From Candidatus Hermodarchaeota archaeon (GTDB lineage: Archaea > Asgardarchaeota > Hermodarchaeia > Hermodarchaeales > Hermodarchaeaceae): a stretch of 64,000 nucleotides of DNA. Positions 1 to 64,000 of the stretch are shown here, one piece after another (position 1 is the first letter of the stretch; each line of letters begins with the position of its first letter). The position numbers and the translations under genes are program-made. The notes below the pieces were generated by a model, which saw only the letters and a program-made list of their open reading frames with translations, was not told the origin of the DNA and did not search any database. The stretch is taken from positions 128,001 through 192,000 of the forward strand of contig JAEOTO010000032.1 in the NCBI GenBank assembly GCA_016839805.1, in the 5' to 3' direction.

Positions 1-66
1 AGCGGAAGTCTTTTGCCTCAGTGAATCCCTTTTCAGAGAAAGAAGTATCTTACGTCGTTTGTTGGT

Positions 67-1188
67 ATGAATCGTTGTGAAATTTGCCATCAAAAAATTG
101 GTCTAGCAGAAGCTCTGCCAATCTGTGTCGAGTGTCTCAAAAAAGCCACAGAAGAATCTGAACGAATAGTTCAGGCTGCTCATAAATGGCGCCATTACTT
201 GTTTGAATTACCTGAGGATGTTCCGCGCGCAGCCAATGGTGTGAAGTGTAGAATTTGTGCAAATGAATGCGTTATCCCTCCCAATGGCCTTGGTTATTGT
301 GGATTACGAAAGAATGTTGCAGGGCATCTAGAAGGAAAGGTCACCGCGACACGGGCTTTAATGCATTATTACTTCGACCCCCATGTAACCAATTGTTGTG
401 GATCTTATTTTTGTCCAGGCGGAACCGGCGTTGGATATCCCCAATGGGCTAAGAAGCCAAGAGCCGAATATGGTTATTCAAATCTCGCTGTCTTTTTCTA
501 TGGATGTAGTTTGGATTGTCTTTTCTGTCAAAATGCGTCTCACAAGCAAATTTCCCAGGGAACATCAATAGAGCTTGAAGCCTTTCTGAAAGTCATTGAA
601 CAAAATCTGAAAATTACCTGTGTTTGCTATTTTGGAGGATCACCTGAACCTCAACTGCCCTTTACATTACGGGTAATGGATGCATGTAAAACTCAGTTCA
701 AAGACCGTTTATTACGTCAGTGTCTTGAGATGAATGGCCATGGAAACCCCAAATTGATGAAGAAAATTGGAAAATGTGTCGAAGAAACGGGTGGAATAAT
801 TAAATTTGATCTCAAAGCGTTCTCGGATTCAGTTTACCGGGCACTTTGTGGTGTTTCGAAAAAGCCTAGCTTTGAGAATTTTAAGATGTTAGCTGATACC
901 CTCTCCTTTGATGAAAGGGGCTATCCTCCATTAATGGCAACCACGTTGCTGGTGCCACATTATGTTGATGAACATGAAGTCGCACAAATTGCTCGATTTA
1001 TTAAAGAACTTAACCAGCCATCAATTGAATACAGTCTATTGATTTTTCATCCACGTCATTTAATGAGTGATTTACCTGTTACCCCATTAGAACAAGCACA
1101 ACGCTGCTATGATGCAGCAAAACAAGAACTTGGTAAGCGACCGCATATCGGGAATATCAATTTATTGTCTGGTCGGCTTCACCTCTAG
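67..1188 (+). CDS. Radical SAM protein, PFL-activating-enzyme-like (AmmeMemoRadiSam-related)
   Basis: CxxxCxxC (CSLDCLFCQN), N-terminal Cys clusters (CRICANEC..GYCGLR), YFGGSPEP. Confidence 0.85.
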   Translation: MNRCEICHQKIGLAEALPICVECLKKATEESERIVQAAHKWRHYLFELPEDVPRAANGVKCRICANECVIPPNGLGYCGLRKNVAGHLEGKVTATRALMHYYFDPHVTNCCGSYFCPGGTGVGYPQWAKKPRAEYGYSNLAVFFYGCSLDCLFCQNASHKQISQGTSIELEAFLKVIEQNLKITCVCYFGGSPEPQLPFTLRVMDACKTQFKDRLLRQCLEMNGHGNPKLMKKIGKCVEETGGIIKFDLKAFSDSVYRALCGVSKKPSFENFKMLADTLSFDERGYPPLMATTLLVPHYVDEHEVAQIARFIKELNQPSIEYSLLIFHPRHLMSDLPVTPLEQAQRCYDAAKQELGKRPHIGNINLLSGRLHL

Positions 1189-1200
1189 GTTACGGAGCAG

Positions 1201-1215
1201 CGAAATTCTTATATG
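1201..1215 (+). promoter_or_regulatory. BRE/TATA promoter of the thermosome gene
   Basis: CGAAA followed by TTCTTATATG about 55 nt upstream of ATG 1269; SD-like AGGTGA at 1254-1259. Confidence 0.55.
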
Positions 1216-1268
1216 TCAGTGAAAGGTGCAACAGCACCAATATTACTCAAAGAAGGTGACACACCAAT

Positions 1269-2894
1269 ATGTCACTTAGCGGTACTCCAATATTACTATT
1301 AAAAGAAGGTTCAAAACGTGAACGGGGCCGAGATGCCCAACGAAATAACATTATGGCAGCGGTCGCGATTGCAGAAGCTATTAGAACAGCACTCGGACCG
1401 AAAGGTCAAGATAAGATGCTTGTTGACAGCTTCGGTGATGTTACAATTACGAATGATGGAGCTACGATTCTAAAGGAAATCGACGTAGAACATCCTGCTG
1501 CAAAGATGATTGTTGAAGTAGCTAAGACCCAAGATGATGAAGTGGGTGACGGAACTACTTCAGCAGTTGTTCTGGCAGGTGAGCTCCTTAAACAGGCTGA
1601 AATGCTGATTGACCAAAAGATACACCCAACAGTGATTGTAGAGGGTTATCGCAAAGCAACTGAGAAAGGGCTCGATCTGCTAGATTCAATTGCTATAGAA
1701 GATTCCAGCATTGCGATGCTCAAGAAAGTTGCAATGACTTCTATGCAATCAAAGGTTGTATCAGAATTTCGTAAAGTGTTAGCTGATTTAGGCGTTAAAG
1801 CCATTCAACGTATCACTGATACTGTCGATGGTGAAAAGCAAGCCGATCTTGATAATGTGAAAGTGGAAAAGAAACCGGGTGGAACAATCCAGGACACAAT
1901 ATTTATCGAAGGCATCGTTCTTGACAAGGAAATTGTCCATCCAGGAATGGCAAAATCACTTGAGAACCCGAAGATCGCTCTCATCCAAAGCGCCTTTGAA
2001 GTCGAGAAAACTGAATTCACTGCTAAAATTGACATTCGCGAGGTTACTCAGATGCAGGCTTTTCTCGACGAAGAGGAGCGAATGCTTCGAGAAATGGTCG
2101 AAAAGGTCAATAAAACTGGTGCAAATGTCGTTCTTTGCCAAAAAGGAATTGATGACGTAGCACAACATTTCATGGCTCAAGAAGGTATTATTGCTGTTCG
2201 CAGAATCAAGGAAAGCGATATGGAAAAGCTAGCAAGAGCTACTGGCGGAAAACTCATCTCAAATCTTGATGATTTAACCAAGAAGGACTTGGGTACTGCT
2301 CAATCGATTGAAGAACGAAAGATAACAGATGACAAAATGGTCTTTATCGAGGGCTGTAAAAATCCCAAAGCCGTTAGCATTCTTCTTCGAGGCAGCACAG
2401 ATCTCGTCGTTGATGAAGCAGAGAGAGCTTTACATGACGCCCTCTGTGTTATCCGAAACGTCGTAGAAGATGGCCGAGTTGTTTCAGGTGGCGGAGCTCC
2501 AGAAATTCATGTCGCAGTGCATCTACAAGATTATGCTGAAAGTCTACCTGGACGTGAACAATTAGCCGTTCTCGCATTCGCAGAGGCAATGGAAATCATT
2601 CCGAAAACTCTAGCTGAGAATGCGGGTCTAGACTCCATTGATATTATTGCTGAACTTAAGACTCGACATGAGAAAAAAGAAGTTAGCGCTGGTATCGATG
2701 GAATCAAAGGCAAAGTTGGAGACCTTGCAAAAGGAAATGTCTGGGAGCCTTTAGTTGTTAAACGCCAGGCTATTAAGTCAGCAAGCGAAGTGTCTCAAAT
2801 GCTCCTGCGTATTGATGATGTCATCGCTTCCAAAGGCATGGATGCTGGTGGTCCACCTGGTGGTATGCCAGGTGGCGAAGACTTCGAAGACTAA
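1269..2894 (+). CDS. ths: Thermosome (group II chaperonin) subunit
   Basis: [31 protein letters not shown] motifs; GGM-rich C-terminal tail. Confidence 0.98.
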
Positions 2895-2922
2895 CCAATT
2901 AACTAACCAAGAGGCGGAAGAT

Positions 2923-3171
2923 GTGCCAAAAAAGGGACCCAAAATTGGTCCTAAACGAATGACTCGATATGAAAAGTCCCGAGTAGTGGGAGCCCGCGCC
3001 CTTCAGATTTCTATGGGCGCACCCATTCTCACACGTATCGATGCCAATCTTCATGATCCGATTCGGATTGCAGAGCTAGAATTGCTTAAGCGAGTCCTTC
3101 CCATAACAATTCGTCGCAAGTTACCTTCTGGTGCTTTTGAAGACGTAGCGTTAGTTGATCTCCTCGATTAA
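2923..3171 (+). CDS. rpoK: RNA polymerase subunit Rpo6 (RpoK); probable GTG start at 2923, not 2755
   Basis: MTRYEKSRVVGARALQISMGAP..LPITIRRKLP signature; GAGGCGG SD before GTG 2923. Confidence 0.95.
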   Translation: MPKKGPKIGPKRMTRYEKSRVVGARALQISMGAPILTRIDANLHDPIRIAELELLKRVLPITIRRKLPSGAFEDVALVDLLD

Positions 3172-3363
3172 CACTCTCCGTCTGCCTTTCTTTATTTTAT
3201 AGTTCAATATTCTAGGTATCTTTCTGACCTAGTATATTGAAATCATAGAAGGGGACACAAGGCTGTTAAGTTGTGAAATTAAATCATCGAAACGCTTTTT
3301 GCGTTCTTTATAGAAGCATTAAGCTACAAATTAGTAGGTGCCTTTTTTGTTGGGTGTATCTAA

Positions 3364-4950
3364 ATGAAGCGGTTTCTAACGTTTGACGAACTCAAATCAA
3401 TGAAATATGAAGAAATCCAAGCTATACAAGACCGGAAATTCCAGGCTTTTATACGCTATCAGGTTTATCCAAACCATCCCTTCTATCGACGATTATTTAA
3501 GGAATATAATGTTGATCCGTTCGATCTTCACAAGCCCACTGATTGGGCTAAATATGGGCTTCCCCTTATCAAGAAAGCTGATTACAAGAATAATCTCCGT
3601 GAATTTGTATTAAATCCCCAACAAGTAGAAGGAAAAGACCGCGCCCCAGCAGAAATTATCGGGAACCTGCTTGACTACTACAAGGAAGTTGGTTATAAAA
3701 AAGATCGAAGCTACGTGTTTCGTCGTGGACTCAAAGTCAAACTTCGAATTGGAAAAGATAAAGCAACACAGGAACTTCTAGACCATATTAAATACCAATA
3801 TTCTCCACGATTCTTTTGGTTCTCCTCTGGTCGAGCCTCCGGACTCCCCTCGCCGGTATTCCTAACCCATTACGACAATGAACTCATGCTTAACAACATG
3901 GCAAAATCCGGAAAAATGGCCATCGATCCCTTTGTCAAAGATGGTTTTGAACTCCGCGCCATGAATCTCTTTCCCTCTGCACCTCACTTAGGCTTTTTTG
4001 GCGTTGATGGTGGGTTGCTAAAAATGGCAGATTTTATTGTACGATCAACAGCAGGCGGAGCCATCACGACCGATAAGTTAGTACAGCTAGCTGAATTATT
4101 CAAGGTGACGGGATTTGCTGCGATGCCTGGTTATTTACGGAATATATTCTGTCAAGAGTTACTAAAACAAAAACCCAAACTAGAACCTCGTGGAATTATA
4201 TTGTTAGCTGGTGAACGGATTTACGATGCAGTGATTGACGATATAAAAGAATATTTTGCCAAGGTAGGAATGACAGAAACACGGGTTATCGGCGGTTGGG
4301 CAGCAAGCGAAACTAAGATTGGAGTAGCTTGTCAGTGTCAGGAGAAAGGAGGATATCATAATCTTTCTCCTCTTGCTTTTGCAATACGCTTCGTGAAGTT
4401 CACAGATGATGCAGGTAATTATGAATTTACAAGTCCAGAGGAAGGGGGATACATTACTATCTTTCATGTCGATGGTCGTTCGTCCATGTTTGAAGGATAT
4501 CTAATGGGTGATCACGTTGACAAAGTCACCACTGGGAAATGCCCCCATTGCGGACTGGAAATGCCCTGTTTCTCCAATATTTCTCGGGAATCAGAAATCA
4601 GTGCCCAAATGCAGGTAATGGGTATTGCTGAAGAGAAAATCAAGGGTGCAACAGTAAATCTAACTGCATTGCGTGAATCCTTACTTGCAATGAATGACAT
4701 CCATGAAGTACAGATTGTTGTTAGTAAATCTAAACCAGATGATCCATATTCTATGGATGTTCTATCGTTAAATGTAGTATTGAAGGCTGGAACGAGCCAA
4801 ACTACAAACCAAAAAGTGATTCAAAAATTGACCAAGACTGAAACCGAGATTACACCAGTAATCCATTTCATGGATTTAGATACACTCCTAGAACAGGCTG
4901 GCGGTTTGAAATTTCAGGAAATTGTTGATTCCAGAATCAAACCTGCTTAA
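3364..4950 (+). CDS. Phenylacetate-CoA ligase (PaaK)-like adenylate-forming enzyme
   Basis: PFYRRLF, LPLIKK, SSGRASGLP P-loop, LAGE, WAASE, CPHCG, IVDSR motifs. Confidence 0.75.
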   Translation: MKRFLTFDELKSMKYEEIQAIQDRKFQAFIRYQVYPNHPFYRRLFKEYNVDPFDLHKPTDWAKYGLPLIKKADYKNNLREFVLNPQQVEGKDRAPAEIIGNLLDYYKEVGYKKDRSYVFRRGLKVKLRIGKDKATQELLDHIKYQYSPRFFWFSSGRASGLPSPVFLTHYDNELMLNNMAKSGKMAIDPFVKDGFELRAMNLFPSAPHLGFFGVDGGLLKMADFIVRSTAGGAITTDKLVQLAELFKVTGFAAMPGYLRNIFCQELLKQKPKLEPRGIILLAGERIYDAVIDDIKEYFAKVGMTETRVIGGWAASETKIGVACQCQEKGGYHNLSPLAFAIRFVKFTDDAGNYEFTSPEEGGYITIFHVDGRSSMFEGYLMGDHVDKVTTGKCPHCGLEMPCFSNISRESEISAQMQVMGIAEEKIKGATVNLTALRESLLAMNDIHEVQIVVSKSKPDDPYSMDVLSLNVVLKAGTSQTTNQKVIQKLTKTETEITPVIHFMDLDTLLEQAGGLKFQEIVDSRIKPA

Positions 4951-4963
4951 TTACAAAAGAGAG

Positions 4964-5060
4964 TGGAGCCTCGAGCGGGGATTGAACCCGCGACCAGCAG
5001 CTTACTCGGCATTTTCATTCTGCATACGAGGCTGTCGCTCTACCACTGAGCTATCGAGGC
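4964..5060 (-). tRNA. tRNA-Thr(CGU) with a 22-nt intron at 37/38 (5003-5024); CCA encoded
   Basis: Cloverleaf GCCTCGA..TCGAGGC-TCCA; BHB helix CTCG/CGAG with bulges TA|T and TA|A. Confidence 0.95.
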
Positions 5061-5137
5061 ACAGTAAAGAGGTTGAATATGGGTACCCAAAAAAGATTTC
5101 GTCATCATATAAGGTAGTAGTATGGAAGTGATTAGTT

Positions 5138-6136
5138 ATGTCTAGAAACGGGAAAACGGTTCGTGATTTTGGTGAACGGGGATTAATCCGCTGGTTCCAG
5201 GATTTAATTACTCCTTATGATAAGGCGCTGCTTTCGGGAATGGAAGATGCAGTGGCAGTTCCAGTGAATGATAAGGCCCTCGTTGTGAATAGTGACATGT
5301 TAGTTGCTTCAACGGATGTATTACCCGGTATGACAGCAGATGAAATCGCTTGGAAAGCTGGAGTTATGGGATTAAGTGATTTAGCAGCAAAAGGCGCTTT
5401 ACCATTAGGAATTGTAGTTTCATTGGGGCTTCCTGCTGAAACCAAAGCGAATTTTGCAGCAGCATTAGTCGGTGGTTTGAATTGTGTGAGTCGTGAACAC
5501 GACACTTACTATCTTGGAGGAGACACTAACCAATGTGTCGAATTAGTGATTGATTGTACTGCCATTGGCATTGTTGAGCAAAATCACCTCATCCGAAGAA
5601 GAGGCGCAAACCCCGGTGATCTCATTGCAGTGACTGGCGAGTTTGGATATACTGGAGCCTTATTCGAAGCGGTTTTACGCGGACACAAGAAGCCTAAAAA
5701 AGTTGTAGAAACAATACGAGAAAAGGCTCTCCGCCCCCGTGCTCACATTAGAGAGGGACAAGCCTTGGCAAAAGCAGACGCCGTGTCAGCTGCGATTGAT
5801 AGCAGTGACGGATTAGCTTGGTCATTACACGAACTCTCCGCCGCGAGTCGAGTGGGCTTCCGTATTGATGCACTCCCAATTCCTCCCATTTGCATTGAAT
5901 TTGCTACCTCAAATGATTTGGACCCAGTAAGTCTCGCGCTTTACGGGGGAGAAGAGTTTGAACTGGTAGTTACCGTTCCTCCTAATCGATGGAAAAAAGC
6001 GCAAGAAGCCATTCAAAAGATTGGTGGTAATTTAATCCGTATTGGAAAGATAGTCGATGAACCCGAGAAAATTCTTGTAATCGATGATGATCATAGAGTG
6101 ATCAAGCCGCATGGATTTGAGCATTTTTCAAAATAG
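5138..6136 (+). CDS. thiL: Thiamine-monophosphate kinase
   Basis: GERGLI, EDAVA, LSDLAAKGA, GGDTN, IDSSDGL, GGEEFELV. Confidence 0.95.
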   Translation: MSRNGKTVRDFGERGLIRWFQDLITPYDKALLSGMEDAVAVPVNDKALVVNSDMLVASTDVLPGMTADEIAWKAGVMGLSDLAAKGALPLGIVVSLGLPAETKANFAAALVGGLNCVSREHDTYYLGGDTNQCVELVIDCTAIGIVEQNHLIRRRGANPGDLIAVTGEFGYTGALFEAVLRGHKKPKKVVETIREKALRPRAHIREGQALAKADAVSAAIDSSDGLAWSLHELSAASRVGFRIDALPIPPICIEFATSNDLDPVSLALYGGEEFELVVTVPPNRWKKAQEAIQKIGGNLIRIGKIVDEPEKILVIDDDHRVIKPHGFEHFSK

Positions 6137-6142
6137 GAGAAG

Positions 6143-6261
6143 TGGCGGGCTCGGGGGGATTTTCGGTAACCAAAAGGTATTCATTCGAACCCCCGACAAT
6201 CGGGTATCTCTGAAACGAGATCTTAAGAGCCCGACGCTCTGCCTGGCTAAGCTACGAGCCC
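6143..6261 (-). tRNA. tRNA-Lys(CUU) with two introns: 18 nt at 37/38 (6206-6223) and 24 nt in the T-loop at 59/60 (6160-6183)
   Basis: Acceptor GGGCTCG/CGAGCCC-GCCA; BHBs CTCT/AGAG (TA|A, AT|A) and TTCG/CGAA (AA|T, AA|T). Confidence 0.93.
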
Positions 6262-6358
6262 GCATCAGTGCAGTTTTTCTAGCCTTTATATTAAAACTTT
6301 CTGAAAAACAGCTGAGCCGTAGAATTTTATACTGTCAATGTCACAATGGCGACTTAGT

Positions 6359-6802
6359 ATGACTACAAAACGGATTGTAATTGCTGGAACTTTCGACATA
6401 CTACATCCAGGTCACGTGTTTTTGATTTCCGAGGCCGCAAAACAAGGTGAAGTGATCGTGGTTATCGCCCGAGATGATAACGTGCTACATGCTAAAGGTC
6501 GTCAAGTAATTGTTCCAGAAAAACAACGCCTTTTCATGGTCCAAGCCTTGAAAGGAGTTTCTAAAGCTATTCTAGGGAAACCAGGGCCTGATTTTGTAGG
6601 CATTGTAGAGGAGTTAGAGCCGGATATCCTGTTATTAGGTCCCAATCAAAAGATGGATCTTGTACAAGTTCAAACTCGATTGCAGCAAAGAGGTCTTAAG
6701 ACAAAAGTAATGCGATTGAATCGATTATTCGATGAATTCCCGTTAAATAGCACGACGAAGATTATTGAGAAAGCGTATGCGAATCGGAAAGGTCAGCATT
6801 AA
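6359..6802 (+). CDS. ribL: FAD synthase (cytidylyltransferase family); probable start ATG 6359
   Basis: GTFDILHPGH, VIARD, LGPNQ, STTKII; adjacent to ribK. Confidence 0.88.
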   Translation: MTTKRIVIAGTFDILHPGHVFLISEAAKQGEVIVVIARDDNVLHAKGRQVIVPEKQRLFMVQALKGVSKAILGKPGPDFVGIVEELEPDILLLGPNQKMDLVQVQTRLQQRGLKTKVMRLNRLFDEFPLNSTTKIIEKAYANRKGQH

Positions 6803-7451
6803 CTGTAATTATATCTCCGTCGGATATCCTGAGCTTTTCACGGAGATTGACAGGGGCAATAATCTCAACAACATTTGGATGATGATGTGTACGTTCGATT
6901 TGAAGGATAGCTGCCTTTTGTTGATTATTTACTGTTGCCAGATAACATGCTACAGGTCCGAAACTTCGATCACCGGTTGTAAAACCATTAATTTCTATTC
7001 CAATTGTTGCTTTGAGTAGCCGAAACTCATTCACATCGGCATCAGTATGTAACTGAATATTCAAGGTTCCAGGAAATGGTGTATAGCCTAATTTTTTTCG
7101 GAATTGCTTGCGATATCCCTCTAATTGCACGTAGTAGGCTCCTTCTCCTAATCCGGTAAAGATCCGACCCCGAAGGGTTACTGATCGTTTCTTAGTCATA
7201 GCTACTTCTAGAATTGACTGAACGTGGGTCAATTCAGCTACTCCTTTTGATTCAATTCGTATTAGTTGACCACGATTTGTTAGAATACGTTGAATCCATC
7301 CATTTTGTTCAAGAGCAGCTAATCTCCGTGATGCAGTTTGTTGACTTGTATTGAGAAGAAGGGCAAGTCTTGGAGTAGATGTTCGTATACTGTTAGTTAC
7401 AGCACCGAGTTGGGCTAATACTAGAAGTGTGAACCATAACTGTTCTTTCAA
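6762..7451 (-). CDS. ribK: CTP-dependent riboflavin kinase with N-terminal wHTH
   Basis: SQQTASRRL HTH, GLGEGAYYV, PFPGTLN, RTHH, EIIAP. Confidence 0.93.
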   Translation of the reverse strand: MKEQLWFTLLVLAQLGAVTNSIRTSTPRLALLLNTSQQTASRRLAALEQNGWIQRILTNRGQLIRIESKGVAELTHVQSILEVAMTKKRSVTLRGRIFTGLGEGAYYVQLEGYRKQFRKKLGYTPFPGTLNIQLHTDADVNEFRLLKATIGIEINGFTTGDRSFGPVACYLATVNNQQKAAILQIERTHHHPNVVEIIAPVNLREKLRISDGDIITVNADLSDSHTLSQ

Positions 7452-7456
7452 TTATA

Positions 7457-8122
7457 TCATCCATTTTTCTTCAGTTCTATTCGGGCGTTGGTGGCTAGTT
7501 GGTGGGCGCGTCGAGTCGGCTCGGGAAGTCGATATTTTGTGATACATTTCAATGTCATATCGACTGCAGTTTTGAGAGAGATTCGATGACCTACACTTAC
7601 ATAAATTGGATTACACCCCGGTTTGGTTGAAATTCGAGCGCCCACCACTTCGTTATTTAGAACAATTTTATCAAATGATTTTAAATTGGACTCAATTTCA
7701 CCGCATAGCATTCGTTTTGCTACTCCTATTGTTGGTATTTTCTTCAGGACTCCAAAATGACTTGCAGCACCTAATCTTCGTGGGTGAGCGCGCCCATGTG
7801 CGTCAACGAAGCAAAGATCAGGTGTATATGATAAAGCTTCGTAAGCAAGTGAGAGAGGAGTATACTCCCGAAAAGAAAGAAATGTCGGGATATAGGGTAC
7901 TGTAGTTTGGGTTACAATGATTTTTTCTTCAAGCAGTTGCAGTTCTGGGAAGCTAATGAGTACAGCTGCCCCAATAGCGGTTTGTTCGATATATGCAACA
8001 TCTAATCCACAAACACATTTGGGTGGAATTGTGAAATCGTCTGCTTCGATGACACAGTCAACTAGACTTTGTTGAACTTGCCGCGCTTTTTTTGTAGAGA
8101 AGCCTTTTGGCAAGTACTCCAT
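7457..8122 (-). CDS. nfi: Endonuclease V
   Basis: GLDVAY, PYIPTFLSFRE, VDAHGRAHPRRLGAASH, IGVAK, PEPTRRAH. Confidence 0.95.
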   Translation of the reverse strand: MEYLPKGFSTKKARQVQQSLVDCVIEADDFTIPPKCVCGLDVAYIEQTAIGAAVLISFPELQLLEEKIIVTQTTVPYIPTFLSFREYTPLSLAYEALSYTPDLCFVDAHGRAHPRRLGAASHFGVLKKIPTIGVAKRMLCGEIESNLKSFDKIVLNNEVVGARISTKPGCNPIYVSVGHRISLKTAVDMTLKCITKYRLPEPTRRAHQLATNARIELKKNG

Positions 8123-8129
8123 GCCCCTA

Positions 8130-8774
8130 TTATTCTTTCAGCTTTTTTTGAAACGAGTTAATTCCTGCAAGTAGGCGACGGTTTTCTATTGCAGTACTAA
8201 GATCAGCACGGGTTCTTTCAATTAACCCACGTGCTATGTCTGTTTTTCTTCTCACACCCGGGGTTAAACCACGTGGAAAATCAAAGGTTAGTAAAGTGGC
8301 ATAGATTTGTTCCATCTCCTCAAACGCACGTTTTGCCTCCTTTAAATTATCATCTATCAAAGAATCAATAGCATATCTTCGGAGTTCACCTACTAAGTCT
8401 CCTAGACCCTGTAGATAACCAACTTCACTTACGCCAATTTCTTCTGGTCCTGGAAGATTTTGTTTTATATTGAATGCTAGAAATAGCGCCGCTTCCGCAA
8501 CCTCACCCTCCGCATCATGAACTAGCCCGATAACAGGTAGTTGACTTAGTTTTTCAAGATGTGTCTGTGCTGCCTTCATCATTGATTGGGCATTTGTTAT
8601 TGATTTTTTAGCTTTCTTTAGTTCGCCTTGGTGAACGGCAGATATGGCTTCTCGAGTTACTTTGAGAACTTTATGCATTTCATCAATAAGAAGATCCCGA
8701 GCCTTGTTTTGTACTGAAAGTTTAGCATAAATATCGTCGCCAATTTCTTTGAGACCCATTGTTATTTGCTCCAT
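8130..8774 (-). CDS. Archaeal translin/Trax-family protein
   Basis: EVAEA, YLQGLGDLVGELRR, RRKTDIAR motifs. Confidence 0.88.
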   Translation of the reverse strand: MEQITMGLKEIGDDIYAKLSVQNKARDLLIDEMHKVLKVTREAISAVHQGELKKAKKSITNAQSMMKAAQTHLEKLSQLPVIGLVHDAEGEVAEAALFLAFNIKQNLPGPEEIGVSEVGYLQGLGDLVGELRRYAIDSLIDDNLKEAKRAFEEMEQIYATLLTFDFPRGLTPGVRRKTDIARGLIERTRADLSTAIENRRLLAGINSFQKKLKE

Positions 8775-8824
8775 TTTATCTAAGTTACAGCTGATGGTGC
8801 AGTGAATAAAAAATACTTAAATGA

Positions 8825-9784
8825 TTGGCTTTGGGTGAAAAGATGGGTTGTACTGTGGTTTCCTCTGAGTTAGCGAAGATATACAGGAAGCAACGTTATC
8901 GGTTCATTGGTAAGAATAGTGTACTGAAGAAATGTTATCATGTTCACAAGGCGCTAACCCAACAACGACCGTGCTATAAACAGACCTTCTATCATACAAT
9001 CACCACTCATCGGTGTATGCAGCTCTCACCGACTTTACAATGTTCGCAAGCCTGTCTCTTTTGTTGGAGGACAATGCCAGGTGATGAGGGGTTTCCTAGA
9101 GGATTAGAGAAGGAAATACCAGATGAGCCATCAGAGATTTTAGATAACGCTGTAATTGAGCAACGTAAAATTCTTGATGGGTATAATCCAGTGTGTCACC
9201 CTAAGGTTACCCCGCAAATGTATGCGGAAGCTAGAAATCCCCGTCATGTTGCTATTAGTTTGGTTGGAGAGCCAACCCTCTATAGTCGCTTATCTGATTT
9301 GATTACAGAATGTAAACGGAGAGGTTGGACGAGTTATCTTGTAAGTAATGGCACTAACCCTCATCTGTTAGAACAAATTGAGGAGCCTACTCAGCTTTAC
9401 ATTTCCTTTGTTGCACCCGATAAGAGAACCCACCAAGAACTTTGTCGACCTAATGTACCGAAAGCCTGGGACCGGGTCCAAAAATCTTTGAACCTGTTTT
9501 CTTCATTTTCCTGTCCTACTGTTGTGCGAATGACTCTTGTTGAGGGATATAACATGCACGGTGTTTCTAATTATGCACAAATACTAGATGCAGCTAACCC
9601 GGATTATATCGAATGCAAAGCGTATATGCATGTAGGGGGGAGCATGCAGCGTTTGTCTCGTGAAAACATGCCAGGTATGAAATCTATTCGAGAGTTTGCT
9701 GAAGCAATAGCTAATCAAACTGGATACTCGGTTACTAATGAAGATACAGTTAGCCGGGTTGTCTTGCTATCACAAAGCCAATAG
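8825..9784 (+). CDS. taw1: 4-demethylwyosine synthase TYW1/Taw1 (radical SAM)
   Basis: CYKQTFY, HRCMQLSP, CSQACLFCWR, AISLVGEPTLY, IECKAYMHVG, SRVVLL. Confidence 0.95.
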   Translation: MALGEKMGCTVVSSELAKIYRKQRYRFIGKNSVLKKCYHVHKALTQQRPCYKQTFYHTITTHRCMQLSPTLQCSQACLFCWRTMPGDEGFPRGLEKEIPDEPSEILDNAVIEQRKILDGYNPVCHPKVTPQMYAEARNPRHVAISLVGEPTLYSRLSDLITECKRRGWTSYLVSNGTNPHLLEQIEEPTQLYISFVAPDKRTHQELCRPNVPKAWDRVQKSLNLFSSFSCPTVVRMTLVEGYNMHGVSNYAQILDAANPDYIECKAYMHVGGSMQRLSRENMPGMKSIREFAEAIANQTGYSVTNEDTVSRVVLLSQSQ

Positions 9785-9794
9785 AAGAACCTGA

Positions 9795-10412
9795 TCATTC
9801 AGCAAGGGAGAGATGCTTTGTTTCTATTCCACCTGGTGTTACGATAAGAAGATCAATACCGTCGCCTGACATTGCATCCCGTCGTGTGGCAGCCTGAATA
9901 GCCTTGACTGCTAAGTCGATTGCCTCCTCTTTTGAGAGATTTTCACGAAAATTGGCTTCGAGTACTCCGAGGACTAGTGAAGTAGCAGTACCAACTGCTG
10001 CATAAGTCTCTTTAATAAGAGAGCCTGCAAGATCAAGGCTGTATAGGTGCGAGCCGTCCTGGTCGACACCACCAATCAGCGTTTGTGTGAGATAGGGCAT
10101 ATACTTACGACTAAAGAGAATATTGGAGAGTAATTGAGCTGCAGCTTGAACCGTGATTGATCGCCGGTTTTCGAGTTCAAAGAGGTTGGATTCTGCAGTT
10201 AAGAAGGAAGAAAGCATTTGGTAATCGCCGCTAACTCCAGCACTTCCGACAATGATATTCTCGGTTATTGGAAAAACTTTCTTTCCAGTTTTACTAACTA
10301 CTGTGTAACCCCAAAGTACTCGTTTTTCGGCACCGATGACTACTCCATTTTCAAAGGTTATTCCAACGGTTGCTGCACCGAAGAAAGGAGTCAAATCAGT
10401 TTGTCCGTTCAT
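9795..10412 (-). CDS. psmB: Proteasome beta subunit lacking catalytic Thr1 (G-A-A-T-V-G)
   Basis: Ntn fold motifs GVVIGAEKR, KVFPI, AGVSGD, IGGVD, RRDAMSGDGID. Confidence 0.93.
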   Translation of the reverse strand: MNGQTDLTPFFGAATVGITFENGVVIGAEKRVLWGYTVVSKTGKKVFPITENIIVGSAGVSGDYQMLSSFLTAESNLFELENRRSITVQAAAQLLSNILFSRKYMPYLTQTLIGGVDQDGSHLYSLDLAGSLIKETYAAVGTATSLVLGVLEANFRENLSKEEAIDLAVKAIQAATRRDAMSGDGIDLLIVTPGGIETKHLSLAE

Positions 10413-10492
10413 TAAAATTACCTGCTCAGCTATCGTATGAAAGCAGTTAAAAAATCTTTGTGACTTGCTTGATTAATGGGTTGTGATCGATT

Positions 10493-11530
10493 TTGAATCC
10501 CTTTACCAAATTGAAATACATCCAAAGTAGCAAGGAATTGTTAGATATCGCCTTTGCACGTGCTTCGAAACTAACATTACCTAAATCGAAGAAACCGACC
10601 CATATTCGTGTTCGTGAACGGGAAATTGCCAAGTTAAAGAAAGTGAATGAAATCCTCACTACAAGATTAGAGGAAGTTGTCAAGCGTTTTCCAAATTTTG
10701 ATGAGATCCATCCGTTTTATCGAACTCTGGCTGACACAGTGATTACAATTGATGAGATTCGTCAGGCCCTTGCATCAGTGACATCTGCAATTCGAATCAT
10801 TCGAAGTATCATCAAGGAGAGTATCCGTAAATTAAGGAGCATTGGAACTCCGAATGAGGCCCGAAAACTACGATCTGCTGCTTATGGTCGAATCTCATCA
10901 GTAATTAACAGGTTAGAACTACGATTGACACTGATCCGTCGAGCGGCGAATGAATATCGTCGGTTTCCGTCAATCGATCTTGATTTGCCAGTGATTGTAG
11001 TTGCTGGTTATCCCAATGTAGGTAAAAGTTCACTTGTTGCAATTCTGTCTTCAGCTAAACCTGAAATTGCTGAGTATCCATTTACAACTAAAAAAATTAG
11101 CGTTGGACATTTTCCCATTAACTCAAATGAAGGACAAGTCCTCGATATCCCCGGACTATTAGATCGTCCGATGAAGAAGAGAAATCCGATTGAACAGAGG
11201 GCTATTGCAGCCATTCAGTACCTTGCTGATGCCATCATCTTTCTGATTGATCCGACATTACATTGCGGATTTGAACTTTCTAACCAAGTTGCTTTATTTC
11301 AGGAAATTACCAAGGTGTTTGTTGGATTTGATATATTTCCAGTTTTAAACAAAGGCGATATTGCATCTTTGAACGAGATCAAAATCGCACGCAGTGAATT
11401 CAAGAGGGGTGGAATTCCAGTAATTAACACGCTAACCGATGGTGACGTTGATCGTGTTTTTCGTGATATAATTAGTCGGTCTGAGAAAATTCAGGAGAAG
11501 CTGAAGCACCTTCTAAGCCAATCCCGTTAA
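10493..11530 (+). CDS. NOG1-family GTPase
   Basis: HPFY, AYGRISS, GYPNVGKSS, YPFTTK, DIPGLLDRP, NKGD. Confidence 0.93.
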   Translation: MNPFTKLKYIQSSKELLDIAFARASKLTLPKSKKPTHIRVREREIAKLKKVNEILTTRLEEVVKRFPNFDEIHPFYRTLADTVITIDEIRQALASVTSAIRIIRSIIKESIRKLRSIGTPNEARKLRSAAYGRISSVINRLELRLTLIRRAANEYRRFPSIDLDLPVIVVAGYPNVGKSSLVAILSSAKPEIAEYPFTTKKISVGHFPINSNEGQVLDIPGLLDRPMKKRNPIEQRAIAAIQYLADAIIFLIDPTLHCGFELSNQVALFQEITKVFVGFDIFPVLNKGDIASLNEIKIARSEFKRGGIPVINTLTDGDVDRVFRDIISRSEKIQEKLKHLLSQSR

Positions 11531-12554
11531 CAGATATTTGGGCAGGGTTATCTAATTTTCCTTGAATTGTGAACTGAATGTCAAGGAACTGTTCCACAAC
11601 GTGTATATTGGTCATAGTATGCAAAGAGAGATTGGATATAAAAATCGATGAAGAGCCTTTAGCTAATGCCAAGTAGGGAATGAGCATATCAGCTTGGTTT
11701 TGATCCACAGGAGCGTTAGTATTTAGTTCTTGTATTATCCTTAATGCGGCTTGTTCTCCCACTTTTTCAGCTCTTAACCCACGGCGCCCCAAAGCATCTG
11801 CGCCAATTAACCTATTTTTACTCGTAACCCACAATGATATGCCACTTCCTGGAGATAAGGTGTTTTTAATGTGCTCAATTTTGATCGCATCTAACTGATG
11901 TTCCGCTTGCACAAGCTCCTGTTTTGCAGCATTTGCTTGTCTTTCTGCTACATGACTGGGTAGCGATCCACAGTGAGAAATTCCTGAGATTCTAGGGGTT
12001 TCCTCATCTTTTATCAAGATGAGTGGAGTCAAACTAGTGATCGGGGTGAGAGAGGCAGTAACATGTCCTCCTCCCTTTGGGTAGTACCCTCGGTTTTTAA
12101 GGTGTAATTGTCCAAGAAAACCCATTTGATGTAATCGTGGAAGAAATACATGTTGAAGATAGTCAATTGGGGGACTCCAAGCTACATTGGTTCCACCCTT
12201 TAATGTCGCAACAATAGCCTGTTCACAAAATGGTGCGACTACCATAATTGCTTGTAAAACAAGCGTAATGGATCCAGCCGTACCAATATCTACCGTAATC
12301 TTTCCTCCACGAGGAGATTGGGGAAAAAACTCGATCTGACTTGATCCCACATGGGTTCCTTTCACTTTTGCATCGGTTAGCTGTTTAACGGCTAACATTC
12401 CATGGAGATGTTGAGGTCGAAGTCCTGGGTTTTTTCGTTTTGCACGAATATTTTTGACTATTACTGGTTTATCTAAAACAGCTGCAAACGCAATTGCTGA
12501 ACGAAGGATTTGCCCTCCACCTTCGAGTGTGGACCCGTCTATTTCAACAACCAT
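11472..12554 (-). CDS. rtcA: RNA 3'-terminal phosphate cyclase
   Basis: EGGGQILR, PGLRPQH, TAGSITLVLQ, GGTNV, RGYYPKGGG, HTMTN. Confidence 0.96.
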   Translation of the reverse strand: MVVEIDGSTLEGGGQILRSAIAFAAVLDKPVIVKNIRAKRKNPGLRPQHLHGMLAVKQLTDAKVKGTHVGSSQIEFFPQSPRGGKITVDIGTAGSITLVLQAIMVVAPFCEQAIVATLKGGTNVAWSPPIDYLQHVFLPRLHQMGFLGQLHLKNRGYYPKGGGHVTASLTPITSLTPLILIKDEETPRISGISHCGSLPSHVAERQANAAKQELVQAEHQLDAIKIEHIKNTLSPGSGISLWVTSKNRLIGADALGRRGLRAEKVGEQAALRIIQELNTNAPVDQNQADMLIPYLALAKGSSSIFISNLSLHTMTNIHVVEQFLDIQFTIQGKLDNPAQISVNGIGLEGASASPEFSQTD

Positions 12555-12605
12555 TTTCCGTCACTGAAAATTGCTTTATAGTGGTTGCTTTAAAGTGCTT
12601 ATACC

Positions 12606-13187
12606 ATGACACCTATTAATATTGGAATTATGCAGATAAAGCCAGATCGGTGGCTAGCATTTGCCGTTGAAAAAGGCACAGATAATCTCGTTGCATGCAC
12701 TTCATCCCCAATTGCAGCCCAGAACGCGGAAACTAGCCTGAAGAATGCCCTACGCCGATTAAAGCGCTTTGACGATTACGACGAAAGCTACCGATTACCA
12801 CAATCTTCAGAGATTGGACAAAGATTGGGTCAACTTATGCAGGGGAAAGGACAACCATTTGATTTGAAAGGAATTTCACAGACAAATTGGTCTCCAGCAC
12901 GTCTTAATATTTCGAAGCAGTTATTACAAGTGCCAAAAGGAAAAGTAATCTCTTATGGAGGACTAGCCCGACTAACTAACTCGTCTCCGCGTGGCGTTGG
13001 TTCTGTGATGAGAAGTAATCCCGTTCCATGGGCTGTACCCTGCCATCGGGTGATTCACTCTGATGGACGACTCGGGAAGCTCGGTGGAACCATTAGCGGT
13101 ACAAAAGAAAAAGCAAGAATTTTACAAGCTGAGGGAGTACTCTTTAACAAGGATGGTACCGTTAGCCAGAAAGTTCTTGTTTGCTAG
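12606..13187 (+). CDS. ogt: Methylated-DNA-protein-cysteine methyltransferase
   Basis: VPKGKVISYG, RGVG, NPVPWAVPCHRV active-site motif. Confidence 0.92.
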   Translation: MTPINIGIMQIKPDRWLAFAVEKGTDNLVACTSSPIAAQNAETSLKNALRRLKRFDDYDESYRLPQSSEIGQRLGQLMQGKGQPFDLKGISQTNWSPARLNISKQLLQVPKGKVISYGGLARLTNSSPRGVGSVMRSNPVPWAVPCHRVIHSDGRLGKLGGTISGTKEKARILQAEGVLFNKDGTVSQKVLVC

Positions 13188-13203
13188 TCGAGGATGGTAA
13201 TTC

Positions 13204-13716
13204 ATGAGGCAGCCTGGCCTTTTTATTGGAAGATTCCAACCCCTACATAATGGTCACGTCCATGCCTTAAAACAGATTTTTAATGAAGAGGAAAAAGTTT
13301 TCATTGTTATTGGAAGCGCTCAAGCGAGTTATACTCCCACTAACCCGTTTACTACGGCGGAACGTCTTAGGATGTTACAGGCGGTCCTAAGCAGTTTAGA
13401 AATTCCTTGCTCGCAGTATCAGATAATTCCAGTTCCAGACATTCACAACTTTAGATACTGGGTGGACCATATCAAACAGTATGTACCACCTTTTGGAATT
13501 GTATATTCAGGTTCAAAAACTGGTCAGGTATTATTCTCAGAAGAAGGATGTCCTGTTAAAAAGATTAGATTAATACAGAAAAAGAAATTTTCAGCAACCG
13601 AAATTCGACGGAGATGGGTTCAGGGAGAAGAGTGGGAATCCTTAGTTCCTAAAGCTGTTATAAAATTGATTCATCAATTTGAAGGCGTTCGAAGGGTTAA
13701 GTCTCTTTTCTTTTAG
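13204..13716 (+). CDS. nadM: Nicotinamide-nucleotide adenylyltransferase
   Basis: FIGRFQPLHNGH, IGSAQ, NPFTTAER, SATEIR. Confidence 0.93.
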   Translation: MRQPGLFIGRFQPLHNGHVHALKQIFNEEEKVFIVIGSAQASYTPTNPFTTAERLRMLQAVLSSLEIPCSQYQIIPVPDIHNFRYWVDHIKQYVPPFGIVYSGSKTGQVLFSEEGCPVKKIRLIQKKKFSATEIRRRWVQGEEWESLVPKAVIKLIHQFEGVRRVKSLFF

Positions 13717-15898
13717 CATCGGATCCTCTTACAAGTTCGAGAATTCGTTGAAAAATCGCCTGCTTTCGATCCTTAGACGAACGATAAAGGCGTTCAACAA
13801 TCAATTCGGGTGTCGATTTTGCTATTTGCCCGAATTTTGGCGACCGATTTACCATTAGATTGAGTTGAGGATCGAGCCCTGTAGCCTCGATACCATCAAC
13901 TCTAATGCGTACTTGAGCGAGTTGAATGATGTCTTCAGCCAGGTGCGAGACGAAGATTACACAAGAGTTTGGATTTTCAGTAAAAAGTTCAAGAACTGCT
14001 GCAACTACTTTTGCAGCAGCACCCGGTTCTGTACTTGCTTCCCATTCATCGAAACAAGCGAGTTTAGATGCATCACTAAGTACTATATTTGCTAGATTAG
14101 TTAATGAGGATTCAAAAGCTCCTGCGGAGAGCATTCCTGTGGCCTTGGCGTAATAATATAACTCATCAAAAATACCCACTTCAGCGTTTTTGGCAGGAAC
14201 CAGAAAGCCCATTTGAGTTAAAATGGCGATCTGTGCTATATTTTGTAGTAAACAACTTTTCCCACCACTATTTGCCCCAGATAATAACGCCACACGCTCG
14301 CCTGCTGTATGTTCTGGCGTCCAGCTATTTTGTCCAATAGTATAGGAAACCGGGACTACTTCCAATTTCTCAGTGTTCGCTTGCTGAGCAAGAAAGATAT
14401 TTCGTCCGTCTTGGAATGCTAACCCGACGCCATTGGCTTTGACTGTAGGAACAGCAAGTTGATACTCTTTTGCAAATTGCCCAATTGCCTGGAATACATC
14501 GAAGTCCAACAAGGTCTGTACTGCATCTTTAATAGGTGACTCATACTGTATGAGTGTCGAGGCAATTTCTGATTTAATTTTATGTTCGCGTGCATGCATG
14601 GCGCGTCGCAGATTATTTTGTAGATTACTTGCATGTTGACGATTTGCCTGAATAGGTAAAACTACGCTTTGAGAGAAAATCCCATCGACCCACTCGAGTT
14701 CGTTACGATTAAGTTTCAGTAAACTAGCCAGATGATCTTCTGCGTCTTGCAAAGCAGACACTAGAATATCGAAGACTTGTGGTGGTAGATATTGGCGAAG
14801 CTGTTCAGCCCCTATTGCTTCTGCGGCTGATGCCTCAAGTATACTAATTATTTGATCGCCTTCAAGTACAACTTGGCTACTGGATACTTCATTACGAATT
14901 TTATCATTGGCCCAGATTTCTGTCTCGCTAAGTATTGTCTCAAACTTTTGAGATGCAAACCGAAGTCGATCATAGTCCCCATCCGCACCGTCGGAGATAT
15001 CCCCTGTATTAGTAATTTTTTCCACGATTTTTGCTAATTCATTTAGTGCTACGAGATCGAGTTTTTCAATGAATCTTTGTAGTGCCGGGGTTGCGGGTAA
15101 TTTCGTTAGTGCATCAGTGGCTGCACAGATGGCTAAAATTGTCTCATAATTTGCGGCGAAGAAGGAAATTATGGATTCGGGAGAAACATCAGCAAGAGTG
15201 AAATCGCTTTTCAGTAAATCTAGGTTGCCAGCGTGTTCTGCGACCCTACTAATCCCGCCCATTTCTAATGCTGCTATTACATAATCATAAGATTTGAGAT
15301 ATTCATCCAATCGCTCGCCTGGTTTTAGTCGGATTAGTCGAGAGGATTTGTTGGCTTTGAATTCTTTCAGTTGGTGATGTGCTTCATCATTATCAGTGAG
15401 TATTACTCTCCAAGTTGCCATGGAGGGTGTTGCTCCGCGACGGAGAGGGCGGGCGTTTGAAAGTAAGTGACCCATTTGTGTTAGTTGTTCTGGGGTACAT
15501 TTCTTCACTAGTTCAGCTGCTTGTTGAAACCAGTTTAGCCGTTGTGTGATTACGTTAATTTTAGAAGAAGGAAGTGGATAATAGAGAGATAACTTATCTT
15601 TGGCAAAGAGGCTATTTGCATAGGATTGGATAATTCCTAACAATCGATAGTAGATCTCTCGGATATCTTCGGTTTTTAGCACTTCAAAGGCACTAATACC
15701 TTCTCGAATTGTATAAGCGTCCTGCACGATATCTAATGCTTTCTTCTTTCCTACACCAGGAATGCTCGCTAACGTTGCTACTTGCGCATTTCGTATTATA
15801 TCTAAAGCAACATCTTCAGTTCCAAATAAGTCAATCAATTTCTGTACTAGTCGTGGTCCGACTCCAGGAATTTGGTCAAGGCGTTCAAGCTCCGGCAA
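13697..15898 (-). CDS. Archaeal MutS-family ATPase with N-terminal HhH motifs (MutS2/MutS5-like)
   Basis: IPGVGP and IPGVGKK HhH motifs; LSGANSGGKS, QMGFLVPA, AGAFES, DEWEASTEP, VSHL. Confidence 0.85.
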   Translation of the reverse strand: MPELERLDQIPGVGPRLVQKLIDLFGTEDVALDIIRNAQVATLASIPGVGKKKALDIVQDAYTIREGISAFEVLKTEDIREIYYRLLGIIQSYANSLFAKDKLSLYYPLPSSKINVITQRLNWFQQAAELVKKCTPEQLTQMGHLLSNARPLRRGATPSMATWRVILTDNDEAHHQLKEFKANKSSRLIRLKPGERLDEYLKSYDYVIAALEMGGISRVAEHAGNLDLLKSDFTLADVSPESIISFFAANYETILAICAATDALTKLPATPALQRFIEKLDLVALNELAKIVEKITNTGDISDGADGDYDRLRFASQKFETILSETEIWANDKIRNEVSSSQVVLEGDQIISILEASAAEAIGAEQLRQYLPPQVFDILVSALQDAEDHLASLLKLNRNELEWVDGIFSQSVVLPIQANRQHASNLQNNLRRAMHAREHKIKSEIASTLIQYESPIKDAVQTLLDFDVFQAIGQFAKEYQLAVPTVKANGVGLAFQDGRNIFLAQQANTEKLEVVPVSYTIGQNSWTPEHTAGERVALLSGANSGGKSCLLQNIAQIAILTQMGFLVPAKNAEVGIFDELYYYAKATGMLSAGAFESSLTNLANIVLSDASKLACFDEWEASTEPGAAAKVVAAVLELFTENPNSCVIFVSHLAEDIIQLAQVRIRVDGIEATGLDPQLNLMVNRSPKFGQIAKSTPELIVERLYRSSKDRKQAIFQRILELVRGSDAKRKET

Positions 15899-16033
15899 TC
15901 AGCTTCCTCCCTTTGTTACAAGTGCATCACTAAACGCAGTATTTAATCTTCACTCCCGTCCGTACAACTGTAAAGATGCCTTTATAAGGTAGGATGGAAT
16001 TTGACTGGTTTCACCCTGATATAAAACCAGAGG

Positions 16034-17437
16034 TTGTGCACAGTGATCTCCACGATCCTTTTAGCAATATTCGGACTCATCGCGGCCCTGTTAGTGACAT
16101 TCATTGTGATGCCACATGTTATCAAAACTATGAGGAAACGTCATAGGGTAGGTATTGATGTTCACAAATTGGAGAAACCTGAAGTTGCTGAAATGGGTGG
16201 AGTGGGAATTCTAGTTGGGGTGATTATTGGCTGTCTTGTGTTATTTGTTGGTAGTCTTTTTGCATCAGGTTTCTTCGACTTTCGTATTCTAGTTTTTCTT
16301 GCAGTTATTTTATTAGCTGGGCTGATCGGTACCATAGATGACGTAAAAACGCTAGGACCCAAGGTTAAACCAGTACTTACGGCGATTGCTTGCCTTCCTA
16401 TTCTTTTATACAGTTGGGGTCTTGTCCTTCTAGGAGCGACCCCACACCTATCTACCGCGTACAATCCTCGCCCACATTTACCGTTTCTAGGTCAAACGCA
16501 GTTAAGTATCGTTTACCCTCTTTTGATTCCATTCGCAATTGCCATACCTGCCAATGCTGTTAATATGATTGATATCTTCAATGGTGTTATGCCCCTAACA
16601 TCGATTTTGATGTTTGTGGCACTCCTTTTTGTGTCGCTCTATTTGATGGCAATTGGTATTCCTGGAGCTGAGCTTGGAGTATTGTTTTCATGTGTAATGA
16701 TCGGTGTACTGATTGCGTATTACTATTTCAACAGGTATCCTGCAAAGACCTTTGCCGGCGATACGGGGTCACTTATTGTTGGGGCAGCTTTGGGTGCTAC
16801 TGCCGTTATGGGCAGAGTTGAAATTGTAGCAATTATTGCACTTTTACCTGCCATAATGAATGCCTTTTACAGTTTGGTGAGTATTGGTGGGTTGTTAGAA
16901 CGGCGTCAAATGAGAGAGCGACCTACTGTCTTCCAGTCTGATGGTACTCTTGCTGATTCCAAAAATTCTGAAGCGCCTTTTACATTGACGCGTCTAATTT
17001 TAGCAAGAGGACCATTAACTGAACAACGCATCATTCTATCACTGGCTACGCTTACTTTAGCAAGCAGTGTTCTTGCCATTTTGACCGTTTTTCTAATCCC
17101 CTTTAATTCAGTCTATGTTCTAGTCTGGCCGCTGAATCTCAGTTTTGTGATTGTACCCATTTGCCTCATTTTTGGTGTGTATTTCGCTCTAAGAAAGAAG
17201 GACCATATGGGTTTACGGATTTCAGGTTTAATCTCAATTATGGTGGGAGTGTGGGCTCTTGGAATGGCTGGATTTGCCTTGTTAGATTATTTGATCGTGG
17301 TTATCCAAAGCGAACTTTGGCCAATTGCAGGTATTTTATTCGTGTTTAGTTGGCTCGCTTTGTGGCACTTTTCAACACGGTTATACTACCGCTATGAAGT
17401 TAGGAATTCGAAAACTGTTTACCAGACTACATCTTAG
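16034..17437 (+). CDS. UDP-GlcNAc:dolichyl-phosphate GlcNAc-1-P transferase (AglH/DPAGT1-like, MraY superfamily)
   Basis: DVHK..EMGG, IGTIDD, NAVNMIDIFNG, NRYPAKTFAGDTGS; multiple TM helices. Confidence 0.88.
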   Translation: MCTVISTILLAIFGLIAALLVTFIVMPHVIKTMRKRHRVGIDVHKLEKPEVAEMGGVGILVGVIIGCLVLFVGSLFASGFFDFRILVFLAVILLAGLIGTIDDVKTLGPKVKPVLTAIACLPILLYSWGLVLLGATPHLSTAYNPRPHLPFLGQTQLSIVYPLLIPFAIAIPANAVNMIDIFNGVMPLTSILMFVALLFVSLYLMAIGIPGAELGVLFSCVMIGVLIAYYYFNRYPAKTFAGDTGSLIVGAALGATAVMGRVEIVAIIALLPAIMNAFYSLVSIGGLLERRQMRERPTVFQSDGTLADSKNSEAPFTLTRLILARGPLTEQRIILSLATLTLASSVLAILTVFLIPFNSVYVLVWPLNLSFVIVPICLIFGVYFALRKKDHMGLRISGLISIMVGVWALGMAGFALLDYLIVVIQSELWPIAGILFVFSWLALWHFSTRLYYRYEVRNSKTVYQTTS

Positions 17438-18248
17438 GTTTTCCCTTTTGCCAACGATATTCAAAACTTTGTTGAAAGATTGCAACAATGCCTTCATTAG
17501 CTGAATAGCTCGGACGATATACATACCGTGGATGCCTCCGATTCCCTGCGGGTGAGGCCCAAATAAGAAACACGACTTTGGAAGAGTCGGCAAGTGTGCC
17601 CCTCACTGGAAAACGCAAATCGGAAGGCTGTCGAACACTAACTCCCATTGTATTAAGTTTCTTAATTAGAGATTGAGTTTCCGGATGTTGCATATTCATT
17701 AGAACTCGAATTGTGACACCGCGCTTTAGGGCTTTTGTCAGATCTTTTTCAACATCATCGAACCAACTGAATATATCCGTAAAAATATCGATCGTTTTCT
17801 CTGCCTCTGTTAGTAATTGCTTTGTTCGTTTTTCCGTCTGAGCTAAATTTTCTAGAGACTCTAAGAGATCTTCAGGGCGAATTCGAAGGCGTTGGCGCCA
17901 AAAGATCGGAGATAGGACTTCTTTGACTTCTTGACTGGTATTTTCAAGTTGATGTAAGGATTCCTCAGCTGCTTGTTTTCGTAACTTTATAAGATTCTGA
18001 AAGCCTTCCTGGGGACTAATAATTTCAAATTTTTTGGGGCGTCCTTTAAGAATGACAATAAGCCCCAAATTGTTGAGGCTTTCTAGAACACCATAGACAC
18101 GAGGGATTGGAATGTTAGCTTTCCGAGCAATTTCTTCTGCACTCATTTGCGATCCTTGCACAAGCACAAGATATGCTTGTGTTTCGTATTCGGTGAGTCC
18201 CAGTTGTCGCAGTTTTTCGGCTGGTTCTATCGTTGACATGATTACCAT
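17427..18248 (-). CDS. TrmB-family transcriptional regulator
   Basis: LGLTEYETQAY, IPIPRVYGVLESL, GRPKKF, RGVTIRVL. Confidence 0.92.
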   Translation of the reverse strand: MVIMSTIEPAEKLRQLGLTEYETQAYLVLVQGSQMSAEEIARKANIPIPRVYGVLESLNNLGLIVILKGRPKKFEIISPQEGFQNLIKLRKQAAEESLHQLENTSQEVKEVLSPIFWRQRLRIRPEDLLESLENLAQTEKRTKQLLTEAEKTIDIFTDIFSWFDDVEKDLTKALKRGVTIRVLMNMQHPETQSLIKKLNTMGVSVRQPSDLRFPVRGTLADSSKVVFLIWASPAGNRRHPRYVYRPSYSANEGIVAIFQQSFEYRWQKGKPKM

Positions 18249-18356
18249 ATTGCATGTTGAATTTCCCCTAAATTATCGTTTCGAATAAACTGGTTTAAAC
18301 GTAACATCGGTAACTTTTTAGGTCAAAGTTGGTTTTTCTAGTCGTAGGTCTCTCTC

Positions 18357-19319
18357 ATGGAAAAAATTGGAATTGGCGTTATCGGAGTTGGTGCATGGGG
18401 AAAAAACCATGCCCGCGTATTTTCTGAGTTAGAGGAAGCAAACCTAATCGCCATTGCGGACCGAGACTTGGATCGAGTGAAAACATTTGCGAAAAAGTAC
18501 AACACAACTCCCTGTAAAAGCGTCGATGAACTCTTACGTCGCGAGGATATTGATGCTGTCACCATCTGTACACCAACTGTGACTCATGCAGATTTAGCCT
18601 TAGAAGCAATTGATTCGGGTAAGCATTTGTTGTTGGAGAAGCCCATGACCGATACGGTTCAGCAAGCTCAACGAGTAGTAGACGCGGCAAAATCAGCCGA
18701 TTCGGTACTCATGGTAGGATTTGTCGAACGATTCAATCCATCTGTTCAAACTGCAGCTGAGGTTATTGATGATGGAAAAATTGGTGAGTTAGTACTCGGT
18801 TCCGCTCGAAGACTTGGACCATTTGTACCAGGTCGAGTAGCAGACATAGGTATTATCAAGGATTTAGCGATTCATGACATCGATATTGCACGCTTTCTGG
18901 TAAAACAGGAAGTAACTTCTGTATATGCAATAGCAGGGAAGCTATACCACAAATATGAGGACCATGCGAATTTGGTAATTCGATTTGATGAAAAACCAAC
19001 GTTTTTTGTGGAATCTAATTGGTTGACACCACATAAACTTCGAGGGCTGAATGTTACAGGCTCACAAGGTGTTCTTTCCTTAGACTATATTTCTCAAGCA
19101 GTAACGCTTGGGACAAGCCAGTGGGAGCAAAAATCCACAACACAGTGGGATGAACCTTTGAAACGTGAACTAGTTCATTTTGTCGAAAGTGTCCGAGAAA
19201 GAAACCCGCCCAAAACTTCCGGTCAGGATGGCCTTGAAGCATTACGAATTGCTGAAGCCGCCTTAGAAAGCGCCCGTACCAAACGCATAATTTACCTTGA
19301 GGAGTATCGTTCTAGTTGA
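18357..19319 (+). CDS. Gfo/Idh/MocA oxidoreductase, probably UDP-GlcNAc(A) 3-dehydrogenase
   Basis: GVIGVGAWGKNH, LLEKP, VGFVERFNP, DLAIHDID; adjacent acetyltransferase. Confidence 0.8.
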   Translation: MEKIGIGVIGVGAWGKNHARVFSELEEANLIAIADRDLDRVKTFAKKYNTTPCKSVDELLRREDIDAVTICTPTVTHADLALEAIDSGKHLLLEKPMTDTVQQAQRVVDAAKSADSVLMVGFVERFNPSVQTAAEVIDDGKIGELVLGSARRLGPFVPGRVADIGIIKDLAIHDIDIARFLVKQEVTSVYAIAGKLYHKYEDHANLVIRFDEKPTFFVESNWLTPHKLRGLNVTGSQGVLSLDYISQAVTLGTSQWEQKSTTQWDEPLKRELVHFVESVRERNPPKTSGQDGLEALRIAEAALESARTKRIIYLEEYRSS

Positions 19320-20089
19320 AAATGAAGCTGAATGTTCATCCTAGCGCCGTGATAGAAGGAAAAGTTAAACTAGAAACCGGGTGTGTTGTCGAGCCCTTTG
19401 TATTCTGTAGAGGTAACATTAGGGCAGGAAAAAAGTGTTACTTCAGTACGGGTGCAAACATTCAGGGATTAGTGGAGATTGGATCCCATGTCTTTTTGGG
19501 AGAAAGGGTCACAATTGGCTTTCCAAGTCAACCCCAGATTATCGAGTTCCAAGGAGAAAAAGGGGAACCGCCTTGGCAATCCTCTAATCCCACTAAAATC
19601 GGTGACAATTGTATTATCAGAAGCGGATCGGTGATTTATGCTTCTTCACAACTGGGTAACAATGTTCGCTTAGGACACAATGTCTTGATACGTGAAGAAG
19701 TGAAAATTGGTCATGACTCTCTTGTGGGGACAGGTGTTGTCATTGATGGAAAATCTTCTATTGGAAAGAACGTGTCGATTCAAACGAGTGTGTATATTCC
19801 ATGGAATACCTTGATTGAAGATCATGTGTTCTTAGGACCAAAATGTATACTTACCAACGATAAATACGTCATGAGAACTGATTATGAACTTAGGGGTCCA
19901 ATTATTCGAAAAGGAGTTAGTGTGGGAGCAGGGGCAGTAATTCTACCATCAATTGAAATTGGGGCCGAATCGGTTATTGGTGCAGGAGCAGTTGTGACCA
20001 AAGACGTACCTCCTAAGACTATTGTCTATGGTGTTCCTGCACGAGCACATGGTACTGTCCCGAGTAATTGGAAAGTTCCTATGAAATAG
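19316..20089 (+). CDS. Hexapeptide-repeat N-acetyltransferase (WbpD-like)
   Basis: Left-handed beta-helix repeats, FLGP..LTND, GAGAVVTKDVP, YGVPAR. Confidence 0.85.
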   Translation: MKMKLNVHPSAVIEGKVKLETGCVVEPFVFCRGNIRAGKKCYFSTGANIQGLVEIGSHVFLGERVTIGFPSQPQIIEFQGEKGEPPWQSSNPTKIGDNCIIRSGSVIYASSQLGNNVRLGHNVLIREEVKIGHDSLVGTGVVIDGKSSIGKNVSIQTSVYIPWNTLIEDHVFLGPKCILTNDKYVMRTDYELRGPIIRKGVSVGAGAVILPSIEIGAESVIGAGAVVTKDVPPKTIVYGVPARAHGTVPSNWKVPMK

Positions 20090-20235
20090 GAGTATCTTCT
20101 CAATTATTGGAAGAGAACCTCTTGTTATTAGACAGAAGATACTAACCTGAAAGGGCGATAAGGTTTTTTGGTTGTTGCTAAGAGAATGCTTAAATACGTG
20201 AAAAGAATCGACAAATCGAAACTCCGTATCGGTGT

Positions 20236-21966
20236 GTGTCTGTGAAAACTAGAGTCTTACTCTTACTCATTCTTGTATGCTTACCTATGGCATTCGCAAT
20301 CATACCACCTACGAAAGCAGATTCCCCCCAACTAATAATCACTGATATTCAACGAACCGCCTGGATCCAGGAATATGGAATGCTGTTGATAACAGATAAC
20401 ATCACGGTTTTCAACCCTAGTCCTGAACCGGCATTCTATGTTTACACTGCATATCCACTGGCTGAAATTTCTAAGGTGATGACTTTTCGTTCACGAACTG
20501 TAAATGGGACTGACCTGTTTTCACAAAGAATACCATCAATTGGACCAAACTGCACAGGATGGAAGGTCTTTCTGCCTGAACCAATAATGGCAGAGAAGTC
20601 TGTTACTTTCACGGCACAAATGTCACTTGAAGGAGCAATTCGACAGGATAACATTAACCCGACTGTGAATTTTTCGTCAGTTCCGACTAGTCCTTATTTT
20701 ATCCAGAGCTATACTACCCAGTTGACCTACGATGAAGATTTACTAACATTGCCATCACAGACCACATGGACGGGAATTGACGTCCATCCATACTCCTTTT
20801 CTGAAATTTCCGCTAATCTTGAATACGTAGCCAATACGTTTCGACCCATAATTACGTATCTAGAACTTAGACGAGTGTTGTACATTGATGAATGGGGCTA
20901 TTTGTTTGCCCACGAAGAACACACATTCAGACTTGATAGTCCAAACCCAAGATTTACTGAAAACCTTGCTCAAAATTGGAATTCAATCACATTGACACTG
21001 CCCAGAGGAAGTGAATTTATTCGCGCCTTTGAAGGTGTTGCAAATCTATCAAGCCAAATAGTTGTTCCCCCCACTATTACGGATTCTGGATTAATTAATG
21101 TCGGATTCCAGTATCGTATTAAAGAAGGAGATGTTTACCAATTCTTCCTTCAATACCGGATGCCCCTTGATAATTACCAACAAATTTTACAAACGGGCCA
21201 GTTCCTTGTCTTTAATCCCTATTATGAAGAGCCCTTCCTCATTCGTTCGCAAATCACTGAGTTCCTTTTACCAATAGGAACGTGGTTACAAGGAATTCCG
21301 GTTGGAGCTGAAACAACAATTACTCCTACTGGACAGTATTTAGTTAGATTCCTAGACGCTAATGTAACTTCATTAAGTCAAGGAGAAATTAGTCTTTACT
21401 ACGTCTATTCCATTCAACCTGCGCTTGTTCGCCCTATGCTATTATTCATTATCTTTAGCGCCATCTGTCTGGCTTATGTTGCCGCTCGTCGTATACCCTT
21501 CTTCCGCGAAGAGGAGGAAATCATTGCTCCCGTGCCCGAGGTAGATCCAGCGATTCTTAGTGAATTTTGTGCCTTATATGGCGAAAAAATCGCATTATTA
21601 TTGCAAACAGAACGGCTTGAACAATCCATGCTTCAGGGTAAAATTTCAAAGCCTAGATATCGTAAAGAAAAGAAAAACTTTGAACGGAAATCCCGTGCTC
21701 TTGAGCGGGATTTAGAAAACCGAACCCAACCGCTAATTGAGGCAGGAGGAAAATACGAGTCTAGCTGTCGTCAACTCGAAATCTTAGAAGCCGAAAGGGT
21801 CAGCGCGATCGAAGCTTTACATGCTCTTGAACAACGCTATCGACAGAAACGGATAACCGCCTCAGTATACCAGAAATTACGAAAGGATATCCAAAAACGA
21901 CGGGATAAAGCTGTCTCACGAATGGATCGCATCCTTCTTACTTTACGCGAAGAACTCATTGAGTAG
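20236..21966 (+). CDS. Ribophorin I (OST1/RPN1)-like membrane protein
   Basis: Signal peptide, two luminal beta domains with ELRRVLYIDEWG..EEH (cf. ribophorin I R.IEVSHWG..EE), one TM, C-terminal coiled coil. Confidence 0.7.
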   Translation: MSVKTRVLLLLILVCLPMAFAIIPPTKADSPQLIITDIQRTAWIQEYGMLLITDNITVFNPSPEPAFYVYTAYPLAEISKVMTFRSRTVNGTDLFSQRIPSIGPNCTGWKVFLPEPIMAEKSVTFTAQMSLEGAIRQDNINPTVNFSSVPTSPYFIQSYTTQLTYDEDLLTLPSQTTWTGIDVHPYSFSEISANLEYVANTFRPIITYLELRRVLYIDEWGYLFAHEEHTFRLDSPNPRFTENLAQNWNSITLTLPRGSEFIRAFEGVANLSSQIVVPPTITDSGLINVGFQYRIKEGDVYQFFLQYRMPLDNYQQILQTGQFLVFNPYYEEPFLIRSQITEFLLPIGTWLQGIPVGAETTITPTGQYLVRFLDANVTSLSQGEISLYYVYSIQPALVRPMLLFIIFSAICLAYVAARRIPFFREEEEIIAPVPEVDPAILSEFCALYGEKIALLLQTERLEQSMLQGKISKPRYRKEKKNFERKSRALERDLENRTQPLIEAGGKYESSCRQLEILEAERVSAIEALHALEQRYRQKRITASVYQKLRKDIQKRRDKAVSRMDRILLTLREELIE

Positions 21967-22033
21967 CTAGTTTCCTCCACTGCCGAAACAATGAAAAACC
22001 CCAAACGAAAAGGATTCGATTTAGAGCTAGTCT

Positions 22034-22170
22034 AGCCCGGTAGTGTAGAACCCTTAAAGATTAGAACCTTTGAGGTGCACTATGGTCAATCATCCGGGGC
22101 TTTGGAACTGTGAATTCAATGGCAGTGAAGTTACCCCGGGACCGCGGTTCGAATCCGCGCCGGGCTACCA
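22034..22170 (+). tRNA. tRNA-Gln(UUG) with two introns: 34 nt in the D-loop at 15/16 (22049-22082) and 27 nt at 37/38 (22106-22132)
   Basis: Acceptor AGCCCGG/CCGGGCT-ACCA; BHBs GTGT/GCAC (AG|A, TA|T) and CTTT/GAAG (GG|A, TT|A). Confidence 0.92.
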
Positions 22171-22176
22171 CTCTTA

Positions 22177-23010
22177 TTATTTTGTATTTAGACGGGGATG
22201 CCAATGGGATGCCTTGACTTTGTGGGTTTGAGAATCCCATTCCGTGAGTATGTTCACAGCTTCACAGGCTGTTTGACTAGCTTCTTTTTCACCGTGCGTA
22301 GCGAATTCCTCAGTTTCACGATTTGCAAACACAGCACAGACAGCGCCACTCCGTAATCCAAAGAGATTTGATAACGTAAAAATTGTTGAACATTCCATCT
22401 CAAAGTTGAGAACGCCAGCGGCTTTTAGATCTGGTATGATGTCTTGCATATAGGACTGCCAATAACCACCGAACCCAGGACGGCCCTGTCCGGTAAAAAA
22501 GCTATCTGTACTACACGTGATACCCACATGATAACGATATCCGAAACTTTCTGCGGCTTCGATTAGTGCTAAGACTACTTGGTGGTGTGCAAAAGCTGGA
22601 AACCGTGGAGTGATATACTGTGTACTGGTTCCCTCGTTGCGAATGGCACCGGTTGTGATTACCAAATCACCAACACTAATGTCTTTACGGATTGCTCCGG
22701 AACTACCTACTCGGATAAGCGTTTTGGCACCAATCGTTGCCAGTTCTTCAATGGCAATTGCCGTTGCAGGACAACCAATTCCTGTTGATGTGGTGGATAT
22801 GGGAACAGTCTTGTATTTACCAGTATAGGTTACATAGCTTCGTTTACTCGCTATTTTCCTAGCTGAATCCCATAGTCCAGATATTAGTTTAGCACGATCC
22901 GGATCACCTGGCAAAAGCACGAAAGAGGCGATATCACCTAGTTTTAGTCCAACATGATATTGTATTTTTTCCGAGTTTTGGGGTCGACTTGCGGATTCCC
23001 ATTTTTTCAT
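22177..23010 (-). CDS. udp: Uridine phosphorylase
   Basis: QYHV, LLPGDPDR, STGIGCP, IRVGSSG, NFEME. Confidence 0.92.
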   Translation of the reverse strand: MKKWESASRPQNSEKIQYHVGLKLGDIASFVLLPGDPDRAKLISGLWDSARKIASKRSYVTYTGKYKTVPISTTSTGIGCPATAIAIEELATIGAKTLIRVGSSGAIRKDISVGDLVITTGAIRNEGTSTQYITPRFPAFAHHQVVLALIEAAESFGYRYHVGITCSTDSFFTGQGRPGFGGYWQSYMQDIIPDLKAAGVLNFEMECSTIFTLSNLFGLRSGAVCAVFANRETEEFATHGEKEASQTACEAVNILTEWDSQTHKVKASHWHPRLNTK

Positions 23011-23037
23011 CCCTCCACCTCCTTGGAGGGTTTTATT

Positions 23038-23643
23038 CTAACGTGTTCCTCGTCTATAACTGGGGCGTACTTTTCGCGTGGTTTTTTCTTCGCGTTCTTC
23101 AATCACACCTTTCTCGGTTAGATAGTCAATTGCTTTATCTACTTCATCACGGCTGATTTGAAGTGAATTTGCGATTTCTCCACGGGATTGCTCCTGGTTA
23201 TATGACTCAGTAATTTCATTTAGTAGTTTCTTACCGATGTATACATGTTTGCCCTGCGAGACGATTAGCAACCCCTGAAATCGCGATACTTTTGAAGAGG
23301 TCATTCGATTAAGTTCGAGTTCGATTTTGGTAGGAGTTTCATCTAATTTTTGGGCTAAATCAATTAGAGTAATTCTCTCCGCTTCTTCTAATTCCTGTTT
23401 TAGATTCTGGACAAAGGTCCTTCGACGATAGAATAATGCAAATCCGATAATTGATATAAGTGATATTAGAAGTATGACTATTCCCCAACTCATGATAGGA
23501 TTGAACAAAAATATATTCGATATCGCAGTGAACAATGCAGTGATATTCTGTGATTGAAAAAGTAGGACATCGATCACAATTAGGACAATAGCTATCCCGA
23601 AAAGAGTGAGAAGTATTTTCGAAAGTGCTGACTTAAGTGGCAT
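23038..23643 (-). CDS. Membrane protein, two N-terminal TM helices plus tandem wHTH-like domains
   Basis: Two hydrophobic segments; ITLIDLAQKL and RGEIANSLQISRDEVDKAIDYL..KGVI HTH patterns. Confidence 0.55.
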   Translation of the reverse strand: MPLKSALSKILLTLFGIAIVLIVIDVLLFQSQNITALFTAISNIFLFNPIMSWGIVILLISLISIIGFALFYRRRTFVQNLKQELEEAERITLIDLAQKLDETPTKIELELNRMTSSKVSRFQGLLIVSQGKHVYIGKKLLNEITESYNQEQSRGEIANSLQISRDEVDKAIDYLTEKGVIEEREEKTTRKVRPSYRRGTR

Positions 23644-23674
23644 ATTCGTACCTCAAATCAAGAAACTGATTGGG

Positions 23675-24448
23675 CTACCCAATGTAACTGGCGCTTTCCG
23701 TTTCGTCTCTTGGTTCTTGTCGTTCGCGTTGTTGAAGTAAGTGATACTTCACTTGTGCGAAGATTCCTTTCATTTCCTCAATTTTTTGTTCGAGTTCAGA
23801 AACATCAGCATTGATATTGAATCGGTTATTTAAGACTTCAATGATTAATTTTGATGCGCGTGGATCTAAGCGGAGTAATGGTACTGTTTCTGCTAGAAGG
23901 CAAACACCTTCTATGCCATATTTGAGTTTGGCCCATGCGGGGATGACGCCATTTGCACCATTGATAACGCCATCAGACATTGGTACAACATAATCTAGTT
24001 TTGTGAAGAATTCTTGGAATTCAGAACTTGTGGAAGAGACGAATACCTTGGGAGATTCGGGATATTCACCGGGAACATAAGCACCGGTTGCGGCAACCCT
24101 AGTTACGTTTAATTTCTTGAAAGTCTCTGCAATACGATCTGAGAATTCATAAATTCCCTGTGAAGTTGAAGGTTGGAAGTCACCTGAAACTAAGAGAATA
24201 TCTTGTTTTAAACTTGGATTTCGATGGAGATAGATTTGACATTCAGGAATTTTCATCATGCCTTCTTCATCGATCATAACATGTGGTGGAAAATCATCTG
24301 AAAGCACTTGAACTATGGGTTCAGCGTCTAGACTTCGAATAAGGACTTCAATGGCGAGTTTCCCTACACTGGCAATTCCAGGCATTCCAACTAGAGCAAT
24401 TGGATCTCGAATTCCAGTGACCTTTTTGAGCCAAATAATCTCAATCAT
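23675..24448 (-). CDS. PAC2-family proteasome assembly chaperone
   Basis: GMPGIASVGKLA, FPPHV, GDFQP, GANG, CLLAET, DPRAS. Confidence 0.9.
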   Translation of the reverse strand: MIEIIWLKKVTGIRDPIALVGMPGIASVGKLAIEVLIRSLDAEPIVQVLSDDFPPHVMIDEEGMMKIPECQIYLHRNPSLKQDILLVSGDFQPSTSQGIYEFSDRIAETFKKLNVTRVAATGAYVPGEYPESPKVFVSSTSSEFQEFFTKLDYVVPMSDGVINGANGVIPAWAKLKYGIEGVCLLAETVPLLRLDPRASKLIIEVLNNRFNINADVSELEQKIEEMKGIFAQVKYHLLQQRERQEPRDETESASYIG

Positions 24449-24537
24449 AGCAAGCCCCTGCAGGACGATATGGCTTCATGAAGATTGGATTTAAACTTTA
24501 TGTACCAGGTGTTCCGTTGAACATGAAAACCAATTTT

Positions 24538-25545
24538 TCATTGATTGGTGATTCCGGAGGAGTATGCGGGAATTAAATCTATACGTTGACGGATTACCTT
24601 CACCAAGGTGGTTTTGATTTTTTCTTGGTTCAAAGGTAGCACTTCGAAAAAGTCATCCTGGATACGTCCGATGTTTTTTCGCAGTGTTTCAGGTACTACC
24701 ATGATTAAATCGTGATTATTTGCATATTCTCCTGCGAGTATTTTCAATTGCTCCTTTTCGCCATCGAAGAAATGTAACCCGAGACGGAGGTCAGGAATAT
24801 AGAATACATGTCTTGATGTTTCTTGGAATTGGAGATTTAATTCCTTCAGAATACCCTTTATTATATGATCAAAATATGTGCCCAAGGCTTTTGATCTATC
24901 GAAGAAATAGAGAATTTCGTGACCACAAACTTCTCGTTGAACACCGATTCTTTTAGCGACTTCCTTGACGTTTTCTAAGGGACTGTTTAGGTATCTTGAG
25001 AAATAACGTTCAGTCCAATATGTTTTGATTGCATTTCGCAAGTGTACGTAGAGATCTTTTTGTTTTTTACTGAAATGTTCATCCGTGGTATTTCTAGTGG
25101 GGATAGATGATTTTAAGGCCTTGAGAAATGGTAGAGGACGCCCGTTCGTTTTAATTTGGAACCAGTTTTCCAGTGAGTCTATAAAACGATGGAGATTTGC
25201 AGTGGTTAATTCCTGTACAGAGATTGCATATTCGATATTCGGAATTTCTAGAACATTCTGTTTAAGTTCGGAGACAGCCCGCATTAGTTGTAGTTTAAAT
25301 TTCGTTGGTCCAGGAACGAAAAATGTTAATCGAACTTTGAGCGGCGTTCTTATTTGGAGAACCCAACGAATTGTAGATACGTCCAATTGTTTTGTGGAAA
25401 ACAGGATTAATTCTTTGGCTTCAGTAATGAATATTTCAGTAATTTGACATCCAAGTGCATCTTGTGAAATTACAAAATCAATTCCACGTTTTTTTAAACC
25501 CTTTATGAAGACTGAGGTATAATCCTGGAGTGACGAATACGTCAT
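24538..25545 (-). CDS. Hypothetical protein
   Basis: 335-aa ORF filling the gap; no recognised family. Confidence 0.6.
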   Translation of the reverse strand: MTYSSLQDYTSVFIKGLKKRGIDFVISQDALGCQITEIFITEAKELILFSTKQLDVSTIRWVLQIRTPLKVRLTFFVPGPTKFKLQLMRAVSELKQNVLEIPNIEYAISVQELTTANLHRFIDSLENWFQIKTNGRPLPFLKALKSSIPTRNTTDEHFSKKQKDLYVHLRNAIKTYWTERYFSRYLNSPLENVKEVAKRIGVQREVCGHEILYFFDRSKALGTYFDHIIKGILKELNLQFQETSRHVFYIPDLRLGLHFFDGEKEQLKILAGEYANNHDLIMVVPETLRKNIGRIQDDFFEVLPLNQEKIKTTLVKVIRQRIDLIPAYSSGITNQ

Positions 25546-25558
25546 TGATGATCAAAAG

Positions 25559-25590
25559 TAAGGTCATGAAATAGTACATAAGGTCATGAA
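25559..25590. repeat. Exact 12-bp direct repeat TAAGGTCATGAA x2 (20-bp period)
   Basis: Copies at 25559-25570 and 25579-25590, just upstream of the 335-aa gene. Confidence 0.8.
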
Positions 25591-25678
25591 TTTTTCAAAG
25601 AGAAACGTAATGTCATTGAATACTATCATAATGTCTGTAACACAACTTGAAATTTCAATGAATTAAGAGCTATGATTA

Positions 25679-26539
25679 TTACGGATCAATAAACAGGTAG
25701 GCGCTTTCCTCATAACGTCGCCCGTTTATTATCGTACCAGGATCTTTCTTGATAATCTGCTTCCTTTCCAGATATTCCTTCAGTTTTTGGTTGGCTTTAC
25801 TGAGGTTTACCTGGTTTAACCATGATAAAGGAATATTCACAAATAATGGCCGCGCGGGGACAACATGACGAGTGGTTTTCTGCGCAAAAATCTCTTTCTT
25901 TAAAGCTCCTTCAAGTACTTCTTTTTTTGTTAGTGAAGGAACAATTAGTACTAGCCGGCTTCCGGATCGAATACTTTCATTAGCATCGGATTCTGTACTA
26001 TAGAGCAGATGATAACCAATTTGTTCAGCGAGGAATTCAATTTTTGCAATCTCGTCATAAATTTCCTTTATTGATAAAGACTTAGACGAGGTAAGTAGAT
26101 AGGATTTTTTGCCTTTAGCTAAGGCTGCATGTACTTCTCGGTTTTTAACGAGTTCAAAGGCTGTTTCAGATGGTGAAGAGCGAATAGTAAAAGGGGTCTC
26201 TGTGGTAATTTTATCTGTAAATTCGATAGATGAGATTCCATTATCGAATTCTCTGTACCAAGCAAAAAGCTCGATCGCGGGATTATGATAGTCAACAAGA
26301 CATACAGGTGCCAACTTGAAATTGAGATTTTTTAGAGCAGCAACGCGGTGCATACCATCTAATACAACTAAAGTATCTGAATCTACGATTATTGGATGCT
26401 TGAGTAATTGTTCAGCTACTAGTTGTTCACTTAATTCCTTGAGTGCTGTAGGTATTGTTTCTTCATGAACAAATAGAGATTCGATTGAGACGAGTGTAAT
26501 TTCCATAAACAGTTGTGGAGTTTCAATAATTACACCCAT
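25679..26539 (-). CDS. ParB/Srx-fold protein resembling ADP-dependent free serine kinase SerK
   Basis: HEE, LDGMHR, VDY..WY, LTKKEV, FAQKTTRHV motifs as in SerK. Confidence 0.7.
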   Translation of the reverse strand: MGVIIETPQLFMEITLVSIESLFVHEETIPTALKELSEQLVAEQLLKHPIIVDSDTLVVLDGMHRVAALKNLNFKLAPVCLVDYHNPAIELFAWYREFDNGISSIEFTDKITTETPFTIRSSPSETAFELVKNREVHAALAKGKKSYLLTSSKSLSIKEIYDEIAKIEFLAEQIGYHLLYSTESDANESIRSGSRLVLIVPSLTKKEVLEGALKKEIFAQKTTRHVVPARPLFVNIPLSWLNQVNLSKANQKLKEYLERKQIIKKDPGTIINGRRYEESAYLFIDP

Positions 26540-26611
26540 CTAAACATACTCCAAATAGTACGTTTTGATTTCACGGTTTATTATGTCTTTAAGTTCTAGT
26601 CTTGAACCTGA

Positions 26612-26821
26612 CTAAGCTATAATCACGTCTTCTTCTTGTCGTAGAACCATTAGACGCGTTACATATCCTGCTATCCGATTTCGTAGACGTTTTGTCGTAT
26701 TAGTTAAGAGTTCATCGACCACTGCTTTGTTTTGATTAAAGTCAGTCGTAAAACTATCTGAATACCTCTCGACAAGCTCTCTTGAAAGGCGTTTGACTAG
26801 GACTGTTCTAACTTTACCCAC
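26612..26821 (-). CDS. rps17e: Ribosomal protein eS17
   Basis: MGKVRT..FTTDFNQNK..KRLRNRIAGYVTR; GGAGG SD. Confidence 0.97.
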   Translation of the reverse strand: MGKVRTVLVKRLSRELVERYSDSFTTDFNQNKAVVDELLTNTTKRLRNRIAGYVTRLMVLRQEEDVIIA

Positions 26822-27122
26822 AGTCTTTTCCTCCTGCTAGTGATTTTGATGTATCGCGATATAATTTGTAAGCTATTAGGGTTTTGAACGACTAAGGTTT
26901 TTTTCATACAAGTACACGAATCAATACCGATGTGTAGTAAATGCGAGAGATAGTAGGTCCCTTGGGACTAAGGCTCACCTGTGGTGTTAAACTGAAAACC
27001 TACTAGGTATTTGGGAGTTCTGAAAAATCAAACAATAATTTCTTGGTTTAGAATTAACTGATTCTGTTTTTAAGTAAAAGTAGAAAATTTTAATAGACTG
27101 CTATAAAGACAAGGTCCAGGCT

Positions 27123-27229
27123 GCCGCGTTAGTGTAGCCAGGTCAATCATCTGAGGCTCTCGACCTTAGGACCGGGGTTCGAATCCTTCTAGGTTATTCT
27201 AGTTGGAGACACTCCCCGACGCGGCACCA
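27123..27229 (+). tRNA. tRNA-Glu(CUC) with a 29-nt T-loop intron (about 59/60; 27184-27212)
   Basis: Acceptor GCCGCGT/ACGCGGC-ACCA, anticodon arm TGAGG-CT-CTC-GA-CCTTA; the insertion splits TTCGAA|T and forms only an imperfect BHB. Confidence 0.88.
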
Positions 27230-27263
27230 TTCTCCTTCTAGGTCTTGTCGTTTGTTTGGTAAC

Positions 27264-28859
27264 TCATTTCATTGTCAAATATGCACTCAGTTGTTTTAGA
27301 GATTGGTTAGAGAAGTCTGTGTGGAAAATCTTACACTCCTTTTCTAATTTATTAAAGAGCCGTCTACAGTATCGAGAAAATGATTTCCAATAATCTGTTA
27401 AGGCAAATATCGCGAAAATATTTGTGTATTGAGAATTCCTCAACAAATATTCCCTTAATTGTTCAAGAAGCTTAGATTGGTTTTCTATTAATACTGACCC
27501 AGGAATTTCATTCTGTGCAATCGGGTATACATTCGTAATTTCGAGGGGAATAAGCCCAAAATAAGGAGAGAGAAAAAGAACATCAAAAAGGATTGAATTA
27601 CTGACCTTTGTTTTTGAGTATTGGTTCTTGAACCGTTCAAATTCTATTGCTTTATGGTACGGTCTCTTTTTAGGAGCAGAGATTATTATGAGATTTTCCA
27701 GCTTTCTAGGAGGCGAGTATATCGTCATTCGAGTTTGATGTCGGATTATTTCAGGTTGAAAAACCGACCATTGACTCGTTATAAAGAGTGCACGTTTTTT
27801 TGTAACCGGTGAGTACTTCTCAAAAAAATTTTGATGCGATACTAATTTTTTCATCGCATCAACTAGCGCAGGATGGCTACTAAGTCGACTTTCAACTAAC
27901 CTCCAAAGACGCCCTTCACGGATAGCCTGTTTTATCCTCCTGATTTCATTTTGACAGATTCGCAGATTATGCTCAGCTAAGAGCTGGATACGATCTCTTT
28001 TGTCTAAATGTTTAATTTCTGATATCGAAAATCTGCTACAGGTAGGACAAGTACAAAAGTCATCATGGATTTCTTGAAGCTTGTAAGTACCTTCTGATGT
28101 AAGAATACGATCATGTTTTGCAAACAGCGCATAAGCTGCTGAATCAAAAAGATCACAGCCCATTGCCACGATAAGAGGAAAAATGAGGGGATGACCTGCT
28201 CCGAAAAGATGAACGGGTTTATCAACGGGAATATTGGTCTTGGCTGCCATTACGAGATCAACGAGGGCATCAAACTGATATTGTTCCATTAATTGTGTTG
28301 GACTACCAATTGCAATAATTGGAAAATCGAGTTTTACAATTTCCTGGGCGGATTTTACTACAAGATTGGGAAATGTCCCCCCTTGGATTGGACCAACCCA
28401 AAGAATATCAGGATTTGTCCGTTGTGATATTGATTCTCTTGCGCGACGTAAGGTTTCTTCTACAGTCTCCATTGCATCTTGATAATTAGCTTGACCACCA
28501 GTAGGAATGTCTAAAATTACTGCAATATCAGATTTGATTTCTTCTTGGAGATTAATGATTTGTTTTGGTGTTATTTCTACGTCGCCATATATTAGTAACT
28601 GATAGGCTCCTGAATCAGTCATTATAATACCAGGATAGTCCAAAATGTCATGGATTGAACCCTGTTTACCAGTCTTAGAAAGTAAGTAAGCATTCGTAAT
28701 AATTATCTTACAGCCGAATTCATCATACATTCTTCTTGGTGGAATCAGGACCCGTGTTGGGTGTACCACAGGTATGAAGGTAGGTGTTTCAACTATTCCA
28801 GTCTTGGTTCGGAATCGCGCGATTCTTGCCAGTAAATCCTTATGAATAATCTCAATCAT
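27264..28859 (-). CDS. tgtA: Archaeosine tRNA-guanine(15) transglycosylase
   Basis: ETPTFIPV, ITNAY, MTDSGAYQ, LDIPTGG, HLFGAGHP, DLFDSAAY, CTCPTC, AEHNL. Confidence 0.96.
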   Translation of the reverse strand: MIEIIHKDLLARIARFRTKTGIVETPTFIPVVHPTRVLIPPRRMYDEFGCKIIITNAYLLSKTGKQGSIHDILDYPGIIMTDSGAYQLLIYGDVEITPKQIINLQEEIKSDIAVILDIPTGGQANYQDAMETVEETLRRARESISQRTNPDILWVGPIQGGTFPNLVVKSAQEIVKLDFPIIAIGSPTQLMEQYQFDALVDLVMAAKTNIPVDKPVHLFGAGHPLIFPLIVAMGCDLFDSAAYALFAKHDRILTSEGTYKLQEIHDDFCTCPTCSRFSISEIKHLDKRDRIQLLAEHNLRICQNEIRRIKQAIREGRLWRLVESRLSSHPALVDAMKKLVSHQNFFEKYSPVTKKRALFITSQWSVFQPEIIRHQTRMTIYSPPRKLENLIIISAPKKRPYHKAIEFERFKNQYSKTKVSNSILFDVLFLSPYFGLIPLEITNVYPIAQNEIPGSVLIENQSKLLEQLREYLLRNSQYTNIFAIFALTDYWKSFSRYCRRLFNKLEKECKIFHTDFSNQSLKQLSAYLTMK

Positions 28860-28874
28860 TGCAAACGCAGTCTC

Positions 28875-29324
28875 TTATGTTGAACCCTCCTCAGTCTTTG
28901 ACTGTTGTTCTTCTACAAACCGCGTGTAAATTTTTCTAATTCGGTCTGCGAGCGGGCCTGTTCCTTCAACTCCATGTTCAGTAACCCTTACTTTATTTAA
29001 CACGACAATAACCCGTGCATCATCAAGAAATCTAACCTCTCCGGGGGGAAAGAGGGTTTCTAATTGCTCAGCCAACCCTTTCAAATCAAAAGGATCCTCA
29101 GTTTTTACTAGTTCTAGAATTGTATGACCAGTGACTACAATCCTGTGGTATAATTCCCCTTTTGCATCTCGGGCCTCGCTTAATACAACACTTAAGGTGT
29201 TTGGATCATAACCTCGCATCTTCCCTGTGAGTGTTTTTCCTGTGTTAGTGCTAACAGCCACAGTTGCCCCAATTAACGAGGCTAGCTCTTTGAAGAAGTG
29301 TCGAGCACCAGTGCTTTGCGCCAT
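28875..29324 (-). CDS. Lsm/Sm-like RNA-binding protein with C-terminal extension (SmAP3 type)
   Basis: Sm1/Sm2 motifs (GKTLTGKMRGYD..SVVL) plus a C-terminal domain; synteny with tgtA and rpo8. Confidence 0.88.
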   Translation of the reverse strand: MAQSTGARHFFKELASLIGATVAVSTNTGKTLTGKMRGYDPNTLSVVLSEARDAKGELYHRIVVTGHTILELVKTEDPFDLKGLAEQLETLFPPGEVRFLDDARVIVVLNKVRVTEHGVEGTGPLADRIRKIYTRFVEEQQSKTEEGST

Positions 29325-29428
29325 ATCTGTTCCTCCAGAAATTTTGTTTAGTTTAGTGATTATTCATCCGTTTTTATATGTTATTAAGCCACATTATGAG
29401 TATATTCGTATTTGAATCGGTGTGATAA

Positions 29429-29773
29429 TTGGTTTCAGGTAAGGGAATTGTAGAAAAACGGGAAACGCCACAAACTCAGATTTACCAGTATCTAATTAGC
29501 GTAGACAAACGAGTTCAGATTGAGTTTGAATTACCAGCTAGCATTGGATTACTTCAGGGAGGAGAGAAAGTAACAGTCTCAATTAGATCTAGTAAACCGA
29601 AACAAACGAAGGCCTTGCTTACCCTCCAAGGAGAGGTATACGAAATAGAAAAAACACGAACCAGCATAAGATACGTTATCTTTTTTTCTGGCTTGCAGGG
29701 AAGTATTACCGTGAAACGAAGCATTCCTGGAATGAAGCTGAAAAATCCTGTCTATCTTTTAATTTCAAAATAA
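29429..29773 (+). CDS. rpoG: RNA polymerase subunit Rpo8 (RpoG, Rpb8 homologue)
   Basis: OB-fold pattern LQGEVY..VIFFSGL..VYLLI matching Rpb8 GKVY..SFGGL..VYLL; next to Lsm and tgtA. Confidence 0.7.
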   Translation: MVSGKGIVEKRETPQTQIYQYLISVDKRVQIEFELPASIGLLQGGEKVTVSIRSSKPKQTKALLTLQGEVYEIEKTRTSIRYVIFFSGLQGSITVKRSIPGMKLKNPVYLLISK

Positions 29774-29976
29774 CATAATTTTAAAATTCAACAAACACAT
29801 GCAATGTGGCTCTTCTTCATTCGATTAGTTTCAACGCTGGGTCTCTCTAATTCTAGAATCCGTCAAAAAGGATACTCATGTCTGATTACCCGTATTATGA
29901 CTACACTAAAACAGACACTGTTGTGGCGAAAGTCAGGTTAATAATTGTTGCACTTTGAGAACCAGAACCGCTCAAA

Positions 29977-30993
29977 GTGATAAAGATGCAAAACTTCCAG
30001 TGTACTGAGTGCTCCGGACACACTATACTGACTAATGGTGAATATGTGTGCACAACTTGTGGTCTAGTTCTAGCACGTCAAGTGGTTGACTCGCAATATC
30101 AGATATACAAGGAAGATAGTAGTTCCTCTTCACATGCCAAGTCTTATGTTGCACTGGGTAAGCGATCGGTGATGGTTGGAGGGTTGGGGAGCTTCATCGA
30201 TTATCAGGCTAGCCGATTTTTCTATGATAAAAGTGGTAGACCATTAGCACCCAGAACACAGCGATTGTTTCGAAGGCTAAAATTTGACTACAATCTCCGT
30301 CTTCGGATTGCAAAACGAGAAACAACCTATCGTGCCTTGAAATCTCTGAGCAGAGTAGCAGATCTACTTTCTTTGCCTGATAGCATCAAAGATCGCGCGG
30401 CCTATTACTATCAAAAAATGGATAAGAAGCTTGACAACAGCGATATTACTAGTCACCTTACTCTTATGGCGTATGGATTGATGTTGGCTGTTCGTGAGTC
30501 GAAAGAAAACGCACCTATTACTTTACAAGAAATTGCAGATGCCTTTCAGAAGCTCGGGCACAGAGTGACTAGTCGTTCGATTATCCGCCAGGCACTTTCA
30601 GTAAAAAAGACACTTCCACTTTCTCCCACCAAGAGAATGAGCGAAGACTACCTACAACGACTCGTATCTCAAACAATTACCCATCCTGCGATACGCCTGA
30701 GACTTCGACGTGCTGGACTCTCAATTCAGGAGTATCAGGCACGTCTAGTAAAGTATGCCAATCTGTTGTTCAGCAAAATCAGTGTTGCAGAGCGAGGAGG
30801 AAGAAACCCATTCATTTTTGCCGTTGCAGTTGTTTATAGCTCGGATCTCCTAATGGCTAAACTCGCTAGACGCCGACCAATACTCACTCAGCGGTTGATC
30901 TCAAAGGCAACAAACGCAGCAGAATATAGTGTACGAGACCATTATGCCAAGTTGCTGAAGAAACACCTTCTGAAGATGCTACCCCAGCACTAG
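29977..30993 (+). CDS. tfb: Divergent transcription factor B (TFB/TFIIB family)
   Basis: Zn ribbon CTEC..GEYVCTTCGLV, LGSFI, two cyclin repeats (ITLQEIADA; GRNP; LTQR..EYSVR). Confidence 0.8.
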   Translation: MIKMQNFQCTECSGHTILTNGEYVCTTCGLVLARQVVDSQYQIYKEDSSSSSHAKSYVALGKRSVMVGGLGSFIDYQASRFFYDKSGRPLAPRTQRLFRRLKFDYNLRLRIAKRETTYRALKSLSRVADLLSLPDSIKDRAAYYYQKMDKKLDNSDITSHLTLMAYGLMLAVRESKENAPITLQEIADAFQKLGHRVTSRSIIRQALSVKKTLPLSPTKRMSEDYLQRLVSQTITHPAIRLRLRRAGLSIQEYQARLVKYANLLFSKISVAERGGRNPFIFAVAVVYSSDLLMAKLARRRPILTQRLISKATNAAEYSVRDHYAKLLKKHLLKMLPQH

Positions 30994-31245
30994 TTGTATT
31001 AGGTGTAAAGTTATTACAACGATCACGAATAGAGAGAATAGAATGACTGTACGGAACACCGTAGGGCCCGCAGCCAACGAGAGGAATAGCACTACAGGAA
31101 TTGAGGTGATAATTGTTCCAGAGATGATTACTAGACTGATAACATCATGACTGATGGATTGAACAATGAGAAGAAGCATCCAAGAACATAATATGATTTT
31201 CAGAATTGGAAAAATAAGCATTAGACATCCCTTAGACTGCTTCAA
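30979..31245 (-). CDS. Small hydrophobic membrane protein
   Basis: About three TM segments; overlaps and follows 31232-31648. Confidence 0.5.
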   Translation of the reverse strand: MKQSKGCLMLIFPILKIILCSWMLLLIVQSISHDVISLVIISGTIITSIPVVLFLSLAAGPTVFRTVILFSLFVIVVITLHLIQLVLG

Positions 31246-31648
31246 AGGCTATTTGAATTAGTGTTTCATTAACAGCTATTATTAACCTGTTAACTCCTAT
31301 TTCGGGAGAAGCGGTTAATAAGATTGGACACCGATAGGTTCGAGTGACGATATACCAAGAGTTCAGATATGTTTTGAAAATGAGCTGATTATTTTCACAT
31401 TCAAGGGATACATTAGCAGGAACGATTATGCGTTTTGAAAATATAGTCTGACTCTGATCTGCTTGCAAAACTGATTCATCGACATCCTGAACAAATTGTT
31501 CAAACATGAGAGATTGTTCAGTTTCTGAAATGACCTGAGTTGTTGTTAAAAAAAGCGGAACTCCGATTGAAATAAGGAGTATGAGGTTTAATCCGATTAG
31601 CACAATTTTTTCTAGACTCTGATTCAATTCAGTCCCAATAGAATCCAA
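31232..31648 (-). CDS. Pilin-like single-TM protein
   Basis: N-terminal SLEKIVLIG hydrophobic helix plus small beta domain; divergent from the pilus ATPase. Confidence 0.5.
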   Translation of the reverse strand: MDSIGTELNQSLEKIVLIGLNLILLISIGVPLFLTTTQVISETEQSLMFEQFVQDVDESVLQADQSQTIFSKRIIVPANVSLECENNQLIFKTYLNSWYIVTRTYRCPILLTASPEIGVNRLIIAVNETLIQIAFEAV

Positions 31649-31726
31649 ATTAAAAGAAATTTAAAGTCCTATTTTTACGAATTTCTTCCTTTAAATACGA
31701 AAATTCGAACTATCAAAACGGTAAAC

Positions 31727-33784
31727 ATGGTTTGTCCATTTCACCTCTCAAAAGAAGGACCTGACACGGAGTCTCTAATATTTTGTTGTGACCTGTGTTC
31801 TTATGAAGGAAAATCAAAAGGCGATATTGCCTCTAGTCCATTTTGTCGGTACCAATTTTTACAGGTGTTACCTTTCATTGAGAAAAATTACCCATGCCGG
31901 TTTAATGCAGATAAAATGATCGTAACCGTTCCAATTTCTTCAATGAAAGTACTCAAAGAATTCGCTTCAATAATCAATGAATATGATAAACGTTTTCCGG
32001 AGATTTTCACACAGTATCCTGATATTAAACAGAAGCTGTTTTCAAATCCACTTGCAGAATACAAAAAACTAAAAACTTCTTACAGAGCGTCAAAAAAACG
32101 ATTTGTTCGTGAATTTATTTCCGCCTTAGAGGAAACTGATTTATTAACACAGGCAAAAGCTCAATTTGGAGATATTGTTTCACTCAATCAAAGTATCTTA
32201 TTTGAGAATCTATTGCATATTACTAAAAAACAAATTGAATATATGGAACCAATTGATCCCGAAAACAAATCAAACTTAATTAACCACTATCATATTGGAC
32301 CGTTTAATATTCAAGTGTTAGAATATCCTCGATTTCCAATCGAAAAGGTCTATAGAGTTGTTGTGGCCTTAGATCAAATCTTATCACCTCGTATACTTCA
32401 ACATCTTTTTACTCAACATTGGCAAAGTTCTTCTATTGAAGTGAGATTACAGAGTTTGGAAGAGTTACTCAACAACAAGATATCTAATTACCAAAACTAC
32501 CTGAACTCTCATTTTGAAGAACTGACTGAGTTGGAACAAAAGAATTTAGCAATTTATGCTACAGCACAGTCACTCAATATAACAAAAACTATGCCGCTTC
32601 TCCTTGATGATGATGTGCAGGAAATTTACTTAGATAAACCGGGTAGCGTCTATTATCTCGATCATGCCAAATGGGGACGATGTAAAACCAACTTAGTACC
32701 CTCTAATTCAGAGTTATCACATATTATTACCCGTTTACGCCTTGAAAGTCGAAAACCCCTTGATGAAAGAATGCCCTCCCTGAAAACAGAATTAAAGACC
32801 AACCTATTTCATGTCCGGGCCGCGATTGATATTCCTCCCCTTGCTTATGAAGGACCTCATTTGAATATTCGAAAGCTGCGGATGCGAATTCTTACACTCC
32901 CTGAACTAATCACCAATAGAACCATATCACTCTCGGCTGCCGCCTTTCTAATCTTATGTTTAACTTTACGCACTAATATGACCATTTGTGGCGAGCCATC
33001 AACCGGAAAGACCACCCTTGCTAACGCCATCAATTTATTATCCCCACCAAGTTGGCGAAGGATTGCTATTGAAGATGCTCTTGAGAGCGTAACAGTCGAT
33101 GAATCTGGAAGGCACAAAGTCATCTTCAAGGTTGATCCTTTTGATTCTCTTGACAAAAGCCGTTCAACAAAATCTGATGAAATCATTCGGCTATTACATC
33201 GATCACCCGATTGGGTATTTTTAGGTGAATTACAAACGGCAGAACATAGTTCTGCAATGTTCCACGCAATTAGCGCAGGTATCCGAGGGATTCAAACATG
33301 CCATGCCAATTCTAATACTGACCTTTTGTTACGTTGGCGTATTCATCATAATATTCCAGAAGTGTGTTTCCAAGGCCTAGGATTACTTATCCACATGACA
33401 AGAGAAGTATCCCAAGGACAAATTATTCGCCGAGTTGCCCAAATTAGCGAAGTTAAGTTCGATTCAGATACTGCTTCGTTGATAACTTTATTCGAGTGGG
33501 ACAAAACCTCTGGCCAACTCGTTCAAAAAATTGATGATTTGATTACGCCTTTAGTTTCACGGACTTGTAAATTTCAATCAATATCAAAACAGGATATTAG
33601 AATTCGATTCGAAACTTACAAAAAAACGTTAGCCGAACTGGTTTCGAAGGGAGATTACAATCCATTAGTAATAGTGTCCGCGTTTGACAAAATACATGGC
33701 ATTTTACTGACCAACTGGAATAGTACACCTAGTATTCCAGGAAAAAACCAACATTGTAGAGAAGAGGGAAATGGATTTCATTAA
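31727..33784 (+). CDS. Type II/IV secretion (TadA/FlaI/VirB11-like) pilus assembly ATPase
   Basis: DDDVQEIY, NIRK, GEPSTGKTT, IEDALE, LHRSPDWVFLGE, TCHA, RRVAQISE. Confidence 0.9.
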   Translation: MVCPFHLSKEGPDTESLIFCCDLCSYEGKSKGDIASSPFCRYQFLQVLPFIEKNYPCRFNADKMIVTVPISSMKVLKEFASIINEYDKRFPEIFTQYPDIKQKLFSNPLAEYKKLKTSYRASKKRFVREFISALEETDLLTQAKAQFGDIVSLNQSILFENLLHITKKQIEYMEPIDPENKSNLINHYHIGPFNIQVLEYPRFPIEKVYRVVVALDQILSPRILQHLFTQHWQSSSIEVRLQSLEELLNNKISNYQNYLNSHFEELTELEQKNLAIYATAQSLNITKTMPLLLDDDVQEIYLDKPGSVYYLDHAKWGRCKTNLVPSNSELSHIITRLRLESRKPLDERMPSLKTELKTNLFHVRAAIDIPPLAYEGPHLNIRKLRMRILTLPELITNRTISLSAAAFLILCLTLRTNMTICGEPSTGKTTLANAINLLSPPSWRRIAIEDALESVTVDESGRHKVIFKVDPFDSLDKSRSTKSDEIIRLLHRSPDWVFLGELQTAEHSSAMFHAISAGIRGIQTCHANSNTDLLLRWRIHHNIPEVCFQGLGLLIHMTREVSQGQIIRRVAQISEVKFDSDTASLITLFEWDKTSGQLVQKIDDLITPLVSRTCKFQSISKQDIRIRFETYKKTLAELVSKGDYNPLVIVSAFDKIHGILLTNWNSTPSIPGKNQHCREEGNGFH

Positions 33785-34604
33785 ATTTCTCGGTAAACTT
33801 GGAAATCGTGTCCCCGGAGTAGATCGAATTGGTAAACGACTCGTTTCCCTCGAAATTATTGAAGCAGTAGAATTTCTCTACCAGCATAACCTGAACCCTG
33901 TTGATGTCTCAGGTGGTGTGATGGTAATAGGAATTTCAGTCTTCTTGGCAACTACCTTTATCCTAAATACTCTGATGCCTCCATTAAGTGCTTTTATCCT
34001 TAGTATAACAATTGCGATAATGAGTTGTTTAATAATTTTCAACAATATTGTAGCGAAATATTCCAATCGACTGGTACAGATTGAAAGAGTCACACCATAT
34101 GTTCTTGAGGAATTAGCAACAATCTATCTGACAACTGGTTCAGTGTTTGAAGCGATTCAGTACATTTCAAAAGGAGAGTTTGGCAGTATCTCCGATTCGT
34201 TTTCAACAATGATACTTCCGTTAAACCAGGGCGTCCCACCAGAACACCTATTGATGGCTTTTGCCATTTCACAACCATCGATAACTCTGCGTAGAGGATT
34301 ACTTGCGTTCATTCAGTTTGTTGAGTCTTCAAATAACAGTTTAGATGCCGTTATTTCCGATGCTCATGAAAACCTCCAACGAAGATTTGAACGGCTAACA
34401 TTACAATGGGACAGCCGGATGATGGTATATGCAGGTATGCTAGTATTCTTACCGATTATTTTCATTTTGGGCGTAGCTGTCCGTGGTATGGCGTATAATC
34501 CTTTCATACTACTCCTTCCTGTCCTTCAATTTGGTCTCTCTAAAATTCTACTTAAGACGCTATTACCAAACGAACTTATTTTATTAGGAGAACAGACAAA
34601 ATGA
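33771..34604 (+). CDS. TadB/TadC (T2SSF)-like membrane platform protein
   Basis: TM pairs flanking TGSVFEAI..GVPPE; follows the ATPase. Confidence 0.75.
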   Translation: MDFIKFLGKLGNRVPGVDRIGKRLVSLEIIEAVEFLYQHNLNPVDVSGGVMVIGISVFLATTFILNTLMPPLSAFILSITIAIMSCLIIFNNIVAKYSNRLVQIERVTPYVLEELATIYLTTGSVFEAIQYISKGEFGSISDSFSTMILPLNQGVPPEHLLMAFAISQPSITLRRGLLAFIQFVESSNNSLDAVISDAHENLQRRFERLTLQWDSRMMVYAGMLVFLPIIFILGVAVRGMAYNPFILLLPVLQFGLSKILLKTLLPNELILLGEQTK

Positions 34605-35260
34605 CACAAGATACTGAATTTGATCAATTCATCGATTTCATTGCACATTTCTCCTCTGAATTAGCTTCTGGAACTAGCCCAGAATATGCGTTGGTTCGAA
34701 CTTCTAATTACTTTGGCAAACAGACTCCCAGAGAAATTTTGAGCGCGTTGTGCGATATTGTAGAGGGGAGAAAATCATTCTATGATTCGTGGGCTGATTT
34801 GATTAGTGTATATAGTGGAAATGCCTACGCACGATTGTTAGAATTGCTAGGAAGGTTCCTCGAAAAAGGATCAAAAGTTGGAGGTGAACGAATGCTTCAG
34901 GTCCTGAAACAAGTAAGAAAGAATAGTACGATGACAAAAAACAGAGAAAACCTGATTAAAAGCCAAAAAGTAAAGGTTATGGCGCTTTCTCTTGTATCTT
35001 CGATAGTAATCGGAATGATTGCAGCTCTTGCTCCCATACTAACATTTGCATTCTATGAGGACCTTTTTTCTAGCTCAGTTTTAGTGTATCCAACTACGAT
35101 TGCGATTCAAATTTTTCTTGCATCATTATTGACAGTTATTGTTACTGGGTACAGACTTAATCAGACTGTTGGAGGATCGCTGCGTATTGTTTTACTCTGT
35201 TTAGCATCATTTGGCTGCACATACGTTCTAGTAGCTCATCTTCTTATGAATCTCATATAA
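34601..35260 (+). CDS. TadC (T2SSF)-like membrane platform protein
   Basis: ELASGTSPEYAL motif, C-terminal TMs, operon context. Confidence 0.7.
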   Translation: MTQDTEFDQFIDFIAHFSSELASGTSPEYALVRTSNYFGKQTPREILSALCDIVEGRKSFYDSWADLISVYSGNAYARLLELLGRFLEKGSKVGGERMLQVLKQVRKNSTMTKNRENLIKSQKVKVMALSLVSSIVIGMIAALAPILTFAFYEDLFSSSVLVYPTTIAIQIFLASLLTVIVTGYRLNQTVGGSLRIVLLCLASFGCTYVLVAHLLMNLI

Positions 35261-35295
35261 TTGTGGGGCTTAAATAAGCAAACATAAACTGCTTA

Positions 35296-35523
35296 ATGAG
35301 AAATAAGATGAGAATTTTTAAGGTCTTAGTAGATTTCCTTCGAAACCGACGAGGATCTCCACTAGTTGAAGAAGGATTACTCTTAGGACTCGCAATTCTG
35401 ACCATCACGATTTTGATTACAGTAATCCTTGATGTTATGGGTTGGTCACAAGGTCTCTTCCAGTCGATTCTAATCCAGCTTGATCAAGTAAGACAAGCAT
35501 TCCTTGGTTGGATTGGAGGGTAG
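35296..35523 (+). CDS. Short Flp-like type IV pilin
   Basis: Class III signal FLRNRRG|SPLVE (Glu at +5) followed by a hydrophobic helix. Confidence 0.8.
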   Translation: MRNKMRIFKVLVDFLRNRRGSPLVEEGLLLGLAILTITILITVILDVMGWSQGLFQSILIQLDQVRQAFLGWIGG

Positions 35524-35546
35524 TGAACTTCGGAGATTGTAAGAAT

Positions 35547-36884
35547 CTAAGAGCTTGCATTTGAAGCCGATTCTATTTTTTTCAGACCAAGCCCCTGCAG
35601 GGGTTCATTCCCCACAATTCCTGAATGAAATTCAGTCAACGAGGGGTGCGGTTGTTGATTATCGATCGGTATATTTTCAGCTGAACCATCGGATTCAATT
35701 TCCGCTGGGAGTATATGTTCCACGTTTCCGACTCGTGAAATCATAGCCGGTGAACTCTCCTCTTGATCCGTACCACTCGTCGTGGAATCTAGTCGATACA
35801 ATTGTAATGAATTCCAATCAACATCATCAAAGATTTCGATGTTGCCCCGAAAACCGGGTAGTACAGCTGAGTTACCTTCTAAACCAGTCACTATTAGCAA
35901 AACTCTCACATAGCCAGCAAAATCCGAAATAATTCGAGCACCCCAAATTATCCTAGCATCATGCCGCATTTGACGTGTCACGACATCAGCTACACGAGTA
36001 GCCTCCTCCAAACTTAAGTCAGGCCCACCAATAACATGAATTAATGCTCCTGTCGCACCTTTAACACTGAGATCACCTAATAGTGGAGAGTGGAGTGCAT
36101 TTTTCACAGCTTCGGATATCCTGTCGAACCCTTTGTTCTCTGATGGCGCTGCCTCTCCTAATCCGACTAGGGCTACACCACCTCCAGCTAGAACACTTCG
36201 AACATCAGCAAAATCGAGGTTGATTAGACTGGGTAGACTAATAGTTTCGGTTACTCCTTTCACCATACTAGCTAAGATTTCATCTGCAACACTAAAGGCT
36301 TCGTCAATTGGAAGATCACGGGCAATCTCGAGGAGTTTGTTATTATCAATTACTATGACTGTATCTGCATATCTTCGCAATCGCTGTAGCCCTCGGTGCG
36401 CCTTGTTAATTCTAGCTCCTTCGATTGTGAAAGGCGTAGTGACCGTACACACAACAATTGCACCGTTTTGTTTCGCAATTTCAGCAATTACCGGTGCTGC
36501 GCCTGTACCAGTTCCTCCTCCTAAACCTGCTGCGATAAACAACAAGTCAACACCGCGTAGTAGATTTGTTAGATCCTGACGAGATTCTTCTGCAGCAGCA
36601 GCACCTAATTCAGGAAACCCGCCAGTACCCAATCCTCTAGTAATTGTCTTTCCAATGAGTATTTTCAGATGTGCCTGGACGTGATCTAGATGTTGCTGAT
36701 CCGTGTTTATAGCCACACACTCTGCTCCTTGTATTCCTATTTGTACTAATCTGTTAATGGTATTGTTACCGCCTCCTCCAACACCAGCAACCATTATTCT
36801 TGCGCCAGATTTCGAATATCTTGGAGCTTTGTTGGTTGGACGTTGAGCAGCATCTTGAACAAGTTTTGATAAACCACTATTCAT
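35547..36884 (-). CDS. ftsZ: Cell division protein FtsZ (FtsZ2-like by cdrS linkage)
   Basis: GVGGGGNN, INTD, GLGGGTGTG, NLDFADV, IWGAR. Confidence 0.97.
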   Translation of the reverse strand: MNSGLSKLVQDAAQRPTNKAPRYSKSGARIMVAGVGGGGNNTINRLVQIGIQGAECVAINTDQQHLDHVQAHLKILIGKTITRGLGTGGFPELGAAAAEESRQDLTNLLRGVDLLFIAAGLGGGTGTGAAPVIAEIAKQNGAIVVCTVTTPFTIEGARINKAHRGLQRLRRYADTVIVIDNNKLLEIARDLPIDEAFSVADEILASMVKGVTETISLPSLINLDFADVRSVLAGGGVALVGLGEAAPSENKGFDRISEAVKNALHSPLLGDLSVKGATGALIHVIGGPDLSLEEATRVADVVTRQMRHDARIIWGARIISDFAGYVRVLLIVTGLEGNSAVLPGFRGNIEIFDDVDWNSLQLYRLDSTTSGTDQEESSPAMISRVGNVEHILPAEIESDGSAENIPIDNQQPHPSLTEFHSGIVGNEPLQGLGLKKIESASNASS

Positions 36885-36890
36885 TGATAT

Positions 36891-37058
36891 TCACCTAACT
36901 TTGATTTGAGGAGCTGATTGGCTCCAAAGTTCTCGTTTCAGGAGATCTCGGACTGCTATTCGAATGGCTTCGCTTCGGTTTGGATAGAGTTTTTCAAGAA
37001 TCAATTTTTCAATTCCGTTGACGTACGCTTCAGGAAGGTTAACTGTTATTAGCTTCAT
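36891..37058 (-). CDS. cdrS: Ribbon-helix-helix regulator, CdrS-like (probable ATG at 37058)
   Basis: MKLITVNLP..YPNRSEAIRIAVRDLL directly upstream of ftsZ. Confidence 0.85.
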   Translation of the reverse strand: MKLITVNLPEAYVNGIEKLILEKLYPNRSEAIRIAVRDLLKRELWSQSAPQIKVR

Positions 37059-37380
37059 TTCAATCAGATGCATACCTAGATGTTTCCCTGAAAATATGCT
37101 AGTATTATCCAGGTATTACCGTCTGTGAATAATTACCCCTCGGGTAGGAAAAAACACTGGAATCCAGCCCTTTAAGTGCTCTAAATCAAAAAATACGGAC
37201 ACAATACTAGTATTACCTAGCACGGGAGCAAAGGCAACCGAAAACCATCGATTTTAAACCATTTAGCAGGTGAAATAGACAAGCAATAGACATTCCCCTT
37301 TAATGACAAAAGAATTGGCGCCAAAACAGTTGATAAAATTTAAAAAGACAAGTACGTGACGGGATGTTTGCCCATTGAGT

Positions 37381-37496
37381 GCGGGGGTACCCGAGCACGG
37401 TCTAAGGAATTTATTGAATAGATTCCGATTAAAGGGGCAGGACTGAGGCTCCTGTGGTGTAGACCTTCGTGGGTTCGAATCCCACCCCCCGCACCA
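37381..37496 (+). tRNA. tRNA-Leu(GAG) with a 28-nt D-loop intron at about 21/22 (37405-37432)
   Basis: Acceptor GCGGGGG/CCCCCGC-ACCA, long variable arm; BHB GGTC/GATT with TA|A and AA|A, inner helix GGAAT/ATTCC. Confidence 0.92.
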
Positions 37497-37558
37497 TATC
37501 ATTATTTTGATTATAATTTGTTGGTTTTTATAGAGTAAACTGGTCCAATCTGTGGAGC

Positions 37559-38494
37559 TTGCTGATGTTGTCAAGTAAAATGCTAGATCAGTTTAGTCTT
37601 CATTTACAACATATCAAAGCTGTCCCCGGAGTAGAAAACTCTGTTTTAGTTCAGAAAGATGGTTACCCAATATCCAGTGCTGGTGTTTGGTTATCAGAAA
37701 ACGAAATCTTTGGTCTGTCCTCTTCGGCTGCTGCGATATTATCTGTGGCACAAAGGCTTCATGATGACTTGTCTTATGTTCTAATCGAAGGAGAGCGGAG
37801 TAAATTTTTACTTGCAACATTACCGCGAGCTATGAACTATTTCATCACCGTCACGACACAAAGTCACAGCAATCTCGGTGCCCTTTTATTACAATTGGAA
37901 AGGACCATTTCTTATCTTGATGACGCCCTTTGGAATGAACAGTTTATTCCTCCATTACGAACTTTTGAACAGTCAGAACGAACTCAAATTTATAATGCGT
38001 TCAATGTACGTGAAGGTCCTAAACGAACTTGGTCAACTGGATCATTAAATATGGCTATCACGGAAAATACAGCTCAGCAAATTACAGAAATTGTTACTGA
38101 TTTCCTTAAAGCCTTACCTTCCGCAACAACAGGGGAGGTTTGTCTTGAAGGGGGATATTTGATTCCAACACAACGATATAATGAAGGTATGCGAATAAGA
38201 AATTCGACACTAACATACACTCTTTTTGATACATCTCGAAAAGTTGCTCAATTAGTTAAACGTACAGGAATACTCCAAGTTCTTTGTGATTGTGGGACCA
38301 AACAACATTTCATCTACCGGCTAGCAGGAGGGCTTTTTAGCACCCTAATCCGTAAAGATTCAACTCGTTTGGGCCTTTTACGTCTAATAATTCCCAATTT
38401 CATCTCGGAGATTGAGTCTGTTTTAGAAAAGGCTCCAATAGCACAGCGACCATCCCTCGATGTGGATGGCTTTTTGGAGGCGATAGCTCGATGA
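37559..38494 (+). CDS. Tandem roadblock/LC7 (MglB-like) domain protein
   Basis: VPGVENSVLVQKDGYPI..SSAAA..VLIEGE..NLGALL, plus a second copy ending TRLGLLRL. Confidence 0.8.
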   Translation: MLMLSSKMLDQFSLHLQHIKAVPGVENSVLVQKDGYPISSAGVWLSENEIFGLSSSAAAILSVAQRLHDDLSYVLIEGERSKFLLATLPRAMNYFITVTTQSHSNLGALLLQLERTISYLDDALWNEQFIPPLRTFEQSERTQIYNAFNVREGPKRTWSTGSLNMAITENTAQQITEIVTDFLKALPSATTGEVCLEGGYLIPTQRYNEGMRIRNSTLTYTLFDTSRKVAQLVKRTGILQVLCDCGTKQHFIYRLAGGLFSTLIRKDSTRLGLLRLIIPNFISEIESVLEKAPIAQRPSLDVDGFLEAIAR

Positions 38495-39381
38495 ACACTT
38501 TTCTTGATAGTGGATTGCATACCCTAGGACGTAAAGAGCGAGCAATTGTGTTACGATCTATTTTGGATCGGTACCCTGTTATTATTTACAGTGATTCCTG
38601 TGAGTCATCAGATGTAATCGCTGAATCACTAGTATCATTCGTTCCTCACCGACGGGAGATAGTTTTTGGATCGGATTTTGTCTCTTATTCAGAGCATGAA
38701 AGAATGATACACCATGAAAAGGGGGACTACAATGGGGAGAGGATAATCTACCGTGCGCCATCTTCCGCATCACAGTTAGTAACTGACCAAATAACAGACT
38801 TTAGAGGATGGGTTATTGCTACTGATCAGAGTAATGTTGAAAAAATCAAGCATGCCATTACTCGAACTTCTACCTCTCCGATCATTTTACGATTTGAAGA
38901 TGATTCTCTCAAGCTTGAATCAAATGGAAATTCAAAAGCTATTAATGATACAGTTTTTGAACAAAAATTGTTAGAAAAAGTGACTTCTGAAACCCAAACA
39001 AAAATTGAAAGAATCACACGTATTTTACGCAGAGCAGCCCGTGGAAAAGTAAGTGAAAGACTTGAAAAAAGCCTGATTGATCTTAAACAAGAAGAGGAAC
39101 GCGTCCGTCTGAGTTTATACCGGGAACATATTCAAGCATTCGTTGAAGCAGCTTGGCGGGTTATGATCATTTTGATGCGCCTTCGACTATTGCAAGGTGT
39201 TGGAGTCAAATCAGTAATTTCTGATAAGATGCTACAACAGGCAGTCGATTATAAAGGAGCCACAATTGATCGACTTATGGAGTTTATTAAGGCCGAATGG
39301 GGTGAAGATTTTCAGAGTTCCGTTCAGGAGGGAGCAGAACAAACGTTTGGTGATCGACTTGAAGGATTTTGGACGATTTAG
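38491..39381 (+). CDS. Conserved protein with a core-DENN-like pattern
   Basis: IVLRSILDRYPVIIYS..VIAESLVSFVPHR resembles the cDENN helix-strand-helix-Pro motif; lies between roadblock and GTPase. Confidence 0.5.
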   Translation: MNTFLDSGLHTLGRKERAIVLRSILDRYPVIIYSDSCESSDVIAESLVSFVPHRREIVFGSDFVSYSEHERMIHHEKGDYNGERIIYRAPSSASQLVTDQITDFRGWVIATDQSNVEKIKHAITRTSTSPIILRFEDDSLKLESNGNSKAINDTVFEQKLLEKVTSETQTKIERITRILRRAARGKVSERLEKSLIDLKQEEERVRLSLYREHIQAFVEAAWRVMIILMRLRLLQGVGVKSVISDKMLQQAVDYKGATIDRLMEFIKAEWGEDFQSSVQEGAEQTFGDRLEGFWTI

Positions 39382-39400
39382 GATTTGAGGGAATCGATTA

Positions 39401-39991
39401 ATGTTAATTGATTGGAGTCAACGAATTATTCAAACCAAGATCGTCTATTATGGACCGGCGATGAGTGGAAAAACTGAAAGTATCCGAGCCCTGTTTCATC
39501 ATCTCAATATTTTATCGCGTCTCGAGTCGATTGAAACAACTTCAGGACGAACCCTCTTTTTTGATTACGGTCCAATTGAACTAAAACACGGTGAGTGGAC
39601 TCTACAAATTCATATTTGGTCGGCAACGGGACAAGACTACTACGCTGAAACGCGTTCAACTGTCCTGGCAGGAACTGATGGTATTGTTTTTGTAGCTGAT
39701 TCAAGCCCTAATTTATTAAACGAGAATTTGCGTTGTTGGGAAGAGCTTAATGGATTTTTTGGAACTCGACTTGTAAACAACATACCGGTTGTTTTCGCAT
39801 TAAACAAACGGGATATCTGGCCCACCATAAGTCGATTTGACTTCATAAATTCTTTGAGATTAAATGGTTCTTCATTAATTTTCGAAACAGTAGCTACTCA
39901 AGGAACATTCACAGTAGAGATATTACAGGAAATTATTCGGAAGATATTACTTGAATCTAGTCTTGCACAACCTAAAAGGATAGGTACATAA
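39401..39991 (+). CDS. MglA-like small GTPase
   Basis: KIVYYGPAMSGKT, RTLFFD, ATGQ, DGIVFVADS, NKRD, ETVA. Confidence 0.92.
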   Translation: MLIDWSQRIIQTKIVYYGPAMSGKTESIRALFHHLNILSRLESIETTSGRTLFFDYGPIELKHGEWTLQIHIWSATGQDYYAETRSTVLAGTDGIVFVADSSPNLLNENLRCWEELNGFFGTRLVNNIPVVFALNKRDIWPTISRFDFINSLRLNGSSLIFETVATQGTFTVEILQEIIRKILLESSLAQPKRIGT

Positions 39992-40030
39992 TATCTCATT
40001 CTAAAGTGTCTAAATTAGGAGAACTATAGA

Positions 40031-40909
40031 ATGCTAGCTTCAAACTTAGAAGCCACCATAGTAGATCTTTTGCGTCTGGCTGTAACCGACTTACCACGAG
40101 ATGTCTCAAATGGACTTGAGCAAGCACTACAAAAAGAGAATAATCTAACAGCGAAAAATCAGTTAAATGCAATTCTCGATAACATCAATCTAGCCCGTCA
40201 GAATTCCATACCAATGTGTCAAGATACAGGTATTCAAATATTCTATGTTACAGTTGGATCAAAGTTTCCTTTACTTCATGAAATTCCTCAGATACTTGAA
40301 AATGCCGTACGAAGAGGAACCCGAGAAATCCCATTAAGACCCAACACTGTCAACCCATTTTTGCACAAGAACCCCAATGACAATACTGGTTTACATATTC
40401 CATGGATTAACTGGAAAATTATTCGAGGGACAGACCTGCAAATAACTGCTTTTCCTAAGGGTGGAGGTTCAGAGAATGTTTGTCAATTAGCAATGCTAAC
40501 TCCAGGGAAAGGAATTAGGGGCGTAAAACGCTTTGTGATTGACGCGGTTATTGAAGCAGGTGCAAAACCATGTCCACCAACCATAATTGGAATAGGGATA
40601 GGAGGAGGCGCGGATATTTGTATGAAACTTGCTAAAGAGCAATTGTTTAGACCTGTCGGTCAGCGTCATCCTAACCGGAAAGTAGCTAAATTGGAGGAGG
40701 AATTATTAGAAGCTATTAATGCAACAGGAATTGGCCCAATGGGATTGGGTGGAGATACGACCTCTTTGGATGTGCATATTGATTTTGCTATGCGACACCC
40801 AGCATCTCTCCCAGTGGGTTTTGCCGTGCAATGTTGGGCTGCAAGACGTGCGTCAGCAATAATCACCAAAAAAGGGAAGGTAAAATTCACTTCACATAAG
40901 GTGGATTAA
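40031..40909 (+). CDS. Fe-S fumarate hydratase, alpha subunit
   Basis: PMCQDTG, PLRPN, PKGGGSEN, KPCPP, GIGPMGLGG, QCWAAR. Confidence 0.93.
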   Translation: MLASNLEATIVDLLRLAVTDLPRDVSNGLEQALQKENNLTAKNQLNAILDNINLARQNSIPMCQDTGIQIFYVTVGSKFPLLHEIPQILENAVRRGTREIPLRPNTVNPFLHKNPNDNTGLHIPWINWKIIRGTDLQITAFPKGGGSENVCQLAMLTPGKGIRGVKRFVIDAVIEAGAKPCPPTIIGIGIGGGADICMKLAKEQLFRPVGQRHPNRKVAKLEEELLEAINATGIGPMGLGGDTTSLDVHIDFAMRHPASLPVGFAVQCWAARRASAIITKKGKVKFTSHKVD

Positions 40910-40911
40910 AA

Positions 40912-41511
40912 GTGGTAACATATGAATTAAGTACACCAATCTCCGAGGAAGATGTTCGAAAACTTCGTGTCAATGATGTTGTATACATTTCAGGAACAAT
41001 CTTTACAGCCCGCGATGAAGCCCACGAACGGGCTCTGGATTGGTTCATTTCAAATAAAGCCTTGCCAATTGATCCCACTGGTCTAGCGGTGTTTCACTGT
41101 GGACCAATTGTAAGGAAAGTGAAAGAAGAATGGGAGCTAGTAGCTGCGGGACCTACTACAAGCACGCGAATGGAAATGTTTGAAGATAAATTCATTGAGG
41201 CATTCAAGATTCGCGTTATTATAGGAAAAGGAGGAATGGGTCCCAAAACTGCAAGAGCCATGAAGAAGGTAGGAGCTATTTATGGAGCGTTTACAGGAGG
41301 CGCGGCAGTATTAGCTGCGAAAGCTGTTCGTCGGATTATTGATGTTGCTTGGCTAGATCTTGGAATGCCAGAGGCTCTTTGGATTATGGAAGTTGAACGA
41401 TTTGGTCCACTTATTGTAGCGATTGACTCCAATGGAACGAACCTATTCGAAGAGGTTAAGGCGGGAGTTGAACGAAGTCGTGAACATGTGTATAAACTAG
41501 CTGGTCTGTAA
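40912..41511 (+). CDS. Fe-S fumarate hydratase, beta subunit
   Basis: TARDEAH, FHCGP, AGPTTSTRM, IGKGGM, LGMPEA. Confidence 0.93.
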   Translation: MVTYELSTPISEEDVRKLRVNDVVYISGTIFTARDEAHERALDWFISNKALPIDPTGLAVFHCGPIVRKVKEEWELVAAGPTTSTRMEMFEDKFIEAFKIRVIIGKGGMGPKTARAMKKVGAIYGAFTGGAAVLAAKAVRRIIDVAWLDLGMPEALWIMEVERFGPLIVAIDSNGTNLFEEVKAGVERSREHVYKLAGL

Positions 41512-41521
41512 TAACAGTGGT

Positions 41522-43090
41522 CTATTTCAGACTCTCTCCACGGTAGGAGGCAGCGAGAAGATCAGTAATGTTCATAACTCTAATATCAGAATTTGAATTT
41601 TTTACCACATCAACTAATTGAATGAAACAAAATGAGCATGACGTAGCAATAACGTCTGGTTTGACTTCGCTAAGAATTTCGTATTTAATTCGAGCAATTT
41701 CCTGTGAAAGCTCTCGCCGACCAGCTCGTACACCTCCGCCGGCTCCACAACATCGGTCACTGTCTTCAACATCTATGAATTCAATTTTCGGTATCATTCG
41801 CAGAAGTTTTCGAGGCTCTTCGCTTATACCTTGATGGCGATTAAGATGACAGGGGTCATGATAGACTACCCGAATAGGTAAGGGTTTCAAATCTTGTTGA
41901 TTAAAGCGTTCAAAACCTAATTGATCGACTAAGTACTCGTTGATGTCAAATGGCTCGAAATCATACGGTGGTTTATCCTTTTCATGTAGAATAATTGGCC
42001 AATCCTGTTTGATTGTGGACATACAACCGGGACAAAGTCCAACAACTTTGTTGACTCCCAATTTTCGGAAGTAATCGGTATTTTGAATAACCATCTCAGA
42101 AGCTATAGCGCGTGCTCCTGTTCGAAACGCAACACTTGTACAACACACAAAATCTTTTGGAATATGTACTCGTACTTTGTTTCGTTTTAATACTTCAACG
42201 ACATTCAATCCTACTTGCTGTATTCTCAGATTTATTAGACAGCCCGGGTAAAACAGCACCTCATCAACTGGGTCATCGACATCTATCACATCAGGTAATT
42301 GGTCCGTAAGAGGAGTGCTCTTAACGTCAACTGCATACCCTGTACTTTCTATTTGTTTGATGAAGCCCTGATGCCCTTCTAATGGTCCCATCCCTCGCTC
42401 AACCGCGAGCGCACGTAAACCTTCCACTGCAGTTCGCCTAGTATCAATATGTTTGGGAATGCAAACTTCTTTGCATATTCCGCAGCTTGTGCAATCATAT
42501 AGACCACTAGTCACAGCTAATTGGACACGGTCACCTTGATCGCGTGGATCGAATTCAAAACTTGCCAATTCTCGCATTGCGATTGGTCCGGGGAATTCCT
42601 GTTTGGCTGAAGCTACAGCGGGACATGCAGCATAGCAAGAAAAACATTCAATACATGAACGCAGTTCCATTGCGGCAGAGATTTCTTCGCGAGTTAACTT
42701 TTCAGGTCGGTCAGGAGCTGATGTACGTTCTAAGTATGGGCGTAACTTCTCAAGGCGTCGGAACCCTGGTCCTAAATCCACTACAAGATCACGGATTATT
42801 GGAAAATTGAATAATGGTTCTAGTGTATATTGTTTCGAAGGGTCGACTACAGTTCGACAAGCAAGTCCGGGGATTCCGTTAATATCGATTGCACAAGATC
42901 CACATTGACCAGTTCGACAGTTCCAACGATAAGCCAAGGTAGAGTCCAAATTTTGAAAAATATAGTGGAGTGCATCAAGGACTCCTTGGCGATCTGAATA
43001 TGGAACTTTAAAAGTAACATATGTAGGTTCATCATCTATATCAGGATTGAATCGTTGAATCCGGAATTGAACCTTTTGTTTTTTTGCCAT
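41522..43090 (-). CDS. tfrB: Thiol:fumarate reductase subunit B (SdhB-type Fe-S plus CCG domains); probable start ATG 43090
   Basis: CRTGQCGSC, CIECFSCYAACP, CTSCGICKEVC, two CCG domains (YPGC/CC; YHDPCH/CCGAGGG). Confidence 0.9.
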   Translation of the reverse strand: MAKKQKVQFRIQRFNPDIDDEPTYVTFKVPYSDRQGVLDALHYIFQNLDSTLAYRWNCRTGQCGSCAIDINGIPGLACRTVVDPSKQYTLEPLFNFPIIRDLVVDLGPGFRRLEKLRPYLERTSAPDRPEKLTREEISAAMELRSCIECFSCYAACPAVASAKQEFPGPIAMRELASFEFDPRDQGDRVQLAVTSGLYDCTSCGICKEVCIPKHIDTRRTAVEGLRALAVERGMGPLEGHQGFIKQIESTGYAVDVKSTPLTDQLPDVIDVDDPVDEVLFYPGCLINLRIQQVGLNVVEVLKRNKVRVHIPKDFVCCTSVAFRTGARAIASEMVIQNTDYFRKLGVNKVVGLCPGCMSTIKQDWPIILHEKDKPPYDFEPFDINEYLVDQLGFERFNQQDLKPLPIRVVYHDPCHLNRHQGISEEPRKLLRMIPKIEFIDVEDSDRCCGAGGGVRAGRRELSQEIARIKYEILSEVKPDVIATSCSFCFIQLVDVVKNSNSDIRVMNITDLLAASYRGESLK

Positions 43091-43116
43091 TAATGTTAGC
43101 CTCATTAAAGCAATTT

Positions 43117-44814
43117 CTAAGTCCAAGGGGGGGGCCACTTAGTAACAACAACAGATGTGTTTTGAAGTGTCATCTTCCCGTTGTGTTTTGCCACCATAAT
43201 GTTGGTAAACCAATTTTTGTTATCAAGGCTAGGATAATCAGTTCGATAATGTGCACCCCTTGACTCTTTGCGAAGAAGCGCAGAACGAACAAACATCTCA
43301 GCTACGAGCAGCATATCTTGCAATTCTAGTGCATTTATCCACTCTGTATTGTAGCGCGTAGCTTTGTTTCGAACAGCAAGTTGGGAAGTGATCTGCTTTT
43401 GATGATCATTGATGAATTGAAGAGCTGCATTTAGGTCTTGTTCATTTCTGAATAATCCTGCTCTATCCCACATAACACGTTGAAGCTGTTTGGTTTCCAT
43501 TGACGGGCTTAATCCATCTTCTCTTTGCAACGGAGCCATTACACGTTCGTATTCTTCATTGATTGCCCTTCGATTAAGAGAGGGAGATTGAGCAGTAGCA
43601 GCATATTTTGCAGCTGAACCCCCAGCAATTTTTCCGAAAACTTGACCAGCGGCGAGAGCATTCCCTCCTAAACGATTCCCACCATGCACCCCACCCGCTA
43701 CTTCACCAGCGGCATAAAGCCCTGGTAAATTTGTAGCAGCCGATGCATCAATTTTAATCCCACCCATCACGTGGTGAGCTGTTGGTGTAACTTCCATTGG
43801 TTCATTCCGAATATCAATACCAATATCAAGAAAATCTTCTAGCATAGTAGGAAGTCTTTCTTCAATGATTTTTGTAGGTAAGAAAGAAACATCTAGATAT
43901 ACAGCTTCGTTTTCTGTTCCACGTCCTTCGCGAATTTCTGTCGCAATTGACCTTGCAACTTCATCACGTCCTGCTAGCTCCATGGATCGAGGATTGTATC
44001 GTATCATAAATCGTTCGCCAACTTTGTTGAGAAGAATTCCGCCTTCACCTCGCACACCTTCAGTGACTAGGCGCCCCCGTGCAGCAGGGGGAATAGCTGC
44101 ACCCGTTGGATGAAACTGAAACTGTTCCATATCGATTAATTCGACACCAGCCTTGTATGCCAATGCGTATCCACTACCCACATCGGCTTGAGCATTTGTC
44201 GTTACATCATAAATCCGTCCTGCACCACCTGCAGCCATAATCACAGAGGGAGCACGGAACACTTTGAAATTCCCAGTTCTAATATCAACAACTGAGATAC
44301 CCACCACACGCGTTTCTTTGGTTAGGAGTGAAGTGGCAAATACTTCATCGATAATATTAATTTCCCGTCTACGGAGTTCTTCAGTTAATGTTGCCAAAAC
44401 CTCATGCCCCGTCCTGTCTCCAGCATAGCACGTTCGACGATAGGTTTGGTGACCGAAAGGACGTTGCATTATTAGTCCATCGGGAGTACGGGAAAATATC
44501 GCACCAAAATTTTCTAGATCATATACTCTCTTAGGAGCATCCTCTACTAGGATTTCAACTAAATTCTGATTATTCAGGAAGGCTCCAGCGCTACACGTAT
44601 CCCTCCCATGTATTTCACATAAATCATCTGGATCTAGATTTGCTAGCGCGGCGTTAATTCCTCCTTCGGCCATAACAGTATGGGCTTTCCCCAAAATATC
44701 CTTAGTAATTACTGTAATATCCAGATCTGCCTCAGAAGAAGCAATAGCCGCACGACACCCAGCACCTCCTGCTCCAACAACCAAAACGTCTGTATCAATA
44801 ATTTCGAAAGTCAC
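43117..44814 (-). CDS. tfrA: Thiol:fumarate reductase flavoprotein subunit A
   Basis: GAGGAG, HTVMAEGG, QFHPTG, TEGVRGEGG, HHVMGG, HGGNRLGGN, ESRGAH. Confidence 0.92.
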   Translation of the reverse strand: MTFEIIDTDVLVVGAGGAGCRAAIASSEADLDITVITKDILGKAHTVMAEGGINAALANLDPDDLCEIHGRDTCSAGAFLNNQNLVEILVEDAPKRVYDLENFGAIFSRTPDGLIMQRPFGHQTYRRTCYAGDRTGHEVLATLTEELRRREINIIDEVFATSLLTKETRVVGISVVDIRTGNFKVFRAPSVIMAAGGAGRIYDVTTNAQADVGSGYALAYKAGVELIDMEQFQFHPTGAAIPPAARGRLVTEGVRGEGGILLNKVGERFMIRYNPRSMELAGRDEVARSIATEIREGRGTENEAVYLDVSFLPTKIIEERLPTMLEDFLDIGIDIRNEPMEVTPTAHHVMGGIKIDASAATNLPGLYAAGEVAGGVHGGNRLGGNALAAGQVFGKIAGGSAAKYAATAQSPSLNRRAINEEYERVMAPLQREDGLSPSMETKQLQRVMWDRAGLFRNEQDLNAALQFINDHQKQITSQLAVRNKATRYNTEWINALELQDMLLVAEMFVRSALLRKESRGAHYRTDYPSLDNKNWFTNIMVAKHNGKMTLQNTSVVVTKWPPPWT

Positions 44815-45275
44815 TTGGATTCACCCATCGCCTTGACAATTTTACTGAGTTTAATTGGTGAACTTATGCTCTTTTCTTGGATAGCCAAACCTGACTCCAA
44901 AGGTTGAATAATTTCTTGGATTACCCAATCCGTAGCTTTTCTTTGGGCAGTTTCATAATCTTTGTCTTCGGTATTCCGGTCAATGCGCATGAAAAAGTTA
45001 TATGGTTCATTTTCCGAACTTTCTTTGGAGATAATCCAGAACGATTTTCCACCTTCGGGAACATTAATTGAACCTGTTATTTCATACCACTCTTCAATTT
45101 TGATTTTACCTTGTTTTTCGCGGTCGATTCGAACTTTGGTCATTTGTACATTTCGAAGATCAGATATGTTCTGTAAGCTTTGGAAAAGGACTTCACTAGA
45201 TTTCTTAAGGTTATAATCAGCGATTGTAATTTTGACATAGAGATCTGTTCTAAATATTGGCATTGAAGTAAACAC
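44811..45275 (-). CDS. Hypothetical protein coupled to tfrA
   Basis: 154-aa ORF with a GTGA overlap with tfrA. Confidence 0.55.
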   Translation of the reverse strand: MFTSMPIFRTDLYVKITIADYNLKKSSEVLFQSLQNISDLRNVQMTKVRIDREKQGKIKIEEWYEITGSINVPEGGKSFWIISKESSENEPYNFFMRIDRNTEDKDYETAQRKATDWVIQEIIQPLESGLAIQEKSISSPIKLSKIVKAMGESK

Positions 45276-45412
45276 CTGGAGTGGGATTCCAGCAGCGGCA
45301 AAGTCTCAAGTTGCCTTAAACTTTACTCATTAATTGAGTTGAGCCGATTGATAACTACAAATTTTTTCAGTTTAACGAGTTTTTAACTTAATTTCATAGA
45401 CTTCTTTAGAGA

Positions 45413-46846
45413 ATGATGAGGATTCCAATTTTTAAAAGATATGAGGGTACTTTATTTGTATTATTCAAATGCCTTAGCCTTGGTTTTTTCCTAACTCTTG
45501 TTCATTTACTAATACAGCCGTTTATTTTGGTTGGAATTGCCACATTTCCTCTAATCCTCATAGGATCTGTAATACTCATCGTAAGATCATTCTTATTTGA
45601 AAATAGAACAGAGATTTTTGATTTAACCGCTCCAACCATATTCGACAATGGTCTTATGACCTTTCACTCACTGAATGAACAGTCTGCAGTCTTTTTCTCA
45701 TTTAATTTATCATTGTATAGATTGGAGGGGAGAATCGCAGAGCGAGCTCTTACAGTTCTTCTTAAGATTTTACCAGCTTCCACTATCTTATCGCTAGAAT
45801 GGTCCTCTCAGAACGAGTGCTTTGTGAATTTCTATATTAAACTTGAAAAGAATTCCTTCCTAACTCAAGCAAGAGAATTACTAGATAATATCACGAATAG
45901 TTTCAATAAAATTTTTGGAGAACAACAGATTCGTGCATTAAATGGAGAAGAAATTACGCTCCATTTTTCCATGGGAATGACTGGAAGGATTGGTCAAATT
46001 GCAGCTAAGGGAAAATGCCTTGACCTCTATACTGAGACAGCAAGAGAAAAGCGTTTTATTACCTTAATTAGCCCTTCAAATAAGGATACCCTTAAACATG
46101 TTTTGGAGAGCCTTACCCATTCAAATTTTATGAGAATATTTTTTCCAATGAAAAAGGTTGAAAAAGCCCTAAAAATTTCAGATCATCTTATCATGGTTTC
46201 AGATGTTGAATGTAAGTACAGTAATTCATTTCCTCAAACGGAAATGATTTCCATAACTAATCTGTCGGCACTTAAAGCAATTCGAATATTTGGCGATATT
46301 CTGACAAGAAATCTTATTCATGAAAAATCCAAAACGTCTAATTTTCAGAATACCGTACATCAAATTTTGGAATTCGTTTCACCATCATACACAAGGCAGG
46401 AAGACACCATGCAAACGGTAGTAACGCTCACTGCTAGCCCCCGAGCCTTAAATTCAAGAAAATGGAGAGAAAGTTTAATTCAACTTTCATCTCAATTGGA
46501 TTTACCTTTTGAAATTGATGCTCAAATGTTAGTTGAAGGAATTCCGATTAGACTCGACGGAAAAGTAGGAAATCTTTTATTTTTCATTATTCCGCAAATA
46601 AAAAATTCACACCTGAAATGGTTAATCAAAAGCCTCACGAAACTTCTTAAAGAAGATCACCAGATGAGAATCAACTTTTTATTAGACCAGAAGTTACAAA
46701 AACCGTTGGTTGATGAATTGATCTCTGCATCTGTGTTTACTGATCGAATACAAGGGATTTCGACCAAAAAAGAACTTAACGTGATTTTAAGCGATTACAA
46801 AAAGCTTCTCTTAGGAGAAAAAGACGTACTCGTCCAGGTAGTTTAG
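45413..46846 (+). CDS. Hypothetical membrane-anchored protein (two N-terminal TMs)
   Basis: 477-aa ORF; architecture loosely parallels the N-terminal half of 47660-50515. Confidence 0.6.
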   Translation: MMRIPIFKRYEGTLFVLFKCLSLGFFLTLVHLLIQPFILVGIATFPLILIGSVILIVRSFLFENRTEIFDLTAPTIFDNGLMTFHSLNEQSAVFFSFNLSLYRLEGRIAERALTVLLKILPASTILSLEWSSQNECFVNFYIKLEKNSFLTQARELLDNITNSFNKIFGEQQIRALNGEEITLHFSMGMTGRIGQIAAKGKCLDLYTETAREKRFITLISPSNKDTLKHVLESLTHSNFMRIFFPMKKVEKALKISDHLIMVSDVECKYSNSFPQTEMISITNLSALKAIRIFGDILTRNLIHEKSKTSNFQNTVHQILEFVSPSYTRQEDTMQTVVTLTASPRALNSRKWRESLIQLSSQLDLPFEIDAQMLVEGIPIRLDGKVGNLLFFIIPQIKNSHLKWLIKSLTKLLKEDHQMRINFLLDQKLQKPLVDELISASVFTDRIQGISTKKELNVILSDYKKLLLGEKDVLVQVV

Positions 46847-46892
46847 AAAATTCTTTAAGGATATTATGACTTCCTTCAGAACCGGTGGTTTA

Positions 46893-47195
46893 ATGGTTAA
46901 GAAAAATAAACCCGTTTCTAAACAGCCAACCAAAAAACAACAAAAGGACGAAGAGACTAAAACTCGGGGACGCGAATCTATTCGACGTGAGCTAATTATT
47001 AGTGAAGAACAAAAACAGGAAATGGAAAAAGAAATTCCAACAATGCGTGTAATCACAGCTAGTGCAATTGCTCAAAAATACTCGGTTAGAGTTAGTATTG
47101 CAAAAGCCGTATTATCTGAATTGGAATCAAAGGGATTAATTCGACAGGTAGCCTCTCAAGGAAAGTTCAGATTGTATTCTAAGACTTCAAGTTAA
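46893..47195 (+). CDS. rps25e: Ribosomal protein eS25 (probable ATG 46893)
   Basis: Lys-rich N-terminus; KEIP..VITASAIAQKYSVRVSIAKAVLSELESKGLI..LY. Confidence 0.88.
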   Translation: MVKKNKPVSKQPTKKQQKDEETKTRGRESIRRELIISEEQKQEMEKEIPTMRVITASAIAQKYSVRVSIAKAVLSELESKGLIRQVASQGKFRLYSKTSS

Positions 47196-47211
47196 CAAGG
47201 AGAAGATTTGT

Positions 47212-47613
47212 TTGGGTAACTCGACGTTCGTTTCGCGAATACCCATTGAATTCACCATAGGTAATGATCTCGTCTTGACGGGAGAATTAAACAGTGTGCT
47301 TTCCCCACGAACAATTGATAGACTTCTAAAGAAGATTCCAATAAATAGTCGAATACACATTTGGAAAAAAGAGCTTTATTTTGAAGTGGGAATTCGTATG
47401 GGAGTCGAAAAAGTTGCTGAAACCTGTAATGCTGGTGATATCGCATATTGGCCTCAAGGCGATGCTGTGTGCCTTTTCTTTCAAACAATGAGGCCATTCA
47501 GTAAAGTCAGCCCATTAGGTCAATTTACCAGCGTCGATTTTGAAAAAGTATTTGAGCAAATTCATTCTGGAATGATGATTAAAATTCGTCAAACAACTTC
47601 ATCTGAGGTTTGA
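47212..47613 (+). CDS. Cyclophilin-like fold protein (TM1367/DUF369 type)
   Basis: SPRT, WKKELYF, GDIAYWPQGDAVCLFF. Confidence 0.85.
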   Translation: MGNSTFVSRIPIEFTIGNDLVLTGELNSVLSPRTIDRLLKKIPINSRIHIWKKELYFEVGIRMGVEKVAETCNAGDIAYWPQGDAVCLFFQTMRPFSKVSPLGQFTSVDFEKVFEQIHSGMMIKIRQTTSSEV

Positions 47614-47659
47614 AGATACATACTGAGTGGTTTAAGTAGACCATTTTGAACACAATCCT

Positions 47660-50515
47660 GTGTCTAAGTTTGATGTAAAGCCAACACGACAGCCTACAAA
47701 TCCACTGACTCTAGTCTTAATCGTAATTATTATTCTCGTAAGTTGGCAGATTTCAACTTTCTTTTTACCCACCAAAGGACCATTGGATATCATCAGTACT
47801 TGGTTATCAGTAACTGGCGCACAGTTAACCGAACTGATAGTTCTATTTTTTCCCCTGATATTAGTTTGTTTTATCATTTCAACTGCTGCAATTTTCCTTT
47901 TCTTTCGTCTCATCGTACTCCAAAAATGGAGGAAGTTTCTTCTCTCATTGAATATATCTTCAAATGAAACCATCCACGAGTTTCAAAATTTTCAGTTGAG
48001 CGGTCTTGAAGTAAAAAGCCTCCCATACGTGCGATCGATATTTGATTCCCCTCAGACAAGTGACACTTTCTTTACCGGTAATATTGATAACCCACAAAAA
48101 TTTGTGCATTGGATTGCATTGCATAATGAGTTAAGAGAAGCCAGTTTCGAGGTTAACATTGACTCCGAGATAAAAGTCAGGTTTTGGGTTCCGCAAAACC
48201 AAGAAAAAAACGACCTTGATATCTTATGTTCAAGCCTTCAAACAAATAATAGTAATCTAGAATTTGATCCAACACCATATCACGCAATAATAGGGATATT
48301 CGGCTCCCATCCAAATAGCGTATCACTTCGATCAAAGTATGTTAAATTTAATAACGAGTGCATTTCAATCATTTTTATCAAGGGAATTCCTAGAGCTTCT
48401 TTTGAAGGGACTCAGATAGATCGTTTAATTCATGCTCTTCTCGAAAGGGAGCTACGTGCTAGTTTTGTCGTGAATTTCATATCTTCAAAAAAAATCCCTA
48501 AAGATAATTGTGGCAAATCCACCCAAGCAAATCCAGGATTATCAAATGGAATTTCTGTAAGTTTCAACCGTAAAAATGATGGAGAAGAAACTACTTTTGG
48601 ATTCTGGGAGACTTCATCTTACTTGATCGTAAGAAGCACAGACGAAGACAAACATTTAACGAAGGTAAAAAGTGCTAAAATTATTCTAGAAACAATATTT
48701 CTAAACCCTTCTGATCCTATAGAAACGAAAATCCTAAAGGGATATCAACTTCAACTTGCCCTTCCAAAGGTATTACGGCGAACGAGTATTGGTAAAACAG
48801 GTCTTTTATCTAGTCGTCAGCTTTCGTTTTTAGTCCAATTTCCTCAAGAAGCCCAACCAGGATATGTTCGTAAATATTCAACGATTTTTGAGATACCCCC
48901 TCAAAGAGAAACGGATATAGAACTTTTTCAGGTTTTAAAGGGAGATCGAAAATTGTACACGGCTGGTGTAGATCTTTCACATTTTATGACACACATGGTT
49001 GTCGCTGGTCAAACTGGCAAGGGAAAAACCCGTTTCGTAGGAAACCTAATTCAACAAATAAAAAAATGCAAGGATATTGGCATCACAATTTTTGATTGGA
49101 AAGGAGAATACCAAGAATTATTACACACCGTATATGAAATTGGTCGTGAATCCTGTCCTCTGAAAATTAATCTATTTGAAACACACGGTTTAGACAATAT
49201 CGAGCAGTATGTTCAAACACTAGTAGCTCTTTTCAGAGAATTATTACGAACTGAGACAGAAAACAATCTGTCCAGTCAGATGGAGCGAATATTGAGAGAA
49301 TCGTTAATTGAATATTTGAGACATAGCTCCGGTAGTTATGAAGGCTACGAGAAGTTCCTATCAGCGTGGATTACAAAAAACCGCAGGCGTTTTTCAAATC
49401 CTGAGTCATCAACTGCAGGCCTAATTAATCGATTTGGGACGTTATTCAGAGGTCGGTTAGGTTTTGTATTCAATACACCAGCAACAACGATTGATTTAGA
49501 ATCGCTTCTTCAGGATCAAGTCTGCTTCGACCTTTCTAATCTAGCAGCCTACAACAAGGATGACGCCCGATTATTTTTGAACGTTTTACTTATGATAATC
49601 AGAACATATCTTTTTCAAAGATTTAGTGATCGCCTAAGATATCTCGTAATTGCCGAAGAGGCGCAGTATCTTGTTCCTGAAGTCTTTACTAAACGAAGCA
49701 CAGCTGACGCGAGTCCAATTGAAGACATAACACTATTTCAACGAGCTTATGGAGCAGGCTTAATTGCAGTTACTACCAGACCCAACCTCATCAGCCGTAA
49801 TATTTTAGCTAATAGTGGAACGAAAATCTTCTTTCAATGCCCCTTAGATTCAAATCTAGTTGGGGAAATAATTAACCTCACACCCGATCAACGGCAATTC
49901 CTTTCATTAATGCCAGACCGTGTTCTCATTGCTCATCTACCATGGTTTGAGCATCCCTTTAAGGGGAAAACAACACCTTTCGAATTCTCTAATCCCCGAA
50001 CTAATGAAGCAAAAAAGATTTATGAAAAACCAGTTTCACAAAACGATCACAAGTTAAAAAAACATGAGTTCAGCCCTACCCATCAAATCAGCCACCTCCA
50101 TCCCATAGAGAGGCATTTCATAGATACAGTCTGCACTGTCCTCTACAAGCAGCAAATCCTCCATCGAGTTTGTAAAATCAACTCACAAATATTAATTGAC
50201 ATTCCCCGTCAAAAAATATTGATTTTCTTTATCGAAAATCTCGATCAACTAACCCAATTAAATCTTTCAACACTATCGTACAACGCATCAGCAATCATTC
50301 TCTTTTGCCCACCTTTAACAAAGACCAAAATTCAAAATGAATTAATTGACAAAATTACTAATTATGAAGCCACCACTAAGATCCTACCTAAGATACACCT
50401 TGCATCGTTGACGCGCATAGAAGTTGAAAAAGTGATTCAAAATCTTGCAACAGGAAAATTACACCAATATTTAATACAGATCCCTTTGAATACTCAAAAT
50501 CAGGTACTACCATAG
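47660..50515 (+). CDS. Membrane-anchored HerA/VirB4/FtsK-superfamily ATPase
   Basis: Two N-terminal TMs, HMVVAGQTGKGKT, FDWKGEY, INLF, AEEAQ, RAYG..TTRP, NSGTKIFF. Confidence 0.85.
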   Translation: MSKFDVKPTRQPTNPLTLVLIVIIILVSWQISTFFLPTKGPLDIISTWLSVTGAQLTELIVLFFPLILVCFIISTAAIFLFFRLIVLQKWRKFLLSLNISSNETIHEFQNFQLSGLEVKSLPYVRSIFDSPQTSDTFFTGNIDNPQKFVHWIALHNELREASFEVNIDSEIKVRFWVPQNQEKNDLDILCSSLQTNNSNLEFDPTPYHAIIGIFGSHPNSVSLRSKYVKFNNECISIIFIKGIPRASFEGTQIDRLIHALLERELRASFVVNFISSKKIPKDNCGKSTQANPGLSNGISVSFNRKNDGEETTFGFWETSSYLIVRSTDEDKHLTKVKSAKIILETIFLNPSDPIETKILKGYQLQLALPKVLRRTSIGKTGLLSSRQLSFLVQFPQEAQPGYVRKYSTIFEIPPQRETDIELFQVLKGDRKLYTAGVDLSHFMTHMVVAGQTGKGKTRFVGNLIQQIKKCKDIGITIFDWKGEYQELLHTVYEIGRESCPLKINLFETHGLDNIEQYVQTLVALFRELLRTETENNLSSQMERILRESLIEYLRHSSGSYEGYEKFLSAWITKNRRRFSNPESSTAGLINRFGTLFRGRLGFVFNTPATTIDLESLLQDQVCFDLSNLAAYNKDDARLFLNVLLMIIRTYLFQRFSDRLRYLVIAEEAQYLVPEVFTKRSTADASPIEDITLFQRAYGAGLIAVTTRPNLISRNILANSGTKIFFQCPLDSNLVGEIINLTPDQRQFLSLMPDRVLIAHLPWFEHPFKGKTTPFEFSNPRTNEAKKIYEKPVSQNDHKLKKHEFSPTHQISHLHPIERHFIDTVCTVLYKQQILHRVCKINSQILIDIPRQKILIFFIENLDQLTQLNLSTLSYNASAIILFCPPLTKTKIQNELIDKITNYEATTKILPKIHLASLTRIEVEKVIQNLATGKLHQYLIQIPLNTQNQVLP

Positions 50516-50569
50516 CTTTGCGAATGTAATTGATGGGTTTTAATTTAAATTTCGAAGTAAAACCATGTA

Positions 50570-52252
50570 ATGAAGAAAAATGCAACAATACTTCTGATAA
50601 TGGCCATTCTGCTACCTCTGATATGTACTCCATTTTTGAATATAGTAGTCACTCAGGATTGCTTTGTTCAAATTGTTTCAGTTAGTCTAAATCAAACATC
50701 TCTTCAAATTGGAGAAAAACTTGAGGTTAATCTCGTCTATGATTTATATTTTGACCCTTTAGACCCTCTAGGAATAGGATCAGTTAGTGTCACAATAGGA
50801 ATTCAAGGGGTAAGCATTCCTCTGATACAATCAGAATTTACCGATGTTGGAATCGCCATAAATAAAGTAGTTATTTTAGATATCTCTCCAATAACGTGGG
50901 CGCCTAATGAAACCGGACAGGTTGGAAGAGTTCAAGTAGAGGGGTGGGTGCAAGATTCCGTTGGATCGATGACTGATAATGTAGAACAGCAATTCAGCGT
51001 TCAGCAGAGTAATCTCATCTGTGCGATGGCATCAATACCATCTCAAATTTCCTTTCATGATGTTTTCAACCTAACCGGATCTCTGCAAAACCCGAATAAT
51101 ACTTCGCTACCAATTCCCAATCATCCTCTCCAAATATCGGTATTACAGAATGACCAATTAATTCATTCTTGGAATCAAACCACTATACACCCATCTAATT
51201 TTTCACAAACTATCAATACAACACTCATCGGTACTGGACCTTTCAATTGTAATGTAACTGCATCGGAAAGCGATGATTATATCCCAACTGGTACACTCCT
51301 TTCATTCACAATACTAAAGGCAAATATAACGCTCTCAGTCACAACGAATGCTACTGTGGTTCAAGCCTATTACCCTTCAACAAATAACCATTCTCTATTC
51401 GTTTCCGTTCATCTCAACTGCCAATCAGCTAACCATAGTTTTGAAGAGGCTAATGTAACCTGTAGTTTAAGAAATGTTGACACAACAATGGACTATTCTG
51501 ATCTAAACCACTTTTCTACAGTGATAGAAGCCCCCTCTAACCCGGGTAACTATTCTATAACAATTACAGCTCTTACACCCAATCACAATACCATTAATAC
51601 TTCAGTACCCATCCGTGTAGTATCTCGTGATCCCCTAGTCTACTTAGAATCTAATAGATCAGCGGCAGCATATGATGATATTATAGAATTAACAGTAAAC
51701 GTTCTTGATGAAAACTCACAAGAACCAGTAGCGAACAAGACATGCTCTATTTATCTCTTTAATCAATCAGTTTGGAACTTACTAACACAACTAATCCTAG
51801 ATCAGGAAGGAACAGCAAAAATTTCGTGGCTCGCTCAAAACGTCGGTGACCAAGATTTCAGATTCAAAGCCGTCTTTCACGGTGAACCTGAATTTACAAC
51901 CAAAGAAACTGAACTGACCATTACAAATACACGTGAATTCCGGATAATACTAAAATCTACCATTGACATAATTAGACAGACAAACATCTTTTACCTAATA
52001 CAAATTACTGACAAGGATCACCAGCCTTTAACTAACGTTAATTTCACATTAATTGAACAAGCTACAAATTCATCATGGTCTACAGCCTTATCTAACACAT
52101 CCGGCTATGCCACCTTAACATGGTATCTAGCAAGCGACTACGCACTTGGACCCCATGAATTTTCTCTCTTGATTCAAAATGGTTCAATTACACTTGGTGT
52201 AATAGAAGTCATTATGATAGTCTTTGAGCAAACCAAATTAGATTTGGTTTAA
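50570..52252 (+). CDS. Secreted Ig-like repeat surface glycoprotein
   Basis: Signal peptide, beta-rich repeats, about 24 N-X-S/T sequons. Confidence 0.7.
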   Translation: MKKNATILLIMAILLPLICTPFLNIVVTQDCFVQIVSVSLNQTSLQIGEKLEVNLVYDLYFDPLDPLGIGSVSVTIGIQGVSIPLIQSEFTDVGIAINKVVILDISPITWAPNETGQVGRVQVEGWVQDSVGSMTDNVEQQFSVQQSNLICAMASIPSQISFHDVFNLTGSLQNPNNTSLPIPNHPLQISVLQNDQLIHSWNQTTIHPSNFSQTINTTLIGTGPFNCNVTASESDDYIPTGTLLSFTILKANITLSVTTNATVVQAYYPSTNNHSLFVSVHLNCQSANHSFEEANVTCSLRNVDTTMDYSDLNHFSTVIEAPSNPGNYSITITALTPNHNTINTSVPIRVVSRDPLVYLESNRSAAAYDDIIELTVNVLDENSQEPVANKTCSIYLFNQSVWNLLTQLILDQEGTAKISWLAQNVGDQDFRFKAVFHGEPEFTTKETELTITNTREFRIILKSTIDIIRQTNIFYLIQITDKDHQPLTNVNFTLIEQATNSSWSTALSNTSGYATLTWYLASDYALGPHEFSLLIQNGSITLGVIEVIMIVFEQTKLDLV

Positions 52253-52371
52253 TCTAAAATCAATGGGAAGAACAGTATCAGTGAAATTAGGGAAAATCAG
52301 AAGTATTTTTTAAATTATAAACTAACAACCAACCAGGTCTGATTAGGATTGAATTACTGGAGCCACCATTA

Positions 52372-54475
52372 TTGACCAAAAATCAACGCTTCGAAGAATT
52401 ATCTCGACTCATGAAGAATCCTGATAATATTCGTAATATTGGAATCATTGCGCACATAGATCATGGAAAAACTACTCTCACTGACTCATTACTTGCGAAC
52501 GCCGGAATGCTCTCATCAAATCTTGTAGGCCAAGCTAGGGCATTAGATTTCTTGGAAGAAGAGCAACGAAGGGGAAACGTCTTAGCGGTAACTCGCAGAT
52601 GCCCCAATAACCATAAAATCAGCTAACATCTCTCTTCTCCATGATTACCAAGGAAGACAGTACGTAGTTAATCTAGTAGATACTCCTGGTCACGTTGACT
52701 TTAGTGGTAAAGTTACTCGGGCCATGCGCGCTATTGACGGTGCAATTGTTGTTGTAGATGCCGTAGAGGGTGTGATGGCGCAAACAGAAAGTGTGATTAG
52801 ATCAGCAATTCGAGAGGCAGTAAAACCCGTTTTATTCATTAACAAGATAGATCGCCTCATCCGTGAATTGAAACTTTCAGCGAATCAAGTACAAGAAAGA
52901 TTCATAAAAATAATCCAAGATGTAAACACCTTCATTTCGGCTTTCTTAGAAGTCTATGATGATTCAGATTGGTCTGTTAGCCCAGATGACAATACTGTAG
53001 CTTTTGGTTCAGCACTTCACCGATGGGCATTTACGGTAAAACAAATGCAACAGGCGGATCTTCAGTTTCAAAACATCATCGAGTATTATCAAAATCAGAC
53101 AATTGAAGATTTAAGCAAAAAACTTCCCATACACAAACCAATCCTGAATATGATACTCGAGCAGCTTCCATCTCCAAAGAAGGCACAACCATACCGTACT
53201 AATCGGATTTGGAGAGGTGAATCGGAATCGCCTGCGGGATTAGCGCTTCAGCAATGTGATCCGGACAATTCTCTAATCATAGGAATAACCAAAATTATTA
53301 CAAAATCAAAACATGGTATAGTCGCAGTAGGTCGGCTTTTTTCAGGGACTATCCGAAGAGGATCTCAAATCAGAATCTTTCCAAATGACACACTTTACAG
53401 AACTCAACGTGTTACACTTTTTATGGGGTCTCGACAAGTAGTTGTACCTTCCTTAACTGCAGGCAACATTTGTGGGATAACAGGCATTGAAAATCCGCAA
53501 GCTGGAGATACTATTACTGGACAAAATGTCCCTCGAGGGATGGTACCCTTTGAGGAAATAACATATATCAACGAGCCCGTTGTAACCATTGCAGTAGAAC
53601 CGAAACGCCCGAGAGAACTTCCTCGATTACTTTCGTTTCTTGAAATCGTAACCAAAGCTGACCCAAATCTAATATCTTCTGTTAATGAACAAACTGGAGA
53701 GAATTTACTTTCTGGTCTAGGACTTTTGCATTTAGAGATTGCATTAAAAGATATTGAAGAATTAGGAGTTCAAGTTGAAGCATCAGATCCAATCGTGCTT
53801 TACCGTGAGACTCCAAAAACTAACGTCACACTGCATGAATGGCACCTAAGCCCGAATGGGGAAAATGCTATTAAATTATCAATACACCCAAGGTCTATTA
53901 AACCAGTACAAGTCGATGTCTGGCAGCAAGATCCAAAGGGTAATGCTCTTCTGAATCTATCCCCTGTATTAGTACCTGAATCAGCAAAAAAATCAATTAT
54001 TTCGGGATTTCACTGGGCCATGGAAAGGGGACCTCTTTGTGCTGAACCTGTAGGCCAAACACTCATTAGAATCCTGAACCTCAAGCTCAGCGAAAATATT
54101 ACTTATCGAGGAAAGGTTGAGCTTATGTCAATGGTAAAAGAGGCAATTTTCGCAGCTTTTGAAACTGCAGAAATGACTCTGCTAGAACCCATCTACTCAG
54201 TTCAAGTAACAATTCCCTCTGAATATCTTAAAGAAGTGACAGGAGCGATATCCTCAAGAAGAGGACAAATAGAAAATGTTGAACAAAAAGTTTCATTGAT
54301 TTCAGTTTCAGGAATTTTGCCAGTCAGTGAGTCATTTGATTTAGCCGATGATTTTCGATCAAAAACATCAGGAAAAGCGATTTGGCAAACCAGATTTGCC
54401 CGGTGGAAGATTGTGCCTGACCAAAGAGTAGGGCCAATAATAACTAGTATAAGGAAAAGAAGGGGATTAGCTTGA
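52372..54475 (+). CDS. EF-2 paralogue (aEF-2p-like), 690 aa after splicing: join(52372..52576,52608..54475)
   Basis: [15 protein letters not shown]; spliced [24 protein letters not shown]; [24 protein letters not shown]; the diphthamide HRG motif reads YRG. Confidence 0.9.
52577..52607 (+). other. 31-nt BHB-type (tRNA-like) intron in the EF-2 paralogue mRNA
   Basis: GGGG-AA|A-CGTCT..AGATG-CCCC-AA|T: 4-bp central helix, two 3-nt bulges and a paired inner stem; excision restores GGA ATA ACC (G-I-T) in frame. Confidence 0.85.
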
Positions 54476-54488
54476 GGGGGGATTAGAT

Positions 54489-54986
54489 ATCATACTCCGA
54501 ATTGCCGTGATTGGTAGCAGTGGAAAAATCTCAGACAAAATTAGAAATATTGCAGAAGAGGTTGGACAAGAGATTGCCCGCAGAGGAGCCATTTTAATAA
54601 CTGGTGGAAGAGATGGAGTCATGGAAGCTGCATCTCAAGGAGCTAAAAACGCGAATGGTCTAACAATTGGAATTTTACCAGAACATAATGAATCTAAAGT
54701 AAATCCCCATGTCGATGTGGCAATACCTACAGGTATTGCTTTTGCTAGAAATTACATCAATGTAGTTGCAAGTGACGCTATAATAAGCCTTGCTGGTTCG
54801 GGTGGTACGTTAAGTGAAATTGGTTTCGCTATTGCCCTATTGAAACCACTCATTCTAGTTAAGGGAACAGGCGGAGTTACTGATTTAATAGCGCAACATC
54901 ATGAGTTGTTTCCTGAAGCCAATATCCATATTGCGGAAACCGGTTTATTGGCTGTTAATCTAGTTTTTAGTCATTATTCTAATTAG
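54489..54986 (+). CDS. LOG-family protein (TIGR00725-like); start probably upstream of GTG 54507
   Basis: RIAVIG, TGGRDGVMEA, TIGILP, RNYINV, GSGGTLSEI. Confidence 0.85.
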   Translation: MILRIAVIGSSGKISDKIRNIAEEVGQEIARRGAILITGGRDGVMEAASQGAKNANGLTIGILPEHNESKVNPHVDVAIPTGIAFARNYINVVASDAIISLAGSGGTLSEIGFAIALLKPLILVKGTGGVTDLIAQHHELFPEANIHIAETGLLAVNLVFSHYSN

Positions 54987-55004
54987 GGGAAACAGCCTTC
55001 CAAA

Positions 55005-55256
55005 TCAGCCAAGAATGACTTGCCAAGGAGGATTAAAAGCCAACCACTGCATTGCAATAAAAAGGATTACCCCTCCGATTACCATATTTTTCCCCTTTTT
55101 TGGATCGATACCAGAAAACCAGTATATAAAGCCAATAGCAATCAACAATGCTGCAGCAAAGGTTCCGATTAAAATTACGATTCCCCAACCGGTAATGAGA
55201 TAATAGGTTAATTGTTCAAGAAGTTGTTGAAGAGGAAGCTGCGACCCTTGAAAAAT
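55005..55256 (-). CDS. Unlisted ~83-aa VirB2/TrbC-like (Ced/Ted-type) pilin-like membrane protein
   Basis: IFQGSQLPLQQLLEQLTYYLITGWGIVILIGTFAAALLIAIGFIYWFSGIDPKKGKNMVIGGVILFIAMQWLAFNPPWQVILG*; two TMs linked by a basic loop; no ATG/GTG/TTG ahead of the first TM. Confidence 0.65.
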   Translation of the reverse strand: MFQGSQLPLQQLLEQLTYYLITGWGIVILIGTFAAALLIAIGFIYWFSGIDPKKGKNMVIGGVILFIAMQWLAFNPPWQVILG

Positions 55257-55369
55257 TAACGTTTTATTCCACCCAACCTTCTTTTTAGAAGTAGATACAA
55301 AAACTCCAAAAATTGCTTTCAGATACTAACAAGACGGACATTATTATGTACTAATGCCTACATCCAACA

Positions 55370-56485
55370 ATGGTGCATTTGGCAATGTGGAGGATTGGCA
55401 GAAGCGACGCAGTTACTGTATGGTCCAATGAAATCGTAGCAAAGCGTTTAACCAGCTATCGATCCATCATTGACCTTAAACTTCTTGCCCGTTATTTACT
55501 TGCACGGAACTTTTCCGTTGAATTTGAGCCTTCAGAGAGCATCTCAACTCTATGGAAGATTCACAAACAGGCCCAAACTAGATTTCAAAAGGAACTAACC
55601 CAAAATCGAAAAAAGAAACTCAATGAAGAAACCAATTCTTTGCAATCCTTCATGGATCTTAAAGCAGCACTAGCAGATAAGATACTTCATCAATGCCATT
55701 TCTGTGAGCGCAGATGCAATATAGACAGAGAATCTCACCTTGGGTATTGTAACGTTGATCAGTCTAGCTATGTATCTTCAGCGTTCCTACACACCGGCGA
55801 GGAACCACCTCTTGTACCATCAGGCACGATATTTTTCAGTGGATGCAACTTTCGGTGTGCACACTGCCAAAATTATGATATCTCATGTAATCCTAAAAAT
55901 GGAAGCCACGTTTCACCCACGCAATTAACTGCAATAGCCGACGAATTGGTGTCACAAGGAGCAAAAAACATAAACTATGTTGGTGGAGATCCGACGCCAC
56001 ACTTACATACAATCCTTGCATCAATGAAGTTTCAACAATTCAACATCACACAACTTTGGAATTCAAACATGTACCTCTCAATGGAAGCAATGGAACTTCT
56101 GACCGATGTCATCGATTTTTGGCTCCCTGATCTCAAATACTTCTCAGAAAAATGCGCAGAAAGAATCTCTGATGTCACGAATTACACCCAAATCGTAACT
56201 CGAAATATCAAAATGGCTTACGACCAAGGAACCAAGGAAATGATTATCCGTGTTTTAGTGCTTCCTAATCACCTACAATGTTGCGTTTTTCCCATTTTAG
56301 AATGGATAGCTGAAAATACCCCTATGGCACTTGTTAATATCATGGCACAATACCGACCAATGTGGCAGGTTGTCCATAAACCTGAAATCTATGGGGATAT
56401 CTCACGGCGAGTGAAGAGAGAAGAGATGAACCAAGCTCATGACTATGCAAAAAAGTTGGGTTTAGAATTTCGATCAGTTAGTTAA
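55370..56485 (+). CDS. PflX-like radical SAM protein
   Basis: CHFCERRC, HTGEEPPL, SGTIFFSGCNFRCAHCQN, VGGDPTP, WNSNMY, MAQYRP. Confidence 0.9.
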   Translation: MVHLAMWRIGRSDAVTVWSNEIVAKRLTSYRSIIDLKLLARYLLARNFSVEFEPSESISTLWKIHKQAQTRFQKELTQNRKKKLNEETNSLQSFMDLKAALADKILHQCHFCERRCNIDRESHLGYCNVDQSSYVSSAFLHTGEEPPLVPSGTIFFSGCNFRCAHCQNYDISCNPKNGSHVSPTQLTAIADELVSQGAKNINYVGGDPTPHLHTILASMKFQQFNITQLWNSNMYLSMEAMELLTDVIDFWLPDLKYFSEKCAERISDVTNYTQIVTRNIKMAYDQGTKEMIIRVLVLPNHLQCCVFPILEWIAENTPMALVNIMAQYRPMWQVVHKPEIYGDISRRVKREEMNQAHDYAKKLGLEFRSVS

Positions 56486-56550
56486 TTTCTTCCTGAAACG
56501 ATTTTTGTGGGGTTTTTGAACGAAAGCCAACATTCTTCTGATGTAGGCTT

Positions 56551-58062
56551 ATGCGACTTGATTTGGACTTGGTTACTAAGCATTTGAAATGCAGGCCATG
56601 GCGAGAGAATTCTAATACAGCCATATCTTCGCCAGAACAGATACTAGACCATTTGTTGCCACCCATTTTACCAAGGATGGTCAAAGATGATTTTCTTGAA
56701 TTTTTCACTCACAAAATCTATGGAAAACTTGGTTGGCTTCGTAAATGCACTGACCCCTCCTTCACCAAGTTCAAAGTGAAATTTGAACCTGGCGGGTATC
56801 GGGGATTACCTGACTTCATTGATTGGGACGGCCAACTGGACGGACGATTTCTCGAACATATGCTTCCGTTGCTTCAGTCAATAGCACAGTTTGCTTTGAA
56901 CCCCTTAACTGCTGAACAGTTTTGGATGCTAGCAACCGAATTATGCAAGTTTACTAACTTTCCCCTAACTTCTCTTGATATTCGTATTATCAAATCTTTC
57001 AGTCAGATGCCAACGATTACAAACCCAGGGCTCGCTCGATTACTAGGAGTCTCCTATAAGAAAATTCGCAGTCGATGGAACCGTTTACAAAGACTCAATA
57101 TTTGTAGAATCTTGGCAAAGGTAAACTACCGTTTGCTAGGTTTAGTGCCGGTTATTGTCGAGCTACACGATCTTACGAAAACAATCAGGAGTCCCTATCT
57201 AATCGGGTTAACCCAACTTTCAGGCGATTCAAAGAGCGTACTTTACAGTCTAGTTATCCCCGAAGAGAGACTTGGGAGTTTTTCGAAATTCCTTGATTCA
57301 AGTTTAGGAATAACACACACGCTCTTCCTAGCAAAGGATAGGGGACAAACAATTGAATTCACACATTACCAGAGAGATAAAGGTAATTGGAATATTGATT
57401 GGAGGAAACTATTCATCGGTGCACATTTACTCCATAATAGTGAGAATCCAGCTTCTTCATTATACTGGGAAGAGGATATAGAACCCGGGAACCTATATTT
57501 CCTCGATGACAAGGACAAACGACTAATCCCAATACTGATGTCTGATGCTCGCCTTAAATTGGAAAAACTTGCAGATACTGCGGGTATGAGCATTTCTCAG
57601 GCAAGCCGTCGTAAGTCAAGATTAATTGATCTTGGCGTTTTACAAATTGAACCGCTTATTAGACGAGTAGGGCTTATTGAAGATATTATCATCCGCATCA
57701 AAGAACACGATACTCGAATAACAGGAATCTTCGATGAATTACCCCAAGCCTGGAAAAGGCAACTCACTGAATATCGCACAGGAAAGAAGGAAATCTTACT
57801 CTTTGCAACTCTACCAGCTGGTTCTTTTGCACTAATGCGATACTACCTACACAAATATCTCCACACCAAATCAGAAATTTCTATCACAGGCCCTGGGAAT
57901 GGAGGATGGCCATTAACTTTTGATACCTTCGATGCTGAGCAAGGCGGTTGGGTATGGCAGAATCCAACTATCGCTGAAAACTCACAATTTACCACTTTTA
58001 ACGTAGGAACCAAGCAAACCAAACAGAAAACCCCCCAATTAGCTAGAGAGGGGATGTATTAG
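56551..58062 (+). CDS. Protein with two Lrp/AsnC-type wHTH modules
   Basis: LDIRII..LARLLGVSYKKIRSRWNRL and DDKDKRLI..DAR..LADTAGMSISQASRR. Confidence 0.7.
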   Translation: MRLDLDLVTKHLKCRPWRENSNTAISSPEQILDHLLPPILPRMVKDDFLEFFTHKIYGKLGWLRKCTDPSFTKFKVKFEPGGYRGLPDFIDWDGQLDGRFLEHMLPLLQSIAQFALNPLTAEQFWMLATELCKFTNFPLTSLDIRIIKSFSQMPTITNPGLARLLGVSYKKIRSRWNRLQRLNICRILAKVNYRLLGLVPVIVELHDLTKTIRSPYLIGLTQLSGDSKSVLYSLVIPEERLGSFSKFLDSSLGITHTLFLAKDRGQTIEFTHYQRDKGNWNIDWRKLFIGAHLLHNSENPASSLYWEEDIEPGNLYFLDDKDKRLIPILMSDARLKLEKLADTAGMSISQASRRKSRLIDLGVLQIEPLIRRVGLIEDIIIRIKEHDTRITGIFDELPQAWKRQLTEYRTGKKEILLFATLPAGSFALMRYYLHKYLHTKSEISITGPGNGGWPLTFDTFDAEQGGWVWQNPTIAENSQFTTFNVGTKQTKQKTPQLAREGMY

Positions 58063-59180
58063 TGAGGATTCTTCTCATTATATTATTAAGTACGGTCTTA
58101 ATTGGTCTACCAGCACCTCTGCCATTTACTCAAACCGGTGCGTTTAGGGGAACACCAATTTTACTAACTGTACAATTAACTAGGCAAAATGGTAGTCCCA
58201 TAGATGATGCAACGGTTCTATTCTTCCATGAAACCCAAAACCAATTTTTAGGAACTGCACAAACGAATGCAACCGGTCATGCCCAATTCATCTGGCAAAT
58301 TCCTGGTACACATGAATTGGGCTTTGTATCGTTGAATGCAACCTTCCGCGGTGACCCTGAAAGATTTCTTCTCCCGAGTATGGTGTCAATTCCATTAACT
58401 GTATTCGCTCGATTGCAAAACATAATTAATATCACCGACACGAATGGTAACCCAATTGGTACGAGTGTAAATATTGGGCAAAAATTACTTTTCAACGTCC
58501 TCATTCAAGACGATCACACAATACCCCTCGAAGGTATTTCAGTTCAACTCCTTATAGAACCTAACCAGCTAATCACCGAAGGTGTTACCACACAAAACGG
58601 AACAGTGCGTCTTAGTTGTATTGTGAATCACACTGTAACCAATGCAGTAACTTTCATAATTCGTAGTGTGAACCAAGGGTTTTACAACGGAACAGAGAAT
58701 CGTTTTCGAGTATCAATAGGAAACACGTCTGTTCAATTAATTGGACTCCCTGCGTTTTGGCTACTAAGATGCAGTCAAAGCATTAGTGGACGATTGTTCC
58801 AAAATGACGGAGAAAGTATTCCTAATGCCACAATTGAATTACTCTCTGAAAGGGAAACGTTGATTGAATATTCAGTAACAGATTCGGAAGGAGTCTTTAG
58901 CTTTAATCTGTGCAATCATATTGAGACGATCCAAGCAAATCGATTTCTAATTTTTCGATACAATGGAGGTGGTGGACATAAAACTACAGAGGTTGTTGTG
59001 GGCATAATTACCGGTTCGACAGAAAATCCATTTTCACAATTCGTAGAAATTATTACACCAGTAGATCTAACAAGAATACTACACCAATTAAGTATAATCA
59101 TCGTTAGTTGTTTAACAATTGGAACAACCCTTATGACCTTGAAAATGAAACGTACAACTAGTCGAATCGTCTCACATTAG
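58062..59180 (+). CDS. Ig-like repeat cell-surface protein with C-terminal TM anchor
   Basis: Signal peptide; NGSPI..TNATG, TTQNG and TDSEG repeats; C-terminal hydrophobic helix plus basic tail. Confidence 0.7.
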   Translation: MRILLIILLSTVLIGLPAPLPFTQTGAFRGTPILLTVQLTRQNGSPIDDATVLFFHETQNQFLGTAQTNATGHAQFIWQIPGTHELGFVSLNATFRGDPERFLLPSMVSIPLTVFARLQNIINITDTNGNPIGTSVNIGQKLLFNVLIQDDHTIPLEGISVQLLIEPNQLITEGVTTQNGTVRLSCIVNHTVTNAVTFIIRSVNQGFYNGTENRFRVSIGNTSVQLIGLPAFWLLRCSQSISGRLFQNDGESIPNATIELLSERETLIEYSVTDSEGVFSFNLCNHIETIQANRFLIFRYNGGGGHKTTEVVVGIITGSTENPFSQFVEIITPVDLTRILHQLSIIIVSCLTIGTTLMTLKMKRTTSRIVSH

Positions 59181-59257
59181 ATTTGTACGTCTCATTGTAG
59201 TACTGTCGAAAACTTAATCGAAGACCGACTCAACATTGACTTGAGGTAGACTACCCT

Positions 59258-60226
59258 ATGTCTGAACATTGGATGTGGACAGAAAAGTATCGACCAATGA
59301 AATTAGATGAAATCGTTGGTCAAGAGCCAATCACTGAACGACTAAAGCAATTCCTCGTGCAACGCGATTTACCACACTTGCTATTTTCAGGTCCTGCAGG
59401 CACTGGCAAGACAACAGCAATAATCGCATTTGCTCACGAGCTATACAAAGAACAATTCCCTGGAAACTTCCTAGAATTGAACGCGTCGGATGAACGAGGA
59501 ATCGATGTCGTACGAAATCGTGTTAAAAACTTTGCACGAACTCGACCATTAGGAGATGCTCCTTTCAAGATTGTTTCTTTAGATGAGGCAGATAGTCTAA
59601 CACGTGACGCACAACACGCTCTTCGAAGAACAATGGAAAGGTTTGTCACCGGTTGCAGATTCTGTCTCATTTGTAATTATTCAAGTAGAATTATTGACCC
59701 CATCCAATCTCGATGTGCAATTTTCCGATTTCCACGTCTTAACAATGAGAAGCTAATAGAAAGAATTAGTTACATTGCAAAAAAAGAGGAGGTCAAGGTT
59801 TCTGAAGAGGGAATTCAAGCCATTCTATATGTATCGGGAGGAGATCTTCGACGAGCTATTAATGTTCTTCAAGCTGCAGCAGTCACCCAAAAACGCGTAG
59901 ATGCTGATGCCGTTTATTCCACGACTGGTAAAGCACGACCGGAAGACATTAGTCAAATGATTAATTCAGCTTTGAACGGAAAATTCCTAGAAGCTCAAGA
60001 AAAGCTTCGAAATCTCTTAATCTGGCAGGGACTAGCTGGAACCGACATTATTCGCCAAGTTCACCGTGAAGTCATCAAACTGGGTATCGATGAAAAAGAC
60101 AAAGTCTATCTAGTTGATATAGTGGGAGAAGCCGAATTCCGTCTTACTGAGGGGGCAGATCCTGAAATACAATTGAGTAATATTCTAGCAAAATTCACCC
60201 AATTAGGAAAATCCAGTGGAAAATAA
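59258..60226 (+). CDS. rfcS: Replication factor C small subunit
   Basis: WTEKYRP, GPAGTGKTT, LELNASDERG, LDEAD, IQSRC, GDLR; no intein. Confidence 0.97.
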   Translation: MSEHWMWTEKYRPMKLDEIVGQEPITERLKQFLVQRDLPHLLFSGPAGTGKTTAIIAFAHELYKEQFPGNFLELNASDERGIDVVRNRVKNFARTRPLGDAPFKIVSLDEADSLTRDAQHALRRTMERFVTGCRFCLICNYSSRIIDPIQSRCAIFRFPRLNNEKLIERISYIAKKEEVKVSEEGIQAILYVSGGDLRRAINVLQAAAVTQKRVDADAVYSTTGKARPEDISQMINSALNGKFLEAQEKLRNLLIWQGLAGTDIIRQVHREVIKLGIDEKDKVYLVDIVGEAEFRLTEGADPEIQLSNILAKFTQLGKSSGK

Positions 60227-60227
60227 G

Positions 60228-61457
60228 ATGATAGCACAACCTTGGGTTGAAAAATACAAACCTCAGAAGATTAGAGATCTTGTAGGAAACAACAAAGCCA
60301 TTGCGAAAATTACCGAATGGCTTCAAGAATGGCCAAAAAGTATCTCTCGTAACCGTCGAGCTCTCATGCTCTATGGGCCTTCTGGCGTAGGTAAAACAAT
60401 AACTGTCTATACTATTGCAAGAGAACTTGGTTTTGAAATAAGTGAAATCAATGCAAGTGTGAAAAGAAGTAAGAAGCGAATGAGTGAATTATTACGAATT
60501 TCTACAATGACATGGACGTTAACCAGTGAACGTGGAAGGCGTGTGTTGGTAGATGAATTAGCAGGTTTAAGTGGTAAATCAGACAGAGGAGCAGCTTCTT
60601 CGTTAAACGAACATATCAAAAACACGCGGGTCCCGATTATTTTGGTCACAAATGATGTTACAGATTCTAAAATCAGACCGTTAAAAAAAATATGTACACT
60701 AATTGAATTTGAACCGTTCGAACCTTCAGAGGTAACTGCAATATTAAAACGTATATGCCGAAAAGAAAAGCTTACTTTTGATGAATCAGGATTAGAATTA
60801 ATTGCGACACACTCTCGTGGTGATATCAGGGCGGCAATTAACGATTTACAGACTATAGCAAGGACTGGAACAAATATTTCAAAAAAGGCAATCCTCGAAC
60901 TAATTAGATCAAGAGATCATACCATTGATATCAGCGAAGTCCTTGATCGTATTTTTTATGCAGAAAGTTGGAACAAAGCTGTGTTTGCTGCCAATCAAAG
61001 TGATGTGTATCCTGATGAGCTGTTAAGATGGGTTAGTAACAATATACCTATTGTCTTTACCGACATAAATCAGCAAGTCAAGGCGTTTGATTTATTGTCT
61101 AAAGCCAGCATCTTTGCAAGTCGAATATCACGCACACAGAATTGGAGATTACTTCCGTACTCCAAGGAACTTATGTGCATAACTGGATCAATAATAGGTG
61201 GAACCCCCACACCAAACCGCGCAAATTATCGCTTTCCCGAATGGATTAGACAAATGGGGTTCTCCCGTGGAGTACGTCAGAAGCGCGCCTCAATAGGACA
61301 GATAATATCTCCTATAGTTCATATGTCAGCTAAGAAAGCTTACAAAGAATACTTGATAGTACTCAAAGCACTTCTCAAAAACCCTCACACCAGATCAACC
61401 TTCATCACAGAACTGGAATTAACTGAGGATTTAATTCAATTTATCCTCAAGGACTGA
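60228..61457 (+). CDS. rfcL: Replication factor C large subunit (probable ATG 60228)
   Basis: PWVEKYKP, GPSGVGKT, EINAS, GDIRAAINDLQ, NWRLLPY. Confidence 0.93.
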   Translation: MIAQPWVEKYKPQKIRDLVGNNKAIAKITEWLQEWPKSISRNRRALMLYGPSGVGKTITVYTIARELGFEISEINASVKRSKKRMSELLRISTMTWTLTSERGRRVLVDELAGLSGKSDRGAASSLNEHIKNTRVPIILVTNDVTDSKIRPLKKICTLIEFEPFEPSEVTAILKRICRKEKLTFDESGLELIATHSRGDIRAAINDLQTIARTGTNISKKAILELIRSRDHTIDISEVLDRIFYAESWNKAVFAANQSDVYPDELLRWVSNNIPIVFTDINQQVKAFDLLSKASIFASRISRTQNWRLLPYSKELMCITGSIIGGTPTPNRANYRFPEWIRQMGFSRGVRQKRASIGQIISPIVHMSAKKAYKEYLIVLKALLKNPHTRSTFITELELTEDLIQFILKD

Positions 61458-61466
61458 ACACCAAAT

Positions 61467-61787
61467 TCACTCGGATTTTTCCCATAGCTCAATGAACCGA
61501 CGAAGCGCCAGGGCCCGTAGATTTTCTATTTTGTACCGATATATCCTAATTCGACCAAACTTCTTCTCTTGGACAAGCTTCGCTTGCTCTAGAAACCGAA
61601 GATGCCTTCTTGTAGTGCTATGATTGAGCTGAGTTCTCCGAGCAATCTCAGATATGTTCAGTTCCCCACACTCCGCTAAAAGGCGAATTATTTTGATTCG
61701 CCCCCGAGAGGAGAAAAGAAGTTCAACTGGAATTGAACGATCGTTGGGAAACTGCCCAAGAAGTGTCGTGCCAGGCACATCACCCAC
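61467..61787 (-). CDS. ArsR-like wHTH protein co-transcribed with cdc6
   Basis: FSSRGRIKII..ELNISEIARRTQLNHSTT..KFGRIRIY. Confidence 0.85.
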   Translation of the reverse strand: MGDVPGTTLLGQFPNDRSIPVELLFSSRGRIKIIRLLAECGELNISEIARRTQLNHSTTRRHLRFLEQAKLVQEKKFGRIRIYRYKIENLRALALRRFIELWEKSE

Positions 61788-61789
61788 GA

Positions 61790-63064
61790 TTAGCCACCTA
61801 CCTTCCTTTTTTCAATTTGTAACTCTAATTCATTCTCTAGAACTGCTGCAGGGATATCCGGAAGTCCAATCAGAGTGGTTTTTCCACGTTGCCCAATCCC
61901 AGAAATCTTTGAAGTTAAAATTCCCAACCCGACAAGTTCCTGAATATATGCCCATACTTGAGTATGAGATCGAGGAGTTTGGTTATACTCTTCACTAACA
62001 AGACCATAACGAGCTTCCAACGCACCAGTTGTCACGTAAGCGTCTTCGGATGGTTTTAATAACCTACACACAGCAAGCAGCAGGAGTTTCTGATGGAACG
62101 ATAAGTCCATGAGGACCTCTCGTCGTATTTCAGGCGTGATAAAGGCCTTCGCACTTCGTACATATTCAGGAAGTATACGAAGAACCCCCTTTTCATCAGC
62201 AACTTTCCCTGCATTATACAGGAGTTCAAGGGCGTATCGAGCATCTCCTGATGCACTCGCGATATCGGCAATCAGATCAATTGTACTTGGAGGAACTGCT
62301 CCATCCAGAACCGCGGCTTTTATGCGAAAATTAAGGATGTCTTGAAGCTGAAGAGGATTGTAACGATTAAACTGTATCATATTCTTCTGCAATGTGCTCC
62401 ACGTACTTGGATCAAGTATGTAACCAAATAGCGGATTACGGCTTATCCCGATTAGTGATATTCGCTGTTGCGCATTCAGCTGATCATCAACCGTACGTGA
62501 TAATAGATAGAGAAGCTCTTCACCACGCCGTTTAAGAAATACACCAAGCTCGTCTAGCGTGATAAGTAGATACAAGTTATGCGTCTCAATGAACTCTAGG
62601 ACAATCGAGAGGAGTTCTTGTGTGGAAAGTCCTCGGAGCGGAACACCCGTTTGGAGTGCCGCGAGAATTTTGTTTAAGATCATATATTCTGTCCGTTCAC
62701 GCCGCGCATTAACGTGAACATAGACCAGATTGAATCCATGGCTCTTTGCGATCTCGGTCAACAGCTTTCCAAAGAGCTTAGTAACTGAAGTCTTTCCCGA
62801 ACCTGTATCACCGACAATCAGAACTTTCTGTGAGAAACGACCCGGCGCTTCGATTACACCACGAAATAGCTGGGTTAACTTACGTAAATGCTCTTCACGG
62901 TGAGGAAGATTGGGAGGAACATAGTCGATAGAGAGCTTTGCTTCATCGATGAACACAGATGGGCGTTGTAATTCATGCCGAATAATTTCCGTTCCAGATC
63001 CCCCCTGCCTTCTCGATCGCAAGTAAAGGTGTCTTTCGATTCCTCCAGCACACGGATTCAGCAC
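61790..63064 (-). CDS. cdc6: Orc1/Cdc6 replication initiator (exact start uncertain)
   Basis: SVF..LSIDYVP..LPHRE, GDTGSGKT, LDE, GDARYAL, C-terminal wHTH (RGKTT). Confidence 0.95.
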   Translation of the reverse strand: MLNPCAGGIERHLYLRSRRQGGSGTEIIRHELQRPSVFIDEAKLSIDYVPPNLPHREEHLRKLTQLFRGVIEAPGRFSQKVLIVGDTGSGKTSVTKLFGKLLTEIAKSHGFNLVYVHVNARRERTEYMILNKILAALQTGVPLRGLSTQELLSIVLEFIETHNLYLLITLDELGVFLKRRGEELLYLLSRTVDDQLNAQQRISLIGISRNPLFGYILDPSTWSTLQKNMIQFNRYNPLQLQDILNFRIKAAVLDGAVPPSTIDLIADIASASGDARYALELLYNAGKVADEKGVLRILPEYVRSAKAFITPEIRREVLMDLSFHQKLLLLAVCRLLKPSEDAYVTTGALEARYGLVSEEYNQTPRSHTQVWAYIQELVGLGILTSKISGIGQRGKTTLIGLPDIPAAVLENELELQIEKRKVGG

Positions 63065-63570
63065 TCTTTCGCAACCAGTATTCCCAGTGGAGTCGTGCTG
63101 ACCACATTGAATTAGTTATTTCATTGTGTGCTCTCCATTCGATTTGGCACTCTCTCACAGAACAAAGAGATTCAGATGAGTCATGAAAGGACCCCCAAGG
63201 GTGTGCCACCACCCCGCTAACGTGTCCTCCGCAGAACCCACCTATGTTTCCAACCCCTACTACATCATGATGTGCTTCTAATCCACATTCACTAAACTTG
63301 AACAGCCTCCAGAACAGGTATCAGACGAAGCTAATGCAAAGGTGTTGGTTCGTCGCATGATTTTTCCCTTCATTCGCCGCACTTTGTTATTCAGAGATTA
63401 GCAGTTTTCCCGACTGCTATACAAGCCTATTCATTACCCGAATGAATTCGAGGACCTTTTGGTATTCGCTGTATTCAGAAAATAGAGCGGGTGTAATAAA
63501 AGAGCAGACAGAGTTGGAGATAAGTGAAAAGAAATCAAAATGCAAGTTCCTTTGATTAGGACATCACCAT

Positions 63571-64000
63571 TCATTCGTTGGTTGTAGGTCCGGAAAAGAC
63601 TCGTGTTTGCAGATATTCGCTCAACACTGTTAGAGCATAACTTGCTAACCGCGAATTATCACACTGACTATACTTATGCCTTCGAAGTTGTGCGGCATTT
63701 AGAATTCGGTTAAGTGTGGTGAAGATTTCACGAGAATCGTTCATGAAGATGGAGATTCGATCTTCGGGAATATCTATTTGTTTCTCAAATGACACTCGAC
63801 CCCTCCAACCCTCATCAAAGAAAAGTATGAGGAACCCAAGAGCAACAACACCTGTTATCAGATATCGCATTTCAACCGGAGTAGCAGGAAGAGAAACCCC
63901 GGCTTGGTCACTTAAAAAAATGATCAATTCCGAACCTGAGAAACTGATTGCAATAATGGCGAGGCCAACAAGAGTAAACATTACACGGATACGTCGACGG
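63571..64000 (-). CDS. Membrane protein, probably truncated by the window edge
   Basis: Two TM segments; the frame is open beyond ATG 63981 to the window end. Confidence 0.5.
   Translation of the reverse strand, partial: RRRIRVMFTLVGLAIIAISFSGSELIIFLSDQAGVSLPATPVEMRYLITGVVALGFLILFFDEGWRGRVSFEKQIDIPEDRISIFMNDSREIFTTLNRILNAAQLRRHKYSQCDNSRLASYALTVLSEYLQTRVFSGPTTNE

Follow-up and report, generated by a model that had tools for sequence, protein, structure and literature searches.

The BHB intron in the cbf5 pre-mRNA of Crenarchaeota was reportedly described by Watanabe in 2002 and by Yoshinari in 2006. This intron interrupts the gene for aCBF5, the homologue of dyskerin, in Desulfurococcales and Sulfolobales; it is short, lies within archaeal coding sequence, and has a relaxed BHB motif (Yokobori 2009, PMC2738675). 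The rule stated for it is that a hetero-oligomeric EndA cuts between the second and third bulge bases, and its splice site follows the first base of the codon for a key functional residue; the intron is shared by the members of one clade and missing from other lineages (PMC2738675). Non-canonical introns with relaxed BHB motifs (HBh' or hBH) are also abundant in tRNAs of Thermoproteales and Asgard archaea, with a size of ~20-35 nt (PMC5829648; PMC11291895; bioRxiv 10.64898/2026.10.13.758758). These papers cover tRNA introns only, and within the searchable literature (most subscription journals being outside it) no description of a BHB intron in a protein gene of Asgard archaea was found, the papers on Asgard introns dealing with tRNAs. 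Within the same literature, cbf5 is the sole archaeal protein gene with a reported BHB mRNA intron.

Two further systems resemble the case described below in part. In HAC1/XBP1, a short mRNA intron is also removed without the spliceosome, by Ire1, followed by a tRNA-type ligase (tRNA ligase or RtcB), and the unspliced message yields no active protein. However, the nuclease there is Ire1 and not EndA/Sen, the sites lie in stem-loops instead of a BHB motif, and the process is regulated by stress, so that the likeness is one of analogy only. Inteins, on the other hand, are known from archaeal EF-2 genes and interrupt the GTPase domain of the very gene family considered here, but they are translated in frame, span hundreds of residues with Hint/LAGLIDADG domains, and are removed at the protein level.

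The gene concerned encodes aEF-2p, a non-translocase paralogue of EF-2. It was described in Asgard archaea lacking dph and in Korarchaeota, where it retains G1-G5 and has lost the diphthamide loop, and in dph-less genomes it is accompanied by a bona fide aEF-2 with the R702T change; that paper makes no mention of an interrupted gene (Narrowe 2018, PMC6143161). Here, we report that aEF-2p of a Hermodarchaeota genome carries a 31-nt insert which is, with high probability, a genuine BHB intron in the coding sequence that is spliced from the pre-mRNA, a reading based on comparative sequence analysis. The insert shares with the cbf5 intron its short length, the relaxed motif, the cut rule, the position after the first base of a key codon, and the restriction to one clade. 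It differs in its host, an EF-2 paralogue GTPase instead of a pseudouridine synthase, and in its lineage, Asgard/Hermodarchaeota instead of Crenarchaeota. Moreover, while cbf5 splicing was shown by cDNA and in vitro cleavage, the case for aEF-2p is a comparative one, and at least three further protein genes with such introns are present in the aEF-2p genome. Geometry, size, and enzymes are those of the relaxed-BHB tRNA introns, but the host RNA is a translated message. Thus, aEF-2p would add a second gene family to cbf5.

An insert in the switch-I motif of an EF-2 paralogue

The DNA analyzed (the window, 64 kb) corresponds to C22:128001-192000 of a draft metagenome-assembled genome of 2.31 Mb and 86.7% completeness. 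The closest record is a Hermodarchaeota MAG with 90% protein identity, which agrees with the Asgard host presumed in the initial annotation. Two ORFs on the plus strand were considered. The upstream one, 52372-52626, encodes 84 aa from a TTG start, contains the P-loop AHIDHGKT, and reads through ...EEEQRRG into 16 unrelated residues and a stop; the downstream one, 52724-54475, encodes 583 aa comprising the remainder of an EF-2-type GTPase. The frame of the latter is open back to 52592, and the segment ITIKSAN...DTPGHVDF is encoded 5' of its first ATG. Between the G and the I of the switch-I motif RGITI lies the 31-nt insert, at 52577-52607 (+), and the junction, read directly, is ...GAG CAA CGA AGG GGA A / ACGTCTTAGCGGTAACTCGCAGATGCCCCAA / TA ACC ATA AAA... 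Joining 52576 to 52608 yields a single 690-aa frame (EEEQRRG-ITIKSAN...DTPGHVDF) in which RGITI is restored, and the predicted spliced aEF-2p contains G1, switch I, and G3. The same mRNA would result from three 31-nt deletions (52575-52605, 52576-52606, and 52577-52607), among which the BHB rule selects 52577-52607. The features of the locus, given in positions of the window, are as follows.

52306-52321, plus strand: A/T-rich box TTTTTTAAATTATAAA, ~50 nt 5' of the exon 1 start codon; putative archaeal TATA/BRE promoter element, read from sequence
52372-52576, plus strand: exon 1 of aEF-2p; TTG start, 68 codons and the first base of the Ile codon, with the P-loop
52571-52574, plus strand: exon strand GGGG of the central helix H (4 bp), partner 52602-52605
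52575-52577, plus strand: 5' bulge AAA (3 bases), predicted cut 52576/52577; invariant in 18/18 orthologues
52577-52607, plus strand: predicted BHB intron, 31 nt (30, 31, or 33 nt among orthologues), single-copy in the genome
52578-52601, plus strand: inner helix h' and hairpin; 52578-52582 with 52597-52601, 52585-52588 with 52593-52596, loop 52589-52592
52602-52605, plus strand: CCCC, the intron side of the central helix H; covaries with the exon Arg codon at its wobble base
52606-52608, plus strand: 3' cut region AAT, predicted cut 52607/52608, with no outer helix closing it; AAT in 14/18 and AGT in 4/18 orthologues
52608-54475, plus strand: exon 2 of aEF-2p, from the TA that completes the Ile codon through 621 codons to the stop; includes the switch-I Thr, G3 (DTPGH), and domains II-V

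Against the aEF-2 profile TIGR00490 (NCBIfam), exon 1 matches positions 5-70 (E = 2.1e-23) and exon 2 matches from position 67. As these positions abut, no segment of the profile is missing between the exons. The scores are 608 and 82 bits, 608 belonging to exon 2, and lie under the 738-bit cut-off. The initial annotation had taken the two ORFs for halves of one EF-2-family gene whose frame is restored by removal of the insert; the abutting profile pieces and the direct reading of the 690-aa frame bear out both statements. No box comparable to the A/T-rich one was found upstream of exon 2. The insert was also run with BLAST against the whole genome and is present in a single copy, which gives no indication of a repetitive mobile element.

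In the region corresponding to the diphthamide loop HxDxxHRG the protein reads SENITYRG, with Tyr in place of the modified His. Judged by its sequence, the host gene is the EF-2 paralogue aEF-2p sensu Narrowe 2018 (PMC6143161). Genomes of the same genus contain a second EF-2 copy with a frame of ~802 aa and 36% identity, whose loop in one of them (G007) reads HEDPAHT, the R702T hallmark; the window's own genome (86.7% completeness) yielded neither this second copy nor Dph2. In G007, the second copy has a frame break that resembled an intron and proved to be a scaffold gap of Ns.

Conservation and covariation among orthologues

In a search of 40 related genomes, the long frame of every same-genus orthologue opens only at about the junction (626-669 aa). 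The insert could be read in 18 orthologues of ~55-90% protein identity, obtained from 12 GTDB genomes (the window's own, ten of the same genus, and one of a sister genus) and from five metagenome contigs reached via a protein database. In all 18, it is located at the identical site, between the first and second bases of the RGITI Ile codon. Sixteen of the inserts measure 31 nt, with single cases of 30 and 33 nt, and the two versions that would be in frame contain stops (TGA in L008, TAG in L043). Given these three lengths, and the stops in the in-frame versions, only excision at the RNA level fits all of them. Without excision, the exon-1 frame reaches a stop 6-48 nt past the 5' site in 18/18 orthologues. 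In other Asgard families the site is uninterrupted and reads EEEQ(R/K)RGITIK. A single gain in the ancestor of this Hermodarchaeota family, with retention ever since, is probable.

The same picture is observed at a larger scale. In a collection of 5.8 billion proteins, the nearest 52 clusters, with 52% identity or more, are without exception annotated either as N-terminally truncated, with 476-666 aa, or as proteins of 904 aa with an intein. The next matches, at 45% identity, are full-length EF-2 proteins of 733-736 aa. A GTP_EFTU mini-gene of 67-81 aa is found directly upstream in the seven contigs inspected (7/7), and synteny is conserved.

The pairing predicted for the junction is conserved by compensatory changes. 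Across the 18 junctions, 93.6% of the helix cells are paired, versus 33-50% in controls in which the 3' partners were slid by 1-3 columns. Changes on both sides occur in 9 of 13 pairs (40 cells), and none of 500 shuffles matches the covariation score; the shuffle statistics are inflated by kinship among the 18 sequences, from which the slid-partner control is free. The central helix is paired in 100% of the cells with no mismatch, and its second pair is A-U in eight orthologues, G-C in seven, and G-U in three. The variable exon base of this pair sits at the wobble position in the second Arg codon (AGG vs CGA), with A facing U in 8/8 cases and G facing C or U in 10/10, so a synonymous change in the exon is tracked by a change in the intron. 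Since the host RNA is translated, the genetic code places an additional constraint on the motif's exon half, and the exon base that covaries is a wobble base. In the inner helix (n = 18), changes on both sides were found in 8 of 9 pairs, with 90.7% of the cells paired. In addition, T>C at 52593, a variant that occurs naturally in other samples, replaces a G.U with a G-C pair. Same-site introns with compensatory changes had been proposed beforehand as a check, and they are present in 18/18 orthologues.

Motif class and predicted splicing enzymes

The minimum free energy (MFE) fold of 52555-52630 contains the GGGG/CCCC helix, the bulge AAA, CGUCU/AGAUG as its stem, and GCGG/UCGC as the distal hairpin. 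The fold given in the initial annotation stands in its central helix, bulge, and inner stem; its distal stem, described as GCG/CGC, is in fact longer, namely GCGG/UCGC, with 4 bp including one G.U. The energy of the fold does not go beyond chance (z = -1.62; 15 of 200 shuffles fold equally well). Being ordinary for the composition, it means that the single sequence alone is no proof and that significance comes from the comparison. The core of the BHB motif is present, GGGG/CCCC lying between AAA and AAU, with the 3' "bulge" left unclosed toward 3'. There is no outer exon-exon helix, as in the alignment of 18 orthologues the corresponding positions are paired in 41.7% of the cells and show no covariation. 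The motif thus falls outside the strict hBHBh' form and is of the relaxed HBh' type, as it had been classified at the outset.

Cuts between the second and third bulge bases restore the frame and RGITI in all 18 orthologues, despite insert lengths of 30, 31, and 33 nt. The agreement between predicted cuts and the frame-restoring junction, noticed earlier for the window copy, therefore extends to the whole set. The cut rule was calibrated on tRNA-Gln(CTG) of the same genome, where it reproduced the canonical 37/38 junction. As the 3' site has no outer helix, cleavage would depend on an endonuclease of broad specificity. The EndA of Asgard archaea is reported to be an (alpha-beta)2 enzyme with a broad-specificity L1 loop, a type able to cut HBh' motifs, which are a recognized substrate of it (PMC5829648). 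The window's genome encodes two EndA paralogues (PF01974), one of 186 aa with the catalytic residues Tyr/His/Lys and one of 198 aa without the His, and the pair appears from its sequences to match the (alpha-beta)2 type. RtcB (PF01139) is encoded in the same genome. By homology, an endonuclease and an RNA ligase of suitable kind are thus encoded, namely alpha- and beta-type EndA and RtcB. This genome has heavily interrupted tRNA genes, most of them with introns, as has been published for other Asgard lineages (PMC11291895; bioRxiv 10.64898/2026.10.13.758758). The window contains three intron-bearing tRNA candidates; Rfam at the gathering threshold finds one tRNA in the 64 kb, and ARAGORN in default mode none.

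Further interrupted protein genes

Three other protein genes of the same genome contain inserts of this kind, with like geometry, whose removal restores conserved motifs. In dnaG (C22:35407-35434), removal of a 28-nt insert with GCCU/GGGC and the bulges ACA and AAU gives ...GQTEGL|LGEDLDLRELQ, as judged by eye. In the gene for rpS30e (C22:69656-69685, minus strand), a 30-nt insert was found whose removal, also judged by eye, gives HGSLT|KAGKVRSQTPK. The actin gene (C32:39919-39946, minus strand) has a 28-nt insert with CACC/GGUG and the bulges AGA and AAA, and its removal, likewise judged by eye, gives APPE|RMYSVWIGG; toward the C-terminus of actin there is another break, which falls outside the strict BHB geometry.

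EF-2-family genes of two other Asgard lineages are interrupted elsewhere. In G024 and G034, a 29-nt BHB insert follows GHV of G3 (ACGU/GCGU), with compensatory differences between the two genomes, and in G036 a 31-nt BHB insert lies inside the P-loop (AUGG/CCAU). At both sites the BHB rule yields the junction that restores the frame. So far, the intron sites in this family are three: switch I in Hermodarchaeota, after GHV of G3, and the P-loop. Relatives from genus g4 (L016/L017) and the protein P0015 have an intein in the P-loop instead.

Genome-wide scans combining BHB motifs with the merging of ORFs, one with a looser motif and one stricter with a codon-usage score, showed no enrichment over controls with shifted cuts (e.g., 267 vs 199-261 hits). 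The introns of EF-2p and dnaG are both picked up, yet the scan is unfit for counting mRNA introns. The inserts in dnaG, rpS30e, and actin, together with the independent EF-2-family sites, suggest from their sequences that mRNA introns of the BHB type are a recurring feature of Asgard genomes.

Proposed splicing and alternative explanations

The process we propose is as follows. The aEF-2p gene would be transcribed as a single pre-mRNA, in which the exon GGGG and the intron CCCC would form the 4-bp central helix. The 5' site would then lie in the AAA bulge, closed off by the intron hairpin, and the 3' site in the AAU right after the central helix, with no outer helix. Cleavage and ligation would restore the Ile codon (A|UA) of RGITI and the 690-aa GTPase, and unspliced RNA would give rise to the 84-aa fragment only. 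In searches of sequencing runs, no RNA-derived run with this DNA was listed. The best-supported reading is a constitutively spliced intron, maintained in spliceable form because the host gene needs its removal.

A broken frame in the DNA of a metagenome-assembled draft (86.7% complete) brings to mind an inactive pseudogene or an assembly artefact, and the initial annotation had named both decay of the gene and assembly error as objections to itself. Their probability is practically negligible. Over the 45 codons to either side of the intron, compared among 17 orthologues, exon 1 has a pN/pS of 0.08 and exon 2 one of 0.13, with pS at ~0.75, i.e., synonymous sites near saturation. Purifying selection is thus strong on both exons, and both frames are open in every orthologue. 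The insert site is identical in 18 independent assemblies, and DNA contigs from four other studies cover 52372-52787, and with it the insert, with zero indels. Based on these observations, pseudogene decay and assembly error are excluded. An intact gene might nonetheless be expressed as a split gene, its two ORFs being translated separately, or the long one alone, without RNA splicing. Gene callers do predict two proteins, and in the exon-2 frame of some orthologues a TTG or GTG precedes the junction by a few codons. However, no conserved start codon for this frame was found near the junction in the 18 orthologues, the first possible one ranging from codon -49 to +38. In 9/18 it is located at least 8 codons downstream of the junction, and in 7 of those 9 not before codon +18, placing it in or past the codons that immediately precede G3; in the window copy (+38) it falls after G3. 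Since a split gene would also leave unexplained both the covarying exon-intron helices and a coding sequence conserved up to the two splice sites, we consider it very unlikely. Translational recoding, in which ribosomes would frameshift or hop across the insert as in gene 60 of phage T4, is hardly credible. It could draw on the fact that in most orthologues the insert is short, follows a GGA codon, and contains a hairpin. But no one recoding event fits inserts of 30 and 33 nt, which are in frame and contain stops, as well as those of 31 nt, which shift the frame; there is no matching GGA landing codon at the 3' end of the insert, and a covarying exon-intron pairing with 3-nt bulges is the signature of EndA.

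Splicing of the pre-mRNA thus being the preferred reading, it could still be conditional, with intron removal acting as a switch on aEF-2p output in the manner of HAC1/XBP1, an idea put forward in the initial annotation. This would be a refinement of the main explanation rather than a departure from it, and we regard it as improbable, although not to the degree of the readings above. The location within a GTPase motif, by which the unspliced product would be dead, is in its favor, and the retention of the intron without loss down to ~55% protein identity could signal usefulness. Retention may, however, just reflect a missing mechanism of loss, and the motif is of the EndA and not of the Ire1 type. 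Furthermore, dnaG, rpS30e, actin, and most tRNAs of the genome carry like introns, which fits constitutive processing. The introns in the three protein genes point to a general, probably constitutive splicing pathway, and by this analogy we infer that splicing of aEF-2p would be constitutive as well.

Implications for Asgard archaea

Beyond aEF-2p, it is possible, though somewhat short of probable, that EndA/RtcB pre-mRNA splicing is general in Asgard archaea, with housekeeping genes routinely interrupted and introns gained repeatedly and kept long. This view is based on aEF-2p, dnaG, rpS30e, and actin, together with the EF-2-family genes, in which three independent sites are known from three lineages. 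Given that the 52 closest entries are all annotated as truncated, each beside a stray upstream mini-ORF, the consequences extend to gene calling, estimates of completeness, and EF-2 phylogenies of these Asgard lineages. The aEF-2p case comes from the archaeal group closest to eukaryotes and presents an unusually clear exon-intron covariation. Archaeal translation can start on nascent RNA, which is a point against the splicing reading. If the general pathway is true, close relatives of eukaryotes already had to coordinate translation with the splicing of coding messages. Recurring mRNA introns in Asgard archaea would bear on the coexistence of translation and interrupted genes before there was a nucleus.

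Natural variation and gene context of the predicted aEF-2p intron

The predicted 31-nt bulge-helix-bulge (BHB) intron of the EF-2 paralogue gene aEF-2p carries a natural variant, found in DNA contigs from two other studies: T>C at window position 52593, which changes a G.U to a G-C pair in the distal stem and matches the base of the 90%-identical relative G013. The gene neighbourhood of aEF-2p is common to the whole clade:
50570-52252, protein without annotation (about 560 aa), upstream
54507-54986, LDcluster4 (PF18306) protein, downstream
55370-56485, radical-SAM protein, downstream

Inserts in tRNA-like genes and in other protein-coding genes

Three tRNA-like genes with inserts lie in the window, none of which was detected by ARAGORN in its default mode:
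4964-5060, minus strand, the only one reaching the Rfam tRNA threshold
22034-22170, plus strand, below that threshold
37381-37496, plus strand, below that threshold
In the last of these, about 78 nt separate the acceptor stem from the T-arm, a spacing which suggests several introns.

Elsewhere in the same draft genome, BHB inserts occur in three protein-coding genes (central helix strands separated by a slash):
C22:35407-35434, plus strand, outside the window: dnaG, 28 nt, GCCU/GGGC, bulges ACA and AAU
C22:69656-69685, minus strand, outside the window: rpS30e, 30 nt, with in-frame stops
C32:39919-39946, minus strand: actin, 28 nt at the first of two breaks, CACC/GGUG, bulges AGA and AAA
Removal of the dnaG insert, whose inner stem reads CUUCA/UGAAG, restores ...FGQTEGL^LGEDLDLRELQQSGRIGRI (^, predicted splice junction), and that of the rpS30e insert, placed after codon 9, restores MPGSHGSLT^KAGKVRSQTPK; with its insert, this ribosomal protein gene would escape ORF callers. 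The actin gene is split at its C-terminus, where APPE^RMYSVWIGG reappears once the first insert is taken out; strict BHB geometry does not fit the further break near 39850.

Intervening elements in the EF-2 family

EF-2-family genes of other Asgard lineages also contain BHB inserts:
L019 (G024:C1, about 445941-445959) and L021 (G034:C4), another genus: 29 nt, ACGU/GCGU, bulges AGA and AAA
L025 (G036:C272, locus bases about 1366-1396), a third lineage: 31 nt, AUGG/CCAU, bulges AAA and AUA
The 29-nt insert sits directly 3' of GHV in the G3 motif DTPGHVDF, and G024 and G034 differ in a compensatory manner in its 9-bp inner stem. The L025 insert, with a 7-bp inner stem, interrupts the P-loop (HIDHG^KTT).

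Among relatives in this gene family, two loci of genus g4 (L016, L017) and the database protein P0015 have a P-loop intein (GHVDHGK^C...), in frames of 904-924 aa with Hint and LAGLIDADG Pfam domains. Given these inteins, the GTPase domain of the EF-2 family collects intervening elements at both the RNA level, where excision is predicted from DNA, and the protein level.
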